A stretch of DNA of 64,000 bases, from NCBI GenBank assembly GCA_951406725.2, contig OX597822.1:102486001-102550000 (forward strand). Direction: 5' to 3'. Origin of the DNA: Octopus vulgaris. Lineage: Eukaryota. The notes below the pieces were generated by a model, which saw only the letters and a list, made by a program, of their open reading frames with translations, was not told the DNA's origin and searched no databases. Positions 1-64,000 of the stretch are shown here, in pieces; the stretch's first letter is position 1, and each line of letters starts with the position of its first letter. The position numbers were made by a program, and so were the translations under genes.

Positions 1-133
1 AAAGATGGTTTTTTTCTAATTTATTTTTTAATTTTTATATTATTTATTTATTATATTGTGTGAAATTTGATTTAGTTTTTCTCAATTGAATATTTTTCCC
101 TGTAATTTAGGATTAATATTCCCTCAATATAAT

Positions 134-1449
<1,316 letters not shown>

Positions 1450-2069
1450 TGCCAACAACATTGGTTTCACTGCCCCATTGTATTCTGTTTTTAAATAACG
1501 TAAATTCTGAGGTTGGCTTCCTTTGATTTACTTGATCAACATGTATCATTAATATACAGATGTCACACATTACAGCTGCCTCAGCTTACAGGATTTTGCA
1601 CTTATGGACATTGTAAAGTATGACCATTCATTTCAGGATACAATCTGTAATGTCGTACTTTCGGAAACTCAGATTTTGAGGTTTTAAATTGCAAACAATT
1701 TCAAACTACACTTTCTTCTTAATGCATTGGCCACTTGCATTTTAGTTAAGATGAAAGAGAGACGGTACATCTAAGAGATAAAATGATGTTCTATACATCT
1801 TCTATCTTGATTGTAAAAACAAAAAAGCACTGATTTGAAAAACATGCATCATATACACACATCATTATCTTCATCATGATTTGATGTCTACTTTCCATGC
1901 TGGCATGGGTTGGATGGTTTGACCAGAGCTGGCAAGCTGGAGAGCTGCACCAGGTTCTAGTCGGATTTGGCCCTTCCTAACACCAACCACTTTACAAAAT
2001 TTTTTCAGTACCTTTAACGTGGCAGCACAGAAGCACTCTTACATGGCACCACCACACATGTATGTATAA

Positions 2070-2940
2070 AGTATTGGCCCTGCCCGATCTGTAGAAAAGG
2101 CATAGGTACAAACTCTATAAGATGTACCCAGTGTAAGCTATAGAGACATAAGAGGTGCAGCAATGTCAAAGGAAGGCTAACTAGGAAGATAGTTTTTGTG
2201 TGTAGCAGATGCTCAAGAGCAATAAACTCTGAAAATGTGCAGAGAACAACTTCCGCCACATTCCAGGGAGAAAACTAGAAGTAGTTGATAGCTTCCATTA
2301 CCTAGGTGACCAAGTCAGTAGCGGGGGCGGGTGTGCTGAAAGTGTAACTGCTAGAGTAAGAATAGCCTGGGCAAAGTTCAGAGAGCTCTTACCTGGTGAC
2401 AAAAGGCCTCTCACTCTGATTAAAAGGCAGACTATATGACGTATGTGTACGAACAGCCATGCTACATGGCAGTGAAACATGGGCCGTGACTGCTGAGGAC
2501 ATGCATAAGCTCGCAAAGAATGAAGCCAGTATGCTCCACTTGATGTGTAATGTCAGTCTGTATACTCAACAGAGTGTGCCTTGAGAGAAAAGTTGGACCT
2601 TAGAAGCATCAGACGTTTGCGCTGGTATGGTCATGTGGTGAGAATGGATGAGGATAGCTGTGTGGAAAAGTGCCACACCCTAGCGGTTGAGGGAACCTGT
2701 GGAAGAGGTAGACCCAGGAAGACCTGGGATGAGGTGGTGAAGCATGACATTTGAACATTAGGCCTCACCAAGGCAATGACTAGTGACCGGGCCCTCTAGA
2801 AATATGCTGTGCTTGAGAAGACCCAGCAAGCCAAGTGAGACCATAACCTACACCAGGGGTGTAACCAGTCCACTTATGCATACTTTTCCTTCATTGAACA
2901 CTAAAGTCTGCTTGCAAAGACCTGTTGAGGCAAGTGAAAC
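2070..2940 (+). mobile_element. RTE-clade LINE 3' fragment (degenerate RT C-terminal half plus part of 3' UTR)
   Basis: Manual translation across stops and frameshifts: WPCPICRKGIGTNSIRCTQC (Cys-rich insert), LEVVDSFHYLGD, AMLHGSETW, RLRWYGHVVRMDE, GRGRPRKTW. Confidence 0.85.
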
Positions 2941-2967
2941 GCTAATGATGATATATGTATATATAGT

Positions 2968-3118
2968 GGGGTGCTCAAAAGTTCTTTTACAGGGCTTAGA
3001 ATCACTGAAGGACTGCTGCAATAAATGTGTGAATGTGAGAGGGGAATATGTTGAATACAATCATAATTAACTGATCCTCCTATATTTCATTTTACCCAAA
3101 GCCAAGAACTTTTCATCA
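2968..3118 (+). mobile_element. Tc1/mariner internally deleted remnant
   Basis: Encodes GLESLKDCCNKCVNVRGEYVE, resembling the mariner C-terminal W.KC....G.Y.E motif; imperfect inverted termini (aaaagttc / gaactttt). Confidence 0.55.
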
Positions 3119-3793
3119 ATATATATATATAGCCACAATGGGGATATTCAAACCTCTTACAGGGATATTTATCCAAGATACACTAGTTTAATATATTAAA
3201 TTTTGAAAAGATAATTCTTCAATGAATATATTATATAGAATATCGTAAGATATCAAACATCTTTATTGTGTTGGAAAACAGAGAGATCTAATGGATACAG
3301 ATTAATTTATTAATTAATCAACATATTAACCAACAATTGTTTTAATTCTCAAATAAGATTAAAATTACAAAGCATATATGAAAATATAATTTTGCATTTT
3401 AAATACCTTATAAGGAAAATTATCAGGGTTTTCAGAGGACAACAATGCTTACATTAGGATACTTTCGGAATATACAGAATGTATAAACATGTTTATTATG
3501 TGTGTATGTATATGTGTGTGTGTGTATGCATGCATTAAAATTATCCCTTTTATTTCAATTCAATAATAGTAATAGCAATAATGATGAATAATGGGTTATA
3601 TTAATTATGGGTAAATTAATATAATGAATAAAAGAATTTGCTACCTGGGTAGCAAATTCACTTCAGTAAAACACGGTTGAAGCTACATGCCAAGGGCAGA
3701 ACCCCGTGTTCATGTGTGGAAATTTGTGTGTTTTTTTATATGAATAAATGAAAATCTTTGTTCGACTCCATTCTTTTCATTTATTCATATATG

Positions 3794-3845
<52 letters not shown>

Positions 3846-3908
3846 TATTTATATATAAATGTGTATATATAAATATATACGAGAAAGAAGCAACAAGAAT
3901 GGATTAGT

Positions 3909-3999
3909 TTTTAGTACAATTGTTTCATACAAAGACAGGCTTTATTACAAGTTGCAAAAATTGCAGCAGATAAAAGTGTCCCGTACTCATCAGCTAAAA
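3909..3999 (-). ncRNA. Type I hammerhead ribozyme, long stem II loop (family H1, copy 2)
   Basis: Minus strand: ttttag-CTGATGA-gtac...gtat-GAAAC-aatt-GTA-ctaaaa. Stems I, II and III can all pair and the core is complete. Confidence 0.75.
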
Positions 4000-4107
4000 T
4001 ACATATGAGTTCTCCAAACATCTTAGTGGGTGAGGTTATACTCATGAAATATTGGAGATAATTTCATTAAAGGCAGATATAGGTTGCAAACAGATTTCCA
4101 AAGTTCC

Positions 4108-4320
4108 TTAATGATGATGCACAGTCTTATCACAGATTCTTAAAAGCTTATTAGTTTCACAGAGAAGATGAATTAATCCGTAGTGTAGATTTAAATTTCC
4201 AGAGATATGAGGAGGATGATGCACAGACTTATCACAGGTTTTTAAAAGCTTATTAGCTTCACAGCAAAGGTGAATTAATCCATAGTGAAGATTTAAATTT
4301 CCAGCGATATGAGGAGGAAT
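4108..4320. repeat. ~108-bp imperfect tandem duplication upstream of the H1 hammerhead
   Basis: Two diverged copies of gatgatgcacag.cttatcacag...gatttaaatttccag.gatatgaggagg. Confidence 0.8.
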
Positions 4321-5399
4321 TTCATACTCACAGACGATGAATTTATCCATTGTTAATCCACAATCATTTCATGCTATATGATAAGGTATTTGCCACATTA
4401 CTGCTCTCCATGCAAAACTGCTATGTTAAGATTTCTAAAAGCTGAAGGAATTTATTTGTGGAGCAAAGAAAAGAAAAGAAAAAGAAAAGAGACAAGGAAA
4501 AAAGAAAAAGGAGAAGAAGAAGAAAGAAGGAAAAGAAAAAGAAAAAAGAAAGAGAAACGGGGAGAAGAAAAGAAAAAGAAAAAAGGGGAAGAAGGGAGAA
4601 AAGAAAAGACGCCTATATAGAGTATACTGTGACAACTTAGAGGGAGGGGATTCTAAAGTGACCAAATACAGAAGAATTTGTAGACGGCCTAGTTAGCTTG
4701 AATCTGTAAGAATCCAGGAACTATGAGGAGAAAATTATTTTTGACCAGTACACAGCTATTTACTATCAACCTGACGTAGATGAAAGCAGATATGAATCTA
4801 AAGAGAATTTAAAGAGATAAACAAGGTCAGGGGTAGAGGGGTCAAAAGCTATCGTCAAAAGGAAATACATTAAGAGAAAAGATCTAAGTGCAACCCTAAC
4901 CAGAGGTCATTTAAATTTATTTATTTATTTATTCCTGTTACTGTCTTAAAATTGTTGCCGTTACTATCAATACATTAACAGACTACCGGTCAAAACTTAG
5001 AATTTAGTTAACAAGGTGTGATGGAATTGTCTATTATATTGAAGTTTCTCATACTACTTTCAAGGGAGTATCTTTACTTATTTAATTTTGTAATAGAATT
5101 GTTAAGCCTTAGTAACTTATTTTATTAAAGTTGTGTTACCTAAACTAGATTAAGTTCAAAAATTAAAAATTAAGATTTAAGAATTAAATAAACTCTCATT
5201 TAAGCAATGTACGAGTACTATTTATTTCCTAATGCTCAAAATCAGGTGCTGTTATAAAGAAAAAGATAACTATAGTGTGAGAACTCGCAGTTATCTACTT
5301 AAAAGTAATGCTATACTAGTAAAAACCCAGTTATATTTATTTACCTATCTTGTTACGATTATTCTATACAGTTATTCATTTAAAATATTTTAGAGTCTT

Positions 5400-6820
5400 C
5401 AATTTAGCGTGGACACAAACTTGTCCTACTTCAATATGGTTATTTAACAAGCCTCTATTTTTTCTATGCCTTAGAATTTCATAGGTCTCCATGGAGCAGA
5501 GTTGGCAACCAACCCTGCTATTTTTATACGGCATTGCTCTCCTAACTATTTCCCAATTAAGGTTATAATTCCTGTTATTATTTTTGAGTTCCCAGATCTT
5601 ACTTGAAAGTGTGGTGATACCAGCTTTATGACGTATATCTAAAAGATGAGACGTGATTTCTAACTCTTTTATTAAAATTTATTGTACAACCAATGTAAAA
5701 AAATTTGTTATTCTCAGTAGATATGGTACATTTATAGATTACGTTATTTTCCCCGCATAGACCAGGTGTCGGGCATCTTGACTTAATTCTACACTTACAC
5801 GCAGGAGGAACAACTTCAGAAGTTGGATTATTCATGGGTAGATGTCTTATGTTCCTGTTATTTTGATTATCATGAGTATAATTATCTTTATTATTATTAT
5901 TATTTTTATAGTTGGTGCTGTATTCTAAAGCATTGTTATTATTTATTGATCCTTTTGCTCCATCTTTTAGGTCTAAAGTCCTACCATGATTATTTACATT
6001 ATTGGTAATGTTACTATTATTGTTAGTATTATTATCAAACTGTATATTGTTGCTATAGATATCACTGATATTTTCCTTCTCCGCGTTTTCTCTATTAGCC
6101 TTACTTCTATTATTAACATTATTACTTCTATTAGTATCGATATTATTACTCTTATTACTGTTAATATTATTATTAGTCGTTCTGTGGTTACTGATTCCAT
6201 CCATGTTTTGATAGTTACTATTGTTGCGTTTATTGTTGTTAGTATTGTTATAATTGTTATTGGTATTCATGTTGTTATTATTATTTTTATTTTTATCTTT
6301 CCTGGCTAGTTTAATGTTGTTATTATTAATCTTAGCTATTAAAGTGGACATATTTGGGAGTGTTGAATAAGAAATCCTAACTGTTTTCTTAGAAATAATT
6401 CTATGATATCTATGAGAGATTGGGAAATTTTTTTCTAGAATTACTTTGAATTTGCTCTGTATATCCGATTGAATCGCACAGTTGAAAGGAATATTCAGCC
6501 ATATTATATCTTTTTTATTTTTATTTCTATTAAATTTCCTTGAATTAGAATCAGGGTTCATAGAATTATTATTATTCATCTTATCAAAGTCATTGTACTT
6601 ACTACTATTATTTTTTGTGTGCATCTTTGATTTATCTAATTCCATTTTATCCGAGTTACCTATGCTTTGGTCTTTACTTCTATTTGAATTATTGGGCTTG
6701 TACGCTAGATTTGCGGTTACCGTGAATCTATTTCTACTTCTATTTCGGGCCTGGTCTATATTGCTGCTTATGTGATTACTGATAACTTCTTTATTAGGAA
6801 TATGTAAGTTCCCCTTATCA
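5400..6820 (-). mobile_element. Penelope-like element, 5'-truncated, GIY-YIG endonuclease region with Naiad-type motifs
   Basis: ORF 5626-6645 contains DIIWLNIPF...RISYSTLPNM, CKCRIKSRC (CxCx5C), NVIY...YIG and RVRNH. After a frameshift near 5628 it continues TLSSKIWELK...WEIVRRA...GCQLCSMETYEIL...LLN. Confidence 0.85.
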
Positions 6821-6821
6821 A

Positions 6822-6823
6822 TG

Positions 6824-6886
<63 letters not shown>

Positions 6887-7070
6887 ATTTATATATACAC
6901 ATATATATATATACATATAAATGTATATATATATATACATATATATGTATATATATATATATATACATATATATGTATATATATATATACATATATGTGT
7001 GTGTGTATATATATATATATATATACACTTATACATACATACATACACACATACACACACATGCACACGC
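6822..7070. repeat. (TA)n/(TACA)n compound microsatellite
   Basis: Direct inspection. Confidence 0.9.
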
Positions 7071-7766
7071 AACAAGTATGTACATCAATATATACCTGTA
7101 CTGGTATATATAATCTAGAATATTAAATTTATTAAACAGGTAACAAATTAAAGCAAACATTAAAAACACTGAAATAGTATACTAACTATGGCTCAATTTA
7201 AAAATCAAACATAAATTAAGATAACTGGAAATAACAAATACAAATAGCATATACTATTCTATATTATATTATATAATGATTGAATTTCATTTCAATAATA
7301 ATAGAGAACATGTATATGTGTATATCAGGGGGTGTGTATGAATATTTGCTTAGTGTGGGAGTGTGTGTTTAAGTCAGAAGTTCAAGGGGCAAATTGCCTA
7401 TAAAATCTGGTGGCCTTTCAGCTAAGTAAAATGATCATATGGCAGTTTCCCATTTCTTTACACAATTTTTTGCATTTTTACAATACTCTGCAAGGTCATT
7501 TTGCTGCAGGGGTTTGGGTGGTGAAGGACAGACAAGGTAGCGCTCCATAGTATGGTCCACCTCTTCACATTCTCTGGCAGTTGGGCCTTTCTTATAGTCC
7601 CAACTGACCAAAACAACTTTTGATTTTCCCATTCTCATTCTCAGGTGGTTGAGTAACTTCCACTGGATCCGTAGTGGTTCTGAGAAGCTATGAGGGAGGT
7701 CTTCAGCTTTGGAGAAGTTCCCATCTCTATTGGAGGAAGACCATACTCAAGTGTTTCCATCTAGTG

Positions 7767-8220
7767 CAGTGGTTCTTAACCATTTTTTTTTGTAGCACCC
7801 CTTTTGTTAGTAGTTGTTATGCCCAGCACCCACCTAGGGGGCCGATTGAGGTATCACAACTAAACTAACTTAACATGGATGATAATTTATAAGTTGTATC
7901 CTAAAAATGCATTGTATAAACTTTTAACAATGAAATGATAAAAAAAACTGATAAAGATAAAAGTTGTAGATTTACTTTGTACATATACGGTGACATGTAA
8001 AAGCACCAACCAATCGTGGCCGTTTGCCAGCCTCCTCTGGCCCCTATGCTGGTGGCACGTAAAAAACACCCACTACACTCACGGAGTGGTTGGCATTAGG
8101 AAGGGCATCCAGCTGTATAAAAAATGCCAAACCAGACTGGAGCCTGGTGCAGCCTCCATGGCTTACCAGACCCCGGTCGAACCATCCAACCCATGCTAGC
8201 ATGGAAAACGGACGTTAACC

Positions 8221-8257
<37 letters not shown>

Positions 8258-8640
8258 GCAAGTTAGTGACTTCCCTGTGCTTCATGAGATCTACCTAAAT
8301 TTTCCAATTCAGGTTCAATGTTTGTTAAAAGAAGTCGTAATTCTCCTCTTTGACTTATTACAAATTCATTTCATTACTTAGTCAGCAATTATGACACTGC
8401 ACTGAATCCATTCTCTATAAAATATCAAGATGGAAAAACAACAAACATTAATTTAATTTCTTGCTAAAATTGAGAATTCTTGCTGTTGAAAATATACTTG
8501 AGCTTTTAAATCATTTTTTAAGCCAATAATTTCTTCATGTAAACTCGGTTGAGCAGAAGAGATATTGGAAAGAAATGGATTTATGGCTCAATTAGGTACT
8601 TTAAGATCAGTAAAATCTTTAAACCTTGTCATTAAGTCGT
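7767..8640 (-). mobile_element. hAT (Buster/Charlie-type) transposon 3' remnant, interrupted by an RTE-tail repeat at 7990-8255
   Basis: Terminus CAGTGGTTCTTAACC at 7767. Minus-strand decayed C-terminus TRFKDF...INPF...LHEEIIGLKND and RGELRLLLTNIEPELENL..SHEAQGSH. Confidence 0.65.
7990..8255 (+). mobile_element. RTE 3'-UTR-derived repeat (family E) ending in (GAT)n
   Basis: Shares ggagtggttggc.ttaggaagggcatccagctgta...catgctagcatggaaaacggacgtt(gat)n with copies at 9160-9282, 30540-30940, 43730-44465, 56562-56900, 57558-58085 and 63830-64000. Confidence 0.8.
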
Positions 8641-9457
8641 CTTCAGTATCTACAGATGAGAACAATAGCAATTTATATCCACATCTAATATTAGATTCAC
8701 TAGCTGACCACGCGCCATCAATAATGACAGCTAATTGTCATATAGAAATATTAATATTTCTAAGTCTTAAATTCTGTTAAACTCAAAACTTTGGTTATTC
8801 TCAAAATACCAAAGATATAATAATCCCTATTACTGTAGGTGCAAGGCTTGAAATTTTGAGGAAGAAAGAACAAATCAATTACATCAACCCCAATGCTCAG
8901 CTGGTAACATAATGCAGAGAGGATGAAAGGCAATATCAATGGTAACTCAGAAGATGGACAAAATGCTACTAAATATTTTTGCCTGGTGCATCAACAATTC
9001 TACCTGCTTGCTACCTTCCGAAGATCAAATCGAATACAAATTGGACATCATTCCATAAACAGTTGCAAAATAATGCCAAACAAAAATTCCATGCATATAT
9101 AAATTTTATTATATGTTTACGTCTGTTGAGAGTATAAAGTATATTTTTAAACATGTCTACAGCTGTAGAAACACTACCAGATCAGACTGGAGCCTGGTGC
9201 AGCTTCCTGGCTTCCCAGACCCTGGTCGAACCGTCCAACCTGTGCTAGCACAGAAAATGGACGTTAAACGATGATGATGATGTCTACAAAGGACACGATT
9301 TTATTTCTATTGAAATAACAATTTTTTTTTATAGTGAACAGCAAAATCAGTTGCCTGAACAGGATTAAATGATCTCCTACCTGTCCAGTAGATGTTTCAC
9401 CTGTGAGATCAATATGGAGATTATCTCAGTATTAAACAGCATAGCATATTTCATATG

Positions 9458-9700
9458 TGGAGGCGCATGGCTTAGTGGTTAGGGTGTCAGCACCATGATC
9501 ATAAGATTGTGATTTCGATTCTTGGACCGGGCAACGTGTTGTGTTCTAGAGCAAAACACTTTCTTTCATGTTGCTTCAGTCCACTCAGCTGGCAAAAATG
9601 AGTAACGCTGCAATGGACTGGCGTCCCGTCCAGCTGGGGAACAAATACGCCATAGAAACTGAGAAACCAGGCCCATGAGCCTGGCTAGGCTTTAAGAGTT
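9458..9700 (+). mobile_element. tRNA-derived SINE (family C)
   Basis: A box TGGCTTAGTGG and B-box-like TTTCGATTC; homologous copies at 38981-39235 and 52310-52562. Confidence 0.8.
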
Positions 9701-10505
9701 CTTATTTCATCTAAAATATACTCTCCTTCATTTTCTACAATGTTCTACCATCTATCTGGTAGACTTGCAAGGCCCCTCTTCATTTGTCCATAAAGAAAAA
9801 TACCCCTCCACTACTGTTCTGACCTCATCTACAGAATTCATGTTTTTTTTTCCATTCAAATGATTTTGAACACTGCAATAAAGGATAATCAGATGGGGCA
9901 ATGTCCAGCAAATACGGTGGTCAGAGCATCATTTCCCATTCAATCTGCTTCAGCCTTTCGAATGTCACCCTCGTTGTATGTGGCTAAGCATTATTCTGAT
10001 GGAAGTACATCAAAGATGGTCATTGTTCTTCAAGCGCTCACTTAAGCCACTCAAACTGCTTGCAGTAGATCTCCTTTGTTATTGTTTGGTTTGGGTTTAA
10101 AAGTTCAAAATGAACTAAACCTTTCATATCCCAAACAGATCACAACTCTTTACATGGGTGAAGACCTTTAGCCTGAGTTGCCAGTGTTTCTCCTTTCCAT
10201 ACCCACTGTCTTTGGCGCTTAACATCTTTATAGAGAACCCATTTCTCATCACCAGTCACTATTCGGGCAAAAAAAATGTTCTTTCGTGAGATGTGACAGC
10301 AAAGAAGAGCACACATTCACTCTCTGTGCGCCATTAGACTCGGGAAGTTTATGAGGAACCCATTGACCCAGACTTTTCTGCAATTTGTTGAATGGTGTTG
10401 AATGGTTGAATGGCCAAATCCAGGCTTCTCTGCTAGTTCCTCAAAAGTTATGATGGGATTTTGTTCCACCAGAGTTTTCAAGTCATCATCGTCGAATTCT
10501 ACAGA
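9700..10505 (-). mobile_element. Mariner transposase remnant
   Basis: Minus strand: VEFDDDDLKTLVEQNP...EELAEK...HSTI (HTH), HQNNA*PHT (HDNARPH-like) and PPYLLDIAPSDY (YSPDLAPSD-like). Confidence 0.8.
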
Positions 10506-10639
10506 TTACGTGATTGTAATTTATGCACGTCCACAAATTAGCACGCATGTCGCTCAAATTTTAGGAGGACATTCGTCAGCACCCTATCTGGGTTTTGTCA
10601 ACTCATTTTTTCCCGAGGCACCCGTGGATAGTGTAAAAA

Positions 10640-11459
10640 TCTATTTTCAACCATAGCTTTTAACCATAACTAATATCAGCCATTGCTTTTTGATGGCGTC
10701 TAACAAAAAAAAAAATAAGATACAGAAAAGTAGAAGAAGGAGGCAGAGAATTTCACGCGAAAGACAAAGTGAGAGAGGGAGAGAGAGAGCCATTGCTTTC
10801 TTGACGGCGTCTAACAAAACAAATAAGATACAGAAAAGTGGAAGAACGAGGCAGAGAGTTTCACGGGAAAGACAAAGTGAGAGAGGGATAGAGAGAGCCA
10901 TTGCTTTTTTAACAGGGTCTAACAAAACAAATAAGATACAGAAAAGTGGAAGAACGAGGCAGAGAGTTTCACGAGAAAGACAAAGTGAGAGAGGGAGAGA
11001 GAGAGCCATTGCTTTTTTGACGGCGTCTAACAAAAAAAATAAGATACAGAAAAGTGGAAGAAGGAGGCAGAGAGTTTCACGAGAAAGACAAAGTGAGAGA
11101 GGGAGAGAGAGAGCCATTGCTTTTTTGACGGCGTCTAACAAAAAAAATAAGATACAGAAAAGTGGAAGAAGGAGGCAGAGAGTTTCACGAGAAAGACAAA
11201 GTGAGAGAGGGAGAGAGAGAGTAAGTGACTACGTTCATAAAAAATAAAATGTAAAATGTTTTGTTTTTTGTTTTTGAAAGACACACTATATTTTATATAT
11301 TTTATATATATTAGTTATATATATTAGTTATATATAATATAACTAATTTCAACGGATTTCGCCCAAATTTGACGTTTATATTAGTTTGGTTTGAAATAAA
11401 GAACTTGATTAGCTTAATAATCGTAACTTAATCCCGGCAAGGCCGGGTTATACTGCTAG
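10640..11459 (+). mobile_element. Non-autonomous Helitron-like element (5' end uncertain)
   Basis: 3' hairpin CCCGGC-AAG-GCCGGG followed by CTAG|T at 11456-11460; possible A|TC start at 10640. Confidence 0.6.
10678..11220 (+). repeat. Tandem minisatellite, ~108-bp unit x5, inside a Helitron-like element
   Basis: Unit agccattgc...tctaacaaa...gaaagacaaagtgagagagggagagagag repeated five times; explains the repetitive ORFs at 10647-11247. Confidence 0.92.
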
Positions 11460-11461
11460 TA

Positions 11462-11513
<52 letters not shown>

Positions 11514-11549
11514 TAACTTAATCCGGGCAAGGCCGGGTTATACTGCTAG

Positions 11550-11609
<60 letters not shown>

Positions 11610-11917
11610 CTAGCAGTATAACCCGGCCTTGCCCGGGATTAAGTTACGATTATTTAGCTAATCAAGTCGTAACTTAATCCCGGGCAAGGCCGGGTTACTG
11701 CTTCGGATTTTCAGAAATTTTGCATGACTGTATCCGAAAATTTCTTCACACAACTTGATTAGCAATTCAATATGAGCTATATGTAGACATGCACAAATTC
11801 TGTAAGTTTAAAACCTTTCATCGGATCTCCATGAATCGAACTTTCTTCAATGCAGTTAATCTTACACCCTCTTTTGTATCTACCCCTTTTGATGTTTGGG
11901 AATTCTCTGATGTTTTT

Positions 11918-12001
11918 TCGGCTGACGAGTACGAGCCATCTGTATTCACTGCATTTTTTGTAGCTTATTAAAGATGTCCTCGTACGAAACGATTGTACCG
12001 A
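11918..12001 (+). ncRNA. Type I hammerhead ribozyme, long stem II loop (family H1, intact copy)
   Basis: tcgg-CTGACGA-gtacgag-[43 nt]-ctcgtac-GAAAC-gatt-GTA-ccga. Perfect core, 7-bp stem II, predicted cleavage after 11997. Confidence 0.85.
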
Positions 12002-12161
12002 GATTTTAATCCATTCTTGTTGCTTTTTTCCTATTTGTAATCACCCCACTTGTCGTATGGTTAACACCATATAGATTTCCGGTGCATCCTAGTTAAGGAC
12101 CATATTCATGTGAATTCATTAGAATTCACTTGAATCTCAATTACTTAACCGAATATATATA

Positions 12162-12420
12162 CTAGCAGTATAACCCGGCCTTGCCCGGGATTAAGTTACG
12201 ATTATTTAGCTAATCAAGTTCTTTATTTCAAACCAAACTAAGTAATATAGACGTCAAATTTGGGTGAAATCCGTTGAAATTAGTTATATTATATATATTA
12301 TATATACATAATATAATATGATATAAATATATATGGGCAACAGACACGAACACACATACACACTCGTAAGTACGTACACCTATTGCATGTTTTGTGCACG
12401 CATGCATGTTCATAAACAGA
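12162..12420 (-). mobile_element. Helitron-like 3' end, same family as 10640-11459, opposite orientation
   Basis: Reverse complement of 11330-11459, including the hairpin and CTAG. Confidence 0.7.
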
Positions 12421-12439
12421 AATGAATGGAAAAAATGTT

Positions 12440-13815
12440 GTTATAAAAGGTTCCACAAAGACCTTGGAGGGAGCGGGCTGGTACATTTTAACTGTTTTTT
12501 TAAGATTGATTGTTAGACCCAATGCTGCACATGCTACAGAAATCGCATTCACCATGTGCTGCATATCTTTGTGCCAACAGGTCACAATCATCTGCATACA
12601 GAAACTCAACAAGGTGAGAATGCAGACACATATACATATATATGCAGCACATGGTGAATGCGATTTCTGCAGCATGTGCAGCATTGGGTCTAACAATCAA
12701 TCTTAAAAAGACAGTTAAAATGTACCAGCCCGCTCCCTCCAAGGTCTTTGTGGAACCTTTTATAACTGTGAATGGTCAAAGGTTGGAGACTGTACCTAGA
12801 TTTATTTATTCGGGAAATACCATCAGCACTGCTGGTCTTGATGAAACTTCATACAGAATCAGCGGGGCTAGTAGTGCTTTTGGTAGGTTTGATAGGTGTC
12901 TATGAAACAACATAATATATCTTCACAAATTAAAGTTAAGGTATATAACGCATGCGTCCTCCCATCTTTGCTATATGGGAGTGAGGCGTGGATTGTTTAC
13001 CGTAGGCAGGTAAGGCAATTGGAACGATTCATCAGTACTGTCTGAGAAAAATTTTGGGGATAAACTGGCCATTAGTAATGTGTAGGTGCTTGAGAGGAGT
13101 GGCAGTAGAAGTATAGAGTCAATGATTTTGCAAAGACGTTTGAGGTGGAGGGAACATTTGGTAAGGATGAGGGATGAGCGACTGCCCAAGCAGCTATTGT
13201 ATGGTGAGCTGGAACATGGCAGGAGACCAGCGCATAAGCCTAAACTAAGGTTTAAGGATTGCTTTAAAATGCTCTAATACAGATAGGAACTGTAGCTGGT
13301 AATTGGGAGAGGGAGGCACAAGATCGTGATGGATGGAGGAAGATAGTGCATGATGGTTGTTCAAGGTTTGAGAGGGAGAGAGTGAAGTATGAGAGAATTA
13401 GGAGGGGGCTTAGAAGGGGAGAACCTGTAGAAAGTGAGAGAGTGTTGCTTTTTATGTGTGTGGTTTGTGGGCAGAGGTGTTTGAGTCGTGCAGGCCTGGT
13501 GAGCCATCAAACTTCCAATAGAAATCGACACATGATTAACAATGATGTGGTTATTAAAATTCATAACAGAACATGTGTGTAAAATGTGGAAGAGTGTGCT
13601 TCTCAGCTGGAGGTCTAAACAGACATGTTAAGAGAGTGCATATGGTGGCCCCTGTTTCTCCTGCCAGCCAGCACAGTTGTCTAGTATGTAATAAAATGTG
13701 TAAAAGCTTGGCCGGGCTTAAAAGTCATATAAGGGCATCACATGGCAACAATCTTGAATCATTTCAGTAAGTCTTCTTGGCAATGGCTCTTCTCGCGTAA
13801 CGAGGAGGAGCTGTG
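12440..13815 (+). mobile_element. RTE-clade LINE, 5'-truncated with a 5' inversion; C-terminal C2H2 zinc fingers
   Basis: FLYADDCDL in the inverted part; GLTINLKKT, RRLRWREHLVRM..ERLPKQLLYGEL..GRR; three CxxC...H motifs at ~13455-13745; terminal hairpin followed by (TA)n. Confidence 0.9.
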
Positions 13816-13826
13816 ATATATATATA

Positions 13827-14055
13827 TGTTACACATTCATATCTATGTGTATACGTAGGCATACGTGTGTAGAATACATCCCCACTTTTGGCACTATTTT
13901 GTTAGTAACAGTACGAACTGTGTCTAAAGCATATATGTATCACTACGCTGAATGTTGACAGTTCGTGTAACATGAAAAGTAAATAAACACGTAAAACAAT
14001 AACAATGGCTTTCATTTGAGTTGTCTATCCCATTAGAACGAAACTACACATAACA
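13827..14055 (+). repeat. 5' LTR (229 bp)
   Basis: TGTTA...TAACA; two mismatches to the 3' LTR by eye. Confidence 0.97.
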
Positions 14056-14068
14056 TGGTGGCAGCGGT
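14056..14068 (+). promoter_or_regulatory. Primer-binding site, tRNA-Leu-like
   Basis: TGGTGGCAGCGGT directly after the 5' LTR, complementary to the ...ACCGCUGCCACCA 3' end typical of tRNA-Leu(AAG/UAG). Confidence 0.8.
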
Positions 14069-14182
14069 AAATAATTAATCGGAAACTGTGCCTTTACAAC
14101 AAAACAGAAACATAACGAACCAGAAATTTAACAAACAAAACATCGCTTCGTCTTCGGACACACACATACACGAGGATCCAAA

Positions 14183-15085
14183 ATGGCGACCCCCGTCGCC
14201 GTACAGATGAATCTACATCCGATCATGAACTGGGACTCCGATGATATCGTGGAAGCGTTCAAGAAATTCAAACAGAAAACTCAACTAGTTTTCAAAAGTT
14301 TCCTGAAAGGCACAACAGAAGATGAAAAGGTAAGCTACATCCTTTTATGGACGGGCGAGTAGGGTCTAGACCTATTCAATAGCTGGGACATGTCAGAATC
14401 GGAATGCAATAACCCAGACACACTTTTAGGGAAATTTGAAAGGTACCTAGAGCCCAGATCGAACCATAGAATTCACAGATACGAATTCCAGGGCCTGAAA
14501 CAAGACACACAAGAAACGATTGACAATTTTCTGTCCAGACTAAAGAATGTTGCCGAAAAATGCAAATTCAAAGATAAGGACGAATGAATTGTTGATCAAT
14601 TAATATGGGGGTGTGCTCATAAAGAAGTTCAGAAATCCCTCATAGGTAAGGACGCTCTCCAGTTGATAGAAGCAGTAGACACTGCAAGAGCATTCGAAGC
14701 CACTACCAAACAAATGGCCTCACTTACCTTACAAACAAGCTCACTAGGCAGCAGTGTAGATATTGTATCTAGGCACAGGACGAAACATACCCGCAAACAA
14801 AGAACATGCCAGTACTGTGGTACAGAGCATGAGTTCGACAACCGGAAGAAATGTCCTGCATTCGGTACACACTGCAAAGCATGTGGAAAACCCAACCACT
14901 GGGAAAAAATGTGTAGGCTAATAAAATCCCAGAAAAACAAGCCCCAATTTTCAAAGAGGAGCGGAAATAGAAGAAGAGGTATACATGCCCAACAACAAGA
15001 ACAAAACACCTCAGAGGAGGAATTCTTGGCAGTCGGCACAATAAATGTGCATGAGATGGGAAATGACGACCAGAAAAAAAAATGA
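14183..15085 (+). pseudogene. Gypsy gag with two CCHC knuckles; two in-frame stops
   Basis: ATG at 14183; TAG at 14360 and TGA at 14585; CQYCGTEH...C and CKACGKPNHWEKMC. Confidence 0.85.
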
Positions 15086-18000
15086 GGCATACACAACGAT
15101 AAGAATACAAAAGAAGTCTGGCAAGAAACGAACAAGCATAGACTTAAGGCTAAAGATTGACACTGGAGCCCCGAGTGATATCTTGCCTGTCAACCTCTAC
15201 AAAAAGATGTTCCCAGAACACATAACACAAGAGGATAAAGTCAAAGAAGGAATCCTCACACCAAGTGATGTAATCCTCACTGCGTACGGAGGTACTAGGA
15301 TTCTACAACTGGGTAAAACAACAATCACAGGGACACACAAAGGAAAAACAATCAAGTGTTCTTTTTATGTCACAAGAACAGAAGGACCAGCAATTCTTGG
15401 ACTCAATACCTGCAAAAAGCTAAATATTGTGTCAATCAATGGAGAAGTGAAGGTAGCTCCGAGCAGGATTGACAGAGATATGCCTATCAAAGACCGACCA
15501 CAAACAAAGAAGAACTGATAAGCATGTACCCTGAATGCTTTGACGATACAGTCGGGTGCTTTGTGAAATGTCGATACCATATAACAGTCGACCCCAATAT
15601 CAAACCAATTGTTCACCCACCTCGCCGCGTCCCTCTAGAACTAAAAGAGAAGCTGAAGACAGAGTTGGACAGAATGGAAAAAAAAGAAATAATCACCAAA
15701 GTGACACGACCAACAGACTGGGTGAATTCAATTGTAATCAAGGAAAAACCCAATGGTACCCTACGGATATGCCTCGACCCAAGGGACCTGAACAAGGCAT
15801 TAAAAAGAGAGTACCATCCAATCCCAACCCTTGAAGAAATCACACCATCATTGGCTGGATCCAAATTATTCAGCAAACTGGATGCCAGTAATGGGTACTG
15901 GAATGTAAAGATAGACAAAGAGTCATCCATGCTCACTACCTTCAACACACCATTTGGCAAATATCGATTCAACCATCTCCTATTTGGATTGAAGGTGAGC
16001 CAAGATGTTTTCCAGCGCCAAATAGATGAGACCTACCATGGCTGCAAGGGAGCAATTGGGATAGCAGATGCCATCCAAGTGCAAGGCAAGGACGAAACCA
16101 CACATGACTTCAATTTACATGCAGCTATGGAGAAAACCCGACAAGCAGGCATCAAACTCAATGCAGACAAGTGTGTGACAAAAGCAAAGGAGTGCAAATT
16201 CTTTGGAATTATATACTCTGCAGAGGGAGTTAAACCAGACCCCGCTAAAGCGGAAGCCATCAGGGACATTAAAGAACTCAAAGACAAGAAGGAACTCAGG
16301 AGCTTCCTGGGGCTCATTCACTACATGGGAGCCTTCATACCCAAGCTGGCCGATCACACTGCAAATCTCCGAGAGCTAAACAAAGATGACATAGAATTTG
16401 ATTGGTGTGCTTCACACACACAGGATTTCAAAACAATCAAAAAGCTCATCAGTAAGGAGACAACTCTGCAATACTATGACAGACACAAACCAGTAACACT
16501 CCAAGTCGATGCTTCTATGAGAGGAGTTGGCGCAGCACTGATACAGGAAGGTAAACCCATTGCATATGCCTCGAAAGCTCTCTCACCCACAGAGACAAGG
16601 TACGCAAATATTGAAAGGGAACTCCTGGCAGTAGTATATGGATGTGAAAAGTTCCATACATACCTGTATGGCAGACATTTCAATATTGAAACAGACCATC
16701 GCCCACTAGAACAAATACATAGAAAAAAACTGACAAAAGCACCAGCCAGACTGCAAAGATTACTGTTAAGGCTTCAAACATACGACTATGATATTAGGTA
16801 CAAGCCAGGAAAAGACCTGATATTGGCGGATGCTCTTTCCAGACTATCCTCACATGATAAACAGGAGATGGAAGGACTAAGCATAAAGGTCCACCACATT
16901 ATAAATGTAACGACTACAAAGCTAGCAGAAATCAAAGAAGAAACCAGCAATGATGAAGAACTCCAACTCCTTATTCAGATGGTGATTCAGGGGTGGCCAG
17001 AGAAGAGACATCAGGTGCAGCCCCTCATTCGTGAATATTGGGCCATCCATGATGATATATCGGTGGAGAATGGAATCCTGATGGCTGGATCCCGAATAAT
17101 TATACCCAAGTCAATGCAAAAAGAGATTCTTGACAAGATCCACCAAGGGCATCTAGGAATGGAGAAATGCAAGCTCCGAGCCAAGTCAGCAGTGTATTGG
17201 GTAGGCATGTACAAAGACAAAAGAAAAGACAGTTTCTACATGCCACATCTGTCAAAAGTACAGAAACTCACAACAAAAGGAGGAAATGATATCTACTGAC
17301 ATCCCAAGAAGGCCATGGCAAACTATTGGAGTAGATCTGTTCACAGAGAGCCAAGAATGGTATTTGATAATGACCTGCTACTACTCCAAATTTCCATTTG
17401 TGAGAAAAGTGAAAGACCTGAGAGCCAAAACAATCGCTACAGTGGCTCGAGGACTTCTAGCAGAGCAAGGAATACCAGAGCAGATCATATGTGACAATGG
17501 AACCCAGTTCACATCGCAAGAATTCAAAAAGCTAGCCGATGAATATGGGTTCAATATTACCACCTCATCTCCACACTACCCCAAAGGCCATGGGTTTATA
17601 GAAAGACAGGTGCAGACAGTGAAGAGAACACTAATCAAATGCCGAGAGACTAAGGAAGACTCACGCCTGGCACTTCTGTCCCTGCGAGCAACACCACTGA
17701 GGGCTGACATGAAATCCCCAGCAGAAATGCTGAATGGCAGGAAGTACAAAACTACCCTGACCAGGAAGAGACAAGGGCAAAGCTAGCAGCCAATCAAGAA
17801 CAATCACAGAAATATTACAACAAACATGCACAATACTTACCTGAGATACTTGGAGGACAGCATGTGCATACTCAAGATCCCACGACTAAAACATGGATCC
17901 CAGCACAGGTTGTCAGTAGAGCTGAAACTCCAAGATCATATGTAATAGAAACGGAACCTGGTAGGCAGCTGAGACGCAACAGGGTCCACATCCGCCCAAC

Positions 18001-18184
18001 ACCAAAGCTGTCGAGGACAACGTGTACAACACCTGCTGCATCAGTGACAACACCCACAGAATCATCACCCCAACGGGCACCAACCACCCATCAGCCGCCC
18101 AACAACACACCTCAGACACCGGTGCGAAGCACGAGAGCCACCAGATGGAGAAAGAACATTCTGCCACCGGTTCGATACCGTTAA
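15082..18184 (+). pseudogene. Gypsy pol (protease, RT, RNase H, integrase), frameshifted
   Basis: LKIDTGA protease; LRICLDPRDLN, KLDASNGYW and IADA (catalytic D lost); VDAS...YANIERELLAV; H..H zinc-binding region; GVDLF, CDNGTQF and FIERQV DDE core. Confidence 0.93.
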
Positions 18185-18359
18185 AGAAAAAAAAAAGAAA
18201 CTGAAAAGATAAGTAACTAATTCAGCTAGATTACAAAGCAGAGGCAGAATAATCTCACGATTTCTGCTGCAGGATTACCACCTCGCGCTAACAATCCATT
18301 AGAGTAAGGGAGACTATTTATATTTGTCTTCACTGCCAAAAGACCCCTTTATTTTTTTC

Positions 18360-18371
18360 AAGAAGAAGGGA
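18360..18371 (+). promoter_or_regulatory. Polypurine tract
   Basis: AAGAAGAAGGGA immediately before the 3' LTR. Confidence 0.85.
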
Positions 18372-18600
18372 TGTTACACATTCATATCTATGTGTATACG
18401 TAGGCATACGTGTGTAGAATACATCACCACTTTTGGCACTATTTTGTTAGTAACAGTACGAACTGTGTCTAAAGCATATATGTATCACTACGCTGAATGT
18501 TGACAGTTCGTGTAACATGAAAAGTAAATAAACACGTAAAACAATAACAATGGCATTCATTTGAGTTGTCTATCCCATTAGAACGAAACTACACATAACA
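18372..18600 (+). repeat. 3' LTR (229 bp)
   Basis: Near-identical direct repeat of 13827-14055. Confidence 0.97.
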
Positions 18601-18631
<31 letters not shown>

Positions 18632-19353
18632 TGTAGTGGGTCTTGCATGCATGAAGCGGATTCGATCCACCATAGCCAAATTTAAACTAATACTGCAACA
18701 GAATTTTTCCCACGGTGAAACAATGGTTTTTCTCTGACAGCAGTATTTACATTTTCCAGATGCCTTTAGCTAGGCCGAAATAATATCTTCACCACTTGAC
18801 CCTTTATAACCTCTTCTACTTCACCAAAAGCTGGAATAGAGATAACAAAACCACCATCTAAATCTATTGTTCTCAATGATATATCTATCCTTCTGGATAG
18901 TTATATAAGCAAGCACATCCCAAGCAAAAATCAGTTCGTCACAGTCGTGACGACTCAACGGAGTTAGTCACAGTCGGTGACGACTCAGCGAAGTCTAGCT
19001 GACCAGCTAGAACCTTGGTCAGAGGGAGAAAGCAACTGTGAGACAACACCATACAATTCTCTTTAGCTCTAATTCTGTTCTCTTACAACATCATTCTATC
19101 TGTCTCAGCAATTACTACTAAACAATGAAGCGGTCACAAACACAAACTTTACTTCGCATGCTTTTGGATCGATCATAACCTGCTCGTCGAGGCATGGTAT
19201 TTGTAACATAACGGTAAATAAGTACTTCCTTAAAACTTCATGTATTGTCTATCGTTCACATACTACAGTAAACAAATATAATAACAAATTTTTATCGCCA
19301 CATCTGCTGACTTCGACAATTCATAATAATGTTTACTAATCAAATTCTATAGT

Positions 19354-19357
<4 letters not shown>
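18632..19357. mobile_element. Possible solo LTR inserted in (TA)n
   Basis: Unique ~726-bp block starting TGTA and ending TACA, flanked by TA repeats on both sides. Confidence 0.45.
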
Positions 19358-19439
<82 letters not shown>

Positions 19440-19539
19440 TTAATCCAAACATGGAAACACCAAGAGAAAACACAACAACGCGAGGACGTGGAACAAATAT
19501 AGAATTATTGGACGCTCAGGAAGGAAGGGAAGAAGGAGG

Positions 19540-19574
19540 GTTTTACGTTTCGAGCGAAGCTCTTCGTCAGAAAC
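19540..19574 (-). ncRNA. Minimal type I hammerhead ribozyme (family H2)
   Basis: Minus strand: gttt-CTGACGA-A-gagc-ttc-gctc-GAAACGTA-aaac; palindromic ACGT in place of helix III. Confidence 0.75.
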
Positions 19575-19612
19575 ATAGGAAAAGGAAAGATCCAGAGAAG
19601 GGAAGACGGAGG

Positions 19613-19660
<48 letters not shown>

Positions 19661-19661
19661 T

Positions 19662-19728
<67 letters not shown>

Positions 19729-20065
19729 CTAGGCTCTCGGGCATCCGATTGCGCTCAAATTCGATATGTAGATACCGACGGTATCAGGGCGTGTATAAGT
19801 CTTGAGAAAATTACAAAAATCGATTCCAGGAGAGAATGCAATCGATAAAGCCGTGGGAACGTGATTTGTACGCGCAAGTACATCAGCTGTTGCCATCGAT
19901 ACTATGCGTACGCGAGAAAAATGCACGTGCAGTTTGCGCAAAAAAACCTGGCTGGCTTGAAATAATGCCACAAATAATGGGACGGTCGGACAAGTTGTTT
20001 TCAGAAAACTTGGTTTAAATGTTTGACAACTCAGCACCGTCCATTGGACGGGAGGCGTTTTGCTC

Positions 20066-20066
20066 G

Positions 20067-20151
<85 letters not shown>

Positions 20152-20155
20152 ATGC

Positions 20156-20199
<44 letters not shown>

Positions 20200-20692
20200 G
20201 TATGTATGTATGTATGCACATATATATGTATATATATATATGTGTGTGTATATATATATATATGCATATATATATATATATATATGCATATGTATGTAGG
20301 TAAATGGATATAAATGTAAACTGATAGGTACATAGGTAATACGAATAGGCAAACACACACACACGCACACTTCACACAAGGACACATATGGAGGCATACA
20401 CCCATACATAACAGGTGCACGTAGTCACAAAAAAAGTCATACACAAACACAGTCAGACATACACGCACAAGAGGACAGAGGTACACACATAAATACGCAC
20501 ACACACACACATACAGACAAACACTAACACAAAAACTCATGAATATGCAGAATACATACATACAAATGTACACATATGCATACATACACACACACACACA
20601 CACTCATACAAATGCATGCATACATACATATATACATACATACATACATACATACATACATACATACATACATACATACATACATACATACA

Positions 20693-20726
<34 letters not shown>

Positions 20727-21180
20727 CATACATACATACATGCATACATACATACATACATACATACATACATGCATACATACATACATACATGCATACA
20801 TACATACATACATGCATACATACATACATATATACATACTTACATACATGCATACATACATACATACATACATACATGCATACATACATATATACATACT
20901 TACATACATACATACATATATACATACTTACATACATGCATACATACATACATGCATACATACATATATACATACATGCATACATACATATATACATACA
21001 TGCATACATACATGCATGCATAACATGCATACATACATATATACATACATACATACATACATACATACATACATACATACATACATGCGTACATACATAC
21101 ATACATGCATAACATACATACATACATACATACATACATACATACATACACACATATGTGTATGCACACACACACACTTA
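20066..21180. repeat. Compound (TG)n/(TA)n/(TACA)n microsatellite field
   Basis: Direct inspection; (TACA)n/(TGCA) tract at ~20620-21150. Confidence 0.9.
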
Positions 21181-21356
21181 TCCACACATGCGCACAAACA
21201 GACAAAAAGACCGCAGCTCGGATAATGGACAGAGTCAAGGACTATTGAAAAGGTTAGAAAAAATAAATAAGTAAATGAATGGAAATTGAACCGGTGCGTG
21301 TGTTATGTAATAAGGCACTAAAAGAGAATGACTTTCCCCAGACACAACAGAATATA

Positions 21357-22273
<917 letters not shown>

Positions 22274-22817
22274 CAGAATATATCCGTGTTTGTGTGTATT
22301 GTGTCTGCTTGTTCTCCACCACTGCTTCATGGCTGGTGTTGGTGTGTTTATATTCACGTAACTTAGTGGTTCGGTATAAGAGGCCAAAAAGAAAAGCACC
22401 AGGACCAGGCATCAAAAATAAAGGACTGGTGTCGATTTGGTCGATAAAAATTCTTCATGGCCGTGCCCCCAGCAAGGTCGCAGCGTACCCCCAGCGCGGC
22501 CACAGATTGAGGAAGATAAAAAAAAAAAAACATTAAATTCCTTAAGAAAAGCTTTAAGCTAAGGGAGCTAACTCTTGTAAACCGTTCGCCTATCTCAGTA
22601 ATACTATGGCATTGATACTTATCACAGTCGCTTTATCTGCTAGTATTAAACAATCCAAAGGCTTTTAAACCAGATTTCGATGCTGGATGTTCAAGAACCA
22701 AATGAAAGGCAGGTATTTAATCCCGGGATCATCCTGATTCCGAAATAGTATAATAAGGAGTAATATGGAAAGCAAATGTAGACAGGAGTCCCAGAAAGAC
22801 GGAGTTTTGCGTTTATT

Positions 22818-23025
22818 AGCGAACTGGCAGCGAAATGTTGAGCGGCATTTCGTCTGCCGTTACGTTCCGGGTTCAAATTCCGTCGAGGTCGACTTTGCCT
22901 TTCATCCTTTCGGGGCCGATAAATTAAATACCAGTTACACACTGGAGTCGATGTAATCGACTTAATCCCTTTGTCCTTGTTTGTCCCCTCCATGTTTAGC
23001 CCCTTGTGGGCAATAAAGAAATAAG
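22818..23025 (+). mobile_element. tRNA-derived CORE-like SINE (family A)
   Basis: gttcaaattcc B box and gtcgactttgcctttcatcctttcgggg core; more than 15 copies in the window. Confidence 0.85.
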
Positions 23026-23492
23026 AATTTTGCGTTTATTGATATACTAGCCTAAAAACCGCATTCTGTGTGGACTTCTGCGTTAGTTCTTGCGGAAGGC
23101 TAAAAGGACCTGCGGCCCAAAACTAAAGAAAGCTAAATAGTATAACTATATGTCTTTATTGTTGCATTTCGGAATGGTCATTTTGCCAGTTTAGCCAATA
23201 AAAACACACGCACTATATATTAGGTGTTACTTTGCTTCAGCGTTATTTATTTTTTACATTAATCTTTATCTTATTTCGGCCATAGTTCTTTCGTCACACT
23301 CTTGTGACCTTATCAGTGGTCCTTTGCTTTCTTCTTTCTTATTTGTGTAATAATACAATATGTCTATAATGACTAAATGCCCTGGTGGTGTTTAATCAGA
23401 GGTTGAGGACAGATGAGAATTAATTCTGTAATGCAATTATCCTATTGATCCAGTTCCAAGTTGAATTTCAGCTGTTGGTCAATTTGTCCCAA

Positions 23493-23946
23493 AGTTCTTA
23501 TCTCGACGTAAAATCAACGAAGCGAATATCTCCCCCACTTGATCTCCGATGTCATCTGATGAACGCCAACTAAGATGGTGGGAATCAGCGAAGCTTTACC
23601 TGCTAGAAATAGCAACCCAGATGCTTTTAAACCAGATCCCAATGCTGGATGTTCAAGAACCAAACGAAGGGCAGATTTTCAGTCCCAGAATCGTCCTGAT
23701 TCCATAGAGATATGATATGTCTATGTAGAGTAAATGTAGACTGAGATATACAAGGGTCCCAGACGGACAGACAGAATTTCATTTTAATTAATATATCATC
23801 ATCATCATTTAAAAGCATCTGGGTTGCTATTTCTAGCAGGTAAAGCTTCGCTGATTCCCACCATCTTAGTTTGCGTTCATCAGATGACATAGGAGATCAA
23901 GGGGGGTAGATATTCGCTTCGTTGATTTTTACGTCGAGATAAGAAC
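23493..23946. repeat. ~135-bp inverted repeat (23493-23628 / 23808-23946)
   Basis: Arms are near-identical reverse complements. Confidence 0.85.
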
Positions 23947-23976
23947 TAGGTCTGCCTAGGAGGTTACTGTATCCTA

Positions 23977-24239
23977 GGAGGCGCAATGGCCCAGTGGTTA
24001 GGGCAGCGGACTCGCGGTCGTAGGATCACGGTTTCAATTCCCAGACTGGGCATTGTGAGTGTTTATTGAGCGAAAACACCTAAAGCGATCCCTGCTGTAC
24101 TCTTTCGCCACAACTTTCTCTCACTCTTTCTTCTGTTGGCCTGCTCGCTTAGCCATTTGAAGGCTAAAACAATGCGAAGCGCATTGTGACCAGCGATGTG
24201 TAGCAACATCTGATAGCCTGGTCGGTTACGGTGATCACG

Positions 24240-24243
<4 letters not shown>
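23977..24243 (+). mobile_element. tRNA-derived SINE (family D)
   Basis: ggaggcgcaatggcccagtggttagggcagcggactcgc; homologues at 26667-26970, 39238-39535 and 45392-45772 (-). Confidence 0.85.
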
Positions 24244-24331
<88 letters not shown>

Positions 24332-24658
24332 CGCACACACACACACAACACAACGCAACACACATATCAGTTGGTCTGGTTTTCACGTTTTTTTTAATTA
24401 TGGTATTTCAACATTAAAAAGAAATATTTTGTAATGCTCATAAAAGTTAAATTAGCGCTTCATACGTAGTGTAATCGTCAGATTTCAAATGAGTTTTAAC
24501 TGACAGTTGATTCTTGACAACTTTAGTACCTCTCAGAATGTTCCAACGAGATGAATTTTTAGAATACCTTTTTGACCAATTCGCATGCAGCTTAAACATC
24601 ACTTCTTGTGATAGGGGACACTTTTACGTCGTCCCGCTCCCTTTTAAGCATTTCTTTG

Positions 24659-25022
24659 GAATCTTTTCGGTTTGAACGGCAGTTTGTAACATAATTTTCC
24701 AGGTAACTAAAAAATTAGTTAGGGGAGGGGGAAGGGTATCTTTTTTTTCTTCACAAATGTAAATAAACCCAATCTGTTTCTTAAAGGAGAGACATATTCA
24801 TACGGCACAGAATGTTTTCACATCAATAGACGGTCAGTGAATGGTTAAAATTGCCGAAATGCAAGAAATTAAAGACGAAATATGTTACAAACTATAGAAT
24901 TTTCTCAATAAAGCCAAGAGAAAATGATGTTTTATAAACACATTCTACCAGTATACGAAGTTAAAAATTTTTTAGTTACCTAGAAATTATGTTACAAACT
25001 GCCGTTCAAACCGAAAAGATCC
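24659..25022. mobile_element. GGATCTT-terminus MITE with 8-bp TSD
   Basis: TIR (g)atcttttcggtttgaacggcagtttgtaacataattt; TSD TTTCTTTG on both sides. Confidence 0.85.
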
Positions 25023-25410
25023 TTTCTTTGAATCTACTCAGCTCCTCCAGACACACGTCTTCGCTTTTCTGTTTCACCGCCTCTGCATAATTCTTCTCCT
25101 CCATTACTTCGTCTATTCTCTTCAGACTTTTAACCAGCTCTTCCTCAGAAAACGTAAAATCTGAAGAAGAAGAACTCCAACCTTCAAATTCCATCACGAA
25201 GACACGAACCTACGACGTTGCCCCATCAATCAAGAGGGAAGACGTCGAACAATACCGCCGCAACACGGCAAAACACACGTGTTCCACAAAAAGACAGCAG
25301 TTCAACAGCAATCAACAAAACAACAACCAAAATGCTCTTATTTCTTTATTTGGCACCGCGGCCACAACACCACAATGGGAACATAAAACATAAAACGAAT
25401 GAGAATGAAA

Positions 25411-25808
25411 TCTTTATATATAAAAGAGAGGTTGTGTGCTGTCTGTCTCCTACGATTTAGATTCCTAATTACTCCCACATTTTGCGGTGCAGTTTAACCA
25501 AAACCGGGTATCTTATAGTCGTGATTCATATCGAGCCCCTCTGGGTATTAGCGCGCGTCTACGATGAGTCTACGAATTAAAAAACAATTTACCATCAATT
25601 TTTCCCATTTTTAATGCATTTTTGGCATATATAAGGGAAGCAACTCTCTAAAAATGTATTATTAAATCTCAGAACGTAAAAAGCTACAGTAACACCACCC
25701 CCCTTTGTGGTTAGCCATATTGAGATGGCTATTATACTTTACATCTCTAAAAATGTTTATATAGTTATTTCCCTTACAAATCCGAGCAACGCCGGGCGAT
25801 ACTGCTAG
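25411..25808 (+). mobile_element. Complete non-autonomous Helitron
   Basis: A|TC start, subterminal GC hairpin, CTAG|T end, no TSD. Confidence 0.75.
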
Positions 25809-26324
25809 TGTTATATAAAAATGAAGAGATGAAATGGCTGCATGGGCCCCACTCCTCATGCAGTACCATTTGAACGTTTATACACACTATTTACAATTGT
25901 TCTATTTTTCTATTGTTTTTTTTCTTAATCATCTTTTTTTCTCTCTTTTTTCCATGAAACACTTTTACTTTCTCCCTTTTTTTTTCTTTCAACAAAACAA
26001 TTTTACTTACTCTTTCCCCCGCCCCTTTTTAATACCTCATAGTCTCAGAGTTCAACCTCAGAGTAATACCTCATAAGTCTCAGAGTTCAACTACGGGTGG
26101 CAGTTCGTCGAACTCCACCAACACTCCGGGCGGGTTAAATCTTGTCTCCGCACATGTCTCTCAGTCTTTGTCGACCACAATGTCCTTCACATTTTCCGAA
26201 TATATATCCGTGGGTAACCTCATTCTTATCATATGCATTCTCCAATCCGCCAGGGGAGTCAATGACTCTCGTTACAACATCTTCTTTGAAATTGACTCCC
26301 GTTGGAAATTTATATTATTACTAG

Positions 26325-27985
26325 ACCATGGAATATCGGTTTTGGGCCAAGGTTGAAATTTTATAGGTGGTCACTTCGCTGCAAGAGAACAACCTCCGCA
26401 GGATTTTAGCAACTTCTCGATATCAAGATCCATTTTCGGCCAGTAAACATAACTCCTCATAAGCAACTTCATTCTGGAAAATTCCTGGATGTCCAATGTG
26501 GAATTCCTTTAACATTCGATTTTGTAGTGAGGTAGGCATTACGACCCTCATAAGAACATTATCACATATCGAATACAAATTCGAAACCGTGTTACGTCCA
26601 GCCACGCGTAGTTTCTATTTGTTTCTTCTGATCTCACTGGTTATTTTCATTTTTATAATAAACTATGGATGCGCAATGGCCTAGTGGTTAGGGCAGCGGA
26701 CTCGCGGTCGTAGGATCGCGGTTTCGATTCCCAGACGAGGCGTTGTGAGTGTTTGTTGAGCGAAAACACCTAAAAGCTCCTCGAGGCTCCGGCAGGGGGT
26801 GGTGGCGATTCCTGCTGTACTCTTTCGCCACAACTTTCTCTCACTCTTTCTTCTGTTGGCCTGCTCGTTTAGCCAGCGGGTTGGCGTCATTTGAAGGCTA
26901 AAACAATTCGAAGCGCATTGTGACCAGCGATGTGTAACAACATCTGATGGCCTGGTCGGTCACAGTAACGGATAATAAACTAGTCCGTCTCTACCTTAAT
27001 TTCTATTTCCTCTAATGTCACAGGCAATTCAAGCACAACATTGCACAATATATTTTTTATTTCATTCTCGGCTTTTAATGCCACTATCACTGTGTCTCCC
27101 AGTGATTCACTGTATTTTGGTATTAATCTTGACAAATCATCTGCATCTCCCAATTTTTTCGATGGCAAATACTCCATCTTGAAGTTGTAGTTCAGCAGAA
27201 TCATTTCCCAGCACTGGAATCTGTTAGCTATATGAGTAGGAATACCCTTTTTTGATCCATAGATCAACAAAAATGAGCGGTGGTCTATCTGCATACGGAA
27301 CCTTTCTCCATGTATAAATTCATGGAATTTTGTTTTTTTTACCGCAAAAGGGGTTAGTCGAGTACATCGACCCCCTCCAATTCTCAACTGGTACTCGTTT
27401 TATCAATCTCGATAAAACAGAAAATAGAAAAATAGACATTAGCCTCTTTTTCTATTTGACTGTAGCTTTTCTCAGCCGGCAATAATGAACGCGAAGCATG
27501 AGCTACTGCTTTCGGGCTACCATCTACACATTTGTGTAAAATCACAGCTCCAATACTAATTTCACTAGCATCAGCTGCCACTATTATTTCCAACTTCGGA
27601 TCATAATATATGATAATGACAATTCCGACGTCAAGACGTTTTTAATTTCTTCAGAAGTTTTTTAATCTTTGCCCGACCAGTCCCACTTAACATCTTTTTT
27701 TAACAAGTTATTCAGGGATGCTTTTAAATCGTGCATATTCCTTACGTCTACCTGGTAGTAATTTGCAAGCCCCCAAAATGCTTGTAACGTTGTAATATTT
27801 GTTGGGGAAAGCATATTTTTTATTGTACTCGCCTTAGACAGGTCTCGTCTGCGTCCATTTTCATCAATAATCTGCCCTTGATATTTTATCCTTGTCATAA
27901 AAAATTCACACTTTTCTTCGCTGAGCTTAAAACCATACTCCTTTATTCTTTCGAAGACCTTTTTAACGTGCTCAGCATGCTGACA
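26325..27985 (-). mobile_element. Old Gypsy pol fragment (RT-RNase H-integrase zinc region), interrupted by SINEs
   Basis: GFKLSEEKCEF, GLANYY, AADASEISIGAV, YSQIEKEA, DHRS, EFHIGHPGI. Confidence 0.88.
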
Positions 27986-27989
27986 TCGA

Positions 27990-29020
27990 ATAAATTCACT
28001 CAATCTTACCTTCGGCTGCCACGAGTTCAGGTCGACGTCTCTTCCCGTGTAGCAGACATCTCTCCTGCTGTATTCGTCTTTTAACTTGAGATAATTCTCC
28101 TTCAACATGATGGAACACCTTACACTCGGGTGTAATCCCTCACAATCCTTCGTGTCCACTTCTCAACTTCTTTTCTCACTGAAACCTTTGCACTGTTGTA
28201 TAAAACAATAAGGTACTTTTCCCTGGGTGGGGATATTGGGAATTTGTGGCTCTTGTGTGTTTGCATTATTTGTATTCGTGTCTGGTAGGATAAGGAGAGG
28301 GCTGGTGTCTGCAAGGGGGGGATGAGGTTTTGTGCGTGAAGCAGGAGGGGAGGGACGGGAATGGGTTGATTTCTTCCTCGCTGGTTTGCTGTTCTCTTCT
28401 TTTCCTCTTCTTCTTGCCCACCTCTGTCCATTCTGTTGATTTCTCTTTTTGTACTCTTGGTTTTTCATTTCCATCCTTCTCAGTTCTTGTTGTCACTACT
28501 TTTGGAGACTCGGTCTCCACTGGATCTTCTTTTGGTCCTTCTACAGTGGGGGGGGGGGAGCATTTGTGTGTCCTTATGTGTCCTAACTGTCCACAGTTGT
28601 AGCACCTCGGCCTCCTGCTTTCCACCACAACTCCAAGTCTCACCTCGTCTCCCACCGTTATTGTGTTGACCGTTTCTTCCAAGTCCTCTGGGGCGGCCTA
28701 AATTATCATTTCCAGTGTCTGCCCTAGCCAATTCTTCGCTGGTACCTTTGTCACCTGTAGGATTGTAATCCTTTCCCCGAAATCCATTAAAATTGCCGCT
28801 ATTATCTAGTTTACGTCCACCTCCGGGGGTATTACTTCCACCCATACCCTGGATGCACGTCTTCCCAGATAGTTATGGTAGAAGGACTACTTCGTCTGTC
28901 TTCACGGAGGCCGCAGAATGATACCTGGCTATCGTCTCGCTGGTAAACTGTACCGCCACCGACGCGAACTTCGGCCCTCGGGCAAGTTAGGTAATGTCCA
29001 CCCAGATGCGTCTCAGTGCA
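27990..29020 (-). mobile_element. L1/Tx1-like LINE ORF1 remnant with zinc knuckle
   Basis: VVVESRRPRCYNCGQLGHIRTHKC followed by EWTEVGKKKRK; multiple stops. Confidence 0.6.
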
Positions 29021-29056
29021 GTTATTATAAGGTGTTAATAATTTCTTCTTAACACA

Positions 29057-29101
<45 letters not shown>

Positions 29102-29764
29102 CAGAATTAGTTTTTCACAGAAGAGAGGAGTGGTTTCTAAGTGCAGTAAGGAAGGGCAAGCTGACAGAAGCATAAACTATATCTATTGTTCTTTGCATAC
29201 TTACATACGTACGTGTGTGTGTGTGTGTGTGTGTGTAATAAAAGTAATGGACAAAGAAAAAGATTATTAGAAAAAAAACTGAAGGCAGCAGAGAAGGAAC
29301 CCGGTTAAACACACACGATATTAGATTAAAGCTTTAATAAGAGAAAGAATTTTAATAGTTTGAACATATAAAATCGTGCTTCTAAAACTTTGTTCTCTGT
29401 GTGAATCTATAGAATTTACAGCTAATAAATCACTTACGAGGTAACATTAAAAAAAAACTAGTTGTTCCTAGCACAGGATATCTGACACGTTAAAAGTAAG
29501 TCTTTATCTCTTTCTTTTTCTTTTCTCTTTTCTTAAAGATATCAGCTTGTATTATTGTAACACGGAATTTCATAACGAGAAATTATGTGACACCAATTTT
29601 TCCATTAATCCATTTATAAACCAAGTTTCATTCTGACAGAATCTTTTCTAAATACTAAATAAATAAATAAATATATAAATAAATAAATAGTACAACCACT
29701 TTTATACATGAAAATATCAAATTTCTAACATACTACGCAATATATGTATATATATATATATATC

Positions 29765-30167
29765 TATTCTCTCTTTCTCTTTTGAGCTTGTTTCAGTCAT
29801 TTGACTGCGGCCATGCTGGAGCACCGCCTTTAGTCGAGCAACTCGACCCCGGGACTTATTCTTTTGTAAGCCCAGTACTTATTCTATCGGTCTCTTTTGC
29901 CGAACCGCTAAGTAACGGGGACGTAAACACAGCAGCATCGGTTGTCAAGCAATGCTAGGGGGACAAACACAGACACACACACGCATATATATATACACAT
30001 ATACGACGGGCTTCTTTCAGTTTCCATCTACCAAATCCACTCACAAGGCTTTGGTCGGCCCAGGGCTATAGTAGAAGACACTTGCCCAAGATGCCACGCA
30101 GTGGGACTGAACCCGGAACCATGTGGTTGATTAGCAAGCTACTTACCACACAGCCACTCCTGCGCCT
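29765..30167 (-). mobile_element. SINE family B, full length
   Basis: Reverse complement of 21742-22130. Confidence 0.85.
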
Positions 30168-30379
30168 ATACATATATATCTTTTAAATTTGTTCATGGGA
30201 AACGTTTGAATATGCAAATAAAGCTCCTATTCTATTATACTGGCCACAGTCTAATGATGATGACTAGTGAACCAGATTTTTTTTTTTTTTTTTGGTTGCA
30301 TTGAACTGTAGTGATATAGGACAAATATAGTCATGATAATGATAATCCTTGTTTGGCATTTATAAACATTTAATGCATT

Positions 30380-30938
30380 GCTATGCATGACTGATCTTAA
30401 GAGACATGTGATTTGTGGAAATGCACGCAGTGATGCATTAAAAGTTTAAGACCTCTGGAGATATGATGTGGCTGTGAAGAACCGACAAATGAAGTGAGTT
30501 CATGGCTCGCAGGACGGCCTGCTGTGCTTACCTTGGATCGTAGGGCGACCTGCTGTGCTTGAGAAGACCTATTGAGTCAAGGACATCAACCTCAAAATAA
30601 AAATCAAAATGGAAATCGTAGTTGTGATACCTGTGCCAGTGGCACGTAAAAAGCAACATCCGAACATGGCCGATGCCAACGCCACCCTCGTGACTGGCTT
30701 CTGTGCCGGTGGCATGTTAAAAGCACCAACCGATCGTGGATGTTGCCAGCCTCCTCTGGCCCATGTGCAGTGGCACGTAAAAAGCACCCACTACATTCAC
30801 GGAGTGGTTGGCGTTAGGAAGGGCATCCAGCTGTAGAAACACAGCCAGATCAGACTGGAGGCTGGTGCAGCCTTCTGGTTTCCTAGACCCCGGTTGAACC
30901 GTCCAACCCATGCTAGCATGGAAAACGGACGTTAAGTG

Positions 30939-30940
<2 letters not shown>
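30380..30940 (+). mobile_element. RTE LINE 3' end with family E UTR
   Basis: acctctggagatatgatgtg... followed by the family E tail. Confidence 0.7.
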
Positions 30941-31015
<75 letters not shown>

Positions 31016-31149
31016 ATGTTCAAAGAGATATACCGAAGTCAACAAATAAGAATATAGTAAATATATTGCAGTATACATATGTATGACAAAAGATGTTAGC
31101 GACCGAGTGATGAGAAGTGGTGTAACTGCTAAGAGGTGGGCTAAACACC

Positions 31150-31778
31150 TCTCAGAACGTAGTAGCAGACGAAATACCTATTTGTTTACTAACCACAAGG
31201 GGCTAAACACAGAGAGGACAAACAAGGACAGACAAACAGATTAAGTCGATTATATCGACCCCAGTGCGTAACTAGTACTTATTTAATCGACTCCGAAAGG
31301 ATGAAAGGCAAAGTCGACCTCGGCGGAATTTGAACACTGAAGGTAGTGGCAGACGAAATACCTCTTTTTTTACTGCCCACAAGGGGCTACACACAGAGGG
31401 GACAAACAAGGACAGACACATAGATTAAGTCGATTATATCAACCCCAGTGCGTAACTGGTACTTATTTAATCGACCCCGAAAAGATAAAAGGCAAAGTCG
31501 ACCTCGGCGGAATTTGAACTCAGAACGTAACGGCAGACGAAATACCTATTTCTTTATTACCCACAAGGGGCTAAACACAGAGCGGACAAACAAGGACAGA
31601 CATAGGTATTAAGTCGATTACATCGACCCCAGTGCGTAACTGGTACTTATTTAATCGACCCCGAATGGATGAAAGGCAAAGTCGACCTCGGCGGAATTTG
31701 AACTCAGAACGTAACGGCAGACGAAATACCACTAAGCATTTCGCCCGGCATGCTAACGTTTCTGCGAGCACGCCGCTT
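31150..31778 (-). mobile_element. Head-to-tail array of family A SINE units (~3.3 units of ~185 bp)
   Basis: Repeated gcagacgaaatacct...cccacaaggggcta junctions. Confidence 0.88.
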
Positions 31779-31818
31779 AAGAGAAGGAAGCTTCTTACCA
31801 CACAGATACACCCATGCC

Positions 31819-31851
<33 letters not shown>

Positions 31852-32409
31852 CTGTATGTCTGTGTATGTGAGTGTGAGTGCATGGGTACATATGTGGCTG
31901 ACATTGATATTCAATAGTAGTCTCCGTAAAGCCAGTGACACAGACATAAAATAATTTCTTATTGTACACTTGTCAATAACCAGCAGGATAAGCAATAAAT
32001 TCGAGTTTCTTGTATTAAACACAACAGCTGACACAACATCATTGTTTGAGTAAGACACCTATTGTGCTTTGAAAAGATACACTTTCAGATTGCTATTGAC
32101 TTCAAACCTTGGCTCAAATTTTCCTGAAGTTGCTTGGGAGGTCGCTAAAGCCGCTAGAGAAGGTTCTGGTATAAAGTCTAGTTTGAGGAGCAAATCTCAC
32201 CTTAAGCTATTTCTTTTTTACTTCACTCAGGGCCGACACTAAGCCCCTGCAACTCCTGCGGTCACAGGGGGCATCCGTGGTTGAGGGGCCCCATGTTAAG
32301 ATCGAAGTACATATATGAGTCATCTATTTACTTTGGTTAAGAAGTTTACTGAAAATTTCGAGCCAGACGAGGAAAAAAATACGAAAAAAGTAAATGAAAA
32401 AAGCTTGTC

Positions 32410-32984
32410 GGATCTTTTCCTTTTGAACGGCAGTTTTCAACACAATTTCTAGTTAACTAAACACTTTTAAACTTCGTATACTGGTAGAATGTGTCAAAAT
32501 AAAACAATTTTTTACTCTTGGCTTTCTTGAGAAAATTGTAATTTGTAAGTTTAACGTAGTTTAATTTTTCGAATTTTAACCAATCAATGGCCTCTATTGA
32601 GCAAAAATCATTTGCTGCGTCTAAAACTGAGACAACATCCTGTCACTAACCCTAACACTAACCCTAAATTTTAGCCTTTCGTATTTTTTTTTCTTAATTG
32701 TTATTCTTAAATTAATTTAACAATTAAGGTAAAAAAAAACGAAAGGCTAAAACGAAAGCGAAAACTCAAAACAAAAGCAAAACGAATAATTTTAGACAAT
32801 AGAGGCCATTGATTGGTTAAAATTCGAAAAATTAAACTATGTTAAACTTACAAATTATAATTTTCTCAAGAAAGCCAAGAGAAAAAATGTTTTATTTTGA
32901 CACATTCTACCAGTATACGAAGTTTTAAAATGTTTAGTTAACTAGAAATTGTGTTGAAAACTGCCATTCAAAAGGAAAAGATCC
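32410..32984. mobile_element. Foldback MITE (GGATCTT family) with ~200-bp arms and 8-bp TSD
   Basis: TSD AGCTTGTC at 32402-32409 and 32985-32992; central ctaaccctaa motifs. Confidence 0.92.
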
Positions 32985-33145
32985 AGCTTGTCAACGAATT
33001 TCTTAGGGAGATAAAAGAAAAATGAAAGAAATACAAAAAAAAATGAAATAAGAACAACTTCAACAAAAAAGACAAGAAAAAGAAGCTATAGTAATGAAAG
33101 ATGGGGATGTATACTTATACATATATACAAACATACACACATAGG

Positions 33146-33176
<31 letters not shown>

Positions 33177-33413
33177 CAATGCGACAAGGCTTTGGTCAGC
33201 TCAGGTTGATAGACAGATAGATAGACGTGTACCAAACAGACACACATCTCTTAATCTCTCTCTCTCTCTCTGTATAGCTGGTCACTTTGTACCCAGAACC
33301 TTTGACCTTCTAAGGCAATAAAAACTGGAGACCAAATTCTTTCTGTACCAAAAACAAGGCGTGGGGACACGTGCACACTCACACATAGAAGTCTGTGTGT
33401 GTATGTAGCTATC

Positions 33414-33445
<32 letters not shown>

Positions 33446-34397
33446 ATATATTAATAAATAAAACATATGCATATATATATATATATATATACATATATGT
33501 ACGTACCTACCTCTACATGTATATATACACGCATATATGAGTACAGGACACCAAAAAAACGTCGAACACAATGAGAAACGAAAACATAGACACAAACCCA
33601 AGGAACTGGACATTTTTCTTAAACAACAAAAAATAGAGTACAGGACAAATAACACAAGGAAAAAACCCTTCTTCAGTCGCCATGGTTTCATCTACTCTAC
33701 GTTTCGAAGGTGAAGGCGAGACGTATCTTCGAAAGAAACTTTCCTTCCCGCGAAAATCAAATCAAATAAAATTTGAGATCTTTTTGCAGAGGGGTGAAAA
33801 TGGTAACAAAACCAGGACAGTAACGACAGTACAAAATATAAGCAGTAAAAGACAGGACAAGGAAAATAACAAGACAAGAAGGGATGTTAGCCGAACGAAA
33901 AAATGTGTTACGAACGCTATTTCTGTGAACGGCGATGGGAGCAAAGAAAATTGCCATCCACACCTCAAAAAGGTCAGGCCAGAAAAGACAGTAGCAGAGC
34001 TCTCGTCGCGGGTCAACGACGGGAGGGAGGAGGAGGAGCAAGAGAAAGGGAGGGAAGAAAGGGGAATGGTTGTGAGGAAACCATGAAGAATGAGAGAGAG
34101 GGAGAGAGAGAGAGAGGGAGAGACAGTTAAGTAGAAGAAAAGGAAATCAAAGAATGAAGGCTGAGAAAGGGATGGGACTGAAAGGTTAAGAGTGCACATC
34201 AAAATTAATATCAAGAACAATCTTACTTAGAAAGGGATGCGTACGTTCCGTCATATAATATATTAATAAATAAAACATATGCATATATATATATATATAT
34301 ACATATATGTACGTACCTACCTCTACATGTATATATACACGCATATATGAGTTCAGGACACCAAAAAAACGTCGAACACAATGAGAAACGAAAACAT

Positions 34398-34453
<56 letters not shown>

Positions 34454-34513
34454 GTGGGGATACAGATATTGTTTGCTCACAATCACTAAGCATCTCAGTT
34501 CTTCACTTGTAAC

Positions 34514-35720
34514 CAGGAATGCCACTGATGGGTTTTTCCACCCAGATCTGGGTTTTTTGGAGTAATGACGGCTTGATGGGTTTTAATTTACAAATTTACA
34601 TTGAATCTGGGTTTTTAAGTTGGTTTTGGCTGCAAACTTATCTTTTAAAGAGAATTCGGTGTCATACTTTTTTGTATGCAATATGTACCAAAGTTGCAGC
34701 TCTTCTAATACTTGGTAAACTTTCTATACATCATCCATAATCGTCTCACGTAATGAATTTATCGAGACAAATATTGAATGTAACATAATTACCGATCGTA
34801 CACGTTCATTACTTGTTTATAGTTGGTGGCCGCTTGTATAACTTGCCTGAAACTCTGACACCGCCAGTGTTGATGGTGTATGCTTCGATTGTTACTCGTG
34901 ATTTAAAATTTGTTTTGCAACATTTTGAGTGAGTGTTTTTGTTTTGTGACCCTTTGCGAAGTAATGGCAGACAATTGTGTGTCCACAAAGAGGTACACCA
35001 AAATTTCAAGAAGTTGTGGTTAGAGGCTGCTGAGCTTAAAGATCGGGTACAAGATGATAAAAATCTGACACTTACTACTGCGTTTGTTGCAACGTTGTAT
35101 TGGAAAATGCTAACAAATTAATGCTGTTGGCCCTTAAAAATACTGCCAAACACAAGAAAGCTTTAGATTGTGCGAAATTGTCTATTAAATTAGATTCATT
35201 TATTGTTTAAAAAACGGATGATACATTAAATGAAAAAGTAACTAACGCAGACTTGCTACTAACTGGTTATATAAATCATTTAGCTGAAATTTGTAAAAAG
35301 GTCTTTCCCGATAGTGAAATAGCTAAAAATCTACAAATTAAAAATACAAAATTAACATATATTATGCAAGACGGAATTGCACATAATGAACGAAATGAAA
35401 TCTTGAAAATTCTCAAGAAACAAAATTTTCAGTATTGATAGATGAGAGTACGGACATTTCAGTGACACTAATCGTAGCAATAGGTGTTCGCTTTATTTTT
35501 TTGAAGAATCGCTTGATGTCAAGGATGCTCTTCTGGATACAATTGTTGTAGAAAATGGTTCGTCTCAGGGTTTGTATGATGATGTCAAGTCTATGTTTAC
35601 AAAAGAAGATGTATCTATAAGTAACATACTTGGATTTCCCAGCGATAATTGTTCAACATTGAAGGGTAACAAGAGCGGGTTTCAAAAGTTATTTCTATCC
35701 AAACGAAATATTTCAACAGC
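34514..35720 (+). mobile_element. hAT transposon 5' remnant with decayed transposase
   Basis: CAGGAATGCCA terminus; HLAEICKKVFPDSEIAKN...TK, LIDESTDIS and SDNCSTLKG motifs across frameshifts. Confidence 0.8.
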
Positions 35721-35767
35721 TAACAGTGAAATATAGAATTGAAAAAAAAAAGCTTTTTTGGCTGTTC

Positions 35768-36138
35768 TTTTATCACCTCAGCGAAGGCAGAGGCATTGTT
35801 TTAAGTCGTGTTTGTTGGTTTGTTGGTCCGTGGACGAGATATCTCAAGGACCGCTGGATGGATTCAGATGAAACTTTCAGGGATGTTTGGCTTCATGACT
35901 GGCACAAAGAGATTACATTTTAGGATCGATCTGGTACCGGACAAGGATTCTGGATTATTCTTCCTGTTTTTTTACTTAGTTTTTGAGATCAGTCGGGTTC
36001 ATTTTTAGTATTCTCGTTTGTGAGAGCAGTCAAGTTTATTTCAGATATTCTCGTTTTAAAAATCATCTCCAGCGAATCATCGAGAGGACATTGGTGTTGC
36101 CTTGGCGGAGGTTTGCGCTCTCTGAGTGCTCGTTATTT
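35768..36138 (+). mobile_element. Helentron-associated (HINE/DINE-1-like) non-autonomous element
   Basis: Subterminal inverted repeats acctcagcgaagg / ccttggcggaggt, 3' hairpin gcgctc-tct-gagtgc, T-rich ends. Confidence 0.65.
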
Positions 36139-36153
36139 ATACATATATATACA

Positions 36154-36191
<38 letters not shown>

Positions 36192-36432
36192 CATATATAT
36201 ATACATATATACATATATATATGACATATATATACATATATATATGACAACCGATGCTGGTGTGTTTATGTCCCCGTTACTTAGCGGTTCGGCAAAAGAG
36301 ACCGATAGAATAAGTACTGGGCTTACAAAGAATAAGTCCCGGGGTCGATTTGCTCGACTAAAGGCGGTGCTCCAGCATGGCCACAGTCAAATGACTGAAA
36401 CAAGTAAAAGAGTAAAAAGAGAGTAAAGAGAG

Positions 36433-36488
<56 letters not shown>

Positions 36489-36489
36489 C

Positions 36490-36552
<63 letters not shown>

Positions 36553-36909
36553 GATAGCTACATACACACACAGACTTCACTTCTATGTGTGAGTGTGCAC
36601 GTGCCCCACGCCTTGTTTTTGGTACAGAAAGAATTTGGTCTCCAGTTTTTATTGCCTTAGAAGGTCAAAGGTTCTGGGTACAAAGTGACCAGCTATACAG
36701 AGAGAGAGAGAGAGAGAGAGATTAAGAGATGTGTGTCTGTTTGGTACACGTCTAACTATCTATCTGCATTTTCAGTATATTAGGAGCTCAACTAAGATGA
36801 TAACAAGGCTGGAGGATTTCCGAGGGTTCACCCAACCTCACCCTTCCATTTTCCGAGGGTTCACCCTACCCCCCCATTTTCCACAGAAAAAATGCATTTG
36901 CTGTGTGTG

Positions 36910-36984
<75 letters not shown>

Positions 36985-37240
36985 ATACCTATGTGCATGT
37001 GTCTGTATTTGTCCCCCTATCACCACTTGACAACCAGTGTTGGTGTGTTTATGTCCCCATATCTTTTGCAGTTCAGCAAAAGAGACCAATAGAATAAGTT
37101 CTAGGCTGAAAGAAAAACAAAAGTCTAGGAGTTGATTTGTTCGACTAAAATCCTTCAAAGCAGTGCCCCAGCATAGCCGCAATCAAATTACTGAAACAAA
37201 TAAACGAATAAAGAATATATGTATGTATTTATGTACATAC

Positions 37241-37655
37241 AGGCGAGCTGGAAGAATCGTTAGCACGCCGGGCGAAATGCTTAGCGGTATTTCGTCTGCC
37301 GTTACGTTCTGAGTTCACATTCCGCCGAGGTCGGCTTTGCCTTTCATCCTTTCGGGGTCGATAAATTAAGTACCAGTTACGCACTGGGGTCGATGTAATC
37401 GATTTAATCCGTTTGTCTATCCTTGTTTGTCCCATCTGTGTTTAGCCCCTTGTGGGTAGTAAAGAAATAGGTATTTTGTCTGTCGCTATGTTCTGAGTTC
37501 AAATTCTGCCGAGGTCGACTTTGCCTTTCATCCTTTTGGGGTCGATAAATTAAGTACCAGTTACGCACTGGGGTCGATGTAATCGATTTAATCCGTTTGT
37601 CTATCCTTGTTTGTCCCCTCTGTGTTTAGCCCCTTCTGGGTAGTAAAGAAATAGG
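37241..37655 (+). mobile_element. Family A SINE dimer
   Basis: Two units joined at aaagaaataggtatt. Confidence 0.88.
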
Positions 37656-38249
37656 TATGTATGTACATATGTATGTACGACAAGCTTCCATGCAATTTCC
37701 ATCTACCAAATTCACTCACACAGTATTGGTTAGCCCAGGGTTTTAGTAGAAAACATTTGGCCAAGATATCATGAAGTAGGATTGAACCTGAAAACATGTG
37801 GTTGCAAGGCAAACTTCTTATCCACGCGGTCATGTCAGCACCTGTGGTTGTTGTTGTTGTTTAACCCCTGGTTATGCATGAATGAGTAGACCTGTGACTA
37901 ATACCATTCCAGCATAAGCATTTTACTTTATTTTATTTTCATTATTTTTATATACTTTATTTATTGGCAAATGGGTTCTGCCATTTTCTTTGGCAAAGTG
38001 GGGTGTAATTTATGAGGAATATTTGGCTATTATTTCTAACGAGTAGAGAGATCCTTTCACTACCTTGTATCATAAGGTTAGTTCTAATAACTTCTTCTCA
38101 GACATTCATAATCATGATTTCTGTTCTTCCTTTTTAAGACAGTAAGTTGTGATTTGAGGACTATTTGACTGCTATTTCTACATACTCAGCCAATCACACA
38201 TAAGATCCCTCATTTGAGTACATCATGTGACTTTGATGCTTAATGCCAT

Positions 38250-38590
38250 CTTAATCATGAGGATTTGATGGAAGGACTTCATTACCAATCGAGAGATTCT
38301 GCTCTGGGCCAGAGTGCCCAGCATTGAAACTACCATGGCACAATACTGCCTCCACTGATCAGGACACATCATGCATATGCTTCGAATGCACCTTCTCCTT
38401 CAAGTACTCTTTGTAAAGTTGGCCTCAGGCACCCGACCATGTGGAACTCCCAAACTCCGTTTCCAAGACCAGCTCAAGGCCATTCTCTTCTGCTGCTCCA
38501 TTGATTCAAACACCTGGGAGACAATCACCAAGGATTGCTTAAAGTGGTAGCATGTCATTGGCAAGAGGACAGTCGAGATAGAAAATAACA
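38250..38590 (+). mobile_element. Old RTE LINE fragment
   Basis: WKDFITNREIL...SIET...SGHIMHM...GTRPCGTPKLRFQDQLK. Confidence 0.7.
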
Positions 38591-40659
38591 GAAAGGTGGC
38601 GAGCTGGCAGAAACCTTAGCACACCAGGCAAAATGCTTTGCAGCATTTCATCTGCTGTTACGTTCTGAGTTCTAATTCTGCCAAGGTCGACTTTGCCTTT
38701 CATCCTTTCGGGATCGATTAAATAAGTACCAGTTACGCACTGGGGTCGATATAATCGACTTAATCCATTTGTCTGTCCTTGTTTGTCCCCTCTGTGTTTA
38801 GCCCCTTGTGGGTAGTAAAGAAATAAGAAAATAGCAGTTGTCAAGAGGCAAAGATCAGATGTCAAAAGCACAAAGAATGACATCTTTGAACAGGGCCTAA
38901 AGCTCAATTAAATGGCTTTGTGAAGCTGCTGGAAGGCCATATGTGGGGCAGCAGTTCAGCTCCTTGTAACTTAGGCAATGTGGAGGCGCGTGGCTTAGTG
39001 GTTAGGGTGTTGAACTCATGATCATAAGATTGTGGTTTCGATTCCTGGACCGGGCGATGCAGTGTGTTCTTGAGCAAAACATTTCATTTCATGTTGCTCC
39101 AGTCCACTCAGCTGGCTAAAATGAGTAATGCTGCAATGGACTGGCGTCCCGTCCAGCAGGGGAACACATACACCATTGAAACTGGGAAACCGGGCCCATG
39201 AGTCTGGCTAGGCTTTAAAAGGGTGTATTTATTTAGTGGAGGCACATGGCCTAGTGGTTAGAGCAGTGGACTCACGGTCGAGGGATCACGGGTTCAAATC
39301 TCAGACTGGGCGATGTGTGTGTTTATGAGTGAAACACCTAAGCTCCACATCACTCTGGCAGAAGGTAATGGCAAACTTCTGCTGACTCTTTCGCCACAAC
39401 TTTCTCTCACTCTTTCCTCTTGCATCTTGCAGCTCACCTGTGATGGGACCGGCGTCCTGTCCAGGTGGGGAACCAATATGCCAAATAAAAACCGGGAAAC
39501 CGGCCCTTATGAGCCAGGCATGGCTCGAGAAGGCACAAATAAACTTAGGCAATATGTCACAAATTTACCACCCAAATACATCAATTGTTGTACTAGGTTG
39601 ATGCTAGTCATTAAGCTTGAAAAGTCAAATTGAATTTGGTGGGATTCAAATGCAGAACATAAAGGGACACAAATAACACTTGACATTTGTCTTATGCCCA
39701 ACTGCTTTTTCACATCATCAGTTTTATAGAAGTAGAATATTTCAGAGCAACAAAGTGTCAACCCTTAGTGTTGGTTCTAATCTTATATTGTAATTTCATT
39801 TACATTTAGTGTGCATTATAGAAATAATAAGCCAACCCCAGTATTTAACTGGTACTTTACTTTATCATGAAGGCATATGGCCCAGTGGTTAGGGTGCTGC
39901 GCTCATGATCATTAAGTCGTTGTTTCGATTCCCAGATCAGGTAGTGCATTGTGTTCTTGAGAAAAACACTTCATCTCATATCATTCTGGTCCACTTAGAT
40001 ACGAGTTCCAGTAACGGCTAGGAAATAAGCCCTGTGATTGATCAGCATCCCATCCAGAAGAGGAGTCTTGTAAAGTTAGACATGGCCTGGACCAATCTTT
40101 GGTCGAAACATATCTAAGTTTATCTAAGTTTATGTCAGGGAAACCAGATTAAATTCCAGCTTTATGAATCCTAGTATTCATGAGATATTTAGTTCCTCAG
40201 ACTTTATTGACCTATGATAGATGAAATCAAACTTGGCCACGGCATGATTTTGATTCAGATCATGAAGAGCTGTAACTAAGTGCTATTAGGCAATTTATCC
40301 AAGTGAATAAGGCTTCAGGACACTGGCTGTAGCAATGATAGTTTGTGTATTCCTCTACAAGTGCCAAATCAACAGAAATTAATTATTCCAGATCTCTAGT
40401 GCCCTCTCTCCTATTCTCAGACTGTTGCTGCTCTCTTCTGCCAAACTGAGATGAAGATGTCATATTTAAGGAAAGAAATTGGAGTGGGTGTGGTTGAAGA
40501 AGCAAATATTAGGGGCTTTTATTATACAAACCCATAGGACATAAATGAGAAGTGTACGAAGAGTACAGCTGCCGACTGAGTCTATTGTAAAAATTGACCC
40601 ACCTGATTTCCTTTTGAAAGAAGCTAAGAATTGTTTTCTCATTGTAGTAGCAATTGTGA

Positions 40660-41105
40660 GAGAGATAATTTGGAAAACGGGGCTGAAAAGGTTTAAAGTC
40701 AGGCAATTTCATCTCTGGCCCTGAATTGGTGAATTACTTCACCTTTCACCATAAAAGGAAAATAGGGGCTAGAGAGAAAAGGCCTGACTGTGAAAATGTT
40801 TGAAAATCGATGGAAGAATGTAGTACGGATGATGCATGTGGATGGAACCTCATGAATACAACACAGGATGTAACTCAGGTATCCGTGGCGAGGCGGGGCT
40901 CGTGGGGGTCCGAATTGAACTCCCCCCCACCCACCCACCCACGACATCCGTAATGTCTTCCGGTCTGTCTTATCATTCGATTTTATTATATTTTCTTATT
41001 TTTGTAAAATGTTTAATGTCATCTTTTTGTATAATCATTCGCTCATCTGACCCCAAAATCAGATTGTATTGTCCCCTCTTTGTTGGCCCCTTGTGGGTAA
41101 TAAAC
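40660..41105 (+). mobile_element. L1/Tx1-like LINE 3' end
   Basis: FISGPELVNYFTFHHKRKIGLERKGLTVKMFENRW, then a UTR ending gtcccctctttgttggccccttgtgggtaataaa. Confidence 0.55.
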
Positions 41106-41182
41106 GATCAAAGTTATTCAAAAGAAAATGCAGAATTTGTTTAATTAATTACCAACTTAAAAATACATCTTTGGTTGTTTGT

Positions 41183-41260
<78 letters not shown>

Positions 41261-41449
41261 TAACTCAGTCTGCCAGCTATAACAACCAATTATTCCTGGA
41301 ATCTCTTGCTATTATCTTGAAAAAAGGAAAGACCTATCAAAGGATAATCCTGCAGACATGAAAATATGGGACAGTCCCAACTCCAAGTGTCATTCCAGTT
41401 ACTCAGTCAGAGGTGACCAGGTGCTAATCACTAAGAATAAATATCCATC

Positions 41450-41826
<377 letters not shown>

Positions 41827-42062
41827 TATTGATTATTTTGTTCCGCCAAGTATGTAAATCCCATTTTAATAGATGGGATATACACACAGGAAATGGGAAC
41901 GGCAACTTTTTTCTTTTTTCCCAAAGATCATAGACTCTACAAGTGAATTAAGATGGCTTCAAATAGATACTGAAGCTGCATTGAGGCTCGGCTTTCTGAA
42001 AATTTATCGTTTCTTCCATGATGTTTGCCTTTCAGTTTTGATTTAATAAGACAGGATGTTCT

Positions 42063-42503
42063 GTTAGTTAGTTAGTTAGTTAATTTTTGGCTCCAAAAAG
42101 CAAAAAGCAAGGCCATGTAGGGGGACATGGAGTTAAGTACAGGGTGGTGTTCATGTAAAGAGTTCAGGCCACTTGAGGTCAAGGGAGACTTTGAACAAAG
42201 CGGTCGTCGGCATCTTCACCATCTCGTCCGGCAGCTTGTTCCACGGATCCGCAACCCGGACGGAGAAAGCTCCTCTCCTTCGATTGAGATGAAATCGTCG
42301 CAGGTAGAGCTTTTCGGAATGACCCCGCAGCCGACACTCTGGAGCAGGAGTGAAGAACAGCTCTTTCGAGAGGTTACACTTTCCGCTTATGATGTTGTGA
42401 GTGAGAATGAGATCACCACGGCGGCGGCGTTTTTCTAGAGAATAAAGGTCGAGCGTCCTCAGCCTTTCTTCATAAGACAACTTTTTGAGACCATGAACCA
42501 TCC
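42063..42503 (-). mobile_element. CR1-clade LINE 3' end with (AACT)n tail
   Basis: LSYEERLRTLDLYSLEKRRRRGDLI...LRGH..KL...FSVRVADPWNKLP; a second tail fragment lies at 56219-56320. Confidence 0.92.
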
Positions 42504-43008
42504 TTGATCTAAAAATATTGACATGTTGTGACTTATTTAGTCACAGAGCAAATATATATTTCATTGAATTTCATCTCAGCTCTGCATGTGTGGTTGGTGT
42601 TATATTTTAACAATCTCAAAAATAATATAAAGGGGAAAGTGGGTCTTTGAACAAAAAATAATGAGGCATTGAATAAACATATTTAATTCAGAGATGCCAT
42701 CTACATAAAAAAATATATATAATAATAATCAAATTAGTATTAGCATATTTAGTGTAATTAGTTAACTGGAAATAGTCATCACCATCATCATCATCATCAT
42801 CATCATCATCATTTGACATCCATTTTCCATGCTGGCATGAGTTGGAGGGGGGGGGTCAGCCTTTTCATTATCATATCTCTATTGAAAGAGGTTGTCTTTC
42901 TTTCAATTAATTTTGAAAATATTGAAGAATTTAGTTAAAATAAGTTTTTCATTGCTAAGCTGATGTTTAGAACAAAAATTAACATGAAATTTTGGTGGAA
43001 GGTTTTAA

Positions 43009-43229
43009 CCCTTTAGTGTTCGCATTATTCTGCCAAAATTAATGCTTCTTCATCCACATTGTTTTGAACTAATCATGCATTATCTTGTAGCTATGAGATT
43101 TTGATGAGGTAGCTGTTAATTTTTAAAACGATATTGTAGGGTTGGTGTGAGAGACCAGATAGGGTTAGTTTGAACATAAAACAGGTAGAATATTTTTGGC
43201 CGGATATGGCCGGTTTAAATGCTAAAGGG
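43009..43229. mobile_element. piggyBac-like MITE
   Basis: TTAA|CCCTTTAG...CTAAAGGG|TTAA; relatives at ~43670-44630, ~62848-63030 and ~63278-63500. Confidence 0.8.
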
Positions 43230-43729
43230 TTAATTTAGCTCATTTTAAATTATAAAGTTTGTATCATTAAACTTGTGGCAGTCTCAGTAAGGTTGGTATT
43301 AAGAGGATTAAGAAGATTCTTAATCCTCTTTCTGTGTCAAGTTTCACTGTCAGCTTTGGCACAGCCTCCACAGCCGAATAGATAACCTTCTTAATACCAA
43401 CCACTTTACAGAGTGTACTAGGTGCTTTTTAAATGGCACCTGCATTAGTGAGGTCACCAAGTAACTAGCAAGACATGAAAAAAACAGAAAGAAAGAATTA
43501 AGTGATGAGAAAAAAATAAAAGCAATATTAGGGAACTAAAGTGTCACCGTCATATGAGAGGTAACTTTGGAGGTTAAACTTTTGCCTCCATTGGTAATAT
43601 CAGGAAATATGGCACACATGAAAGAATTTTTATTTAACTTTTTCATAAGAAAAATATCTATTACTTTGACCCTTTAACATTCAAATCAGCCACATCTGGC
43701 CTAAATATTTTACCAGTTTTATGTGCGTG

Positions 43730-44465
43730 AGAAGACCCGGCAAGACTAGTGAGACCATAACCCATGACCTCTACCTGGTATGTAGCCAGTCGACTTATAC
43801 ATACCTTTCCTTCTTGGGACACAAAACTCCACTTGTGAAGACCCGTTGAGGCAAGTGAAAATCAAAATCAAAATCAAACCAAATCAAATCAGATATCAGA
43901 AAGCAGAACCAAAATCGAAGTCGATCAACATCAATGGAAATTGCAGCTATGATACCAGTGCCGGTGACAAGTAAGCAAACCATCCGATCTTGGCCGTTGC
44001 CAGCACCGCCCCGACTGGCCTCTGTGCCGGTGACACGTAAAAAGCACCATCCGTTCATGGCCGTTGCCAGCCTCGCCTGGCCCCTGTGCCGGTGGCACGT
44101 AGCACCATCCGTTCATGGCCGTTGCCAGCCTCGCCTGACCCCTGTGCCGGTGGCACGTAAAAGCACCATCCGTTCGTGGCCGTTGCCAGCCTCGCCTGGC
44201 CCCCGTGCCGGTGGCACGTAAAAAGCACCATCCGTCCGTGGCCGTTTCCCAGCTCCGTCTGGCACCTGTGCGGGTGGCACGTAAAAAGCACCCACTACAC
44301 TCACGGAGTGGTTGGCGTTAGATAGGGCATACAGCCGTAGAAACACTGCCAGATCAGACTGGGCTTGATGCAGCCTTCTGGCTTCACAGACCCCAGTTGA
44401 ACTGTCCAACCCATGCTAGCATGGAAAGCGGACGCTAAATGATGATGATGATGATGATGATGATG
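43730..44465 (+). mobile_element. Family E (RTE 3' UTR) with internal ~60-bp minisatellite, nested in a piggyBac-like MITE
   Basis: About 5 copies of gtgccggtggcacgtaaaagcaccatccgttc.tggccgttgccagc; (GAT)n tail. Confidence 0.85.
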
Positions 44466-44709
44466 TTAAAATTGGCCAGGTCTGGCCTCTCACACCTATT
44501 CTACAATGTCATTCTAAAATAAGCAATTACACCATGAAAATCTCTTCGCTACAAGATAATGCATGCTTAATTTAAAATAACGTGAATCAATAAGCATTAC
44601 ATTTGACAGAATAATATGAATGCTAAAAGGTTAAAATAAAATTAAAACAAATTTTTTGTTACATTATTTACAATGGACAGATGGGTGTCCTCACCTTGTT
44701 TGTTGTTAC

Positions 44710-44752
44710 CACAATGTTTCAGCTGATGTACTCTCCAGCCTTCATCAGGTGT
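44710..44752 (-). ncRNA. Degenerate minimal hammerhead in a Penelope pseudo-LTR
   Basis: cac-CTGATGA-A-ggctg...cagct-GAAAC-ATT-gtg; mirror copy at 46074-46116 (+). Confidence 0.55.
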
Positions 44753-45391
44753 TTTGGTGGAATTTCAAACCCAACCCTTTATTTGACTAATGGAGTACTC
44801 TGTTCCCATTCCTAAGGTATTCTTTGCTGATGTTATTTTTTTTTTGTTGATATTATTTTTCAAGTCCCTTCCTGGGAAGGGACTCAGAATCCAAGGGTTA
44901 GTAGCCCACATTCTTATCCACTACACTATATGCCCGTAGGCAATTACTGAGTGAATTTTGGGGCTTATAAACTTAGTATTTTATTTTTTCTTAATACCAG
45001 TTCCCATATTACATTCATATCTGCACTTGCTCTGCTTAGTAGGTTACTGTAGCCTAGCATATGTCCTGCTTCTTTTAGTTTTCGTATTTTCCAGTGGTGT
45101 TCTCTGTTTATTATTTTAACTTCATCCGTTTTTCCATACGCAATCGGCTATACCCGATTTTTCAATATTCCGTCATGTCACAGCTATCCCCTCATGTCAC
45201 AATATCTCCTTGTGTCACAGTAGAGGAACATCGTAAAGCTGTTACATGACGGAATATTGAAAAATCGGATATAGCCAATCTTGTATGGAAAAATGGAGAT
45301 CACCTTCCTCTGTGGGATGAAGTTAAAGTAATAGACAGAGAACATCACTGGAAAATACAAAAATTAAAAGAGGCTGCACATATGCTAGGAT

Positions 45392-45772
45392 AGAGTGGAA
45401 GCACTCCGTTGGTTACGATGACGAGGGTTCTGGTTGATCCGAATCAACGGAACAGCCTGCTCATGAAATTAATGTGTAAGTGGCTGAGCACTCCACAGAC
45501 ACGTGTACCCTTAACGTAGTTCTTGGGGATATTCAGAGTGACACAGAGAGTGACAAGGCCGGCCCTTTCAAATACAGGTACAACAGAAACAGGAAGTAAG
45601 AGTAAGTTGTGGTGAAAGAGTACAGCAGGGATCACCACCATCCCCTGTCGGAGCCTTGTGGAGCTTTAGGTGTTTTCGCTCAATAAACACTCACAACGCC
45701 CGGTCTGGGAATCGAAACCGTGATCCTATGACCGCAAGTCTGCTGCCCTAACCACTGGGCCATTGCGCCTCC
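45392..45772 (-). mobile_element. Family D SINE inserted in the Penelope arm
   Basis: TSD TAGGATA; the empty site is visible in the other arm at ~45040-45062. Confidence 0.88.
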
Positions 45773-47479
45773 TAGGATACAGTAACCTCCTAGGCAGACC
45801 TAGTGCAGGTATGAATGTAATATGGGGACTGGTATTAAGAAAAGATAAAACATTAGGTTTATAAGCCCTAAAGTTCACTCTATAATTGCCTACAGACATA
45901 TAGCGTAGTGGATAAGAGCATGGGCTACTAACCCTTGGATTCTGAGTTCAGACAGGGACTTGGGAAATAATATCAACAGAAACAAAATAACATCAACAAA
46001 AAAGAATACTTTAGGAATGAGAACAGTGTACCCCATTAGTCAAATAAAGGGTTGGGTTTGAAATTCCACCAGAACACCTGAGGAAGGCTGGAGAGTACAT
46101 CAGCTGAAACAGTGTGGTAACAACAAGGTGAGGACACCAATCTATCCATTGTAAATAATGTACATAATTCCTCATCTCAAAAATAGATTTGTATTAAATT
46201 TTTCGTTTGTATTCCTCATTGCAAAACTACTCTGTTATTAATGGCATTTCCTACTCCACCTCGTCTCTGTGGTTCTTCTTTCTCTCTCACTGTGTTCCAG
46301 TTGAAAGAAAGACTGTGTATTCCAGTAGAAATATGGTGATAAAAGGATTAGTGTTCAGATTAAATACTTTTTCTTATTTCTTTATTGCCCACAAGAGGCT
46401 AAACACAGACAGGACAAACAAGGACAGACAAACAGATTAAGTCGATTATATCGACCCCAGTGCATAACTGGTACTTATTTAATCAACCCTGAAAGGATGA
46501 AAGGCAAAGTCGACCTCAGTGGAATTTGAACTCAGAATGCAATGGCAAACAAAGTACCCCTAAGCGCCCCCCCCCCCACCACGTGCTAACGTTTCTGCCA
46601 GCTTGCCGCCTTAAATATTTTTCACTTAAATGCTTAAATACTTCAGATTAAATACTTTTTCTGTTAATCTTTTAGTCAGGAAAGAAAAATGTGCTTCCAT
46701 GACACTTTACAAGGCCGCTGGGGCTGGTGGAAGCATTCAGACCAGATATCCTCCAACCAGAAACGTGGCCTAAATACTTGCAATTGATTGAAACTCTGTA
46801 AAAGACATTCAAGATGATGGTTTAAGTGTACCAGTCAAGTAGGCCATGGTGGGATTTGAACTCAGAAGGTGCCCAGTAAAACATTCTTACAGTTCTGTCA
46901 ATCCATAATTTTTTAGCCTAAGAATCTTCTCCAGCAGAGCCAGAAATTCCTTCAGTTCTGGACAATTGCTGGTTCTTTACAAGGTATATATGTGCTCCTC
47001 TGTATTTAAGAACAGATTTGGGACAGTCATCATCGTTGTTGTCATCGTTGCCATCATCATCGTCATCGTCATTTAACGTCTATTGTCCATGCTGGCATGG
47101 GTTGGACAGTTTGACCAGAGCTCTCAAGCTAAGGGTCTGCACCAGATACCACTCTGATTTGGCATGGTTTCTACAGTTAGATGCCCTTCCTAAAGCCAAT
47201 CACTTTTCAAAGTATGCTGGATACTTCTACATGGTACCACATGGACACTTTTATGTGACACAGCTCAGGTGCTTTTATTGGTACTGCATGGATGCTTTTA
47301 TGTGGCACCACACAGGTGCTTTTACATGGCACCATATTGGTACTTTTACATGGCACCTCCCTGGGTGCTTTACATCACCAACAGGATTGGTCTTAGCACT
47401 TTGCTACAGTATACGGGTCTTCTAGAGTATGACCAGGCACCAGGTATCTCAGTTGCTTGTATTCTTGCCTGAAGGGTTC

Positions 47480-47762
47480 AGTTTTCTGAGGTTGTTCTTC
47501 AGTAGTTCATCCCAAGTCTTCCTGGGTTTCCCACTTCCACATGTTCCATCCACTTTGAGAGATCAGCACTTCTCTATGGAGCTGTTGGCATCCATCCCCA
47601 TCACATGACCAAACCAGTTCAGTCTTTATGCCTAACTTCTCTCTCAAAACCCTAGAATTCTGTCGAGCATGTGCACTTACATTACACATCCAGCAGAACA
47701 TACTAGTCTCATTCCTTTCTAAGCTTCACATGTCTTCTGCATTCAGGGCCCACATCTCACTC
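47480..47762 (-). mobile_element. RTE LINE fragment
   Basis: MFCWMCNVS...VLREKLGI; related to 2070-2940 and 52960-53310. Confidence 0.75.
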
Positions 47763-49083
47763 CCAGGTAGAATTGTTAAGAATCCCAAACTAAAAGCAGG
47801 GAAAGAAACAACAATCCAACTAAATGGAAAAATTTGACATTCTGTATAATTCAAGGTCTCCCATGCTGGGGTTAATTTACTCCCAGGGAATAAATTTCAC
47901 CTACCCAGGGAATAAATTTGCTAATTCTGGATTTGTTTTTTTTTTTTTTTCAATTATAATTTTTTTTAAATTTGAAGTTGACATGAAAATTTGAAGTAGG
48001 AATATTTTGTTATTTTTAATGTTTGTCTCTATTAGCCTAGAAATGTTAGAGATGAAAGCAATATGGCAATAGTAGGCTGGGTCAGGCAGGTTATAAGGTG
48101 GCGAGCTGGCAGAAACGTTAGCGTGCCGGGCGAAATGCTTAGCTGTATTTCGTCTTCCGTTACATTCTGAGTTCAAATTCCACCGAGGTCAACTTTGCCT
48201 TTCATCCTTTCGGGGTCGATAAATTAAGTACCAGTTACGCACTGAGGTCGATGTAATCGACTTAATCTCCTTGTTTGTCCTTGTTTGTTCCCTCTTTGTT
48301 TAGCCCCTTGTGGGCAATAAAGAAATAAGACAAGTTGTCTTACCTTCGAATAGAACATACTGTGCTTCCAAACATCATATTACATCCCCATAAAGGTTCT
48401 ATTTTGGTAAATAGTAAATTCGGTGTTGTAAATGTTCATACCTTTACTAAGTTTTTCTATTTTTTTTTTTAATTGAACTGAAAGTAATTTAGTCAGTAAT
48501 TAAAGGCACGTTATTAGATAATTGGAATTCCTTGGAAACAATTTCAGGAGAAAATACACAGAGGGATTGTTTTGCGGATACCTTCTCCAAGTCACTGGGA
48601 GGATCAATGTTTTAACGCTTTGACACTGCAAACAAATGAAAACATTTATAAATCAAACAACATTCCTGCCATCAACAACAATGATTTGTGCAATCACTAT
48701 GGTAGTTATGTACAGCTACAGTAATGAGACCTATTTACGACAAGCTTTTTTACAAGAAGGCACATGAACAAATCATTCCTTATTTTCAAAGGTTAATAAA
48801 TTCTAACAAGAAGGCTAGCATGCTATGACCATGCTTTTGCATAATTACATATAAGCCTACAGAAATAGGGTTTCTATACTTAGATAGTAATCATAATCAA
48901 TGATGCGCGGGAAGTCATGACATTGACCTAAAGACGAAGATACTGAAAAAATGGTTGTAAATTCCATGACGTTGTTCTGGGTTCTGTACCTGGCCAGCAG
49001 AGTCAGATCGTCACGTGATAACTTAACCACTATCTCTGAATTAATTAACTTTATCAATTCAGCACACACACGCACACTATCAA

Positions 49084-49620
49084 ACATACATACATTCATA
49101 CACATACATGCATACATTCATACATACATACATACATCCATACATACATACACATTCATACATCCATCCATACATACATTCATACATACATACATCCATA
49201 CATACATACATACATTCATACACATACATGCATACATACATACATAGATACATACATACATGCATACATACATACACATTCATACATACATACATACACA
49301 TTCATACATACATGCATACATACATACACACACACACATACATACACACACATACATACATACATACATACACACACACACATACATACATACATACATA
49401 CATACATACATACACACACACACATACATACATATATACACATACATACATACATACATACATACATACATGCATACATACACACACACATACATACATT
49501 CATACATACATTCATACACATACATACATACATACACACATACATACATACATTCATACATACATACATACATACATACATACATACATACATACATACA
49601 TACATACATACATACATAAA
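49084..49620. repeat. (TACA)n microsatellite
   Basis: Direct inspection. Confidence 0.92.
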
Positions 49621-49736
49621 TGCACACACTAACAAACATATACACACACATAATATGTACATACACACACATACATATGATTGCTGAAATGTAAAATTGT
49701 AAAGCATTTTAAAAAATACTTTTGTTTATGGGAAGG

Positions 49737-49802
<66 letters not shown>

Positions 49803-52800
49803 GTGTGTGTGTGTGCGTGCGTTTCTGAAAATGGGTTTCCAACTTTTAGTTCAAGGTTAACATGGAAAATTACAGAAAAAAAAAGAAGGTATATATATAT
49901 ATTTTTTGAATTAAAAGATAAAATTAGATTCTAGATAAAAGTATATCTAATGAATAAATCTTACAGATAAATGAGTTAATTCACTTATATACAACTGTTT
50001 TGAATATGCATGAATTAAAAAGAATGGAAGAAGGGAGTATTTTTCCATTTTTGCAATAACGAAAATAGGGGACACTATCTCGAAACCGCTGCTGCTGCTG
50101 TTTGTTTTAAAAGTATATAAACATCGTTTAACTCCCACTTCTGTAACTGATCACAAACAACAATATTGTAAGCTTCTATTGTCACTGACGCATGACCTTG
50201 ATTTAATATTCTGGTTCAACTTGATATTCTGGAAAATACAAAAACCACACATATTTATATACCTCTCCCCCATCCACCACTTTAAACTTTATTTGTTTGG
50301 CAAGTTATTTTTGCCTAAGTGGGGAAGTTTGTTGCTTTTTTTTCTCCCCTCCTATTTGATTTTCTTGTGATTTATTCTGACAAATTATATCTCGGGGTAA
50401 ATCGTAATATCATGAAAAGTTCTTCTCTATATATTTTTTCTCCTCCAATCAAATTCATGTGATCAAATATATTTCATTTATAACCGAACACCAAGAGAGA
50501 AAATAAAACAGTCAGCTGAAAGTTATTTTAGATATTTCAACACGCCTTTTTTTTTTGTGACTACATTACAAATTTATAACATCGTCTCAAGGTCGCCAAG
50601 AGAACTTGGTAAAAACTTACCGAGCATTTAACCTGCTTTTAAACTAAAACATAATTTGATTATAAAAATCTAGAACAATCTATACAAAAATTACACCAAA
50701 CGTCTCAGAGTATCAGTAACGGTAAGTAGAACCTTGCTAATTGCTTATTTTAATTGCTGTAGTTTAAATTCAATTAAAAATATCTGTTGTCTTTTAAATG
50801 AATGTCAGTATCATTTGATACTTATGCCCAAACAGTCTGTCGTGCAGAGGTTAGAGATTTGATTGAAATAATTGTACAGCTTTGAATTAAGTCAAAATAG
50901 TGCCGTCACCAAAAACACCCAAAGAGGCAAAGATTCGTTCTATATTCAGCTGAGTCTTTCTATAGCAAAGACACTCAACTACAACTTGCCCAGTTCCACC
51001 GGCTTTAAATAAAGCAAAGAACAAATTTCTTATGTTATATAAGTTTCAATGAGAAATAATTAATAGAATATGGTTATGTTCATGCTTTAACCATAAGTAT
51101 TTGTATTGTCGTTGCAAATGAGAATATAAATTGCGTCAACGACAGGCCTCAAATGAATGTCCCCAATTTTGTACTTAATATTGGTGTTTATTTCTTAATT
51201 GTTTATTGCTCACAAGGGGCTAAACACAGAGGGGACAAACAAGGACAGACAAAGGGATTAAGTTGATTACATCGACTCCAGTGCGTAACTGGTACTTTAT
51301 TTATCGACCCTGAAAGGATGAAAGGCAAAGTCGACCTCAGCGGAATTTGAACTCAGAACGTAAATAAGGCTAAGCATTTCGTCCGGCATGCTAACGTTTC
51401 TGCCAGCTCGCCGCCTTAATATTAGTTTTTAGTTCTATCTTCTAAATGTATATCTTCTAGAACATTGTCGTTTTATAAGATTTTGCTGGCAAATTCTTAA
51501 ACTAACATAAACATTTATTTACATAAAAGAAAACTGTGGGGAAGGAAGGAAGAAAGAAAAAAATCAACGATGCAAGACCAAGTGCTTCAACTGGCCACAC
51601 ACCACAAGGCTCAGCAGAACCTGCCAAAGTCGATCAGCACGCTCGCAGCATTACCGCTGTTGGTCTCTTGCCAAAATTTGAAACCAATATTTATAACTAG
51701 TTATAAGGCGACAAACTGGCAGAGTCGTTAACACGTCGGAAAAATTACTTAGCAACATTTCACCCAGCTCTTTACATTCTGAGTTCAAATTCCGCCTAAG
51801 GTTACCTTTGCATTTCCTCCTTCTGCGATCAACAAAATATGCACCAGTTGAGTACTAGATTCAATTTAATCAACTAGCCACCACTACCACCCCCACAGAA
51901 AAATTTCAGGACTTGTGCCTATGGTAGAATATTATTACTGCCTATGAAGGCACCAACCAGGCAGAATCGTTGGAGTGTCAGAAAAACTGTTTTTCGGTAT
52001 TTGTTTCACCTCTTTACACTCTCAGTTTAAGACCCAGAGGTCAACTTTGTCTTGTTTTTACTGGGTCAATAAAATAAAAGGGCAATCCATAAAATATTTT
52101 TTATTTCTTTATTTTTTGTTCAATTGAATCGCTTATGTTTGTATGTAGTTTTTCTGTATGTGTATACATATACATATACACGCATAAACACCTACATAGA
52201 AACACAAAAAATACACATACATAAACGATTCAACTGTAAAAAAATGACAGAAAAAAAATAATAATTTCACGGAAATAGCCGAACTTTCACTTCTCTTATA
52301 CTTTCTCTGGGAGGCGCGTAGCTTAGTGGTTAGGGTGTCAGCATCATGGTCGTAAGATTGTGGTTTCGATTCCTGGACCGGGTGACGCGTTGTGTTCTTG
52401 ATTAAAACACTTCATTTCACGTTGGTCCAGTCCACTCAGCTGGCAAAAATGAGTAACGCTGCGATGGGCTGGCGTCCCGTCCAGCTGGAGAACACATATG
52501 CCATAGAAACCGGGAAACTGGGCCCATGAGCCTGGCTAAGCTTTAAAAGGGTGCATTTATTTTATACTTTCTCTGAAAGCTAGCCAAATAAAGCACCAAT
52601 CAAGGGGCTATCTTTCGATAAAAGAAGAGATATAATGAAAATGTTTGTTCAGCAATTTCCGTAAAAGATTTTTATTTCTTCAATTTTTTTCGGTTGAATC
52701 GCTCGAGTTTTTTTTAATGCATATTTTGTGTATGTATTATGTATTTGTGTGTATGTATGCATATTTGTGTATGTACTGTATATGTATGTGTATCTGTGTA

Positions 52801-52819
52801 TACACATACATACACACTC

Positions 52820-53312
52820 TGGTCTGATTTTGGTATGGTTTCTACTTTCTAACACCAACCACTTTTGGTTATATGCCATTGCTTCTGTGAGGCCCAACAC
52901 TCGAAAGGTGCTTTTTCTGCGCCACCAATTACATGACACTGGCATCGGCCACGACTGTGATTGCATTTAGCTTGATGGGTCCTCTCAAGCACAGCATATC
53001 GCCTAAGGTCTTGGTCACTAGTCATTGCCTCCATGGGGCCCAATATTCAAAGATCATGCTTCACTACCCTGTGCCATGTCTTAGATCTACCTCTCCCACA
53101 GGTTCCCTCCACAGTTAGAGATCGGCACTTCCTTACACAGCTGTCCTCGTCCATATGCGTCACATGACCATGCCAGCACAGTCGTCCCTTGCCCACCACA
53201 CCCGATGCTTCTTATGCCCAACCTTTCTTTCAAAACACACTGTTGTACATACACACTGACGTTGCACATCCAACGAAGCATACTTTCTTTCTTTCAAGCC
53301 TACGCATGTCCT
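52820..53312 (-). mobile_element. RTE LINE 3' fragment with family E UTR
   Basis: MLRWMCNVSV...LKERLGIRSI; DLRRYAVLE. Confidence 0.75.
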
Positions 53313-54244
53313 CCTTTGACTAATATCATTTAATTTCATTATTTTGTTACCCATGTAACCTATTTAAACAGTTGTCAATCTGTTTTCTCTGACTTTCACA
53401 TTTAGTTGGCAGCAACCATATGCAAGCTGTTTTATAATCATTTCGTCTCATTCGATACCCTGACCCCAATGTTTGTTTTGTCTGTCCTCGTATCATCCCC
53501 ACTTTTTCTCGACCTTATGGTGAATAAAGAAATACTCTCTCTCTCTCTCTTTCGTCTGCCTTTACGTTCTGAGTTCAAATTCCGCCGAGGTCGACTTTGC
53601 CTTTCATCCTTTCAGGTTTGATAAATTAAGTACCAGTTACGCACTGGGGTCGATGTAATCGACCTAATCCATTTGTCTGTCCTTGTTTGTCCCCTCTATG
53701 TTTAGCCCCTTGTGGGTAGTAAAGAAATTATTATTATTAGTTAGTCGTCTTGTTTTTATCACATGCTTTCACTGCACAACCAAGCACAGCTGTATTTACC
53801 TCGGGTATGTGCTGTGGTTTGTTTTGGTGTTGTTATTTTCATTGTATCGAAAGTTCTTTACGTAGAATGTGTAAGATGCCTGGTAGTGTTATTTTCTGTA
53901 TGTTATTTATATTCGTAAGTTCTGGTGTTTTTGGTTATGTTTCTCTTCTTCATTCCAGTTTTTACTCCAAATGTCAGAACTAGTTCTTTATTTTCTTTCT
54001 AGAATTTCCTTTCATCATTCATAAATAGGCTCTTTTCTAAAAGATAAATATCGCTTTTTTTATATTTACACCGTTTTATACAGCTTTAAATATCGCTTTC
54101 TTTTCTTCGTCTTCATAAAGCTGTCATTTGCAAAGCAACATGACTTCGTAAGATAACATGAACCATGCTTTCACTAAGTGCTTCAAGTACCAATTCTGCT
54201 TCAAGCAGCTGTAGACACTTTAACCTTGTAGCAAGTACCTAGCT

Positions 54245-54886
54245 GGATCTTGGCCTTTTGACCGACAGATTTTAAAAATAATTTTTTGTAACTAAACACT
54301 TTCAAACTTTGGACACTGGTAAAATGTGTCATATGAAACATCTTTTACTCTTAGTGTTTTTGAGAAAAGCTTATATTTAGGAAGTTATTTCACGTTAAAG
54401 TTGTAGTATTTCGGTAATTTCAACCAATCAATGACGTGTATTCAGCTGAATAAAATTACTGCTGTTGTTTGTCAACAACAACTTCTGGCAGTGTATATTT
54501 CGTTTGTCACTGTTATTTAGCCCTAACCCTAAAACCTTAACCCTAACCCTAACCCAAATACCTTAACCCTAAAACTCTAACCCTAAAATCTTAACCCTAA
54601 CACCCTAACCCTAAATAACAGTGACAAACGAAATATACACCGCTGATAGTTGTTGCTGACAAACAACAGCAGTAATTTTATTCAGCTGAATACATGTCAT
54701 TGATTGCTTGAAATTACCAAAATATGAGAACTTTAACGTGAAATAACTTCATAAATATAAGCTTTTCTCAAAAACACTAGGAGTAAAATGTATTTTATAT
54801 GACACATTCTACCAGTGTCCGAAGTTTGAAAGTATTTAGTTACAAAAAATTATTTTTTAAATCTGTCGGTCAAAAGGTAAAGATCC
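54245..54886. mobile_element. Foldback MITE (GGATCTT family) with ~275-bp arms, 8-bp TSD and a (CCCTAA)-like spacer
   Basis: TSD ACCTAGCT at 54237-54244 and 54887-54894. Confidence 0.93.
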
Positions 54887-55939
54887 ACCTAGCTTAATAG
54901 TTAAGAATGTTAAAGTCACAATCATAATATCATGGGTTCAATTCTTGAATTGGGTTGCACTTTGTCTCATTGAGCAAACAAATTTATTTCATGTTACTTC
55001 CATCTACTCAGCTAAAAATGAGTCCTAGTCAAGTACTGGTGGGGTGAATTCTCTCCTTCCAGCTGCCACAGCTTAGGTGTTCCACTTTGACTCACTTGGA
55101 TGTAGGCCAGTAGAATCATTACCCAGTCAGACAAAATGCTTCGTGGCACTTTTTTCTTGCTTTTCATTCTGAATTCAAATGTAGTTGAGGTTAACTTTGC
55201 CTTTCATTCTTTTAGGGTTCATAAAATAAGCACTGGGCAGGGGTCAATGTAATTGACTGACCCTCTCCCTTCAAAATTGCTGGCCTTGTGCCAAAATTAT
55301 AAAGAATTATTGCAATCTTGCTTTAATTCCCAGCATCTTATTTATTGATAGATCTCCAACTTGCTTCTGGGTGATGTTTATTTGGAATAGGTCTAAATGT
55401 CTAACAGAGTGCAAAGACTTGTATTTCATTCCTTGATCGTTAAATCTGGGCCATTTGGTTTAATCTTCTTAGTCTTTAATCTTAATCTTCTTACAAGAAG
55501 GAACACCTCATCTTTCTGAAATTCTACTGCTAGCAGATTCCTTATTTGGCACCTGCTTCTACTGTTTTTGTGCTTTGACATGGAAGTAAGTATCTAGTTA
55601 GATATATCTATTTGTATCTGTCTAATCAGAAGAGGGAATAACAAAGCCAAGGAGCTTTCTCAGGGCCTCCAAGACAAGTAAGAAGAAAGCTGGGTGTTAT
55701 CCTCAAACAAGGAATCTGGACCAAAAGTTAGTTGCAGTGTGGACTTCTTTAATGGCACCCAAAATCCAGGCATATATGTTTGATTAGACAACAGATTAGC
55801 CTGTTGCCTCTCAACCAAGCCTAATATTATTCACTTGCATTGTTACCCCAAATGCTACCAGGGTCAACTTTACTTTCCATCATTTGGGATTGATAAAATA
55901 AGTACCAGTTGAACATGGGGGATTGATAAGTTAAGTTAA

Positions 55940-56214
55940 CCCCTTACCCGGCAGAAACGAATATATGCGTTTTGACCGAAATCGTTTTTTTTCTATCTCT
56001 GGCGAGTTAACTCGTCAAAAGATAGACTCACCAAAATCGACAGCGTTTCTGCTCAAAGCAGTAATTTAAAATCAATATTATTGAATTAAAATTCATAATA
56101 AATAAGGTTTGAAATATACCTCGAAATCACCATTCAAAACATAGTAAAATAAAACAATTAAAAAATATGTCTGAAAAAATACATTTATTTTCAAAATAAT
56201 TGTTGGGTAAGGGT
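55940..56214. mobile_element. piggyBac-like MITE nested in a CR1 tail within a SINE
   Basis: TTAA|CCCCTTACCC...GGGTAAGGGT|TTAA. Confidence 0.65.
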
Positions 56215-58470
56215 TTAAGTTAATTTTTTGGCTCAAAAACCAAAAGGCAAGGCCATGTAGGGGGACATGGAGTTATGTACAGAGAGGGTGTTCATACAAA
56301 GAGTTCAGGCCATTTGTGGTCTGACTTATCCCCCTCCCCTAAAATTGCTGGTCTTGTGACAAAATTTGAAATCAATATTACTCACCTGCTTGTAGATATT
56401 CTGTAGCTGCTTGAAAAAATTGTCCCTGCACCATTTTTTGATTCAGGTTTCCAGCCCCGGCCCCTCTCTCTTTCCCTTTCTCTCTCTCTCTTTCTCTCTC
56501 TCTCTTTCTCTCTGCTTTTGTTTATTTTGTTTGCAATCTTCTCTCCTTTTTTATTTACCTATCATCATCATCATTTAACATCCGTTTTTCCATGCTAATA
56601 TGGGTTGGACGGTTCGACCGGGGTCTGGTAAGCCATGGAGGCTGCACCAGGCCCCAGTCTGATCTGGCAGTGTTTCTACAGCTGGATGCCCTTCTTAACG
56701 CCAACCACTCCGTGAGTGTAGTGGGTGTTTTTTACGTGCCACCAGCACAGGGGCCAGAGCAGGCTGACAAACGGCCACGATCGGTTGGTGCTTTTACATG
56801 TTACCGACACGGACGCCAGTCAGGCGGCGCTGGCATCTGCCACGTTCGGACGGTGATTTTTACATGTCACCAGCATGGTTGTCTTAACTACAATTTCCAT
56901 TTGCATTTTAATTTTGATGTATTCGTCTTTTCACAGTACAAAAAAGTTTCTTGTAACTCATTCTATGTTTCCTCTCCAGACATGTAATAGATATGATGTA
57001 ATTGCTAATAATATTACCAAATATATCATATCTATTACGTTTACTAGATTTCTTTCAAAACCCATCACGTCTGACCTAAAACCACTGTAGCATATTGCAG
57101 TTGAAAGCTGAGTCACAAGTGAGTCATCACACTTGAAAGATATATGTATTACGCAACTAAATTAACAACACTATTAAAAACTCTTATTTAATAAGACGGA
57201 TAATTCTGCTCCCTTGATACTACATTCCAAATTTCAGTTTTAAGGTGGCAGGACCAGGTTCCAAAAAGCATTTAAAATATTAGACACTTCCAGCAAATTA
57301 TAAAAGCGTTTTATTTTTTGTATCAGTCAGGAGGAATGCAGTGCCTATGACTTCTTTACAGGGCCCTGAGACTGGTAGGAAAGTGGGAGGGATGAAAGTA
57401 TCTTCAAACTGGGGACATAGCCTAAACGTTTGCATCAGAATGGACCTTGTTAAAGGTACCCATGGCACCAGCTGGGAGTGTTAAATCAGGCAGCAGATTA
57501 GTTCTAACACCCAAGGAAATTACTTCTAAATTTTGAAAATTTTATTTTCATAAATATTCATCATCATCGTTTAACGTCCGCTTTCCATGCTAGCATGGGT
57601 TGGACGAATGACTGAGGACTGGTGAGCCAGAGGCTGCACCTGGTTTCAATTTTGATTTGGTAGAGTTTCTACAGTTGGATGCCCTTCCTAACGCCAACCA
57701 CTCCGAGAGTGTAGTGGGTGCTTTTACGTGCTACCAGCACGAGGGCCAGTCTGGCGATACTGGCAACAACCTCGCTCAAATCTTTTACATATGCCACCGG
57801 CACAGGTCCCAGTAAGGCGACGTTTGTAACAATCACGCTCGAATGACGCTTTTTACGTGCCACTGGCACGGAGGCCAGATAGCCGCTTTGGCAACAATCA
57901 CACTCAGATGGTGCTCTTAATACCCTATTAGCACGGGGCTCGAGTGCCAGTAAAGTGACGCTGATAACAATCATGCTCGAATGGTGCCACTGGCACTGAA
58001 GCCGGTTAGCCGCTCTGTCAATGATCACGCTCAGATGGTGCTCTTTGCACCCTGCTAGCACGGACGCCAGTCATCGAATTTGATTTTTATTTTTATAAAT
58101 ATTATCCTGAATAATTATATATTTGACACTGGTGCCCCACCCCGTCACAATATTGAACTTAGCTGATGGATTTCTATCGCTACTTTTACAGACTGCAAGG
58201 GATCCATGGACTGCAAGTTAGAAACATAGGGTTTCTTTAATTGTCTTTAGCTCCTCCAGTTGGCACTATTTTTATTAATGTTTATAAAACAAGGTGCATT
58301 GTGCTGTAGTAACACTATGGAGGACCGAGCCTACAGGTTGTTTTCCTCCATCCCCCCCCACTATCTCTCCTTCTTTCCCTCTCTCTCTCTCTCTCTCTCT
58401 CCCACTAGAAAGATTTTTGTTCATTATGCAAATATTATAAGCATTACTTCTATGTTAATATTAATTTCAA

Positions 58471-60280
58471 AAGGTGGCGAGCTGGCAAAATCATTAGCAC
58501 GCCAGGCGAAATGCTTAGTGGTATTTCGTTTGCCATTACGTTCTGAGTTCAAATTCTGCCGAGGTCGACTTTGCCTTTCATCCTTTCGGGGTCGATAAAT
58601 TAAGTACCAGTTACGCACTGGGGTCGATATAATTGACTTAATCCGTTCATCTGCCCTTGTTTGTCCTCTCTGTATTTAGCCCCTTGTGGGTAGTAAAGAA
58701 ATAGGTATTTCGTCTGCTGTTACATTCTGAGTTCAAATCCACCAAGGTCAACTTTGCCTTTCATCCTTTCAGGGTTGATTAAATAAGTACCAGTTATGCA
58801 CTGGAATTGATGTAATCGACTTAATCCCATTGTTTGTCCTTGTTTATCCCCTCTATGTATTTAGCCCCCTGTGGGCAATAAAGAAATAAATATTGATTTC
58901 AAATTTTGGCACAAAGTCAGTAGTTTGGAGGAGTGGGTAAGTTGATTACATCAACCCGCCCCAACCTTTGGGCTGGCTGGTGCCCATTCCCCTTTGCTAT
59001 CCTGAGGCTTTTTTGGAGCTGGATTTTCTACAGGGAGCATGCCCTTGCTTACCCCCAAACTCAGTTTCTAGACATGAGTGGTCCTGAGACCAAGGCTTCT
59101 ACCATAATTTTTAAGAAATGTGGTGGAAAAATAGTTCAGGAAGGCAGGGACGCTACTCCTTGAGACCCCTTTTGAAGCCCCTCTACCATTATGTTAATAT
59201 TACTATTTCTATTAAGGTGGCAAGCTGGCAAAATCATTACCATACCAGGAAAAATGCTTGGCAGCATTTTGTCCATTCTGAGTTCAAATCCACCAAGGTC
59301 GACTTTGCCTTTCATCTTTTCAGAGTTGATTTAAATAAGTACCTGTTACGCACTGAGATTGATGTAATCAACTTAATCCCTTTGCTTGCCCTTGTTTGTC
59401 CCCTCTATGTTTAGCCCCCTGTGGGCAAAGAAATAAATATTGATTTCAAATTTTGGCACAAGGTCAGTAGTTTGGAGTTGTGGGTAAGTTATGTTCCAAG
59501 TTCTAATTCAACCAAGGTTGACTTTGCCTTTCATCCTTTCAGGGTTGATATAATCAATTTAATCCCTCCTCCATAACTTCTGGCCTTGTACTAAAATCGG
59601 AAATCAATATTAATATTGCTATTAATAATAAGGCAGTGAGCTGGCAGAATCATTAGCACGCCAGCCAAAATGCTTAGTGGTATGTCATCCATCAAAAGCG
59701 GCAAGCTGGCAGAAATGTTAGCACGCCGGGCATAATGCTAAGCCGTATTTCGTCTGCCGTTACATTCTGAGTTCAAATTCCGCCGAGGTCGACTTTGCCT
59801 TTCATCCTTTCAGGGTCAATTAAATAAGTACCAGTTATGCACTAGGGTCGATAAAATCGACTTAATCTGTGTGTCTGTCCTTGTTTGTCCCCTCTATGTT
59901 TAGCCCCTTGTGGGTAGTAAAGAAATAGGTATTTCACTTGCCGCTACATTCTAAGTTCAAATTCCGCCGAGGTCGACTTTGCCTTTCATCCTTTCGGAGT
60001 TGATTAAATAAGTACCAGTTATGCACTGGGGTCGATAAAATTGACTTAATTCATTTGTCTGTCCTTGTTTGTCCTCTCTGTGTTTAGCCCCTTGTGGGTA
60101 GTAAATAAATAGGTATTTCATCCATCATTACATTCTGAGTTCAAATTCCATTGAGATCAACTTTGCCTTTCATCCTTTCAGGGTCAATAAATTAAGTACC
60201 AGTAGGGCACTGGGGGTCGATGTAGTTGACTTACCCTCGCCCCTGAAATTGCTAGCGTTGTGCCAAAATTTGAAACCAAT
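58471..60280 (+). mobile_element. Cluster of family A SINE monomers and multimers
   Basis: Units at 58471-58890 (x2), 59215-59435, ~59495-59610 and 59630-60280 (x3 or more). Confidence 0.88.
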
Positions 60281-60338
60281 ATTTAATGTTATGCACACTA
60301 CAACCTCTTGTCATTTCTATTTTAAACAGGAAAGCATC

Positions 60339-61466
60339 ATGAATGAGAATGAATCGCAATCCAATGAGAGAACCCTTACTGAAGATTTAAACAGGAACAC
60401 CTTGGAAGACAATCCAGAATACAGATTTCAGAATGCTTGCTGTCTTCATAGACTTTTCAGAAAAATTTTTAGATGTCTATTTTTGCTAAAAAGATTTTCT
60501 TCAAATGCACAAAAATATATTATTTGGATTTTGATAATTGTACTGTCTCTGTCTGGTGGACTTTATTTGCGATGCTATGTTTTCCAGAAAAGATCTATGG
60601 TTCTCTTACCATTAGATATTTCTGTTGTAGACACAATTGTGCCTCTCTTTTGCTCCAGCGTATCAATTTGCTATAAAGGAAGCAAAATTAAAGTTCATGT
60701 TTTATCAGAGAAGCCTGAACTTAGCAACGAACAAGTCCAACACAGCTATACAGATAGCTTTATCTTGAGGGAAGAAAATGAGAAAATATGGCCCATAAGT
60801 TTACAACAGAATTCGTCTTTATCAATGACACTGTGTAGTGAAGGACTATCAGAGATTGGTTTAATTACAGGCAAAGAAAACTTTGAGAAATGGGAATCGG
60901 AGAAAGGATGCAGTCAGTGTTTGGAGAGTTTTACTGTTGATTCTACTTGCCTGAAATTCAATTTGTCACAACCAACTGCTAATATGCACTATATTGTTTT
61001 CAAAAGTATTGGAAAAGGATCACTTATTAAGGCAGATATTTCCCTGAAAAGAACATTGTATAAAATTCAAGGAAGCGATTTTCATTTCAAAAAGAACAGC
61101 AACTGTTTTAAAATACCAGTGAAAATGCAATCATCCGAATATATTTTATTGCAGTCTTTGTCAAAAAAATGGGAGTTTATTCCAGTAACAATCATATACA
61201 ATACTAGAAATTATATATTTATCATATTCTTTCTTGTTCTACCATGTTTTCTGGGGTCATTGATTTTTTCTATGACAGAGCGGTTATTTAATAACTATTC
61301 TGATGAAGATTTAGAAATTGAAGATCATACAAGCACATTGTCAGTTATTGAGTACCTTGACTCGAATAGTCCACCATCATACGATAGCATCTTCCCTGAA
61401 AATGACCCTAACACACTACCATCTTACCAAAAATGTGCTGAAATCGGAATCCCAAAAACATCTTGA
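60339..61466 (+). CDS. Two-TM membrane protein, APD1-4-like (DUF4792/DUF4793-type) luminal region, C-terminal PY motifs; 375 aa from this ATG
   Basis: Uninterrupted non-repetitive ORF. Splice acceptor tttctattttaaacag|G at 60329/60330 lies just before the ATG. TM segments IIWILIIVLSLSGGLYL and YIFIIFFLVLPCFLGSLIF; PPSY and LPSY; AATAAA at 61547. The family assignment is by motif recall only. Confidence 0.8.
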   Translation: MNENESQSNERTLTEDLNRNTLEDNPEYRFQNACCLHRLFRKIFRCLFLLKRFSSNAQKYIIWILIIVLSLSGGLYLRCYVFQKRSMVLLPLDISVVDTIVPLFCSSVSICYKGSKIKVHVLSEKPELSNEQVQHSYTDSFILREENEKIWPISLQQNSSLSMTLCSEGLSEIGLITGKENFEKWESEKGCSQCLESFTVDSTCLKFNLSQPTANMHYIVFKSIGKGSLIKADISLKRTLYKIQGSDFHFKKNSNCFKIPVKMQSSEYILLQSLSKKWEFIPVTIIYNTRNYIFIIFFLVLPCFLGSLIFSMTERLFNNYSDEDLEIEDHTSTLSVIEYLDSNSPPSYDSIFPENDPNTLPSYQKCAEIGIPKTS

Positions 61467-61999
61467 ACAAAATGGATGATGAACACCTTTATTTATTCAT
61501 ATATTTATTCAATCAGGCATGTTACTGAATATATTTTTTCACTCAAAATAAAATCGAATGAAGATATTTAAAAACAAATTAAAAAACATAGCATCAGGGA
61601 TCACTTATGAAAGCTGTATATATATATATAAAGAATATACATATATATTCTTTTACTTGTTTCAGCCATTGGAATGTGGCCATGCTAGACCATTGCGTTG
61701 AAGAGTTTATTCGAACAAATCAATACTTTGTACTCATTCTGTTGGTCTCTTGTACAAGACTGCTAAGTTATGTGAACATAAATAAATGAACAATGGTTGT
61801 ATGTGGTAGGTGGACAAACACACACACACATATCCACAACAAGCTTCCACACAGACACCAACTATTAAATTCACTCACAAGACATTGGGCAGTCTGAGAT
61901 TATATACAAGTCACTTACTCCAGTGCCATGAAGTAGGGTTGAACATGAAATCACATGGTTGCACTGTGAAATTCTTAACCACATACCCATGCCTGCACC

Positions 62000-62035
<36 letters not shown>

Positions 62036-62125
62036 GGGAGAGTTTACGAAAAAGATAAAAGACGAAGACAGGTGGTGTACAAAACAAACAGATGTATTAG
62101 TATAATGCTCAGGAATAGAAAAAGT

Positions 62126-62357
62126 CTTTTACGTTTTGAGCCTACGCTCTTCTACAGAAAGGGACGCAGAAGAAACAAGGAGAGAAAAAAATGTGTATTG
62201 ACTATATATATATATATATATATAGTCAATTCAAGGAAACAAACAACAAAATTAACAATAACAAACAACAAGAGGACATGCATAAGGAATGTATTACTTT
62301 GTTGCTCAATAAAAAGAGAGAGTTTTTGACATTTCAAGCATAGCTCTTCATCGGAAA
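62126..62357 (-). ncRNA. Two degenerate H2-type minimal hammerhead motifs (62126-62161 and 62325-62357)
   Basis: cttt-CTGTAGA-A-gagc-gtag-gctc-AAAACGTA-aaag and ttt-CCGATGA-A-gagc-tat-gctt-GAAATGTC-aaa; stems are retained but the cores are mutated. Confidence 0.5.
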
Positions 62358-64000
62358 GGAGAAAGAGAAAAGTCCAAAGAGGGAAAAGAAATTACCAGTG
62401 GCATGTGTATAGCTATATATATATTTATATCTATTAAATAGAAAGGCTGACTAACAATAACAGATGTAAGGAATGTGAAAAGTTCCATATACAATTTACA
62501 TGATGTAATCAAGTCTCATCTTTAGAGCTGTTTCGAATAATCGATGACTGGTTGATATAACCATACATATTATGCAATGAATCTATAAAACTATTCGTTG
62601 GTTACCAATTAAATAAAAGCAGCAATTAAAAGGCTTAACAGAAATATTTTTTTGTTATCTCACAGTTTCTTACAATTCATTAACACTTAACTTACAAAAA
62701 CAACAAAAAAAAAACATATTCAGCACTCAATTTTTTTACCTCATTGCTTAACACTAAACCAATACAAAATCAAATGATTATTTATAACAGTGAACTAACT
62801 GATATTTATGGACGGTGATTCTAAATTACTGTCATATTGCCATACTAACCCTTTAACATTTAAACTGGCCCTTCTACTTGTATGTTCAAATGGAACAGAT
62901 CCAACTTCTCACACCTGTCCCACAATGTCATTCTAATTTTTTTTTTTTTTTTTTCAATCTCAAAACTATGAGATAATACATGGTTATTTCAAAACAATGT
63001 GAATAAAGAAGCATTTCATTTGATAAAATAAACTGAATACTGAAGGACAAAAACTGTTCAGCACACAATACACAAATCAAAATCACAATGAACTTCCTTC
63101 TTGATGAGAAATTGGGAAAATTAAAATGTAACATTGATTAATGTTTGAGATTTGTAAAAAAAAAAAAAAAAAATTAAATTAATAAATAAATCTATTTTTT
63201 ACTTTTTAATTCATGTTATTTTTATATTTTAATTCATTTTGCATTTTTACTTGCTCATATTTTTACTCATTCTTTAACCCTTTCGTTACTGTATTTGTTT
63301 TGAGATGTTCTGTGTTTCTTTCAATTATTTTAAATATAATAAAGAATTTAGTAAAATATCTTCGTTATCATTAAGCTAGTGTTAGGAACATAAATTGTGA
63401 CTAAGGTTTGGTGGAAGATTTTAATGAAAACCTTATGGAAACAAGACATTAATACTACAGAGCCACAGCCAGTTTTGGCCGGGTTGCTAACGAAAAGGTT
63501 AAAATTGTTCTGTTTTGATGGAGTTTTTTCTGTGGCCTCTTTTATGGAAACCTTATTGTGTGTATTTCATATTAAACCTACATGTGGAATATAATATATA
63601 AACTTTTATGGTGTTTTCTTTTAGCCAGTCCTCTGTAACTTGGTCAACATGCAATTTAGAGTTCTAAAAATTATAAGTAAATTGCAATGGAAGGAAAAAG
63701 TGGTGGCAGTGCCATTCCATAGTTTCAAAAAGTGAATAAAGAATTCCTCCAATATGTTGTGTCCATAGGTACCAGATACTTACTTGTATGGTACCTTCTG
63801 ATATGTTGAGCATGAAACACCGTTTCGACCCTGTGCTTGAGGAGACCTATTGAGTCAGGTACATCAACATCAAAAATCAATGGAAATTGTAGTTGTGATC
63901 CCTGTGCCGGTGGCACATAAAAAGCGCCATCCGAATGTGGCCGATGCCAGCGCCACCATGACTGGCTTCTGTGCCGGTGGCACGTAATAAGCACCAGCCG

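Follow-up and report, generated by a model that had tools for sequence, protein, structure and literature searches.

The window analysed here (the whole 64-kb stretch of Octopus vulgaris DNA) contains exactly two type I hammerhead matches in a descriptor search, referred to below as copy A (+) and copy B (-). The first-pass annotation had described a type I core, a 7-bp stem II, a 43-nt spacing and an ATTAAA hexamer at copy A, all of which the descriptor found; the diverged homologue reported at 3909-3999 (-), with its core and AATAAA, was returned as the second match, and the flanks said to be common to A and B are present. The features of both copies, in window positions, are:

11703..12151 (+): copy A, a 5'-truncated 3' end of subfamily A that comprises the last part of the 3' UTR, the pLTR and the tail, with a short TA run behind it
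11916..12003 (+): hammerhead motif A (type I descriptor, pair counts)
11916-21/11998-12003 (+): stem I of motif A
11922-28 (+): core CTGACGA of motif A
11929-35/11979-85 (+): base of helix II of motif A, 7 bp
11936..11978 (+): extended helix II arm of motif A (the 43-nt loop of the first-pass annotation), an interrupted hairpin with an apical stem at 11948-11964
11967..11972 (+): ATTAAA hexamer, candidate poly(A) signal, on the 3' strand of arm A and ending 25 nt before the predicted cut
11986-89 (+): GAAA of motif A (GAAAC present)
11989-96 (+): helix III segment of motif A, self-complementary
after A11997 (+): predicted cut of motif A
12011..12031 (+): conserved U/GU-rich block and short 3' end (about +34), candidate downstream element or RT-start motif
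12032..12151 (+): optional tail of ~120 nt, to the long 3' end (+154)
3880..6820 (-): copy B, a 5'-truncated 2.9-kb copy of subfamily B that ends at the short 3' end and is flanked by two (TA)n runs
3909..3999 (-): hammerhead motif B, with a 60-nt helix II arm and 46 nt between the stem II strands
after A3915 (-): predicted cut of motif B
3941..3946 (-): AATAAA hexamer within arm B, with its end 26 nt ahead of the predicted cut
5376..6819 (-): C-terminal half of the PLE ORF, with Asn-rich linker, CxCx5C, GIY-YIG-type endonuclease, CxxC and CxH

A loop-blind hammerhead pattern had 2,688 exact matches in the genome (2.8 Gb) and none for the reversed control; the two motifs of the window are therefore not chance occurrences. 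DNA searches of the genome yielded 1,699 candidates with the copy A query and 1,525 with the copy B query, and the full-length matches among the 40 candidates scored per search were 98%-100% identical. The 7-bp stem II of motif B depends on four G-U pairs, and the fold of this motif was no better than its own shuffles (z = -0.1 to +0.2). Rfam gave no gathering-level match in the window and no hammerhead at E<=10 within 11600-12300, and the Rfam miRNA matches near copy A correspond to a palindrome at about 11605-11710. Three copies, direct and inverted, of the initial 40-90 nt of another repeat flank copy A (11509-11702, 12153-12241) and form a 45-bp palindrome at 11612-11702. The flanking repeat copies may represent target DNA copied during insertion; the start of the repeat resembles Helitron-type ends.

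On motif evidence, we assign both hammerheads to the pLTRs of a recently amplified, protein-coding Penelope-like element (PLE) of the Hydra clade. The element consists of a pLTR, an RT+EN ORF of ~950 aa and a second pLTR, inserted in (TA)n, and the order hammerhead, 941-984-aa ORF, 3' UTR, hammerhead was recovered in 6 of 20 fetched loci, which were picked mostly for long open frames. The two hammerheads are separated by ~4.6 kb in loci L099-L101, and the 3' UTR measures 1.4-1.5 kb. Over 460 nt, copy A shares 98% identity with the 3' ends of L061 and L062, upstream of which lies an EN ORF in both loci and an RT ORF also in L062, while copy B is 89.6% identical to the full-length element L099 over 3,168 columns. 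The earlier view that there is no credible coding sequence nearby does not hold, given that the C-terminal half of the PLE ORF, endonuclease included, lies at 6819-5376 (-) and is continuous with copy B. A 420-codon frame at 6888-5629 (-) ends in the CxCx5C linker and the GIY-YIG-type endonuclease; following a frameshift near 5636, the ORF runs on to a stop at 5376, 1.4 kb ahead of motif B. It matches residues 481-957 of the 957-aa element protein P0001 at 73%-90% (tblastn).

P0001 carries RWK (RIRWK) and DKT (ADKTG) in its N-terminal part, YRDD, then CxCx5C (CKCRIKSKC), CxxC (CQLC), CxH (CVH) and a C-terminal IY...YIG segment, and is without CCHH; the CxCx5C, CxxC and CxH motifs are also found in the window ORF at 5790-5400 (-). 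RT and EN were read by motif, and Pfam and PDB sequence searches with the element ORF gave no match. The 41 protein homologues identified share 32%-70% identity (70% over 42% of the query for a protein named from Octopus sinensis), two being labelled 'hypothetical', one bearing a mis-fitting name and the others unnamed. Long Asn-rich inserts (window 5850-6330 and 6570-6750 (-), and P0001) extend the ORF to ~957 aa vs ~710 aa in the homologues; similar inserts occur in Adineta Penelopes (PMC3846280). Inverted 5' copies and an optional tail are present among the element copies, and both are described for PLEs in the same paper (PMC3846280). Neighbouring genomic copies are mostly inverted pairs or both ends of one ORF.

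The Hydra clade comprises C-terminal EN+ PLEs, including Hydra-1_Obim of Octopus bimaculoides, with RWK, DKT, CxCx5C, CxxC and CxH as diagnostics, and is reported to have (TA)n targets and canonical hammerheads (Craig et al. 2021, PMC8557442). The window element resembles the clade in its single RT + GIY-YIG ORF with RWK/DKT, CxCx5C, CxxC and CxH but no CCHH, and in its pLTR hammerhead, (TA)n target, inverted 5' copies and optional tail. It departs from the published description in the ~4.6 kb between its hammerheads ('generally <3 kb' in the clade, a tendency and not a diagnostic), and in its Asn-rich inserts, 1.4-1.5-kb 3' UTR and ~120-nt tail.

We assessed the ribozyme structure across 23 natural copies that were hand-picked from 161 distinct copies to span subfamilies, the structure being drawn from the same copies. 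Among these representatives 95.2% of 483 cells were paired and 33 two-sided changes were counted, neither value being reached in 500 shuffles, and six pairs showed a two-sided change (a count reached in 49 of 500 shuffles); these pairing statistics are inflated by sequence kinship and by the derivation of the structure from the same sequences. Slid-structure controls paired at only 31%-48%. The compensatory stem I changes that the first-pass annotation had pointed out between A and B were borne out, with pairing kept in 23/23 representatives at both variable pairs via G-U intermediates (C-G, U-G, U-A and G-C, G-U, A-U). One stem II pair shifts from G-C to U-A by transversions, which bears on the worry that CpG decay had generated such changes. 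A candidate diverged subfamily, L067:6403-6542, proved to be a copy with an insertion and was rejected.

The core CUGANGA / GAAA / UH and helices I and II are present, as in type I hammerheads of PLEs. Helix III is self-complementary (CGATCG, CGATTG, CAATTG) and 100% paired as a dimer in 23/23 representatives, with predicted dimer helix III duplexes of -5.8 to -10 kcal/mol. The window hammerheads thus share with the PLE hammerheads of PMC4209133 the core, the G10.1-C11.1 pair, a short stem I, a U-rich 5' flank and a palindromic helix III predicted to need a dimer. Hammerheads of this dimer type cleave poorly in vitro (PMC4209133), and cleavage of a PLE hammerhead was reported to need the protein of the element (Poseidon PLE, PMC11167929).

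The '43-nt loop' of the earlier description was correct as a spacing; folding and covariation indicate that it is not a loop but an interrupted, covarying extension of helix II, predicted to form a hairpin of 57-60 nt. The arm of A folds at z = -3.7 and that of B at z = -0.7, with z below -2 in 6 of 8 arms folded. The apical helix of the arm shows 90% pairing, and 2 of its 7 pairs carry two-sided changes. In local context, the minimum-energy fold is more stable than the hammerhead fold by 3.5-6.7 kcal/mol in 12 of 13 copies and by 20 kcal/mol in the remaining one. The published descriptor of PMC4209133 allows a loop 2 of 3-10 nt and would miss an arm of 57-60 nt, and loop 2 measures 3-10 nt in all 24 published Hydra rows; the published Hydra-1_Obim hammerhead has an 8-nt loop and differs in sequence. 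Loops of ~30 nt have been published for two plant PLE-X hammerheads (File S2 of PMC8557442). A second long-arm pattern matched the octopus genome 576 times (control 1). About nine more hammerhead families with helix II arms of 31-71 nt were seen in the genome, most without the hexamer (L226-L255, L062, L066, L087, L107, L113, L118, L204, L275); AATAAA lies 3-6 nt past the cut in L066 and L118. The clade of these other long-arm families is indicated by two weak tblastn matches. Long arms thus seem common among PLEs of this genome, and Rfam and descriptors with loop 2 <=10 nt miss thousands of long-arm PLE hammerheads within it (2,688 and 576 pattern matches).

Among the 161 distinct copies the hexamer was AATAAA in 112 and ATTAAA in 46, with a private mutation in 3, so that it is kept in 158/161, a count biased by the many copies found through their similarity to the window copies. 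The six hexamer columns need a single parsimony change (AAT to ATT) when mapped on a tree of the 23 representatives, compared with 1.35 changes for each of 91 other non-core columns, and 0 of 71 six-column windows were as low (P about 0.007-0.009); the test is favoured by design, since the hexamer served as anchor of the alignment and is carried by each of the 23 representatives. The conservation of core and hexamer across genomic copies that the first-pass annotation had anticipated was found. Among subfamilies the hexamer survives down to 59% identity, switching solely between AATAAA and ATTAAA, and AATAAA recurs in one more subfamily, whose arm is different (L279, L296, L298). In an AT-richer long-arm family, just 1 of 19 arms contains it. 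The strand facing the hexamer varies without compensation (TGTATT, TATATT, TTTATC, TTTATA, TTAAAT), and pairing consequently explains the conservation of the hexamer poorly. Predicted accessibility of the hexamer ranges from 0.01 to 0.9 among subfamilies. Taken with the caveat of an anchored, hand-picked alignment, the hexamer is under sequence constraint, as a poly(A) signal would be.

The position of the hexamer also agreed with what had been proposed (~25 nt before the cut): it starts 30-32 nt and ends 24-26 nt before the predicted cut (21 nt in one subfamily). A distance of 24-26 nt from the hexamer falls in the usual range of poly(A) sites. A T precedes the hexamer in 22 of 23 representatives. 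Downstream, the U/GU-rich block at +13 to +27 past the cut is conserved (0.5 changes per column), but a look-alike precedes the long 3' end, so that the block may act in RT initiation and not in polyadenylation.

Contigs of four from 14 runs guessed to be RNA were aligned to L103:6250-6990, and in each run at least one contig bridges the hexamer and the cut. The loose contig ends listed near the two family ends consisted of (TA)n, and none of the 19 listed was a poly(A) run. Since contigs are blind to RNA ends, these observations weigh neither for nor against polyadenylation. In two of the guessed-RNA runs, clusters of A>G or T>C changes were observed across the hammerhead and hexamer of a B-type pLTR (L103:6513-6712), comprising 22 and 12 differences at a depth under 5 and with no matching DNA run. 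The pattern may reflect A-to-I hyper-editing in RNA duplexes formed by inverted copies of the pLTR.

We also asked where the hexamer lies in other Hydra-type elements. Related proteins are encoded by 77 metagenome loci, 28 of which contain sense hammerheads (n = 33), vs 5 antisense matches. The helix II arms measure 10-25 nt in 28 metagenome families (19 plus 9 held out), and the hexamer lies inside helix II in none of the 28. Instead, in 11 of 19 families with full context A(A/T)TAAA starts between positions -1 and +8 relative to the cut (2.0 expected from the same windows shuffled, with the -2..+14 window around the cut chosen after the matches were viewed), and in 4 of the 19 it lies just upstream; L119 and L156, both without the hexamer, are possibly chance calls among the 19. 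For the held-out families, the hexamer was near the cut in 2 of 9 (0.46 expected). In these other families it is mostly preceded by A or C, not T. Among the 24 distinct Hydra rows in File S2 of PMC8557442, we found the hexamer downstream in 3 and upstream in 5 (by eye), and in the supplementary alignment of PMC4209133, whose authors label the flank 'AU-rich', A(A/U)UAAA is downstream in 8 of the 44 rows inspected (by eye). The link between hexamer and hammerhead is recurrent, not universal.

Between the hammerhead and the start codon of Hydra-type PLEs we noted a conserved hairpin, GCTC-N(4-24)-GAGCACT, often present twice, ~60-70 nt apart (examples: L175:283-360, L138:2311-2395, L154:101-195). 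It occurs in sense in 42 of the 77 loci (L119-L195), vs 4 in antisense and 1 in the reversed control, and may serve the two 3' ends as an RT-binding or RT-start element. The lineage of the window is without the exact motif and has a CACC/GGTG hairpin at a similar place.

We then considered how the ends of integrated copies relate to the predicted cut. Among 146 A/B-type copies (15 C-family copies were left out of the count for want of a reference), 75 end 21-50 nt and 62 end 111-190 nt past the cut, 6 continue into the ORF, 1 falls between the classes and 2 end within 20 nt of the cut. The element thus has two 3' ends, at about +35 and +155-160 from the cut, each followed by (TA)n; a TA run follows 131 of 139 copy ends, in keeping with a (TA)n target. 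A poly(A) tail was found in 0 of 146 A/B-type copies, and a pattern describing copies with a tail within 28 nt of the arm had 0 matches across the genome. In full elements the tail runs on to an ATG 208-210 nt past the cut (190 and 193 nt in two copies). Of 24 start-codon copies inspected by eye, 16 have a whole or partial hammerhead upstream, 8 begin further down and 0 begin at the cut. A similar ATCT...TT(G/A)CTT motif precedes both 3' ends, and a TATA-like and then a C-rich stretch follow; nicked (TA)n would prime on the TATA-like stretch.

Since copies end beyond the cut, lack poly(A) tails and do not start at the cut, the template of integrated copies is probably RNA that escaped both cuts. 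Ribozyme or CPSF cleavage was rejected as the source of the integrated ends on the same grounds, and with it the suggestion that the two cleavages set the end of the transposing RNA: 144 of 146 copies extend >20 nt beyond the cut, and poly(A) tails are absent from all 146. This agrees with work on the Poseidon element PAc of Anolis, whose tail is delimited by two internal start sites of the RT and in which uncleaved RNA serves as the main substrate (Frangieh et al. 2024, PMC11167929).

Taken together, these observations lead us to regard the conserved A(A/T)TAAA in the extended helix II of this Hydra-clade pLTR as a likely leaky poly(A) signal, alongside a slow, dimer- or protein-dependent ribozyme and with copied templates that bypass the signal (probability about 0.55 for this reading as a whole). 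Given a helix III that is short and self-complementary, the ribozyme would cut slowly, and solely as a dimer or with the help of a protein. Some transcripts would be terminated at the 3' pLTR by the hexamer together with the U/GU-rich block, yielding polyadenylated mRNA whose end lies at the ribozyme site or just short of it; a role of the hexamer in ending translated mRNA is plausible. Weak pairing within the arm would keep the signal partly hidden, in the 5' pLTR as well. Reverse transcription into nicked (TA)n, starting at two internal sites, would then be confined to RNA escaping both cuts. A bolder extension, which we hold tentatively and with the odds against it, is that the Hydra-clade pLTR hammerhead belongs to a composite 3'-end module that couples it to a poly(A) signal, placed just past the cut in many families and within helix II here, where the CPSF site would fall on the scissile bond and folding of the arm would sort polyadenylated mRNA, ribozyme-cut RNA and read-through template. 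Were this true, the module would be a ribozyme-built counterpart of the retroviral polyA hairpin and an answer to the purpose of PLE hammerheads.

Other explanations of the hexamer were weighed against the leaky poly(A) signal. Its conservation might reflect a structural role in the RNA, such as a tertiary contact, or binding of a protein, such as the RT of the element, and not polyadenylation, as suggested by pairing of the hexamer with the U-rich 5' strand in several subfamilies, the zero count of polyadenylated integrated copies and the long arms without the hexamer in other families of the genome. However, the facing strand differs with no matching change in the hexamer, the sole fixed change gives ATTAAA, and related elements have the same hexamer outside the ribozyme, which makes this explanation unlikely in our view. 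We consider it improbable that the hexamer is a TATA-like box of a pLTR promoter whose mRNA starts near the cut, just behind the 5' hammerhead. Its start 30-32 nt before the cut is the usual TATA-to-start distance, the preceding T is almost invariant (22/23 representatives), the ATG follows 208-210 nt behind the cut (190 and 193 nt in two copies), and promoters are known in pLTRs (PMC2377424, PMC3846280); yet 0 of 24 ORF-start copies begin at +1. A poly(A) signal fits better than a TATA box because elsewhere, in the other Hydra-type families, the hexamer lies past the cut and mostly follows A or C.

The persistence of the hexamer to 59% identity, its presence in the subfamily with a different arm (L279, L296, L298) and its rarity in the AT-richer long-arm family (1 of 19 arms) all argue against a functionless AT-rich accident inherited by close subfamilies. 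Such an accident, to which we give a low probability, draws on the limited power of a hexamer-anchored test with six columns and a total tree length of 1.6, and on the weak held-out set (2/9); were the hexamer inert, nothing but the unusual length of helix II would set the locus apart from an ordinary PLE end. The original proposal of a non-coding, self-cleaving retroelement family, its RNA end set by ribozyme or CPSF cleavage, stands as to a retroelement hammerhead family, but its non-coding part falls, since the element has an RT+EN ORF. Most copies, copy A included, are indeed short and non-coding, and retrozymes have been reported as pLTR-derived (bioRxiv 10.64898/2026.07.22.740005). Nevertheless, the short copies have ragged 5' ends and are 98%-99% identical to the ends of coding copies, their 3' ends lie 35 or 155-160 nt past the cut, and no tandem array or unit extends across either window motif. 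Continuity with the RT/EN ORF and the lack of tandem units led us to reject a retrozyme-like non-coding family; it is refuted for both window copies, and overall we give it almost no credence.

Published work already covers PLE pLTR hammerheads, the Hydra clade and an octopus Hydra family, and the function of the hammerheads has been called 'still unclear' (PMC8557442), with cleavage dispensable for insertion in vitro (PMC11167929). The window element resembles PAc (PMC11167929) in its two tail-defining 3' ends, uncleaved template and AT-rich target; it differs from PAc, which belongs to another clade and whose ORF starts inside the hammerhead, and a poly(A) signal was not found in the part of the PAc description examined. 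With the polyA hairpin in the R region of the HIV-1 LTR (PMC2645353) it shares an AAUAAA within a hairpin of both terminal repeats, which offers an analogy for a repressed or leaky signal, although HIV-1 is an unrelated element without a ribozyme, in which the function has been shown; here it is proposed. Animal non-LTR retrozymes likewise have a type I hammerhead and pLTR kinship (PMC7229834; bioRxiv 10.64898/2026.07.22.740005), but they are described there as non-coding tandem repeats, whereas the window copies are truncated copies of a coding element. A hammerhead beside a poly(A) signal is known from the Clec2 3' UTR (PMC6765202, PMC6155905). The literature searched, including passages of PMC6765202, PMC2377424, PMC3846280, PMC6155905 and PMC7229834, yielded no published tie of a poly(A) signal to PLE hammerheads and nothing on the mode in which PLE transcripts end; Repbase entries or preprint supplements may describe long arms or the hexamer.

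The remainder of the window holds further repeats. A Ty3/Gypsy-like gag-protease-RT-RNase H-integrase region, judged from translations, extends in several frames over 14588-18184 (+), a 108-bp tandem array occupies 10678-11221, and a 184-bp repeat is present in at least ten copies, some of them tandem, across 22830-60233. An open frame of 453 codons at 60105-61466 (+), which contains two hydrophobic stretches and, close to its end, a PPSY motif, possibly encodes a host membrane protein.
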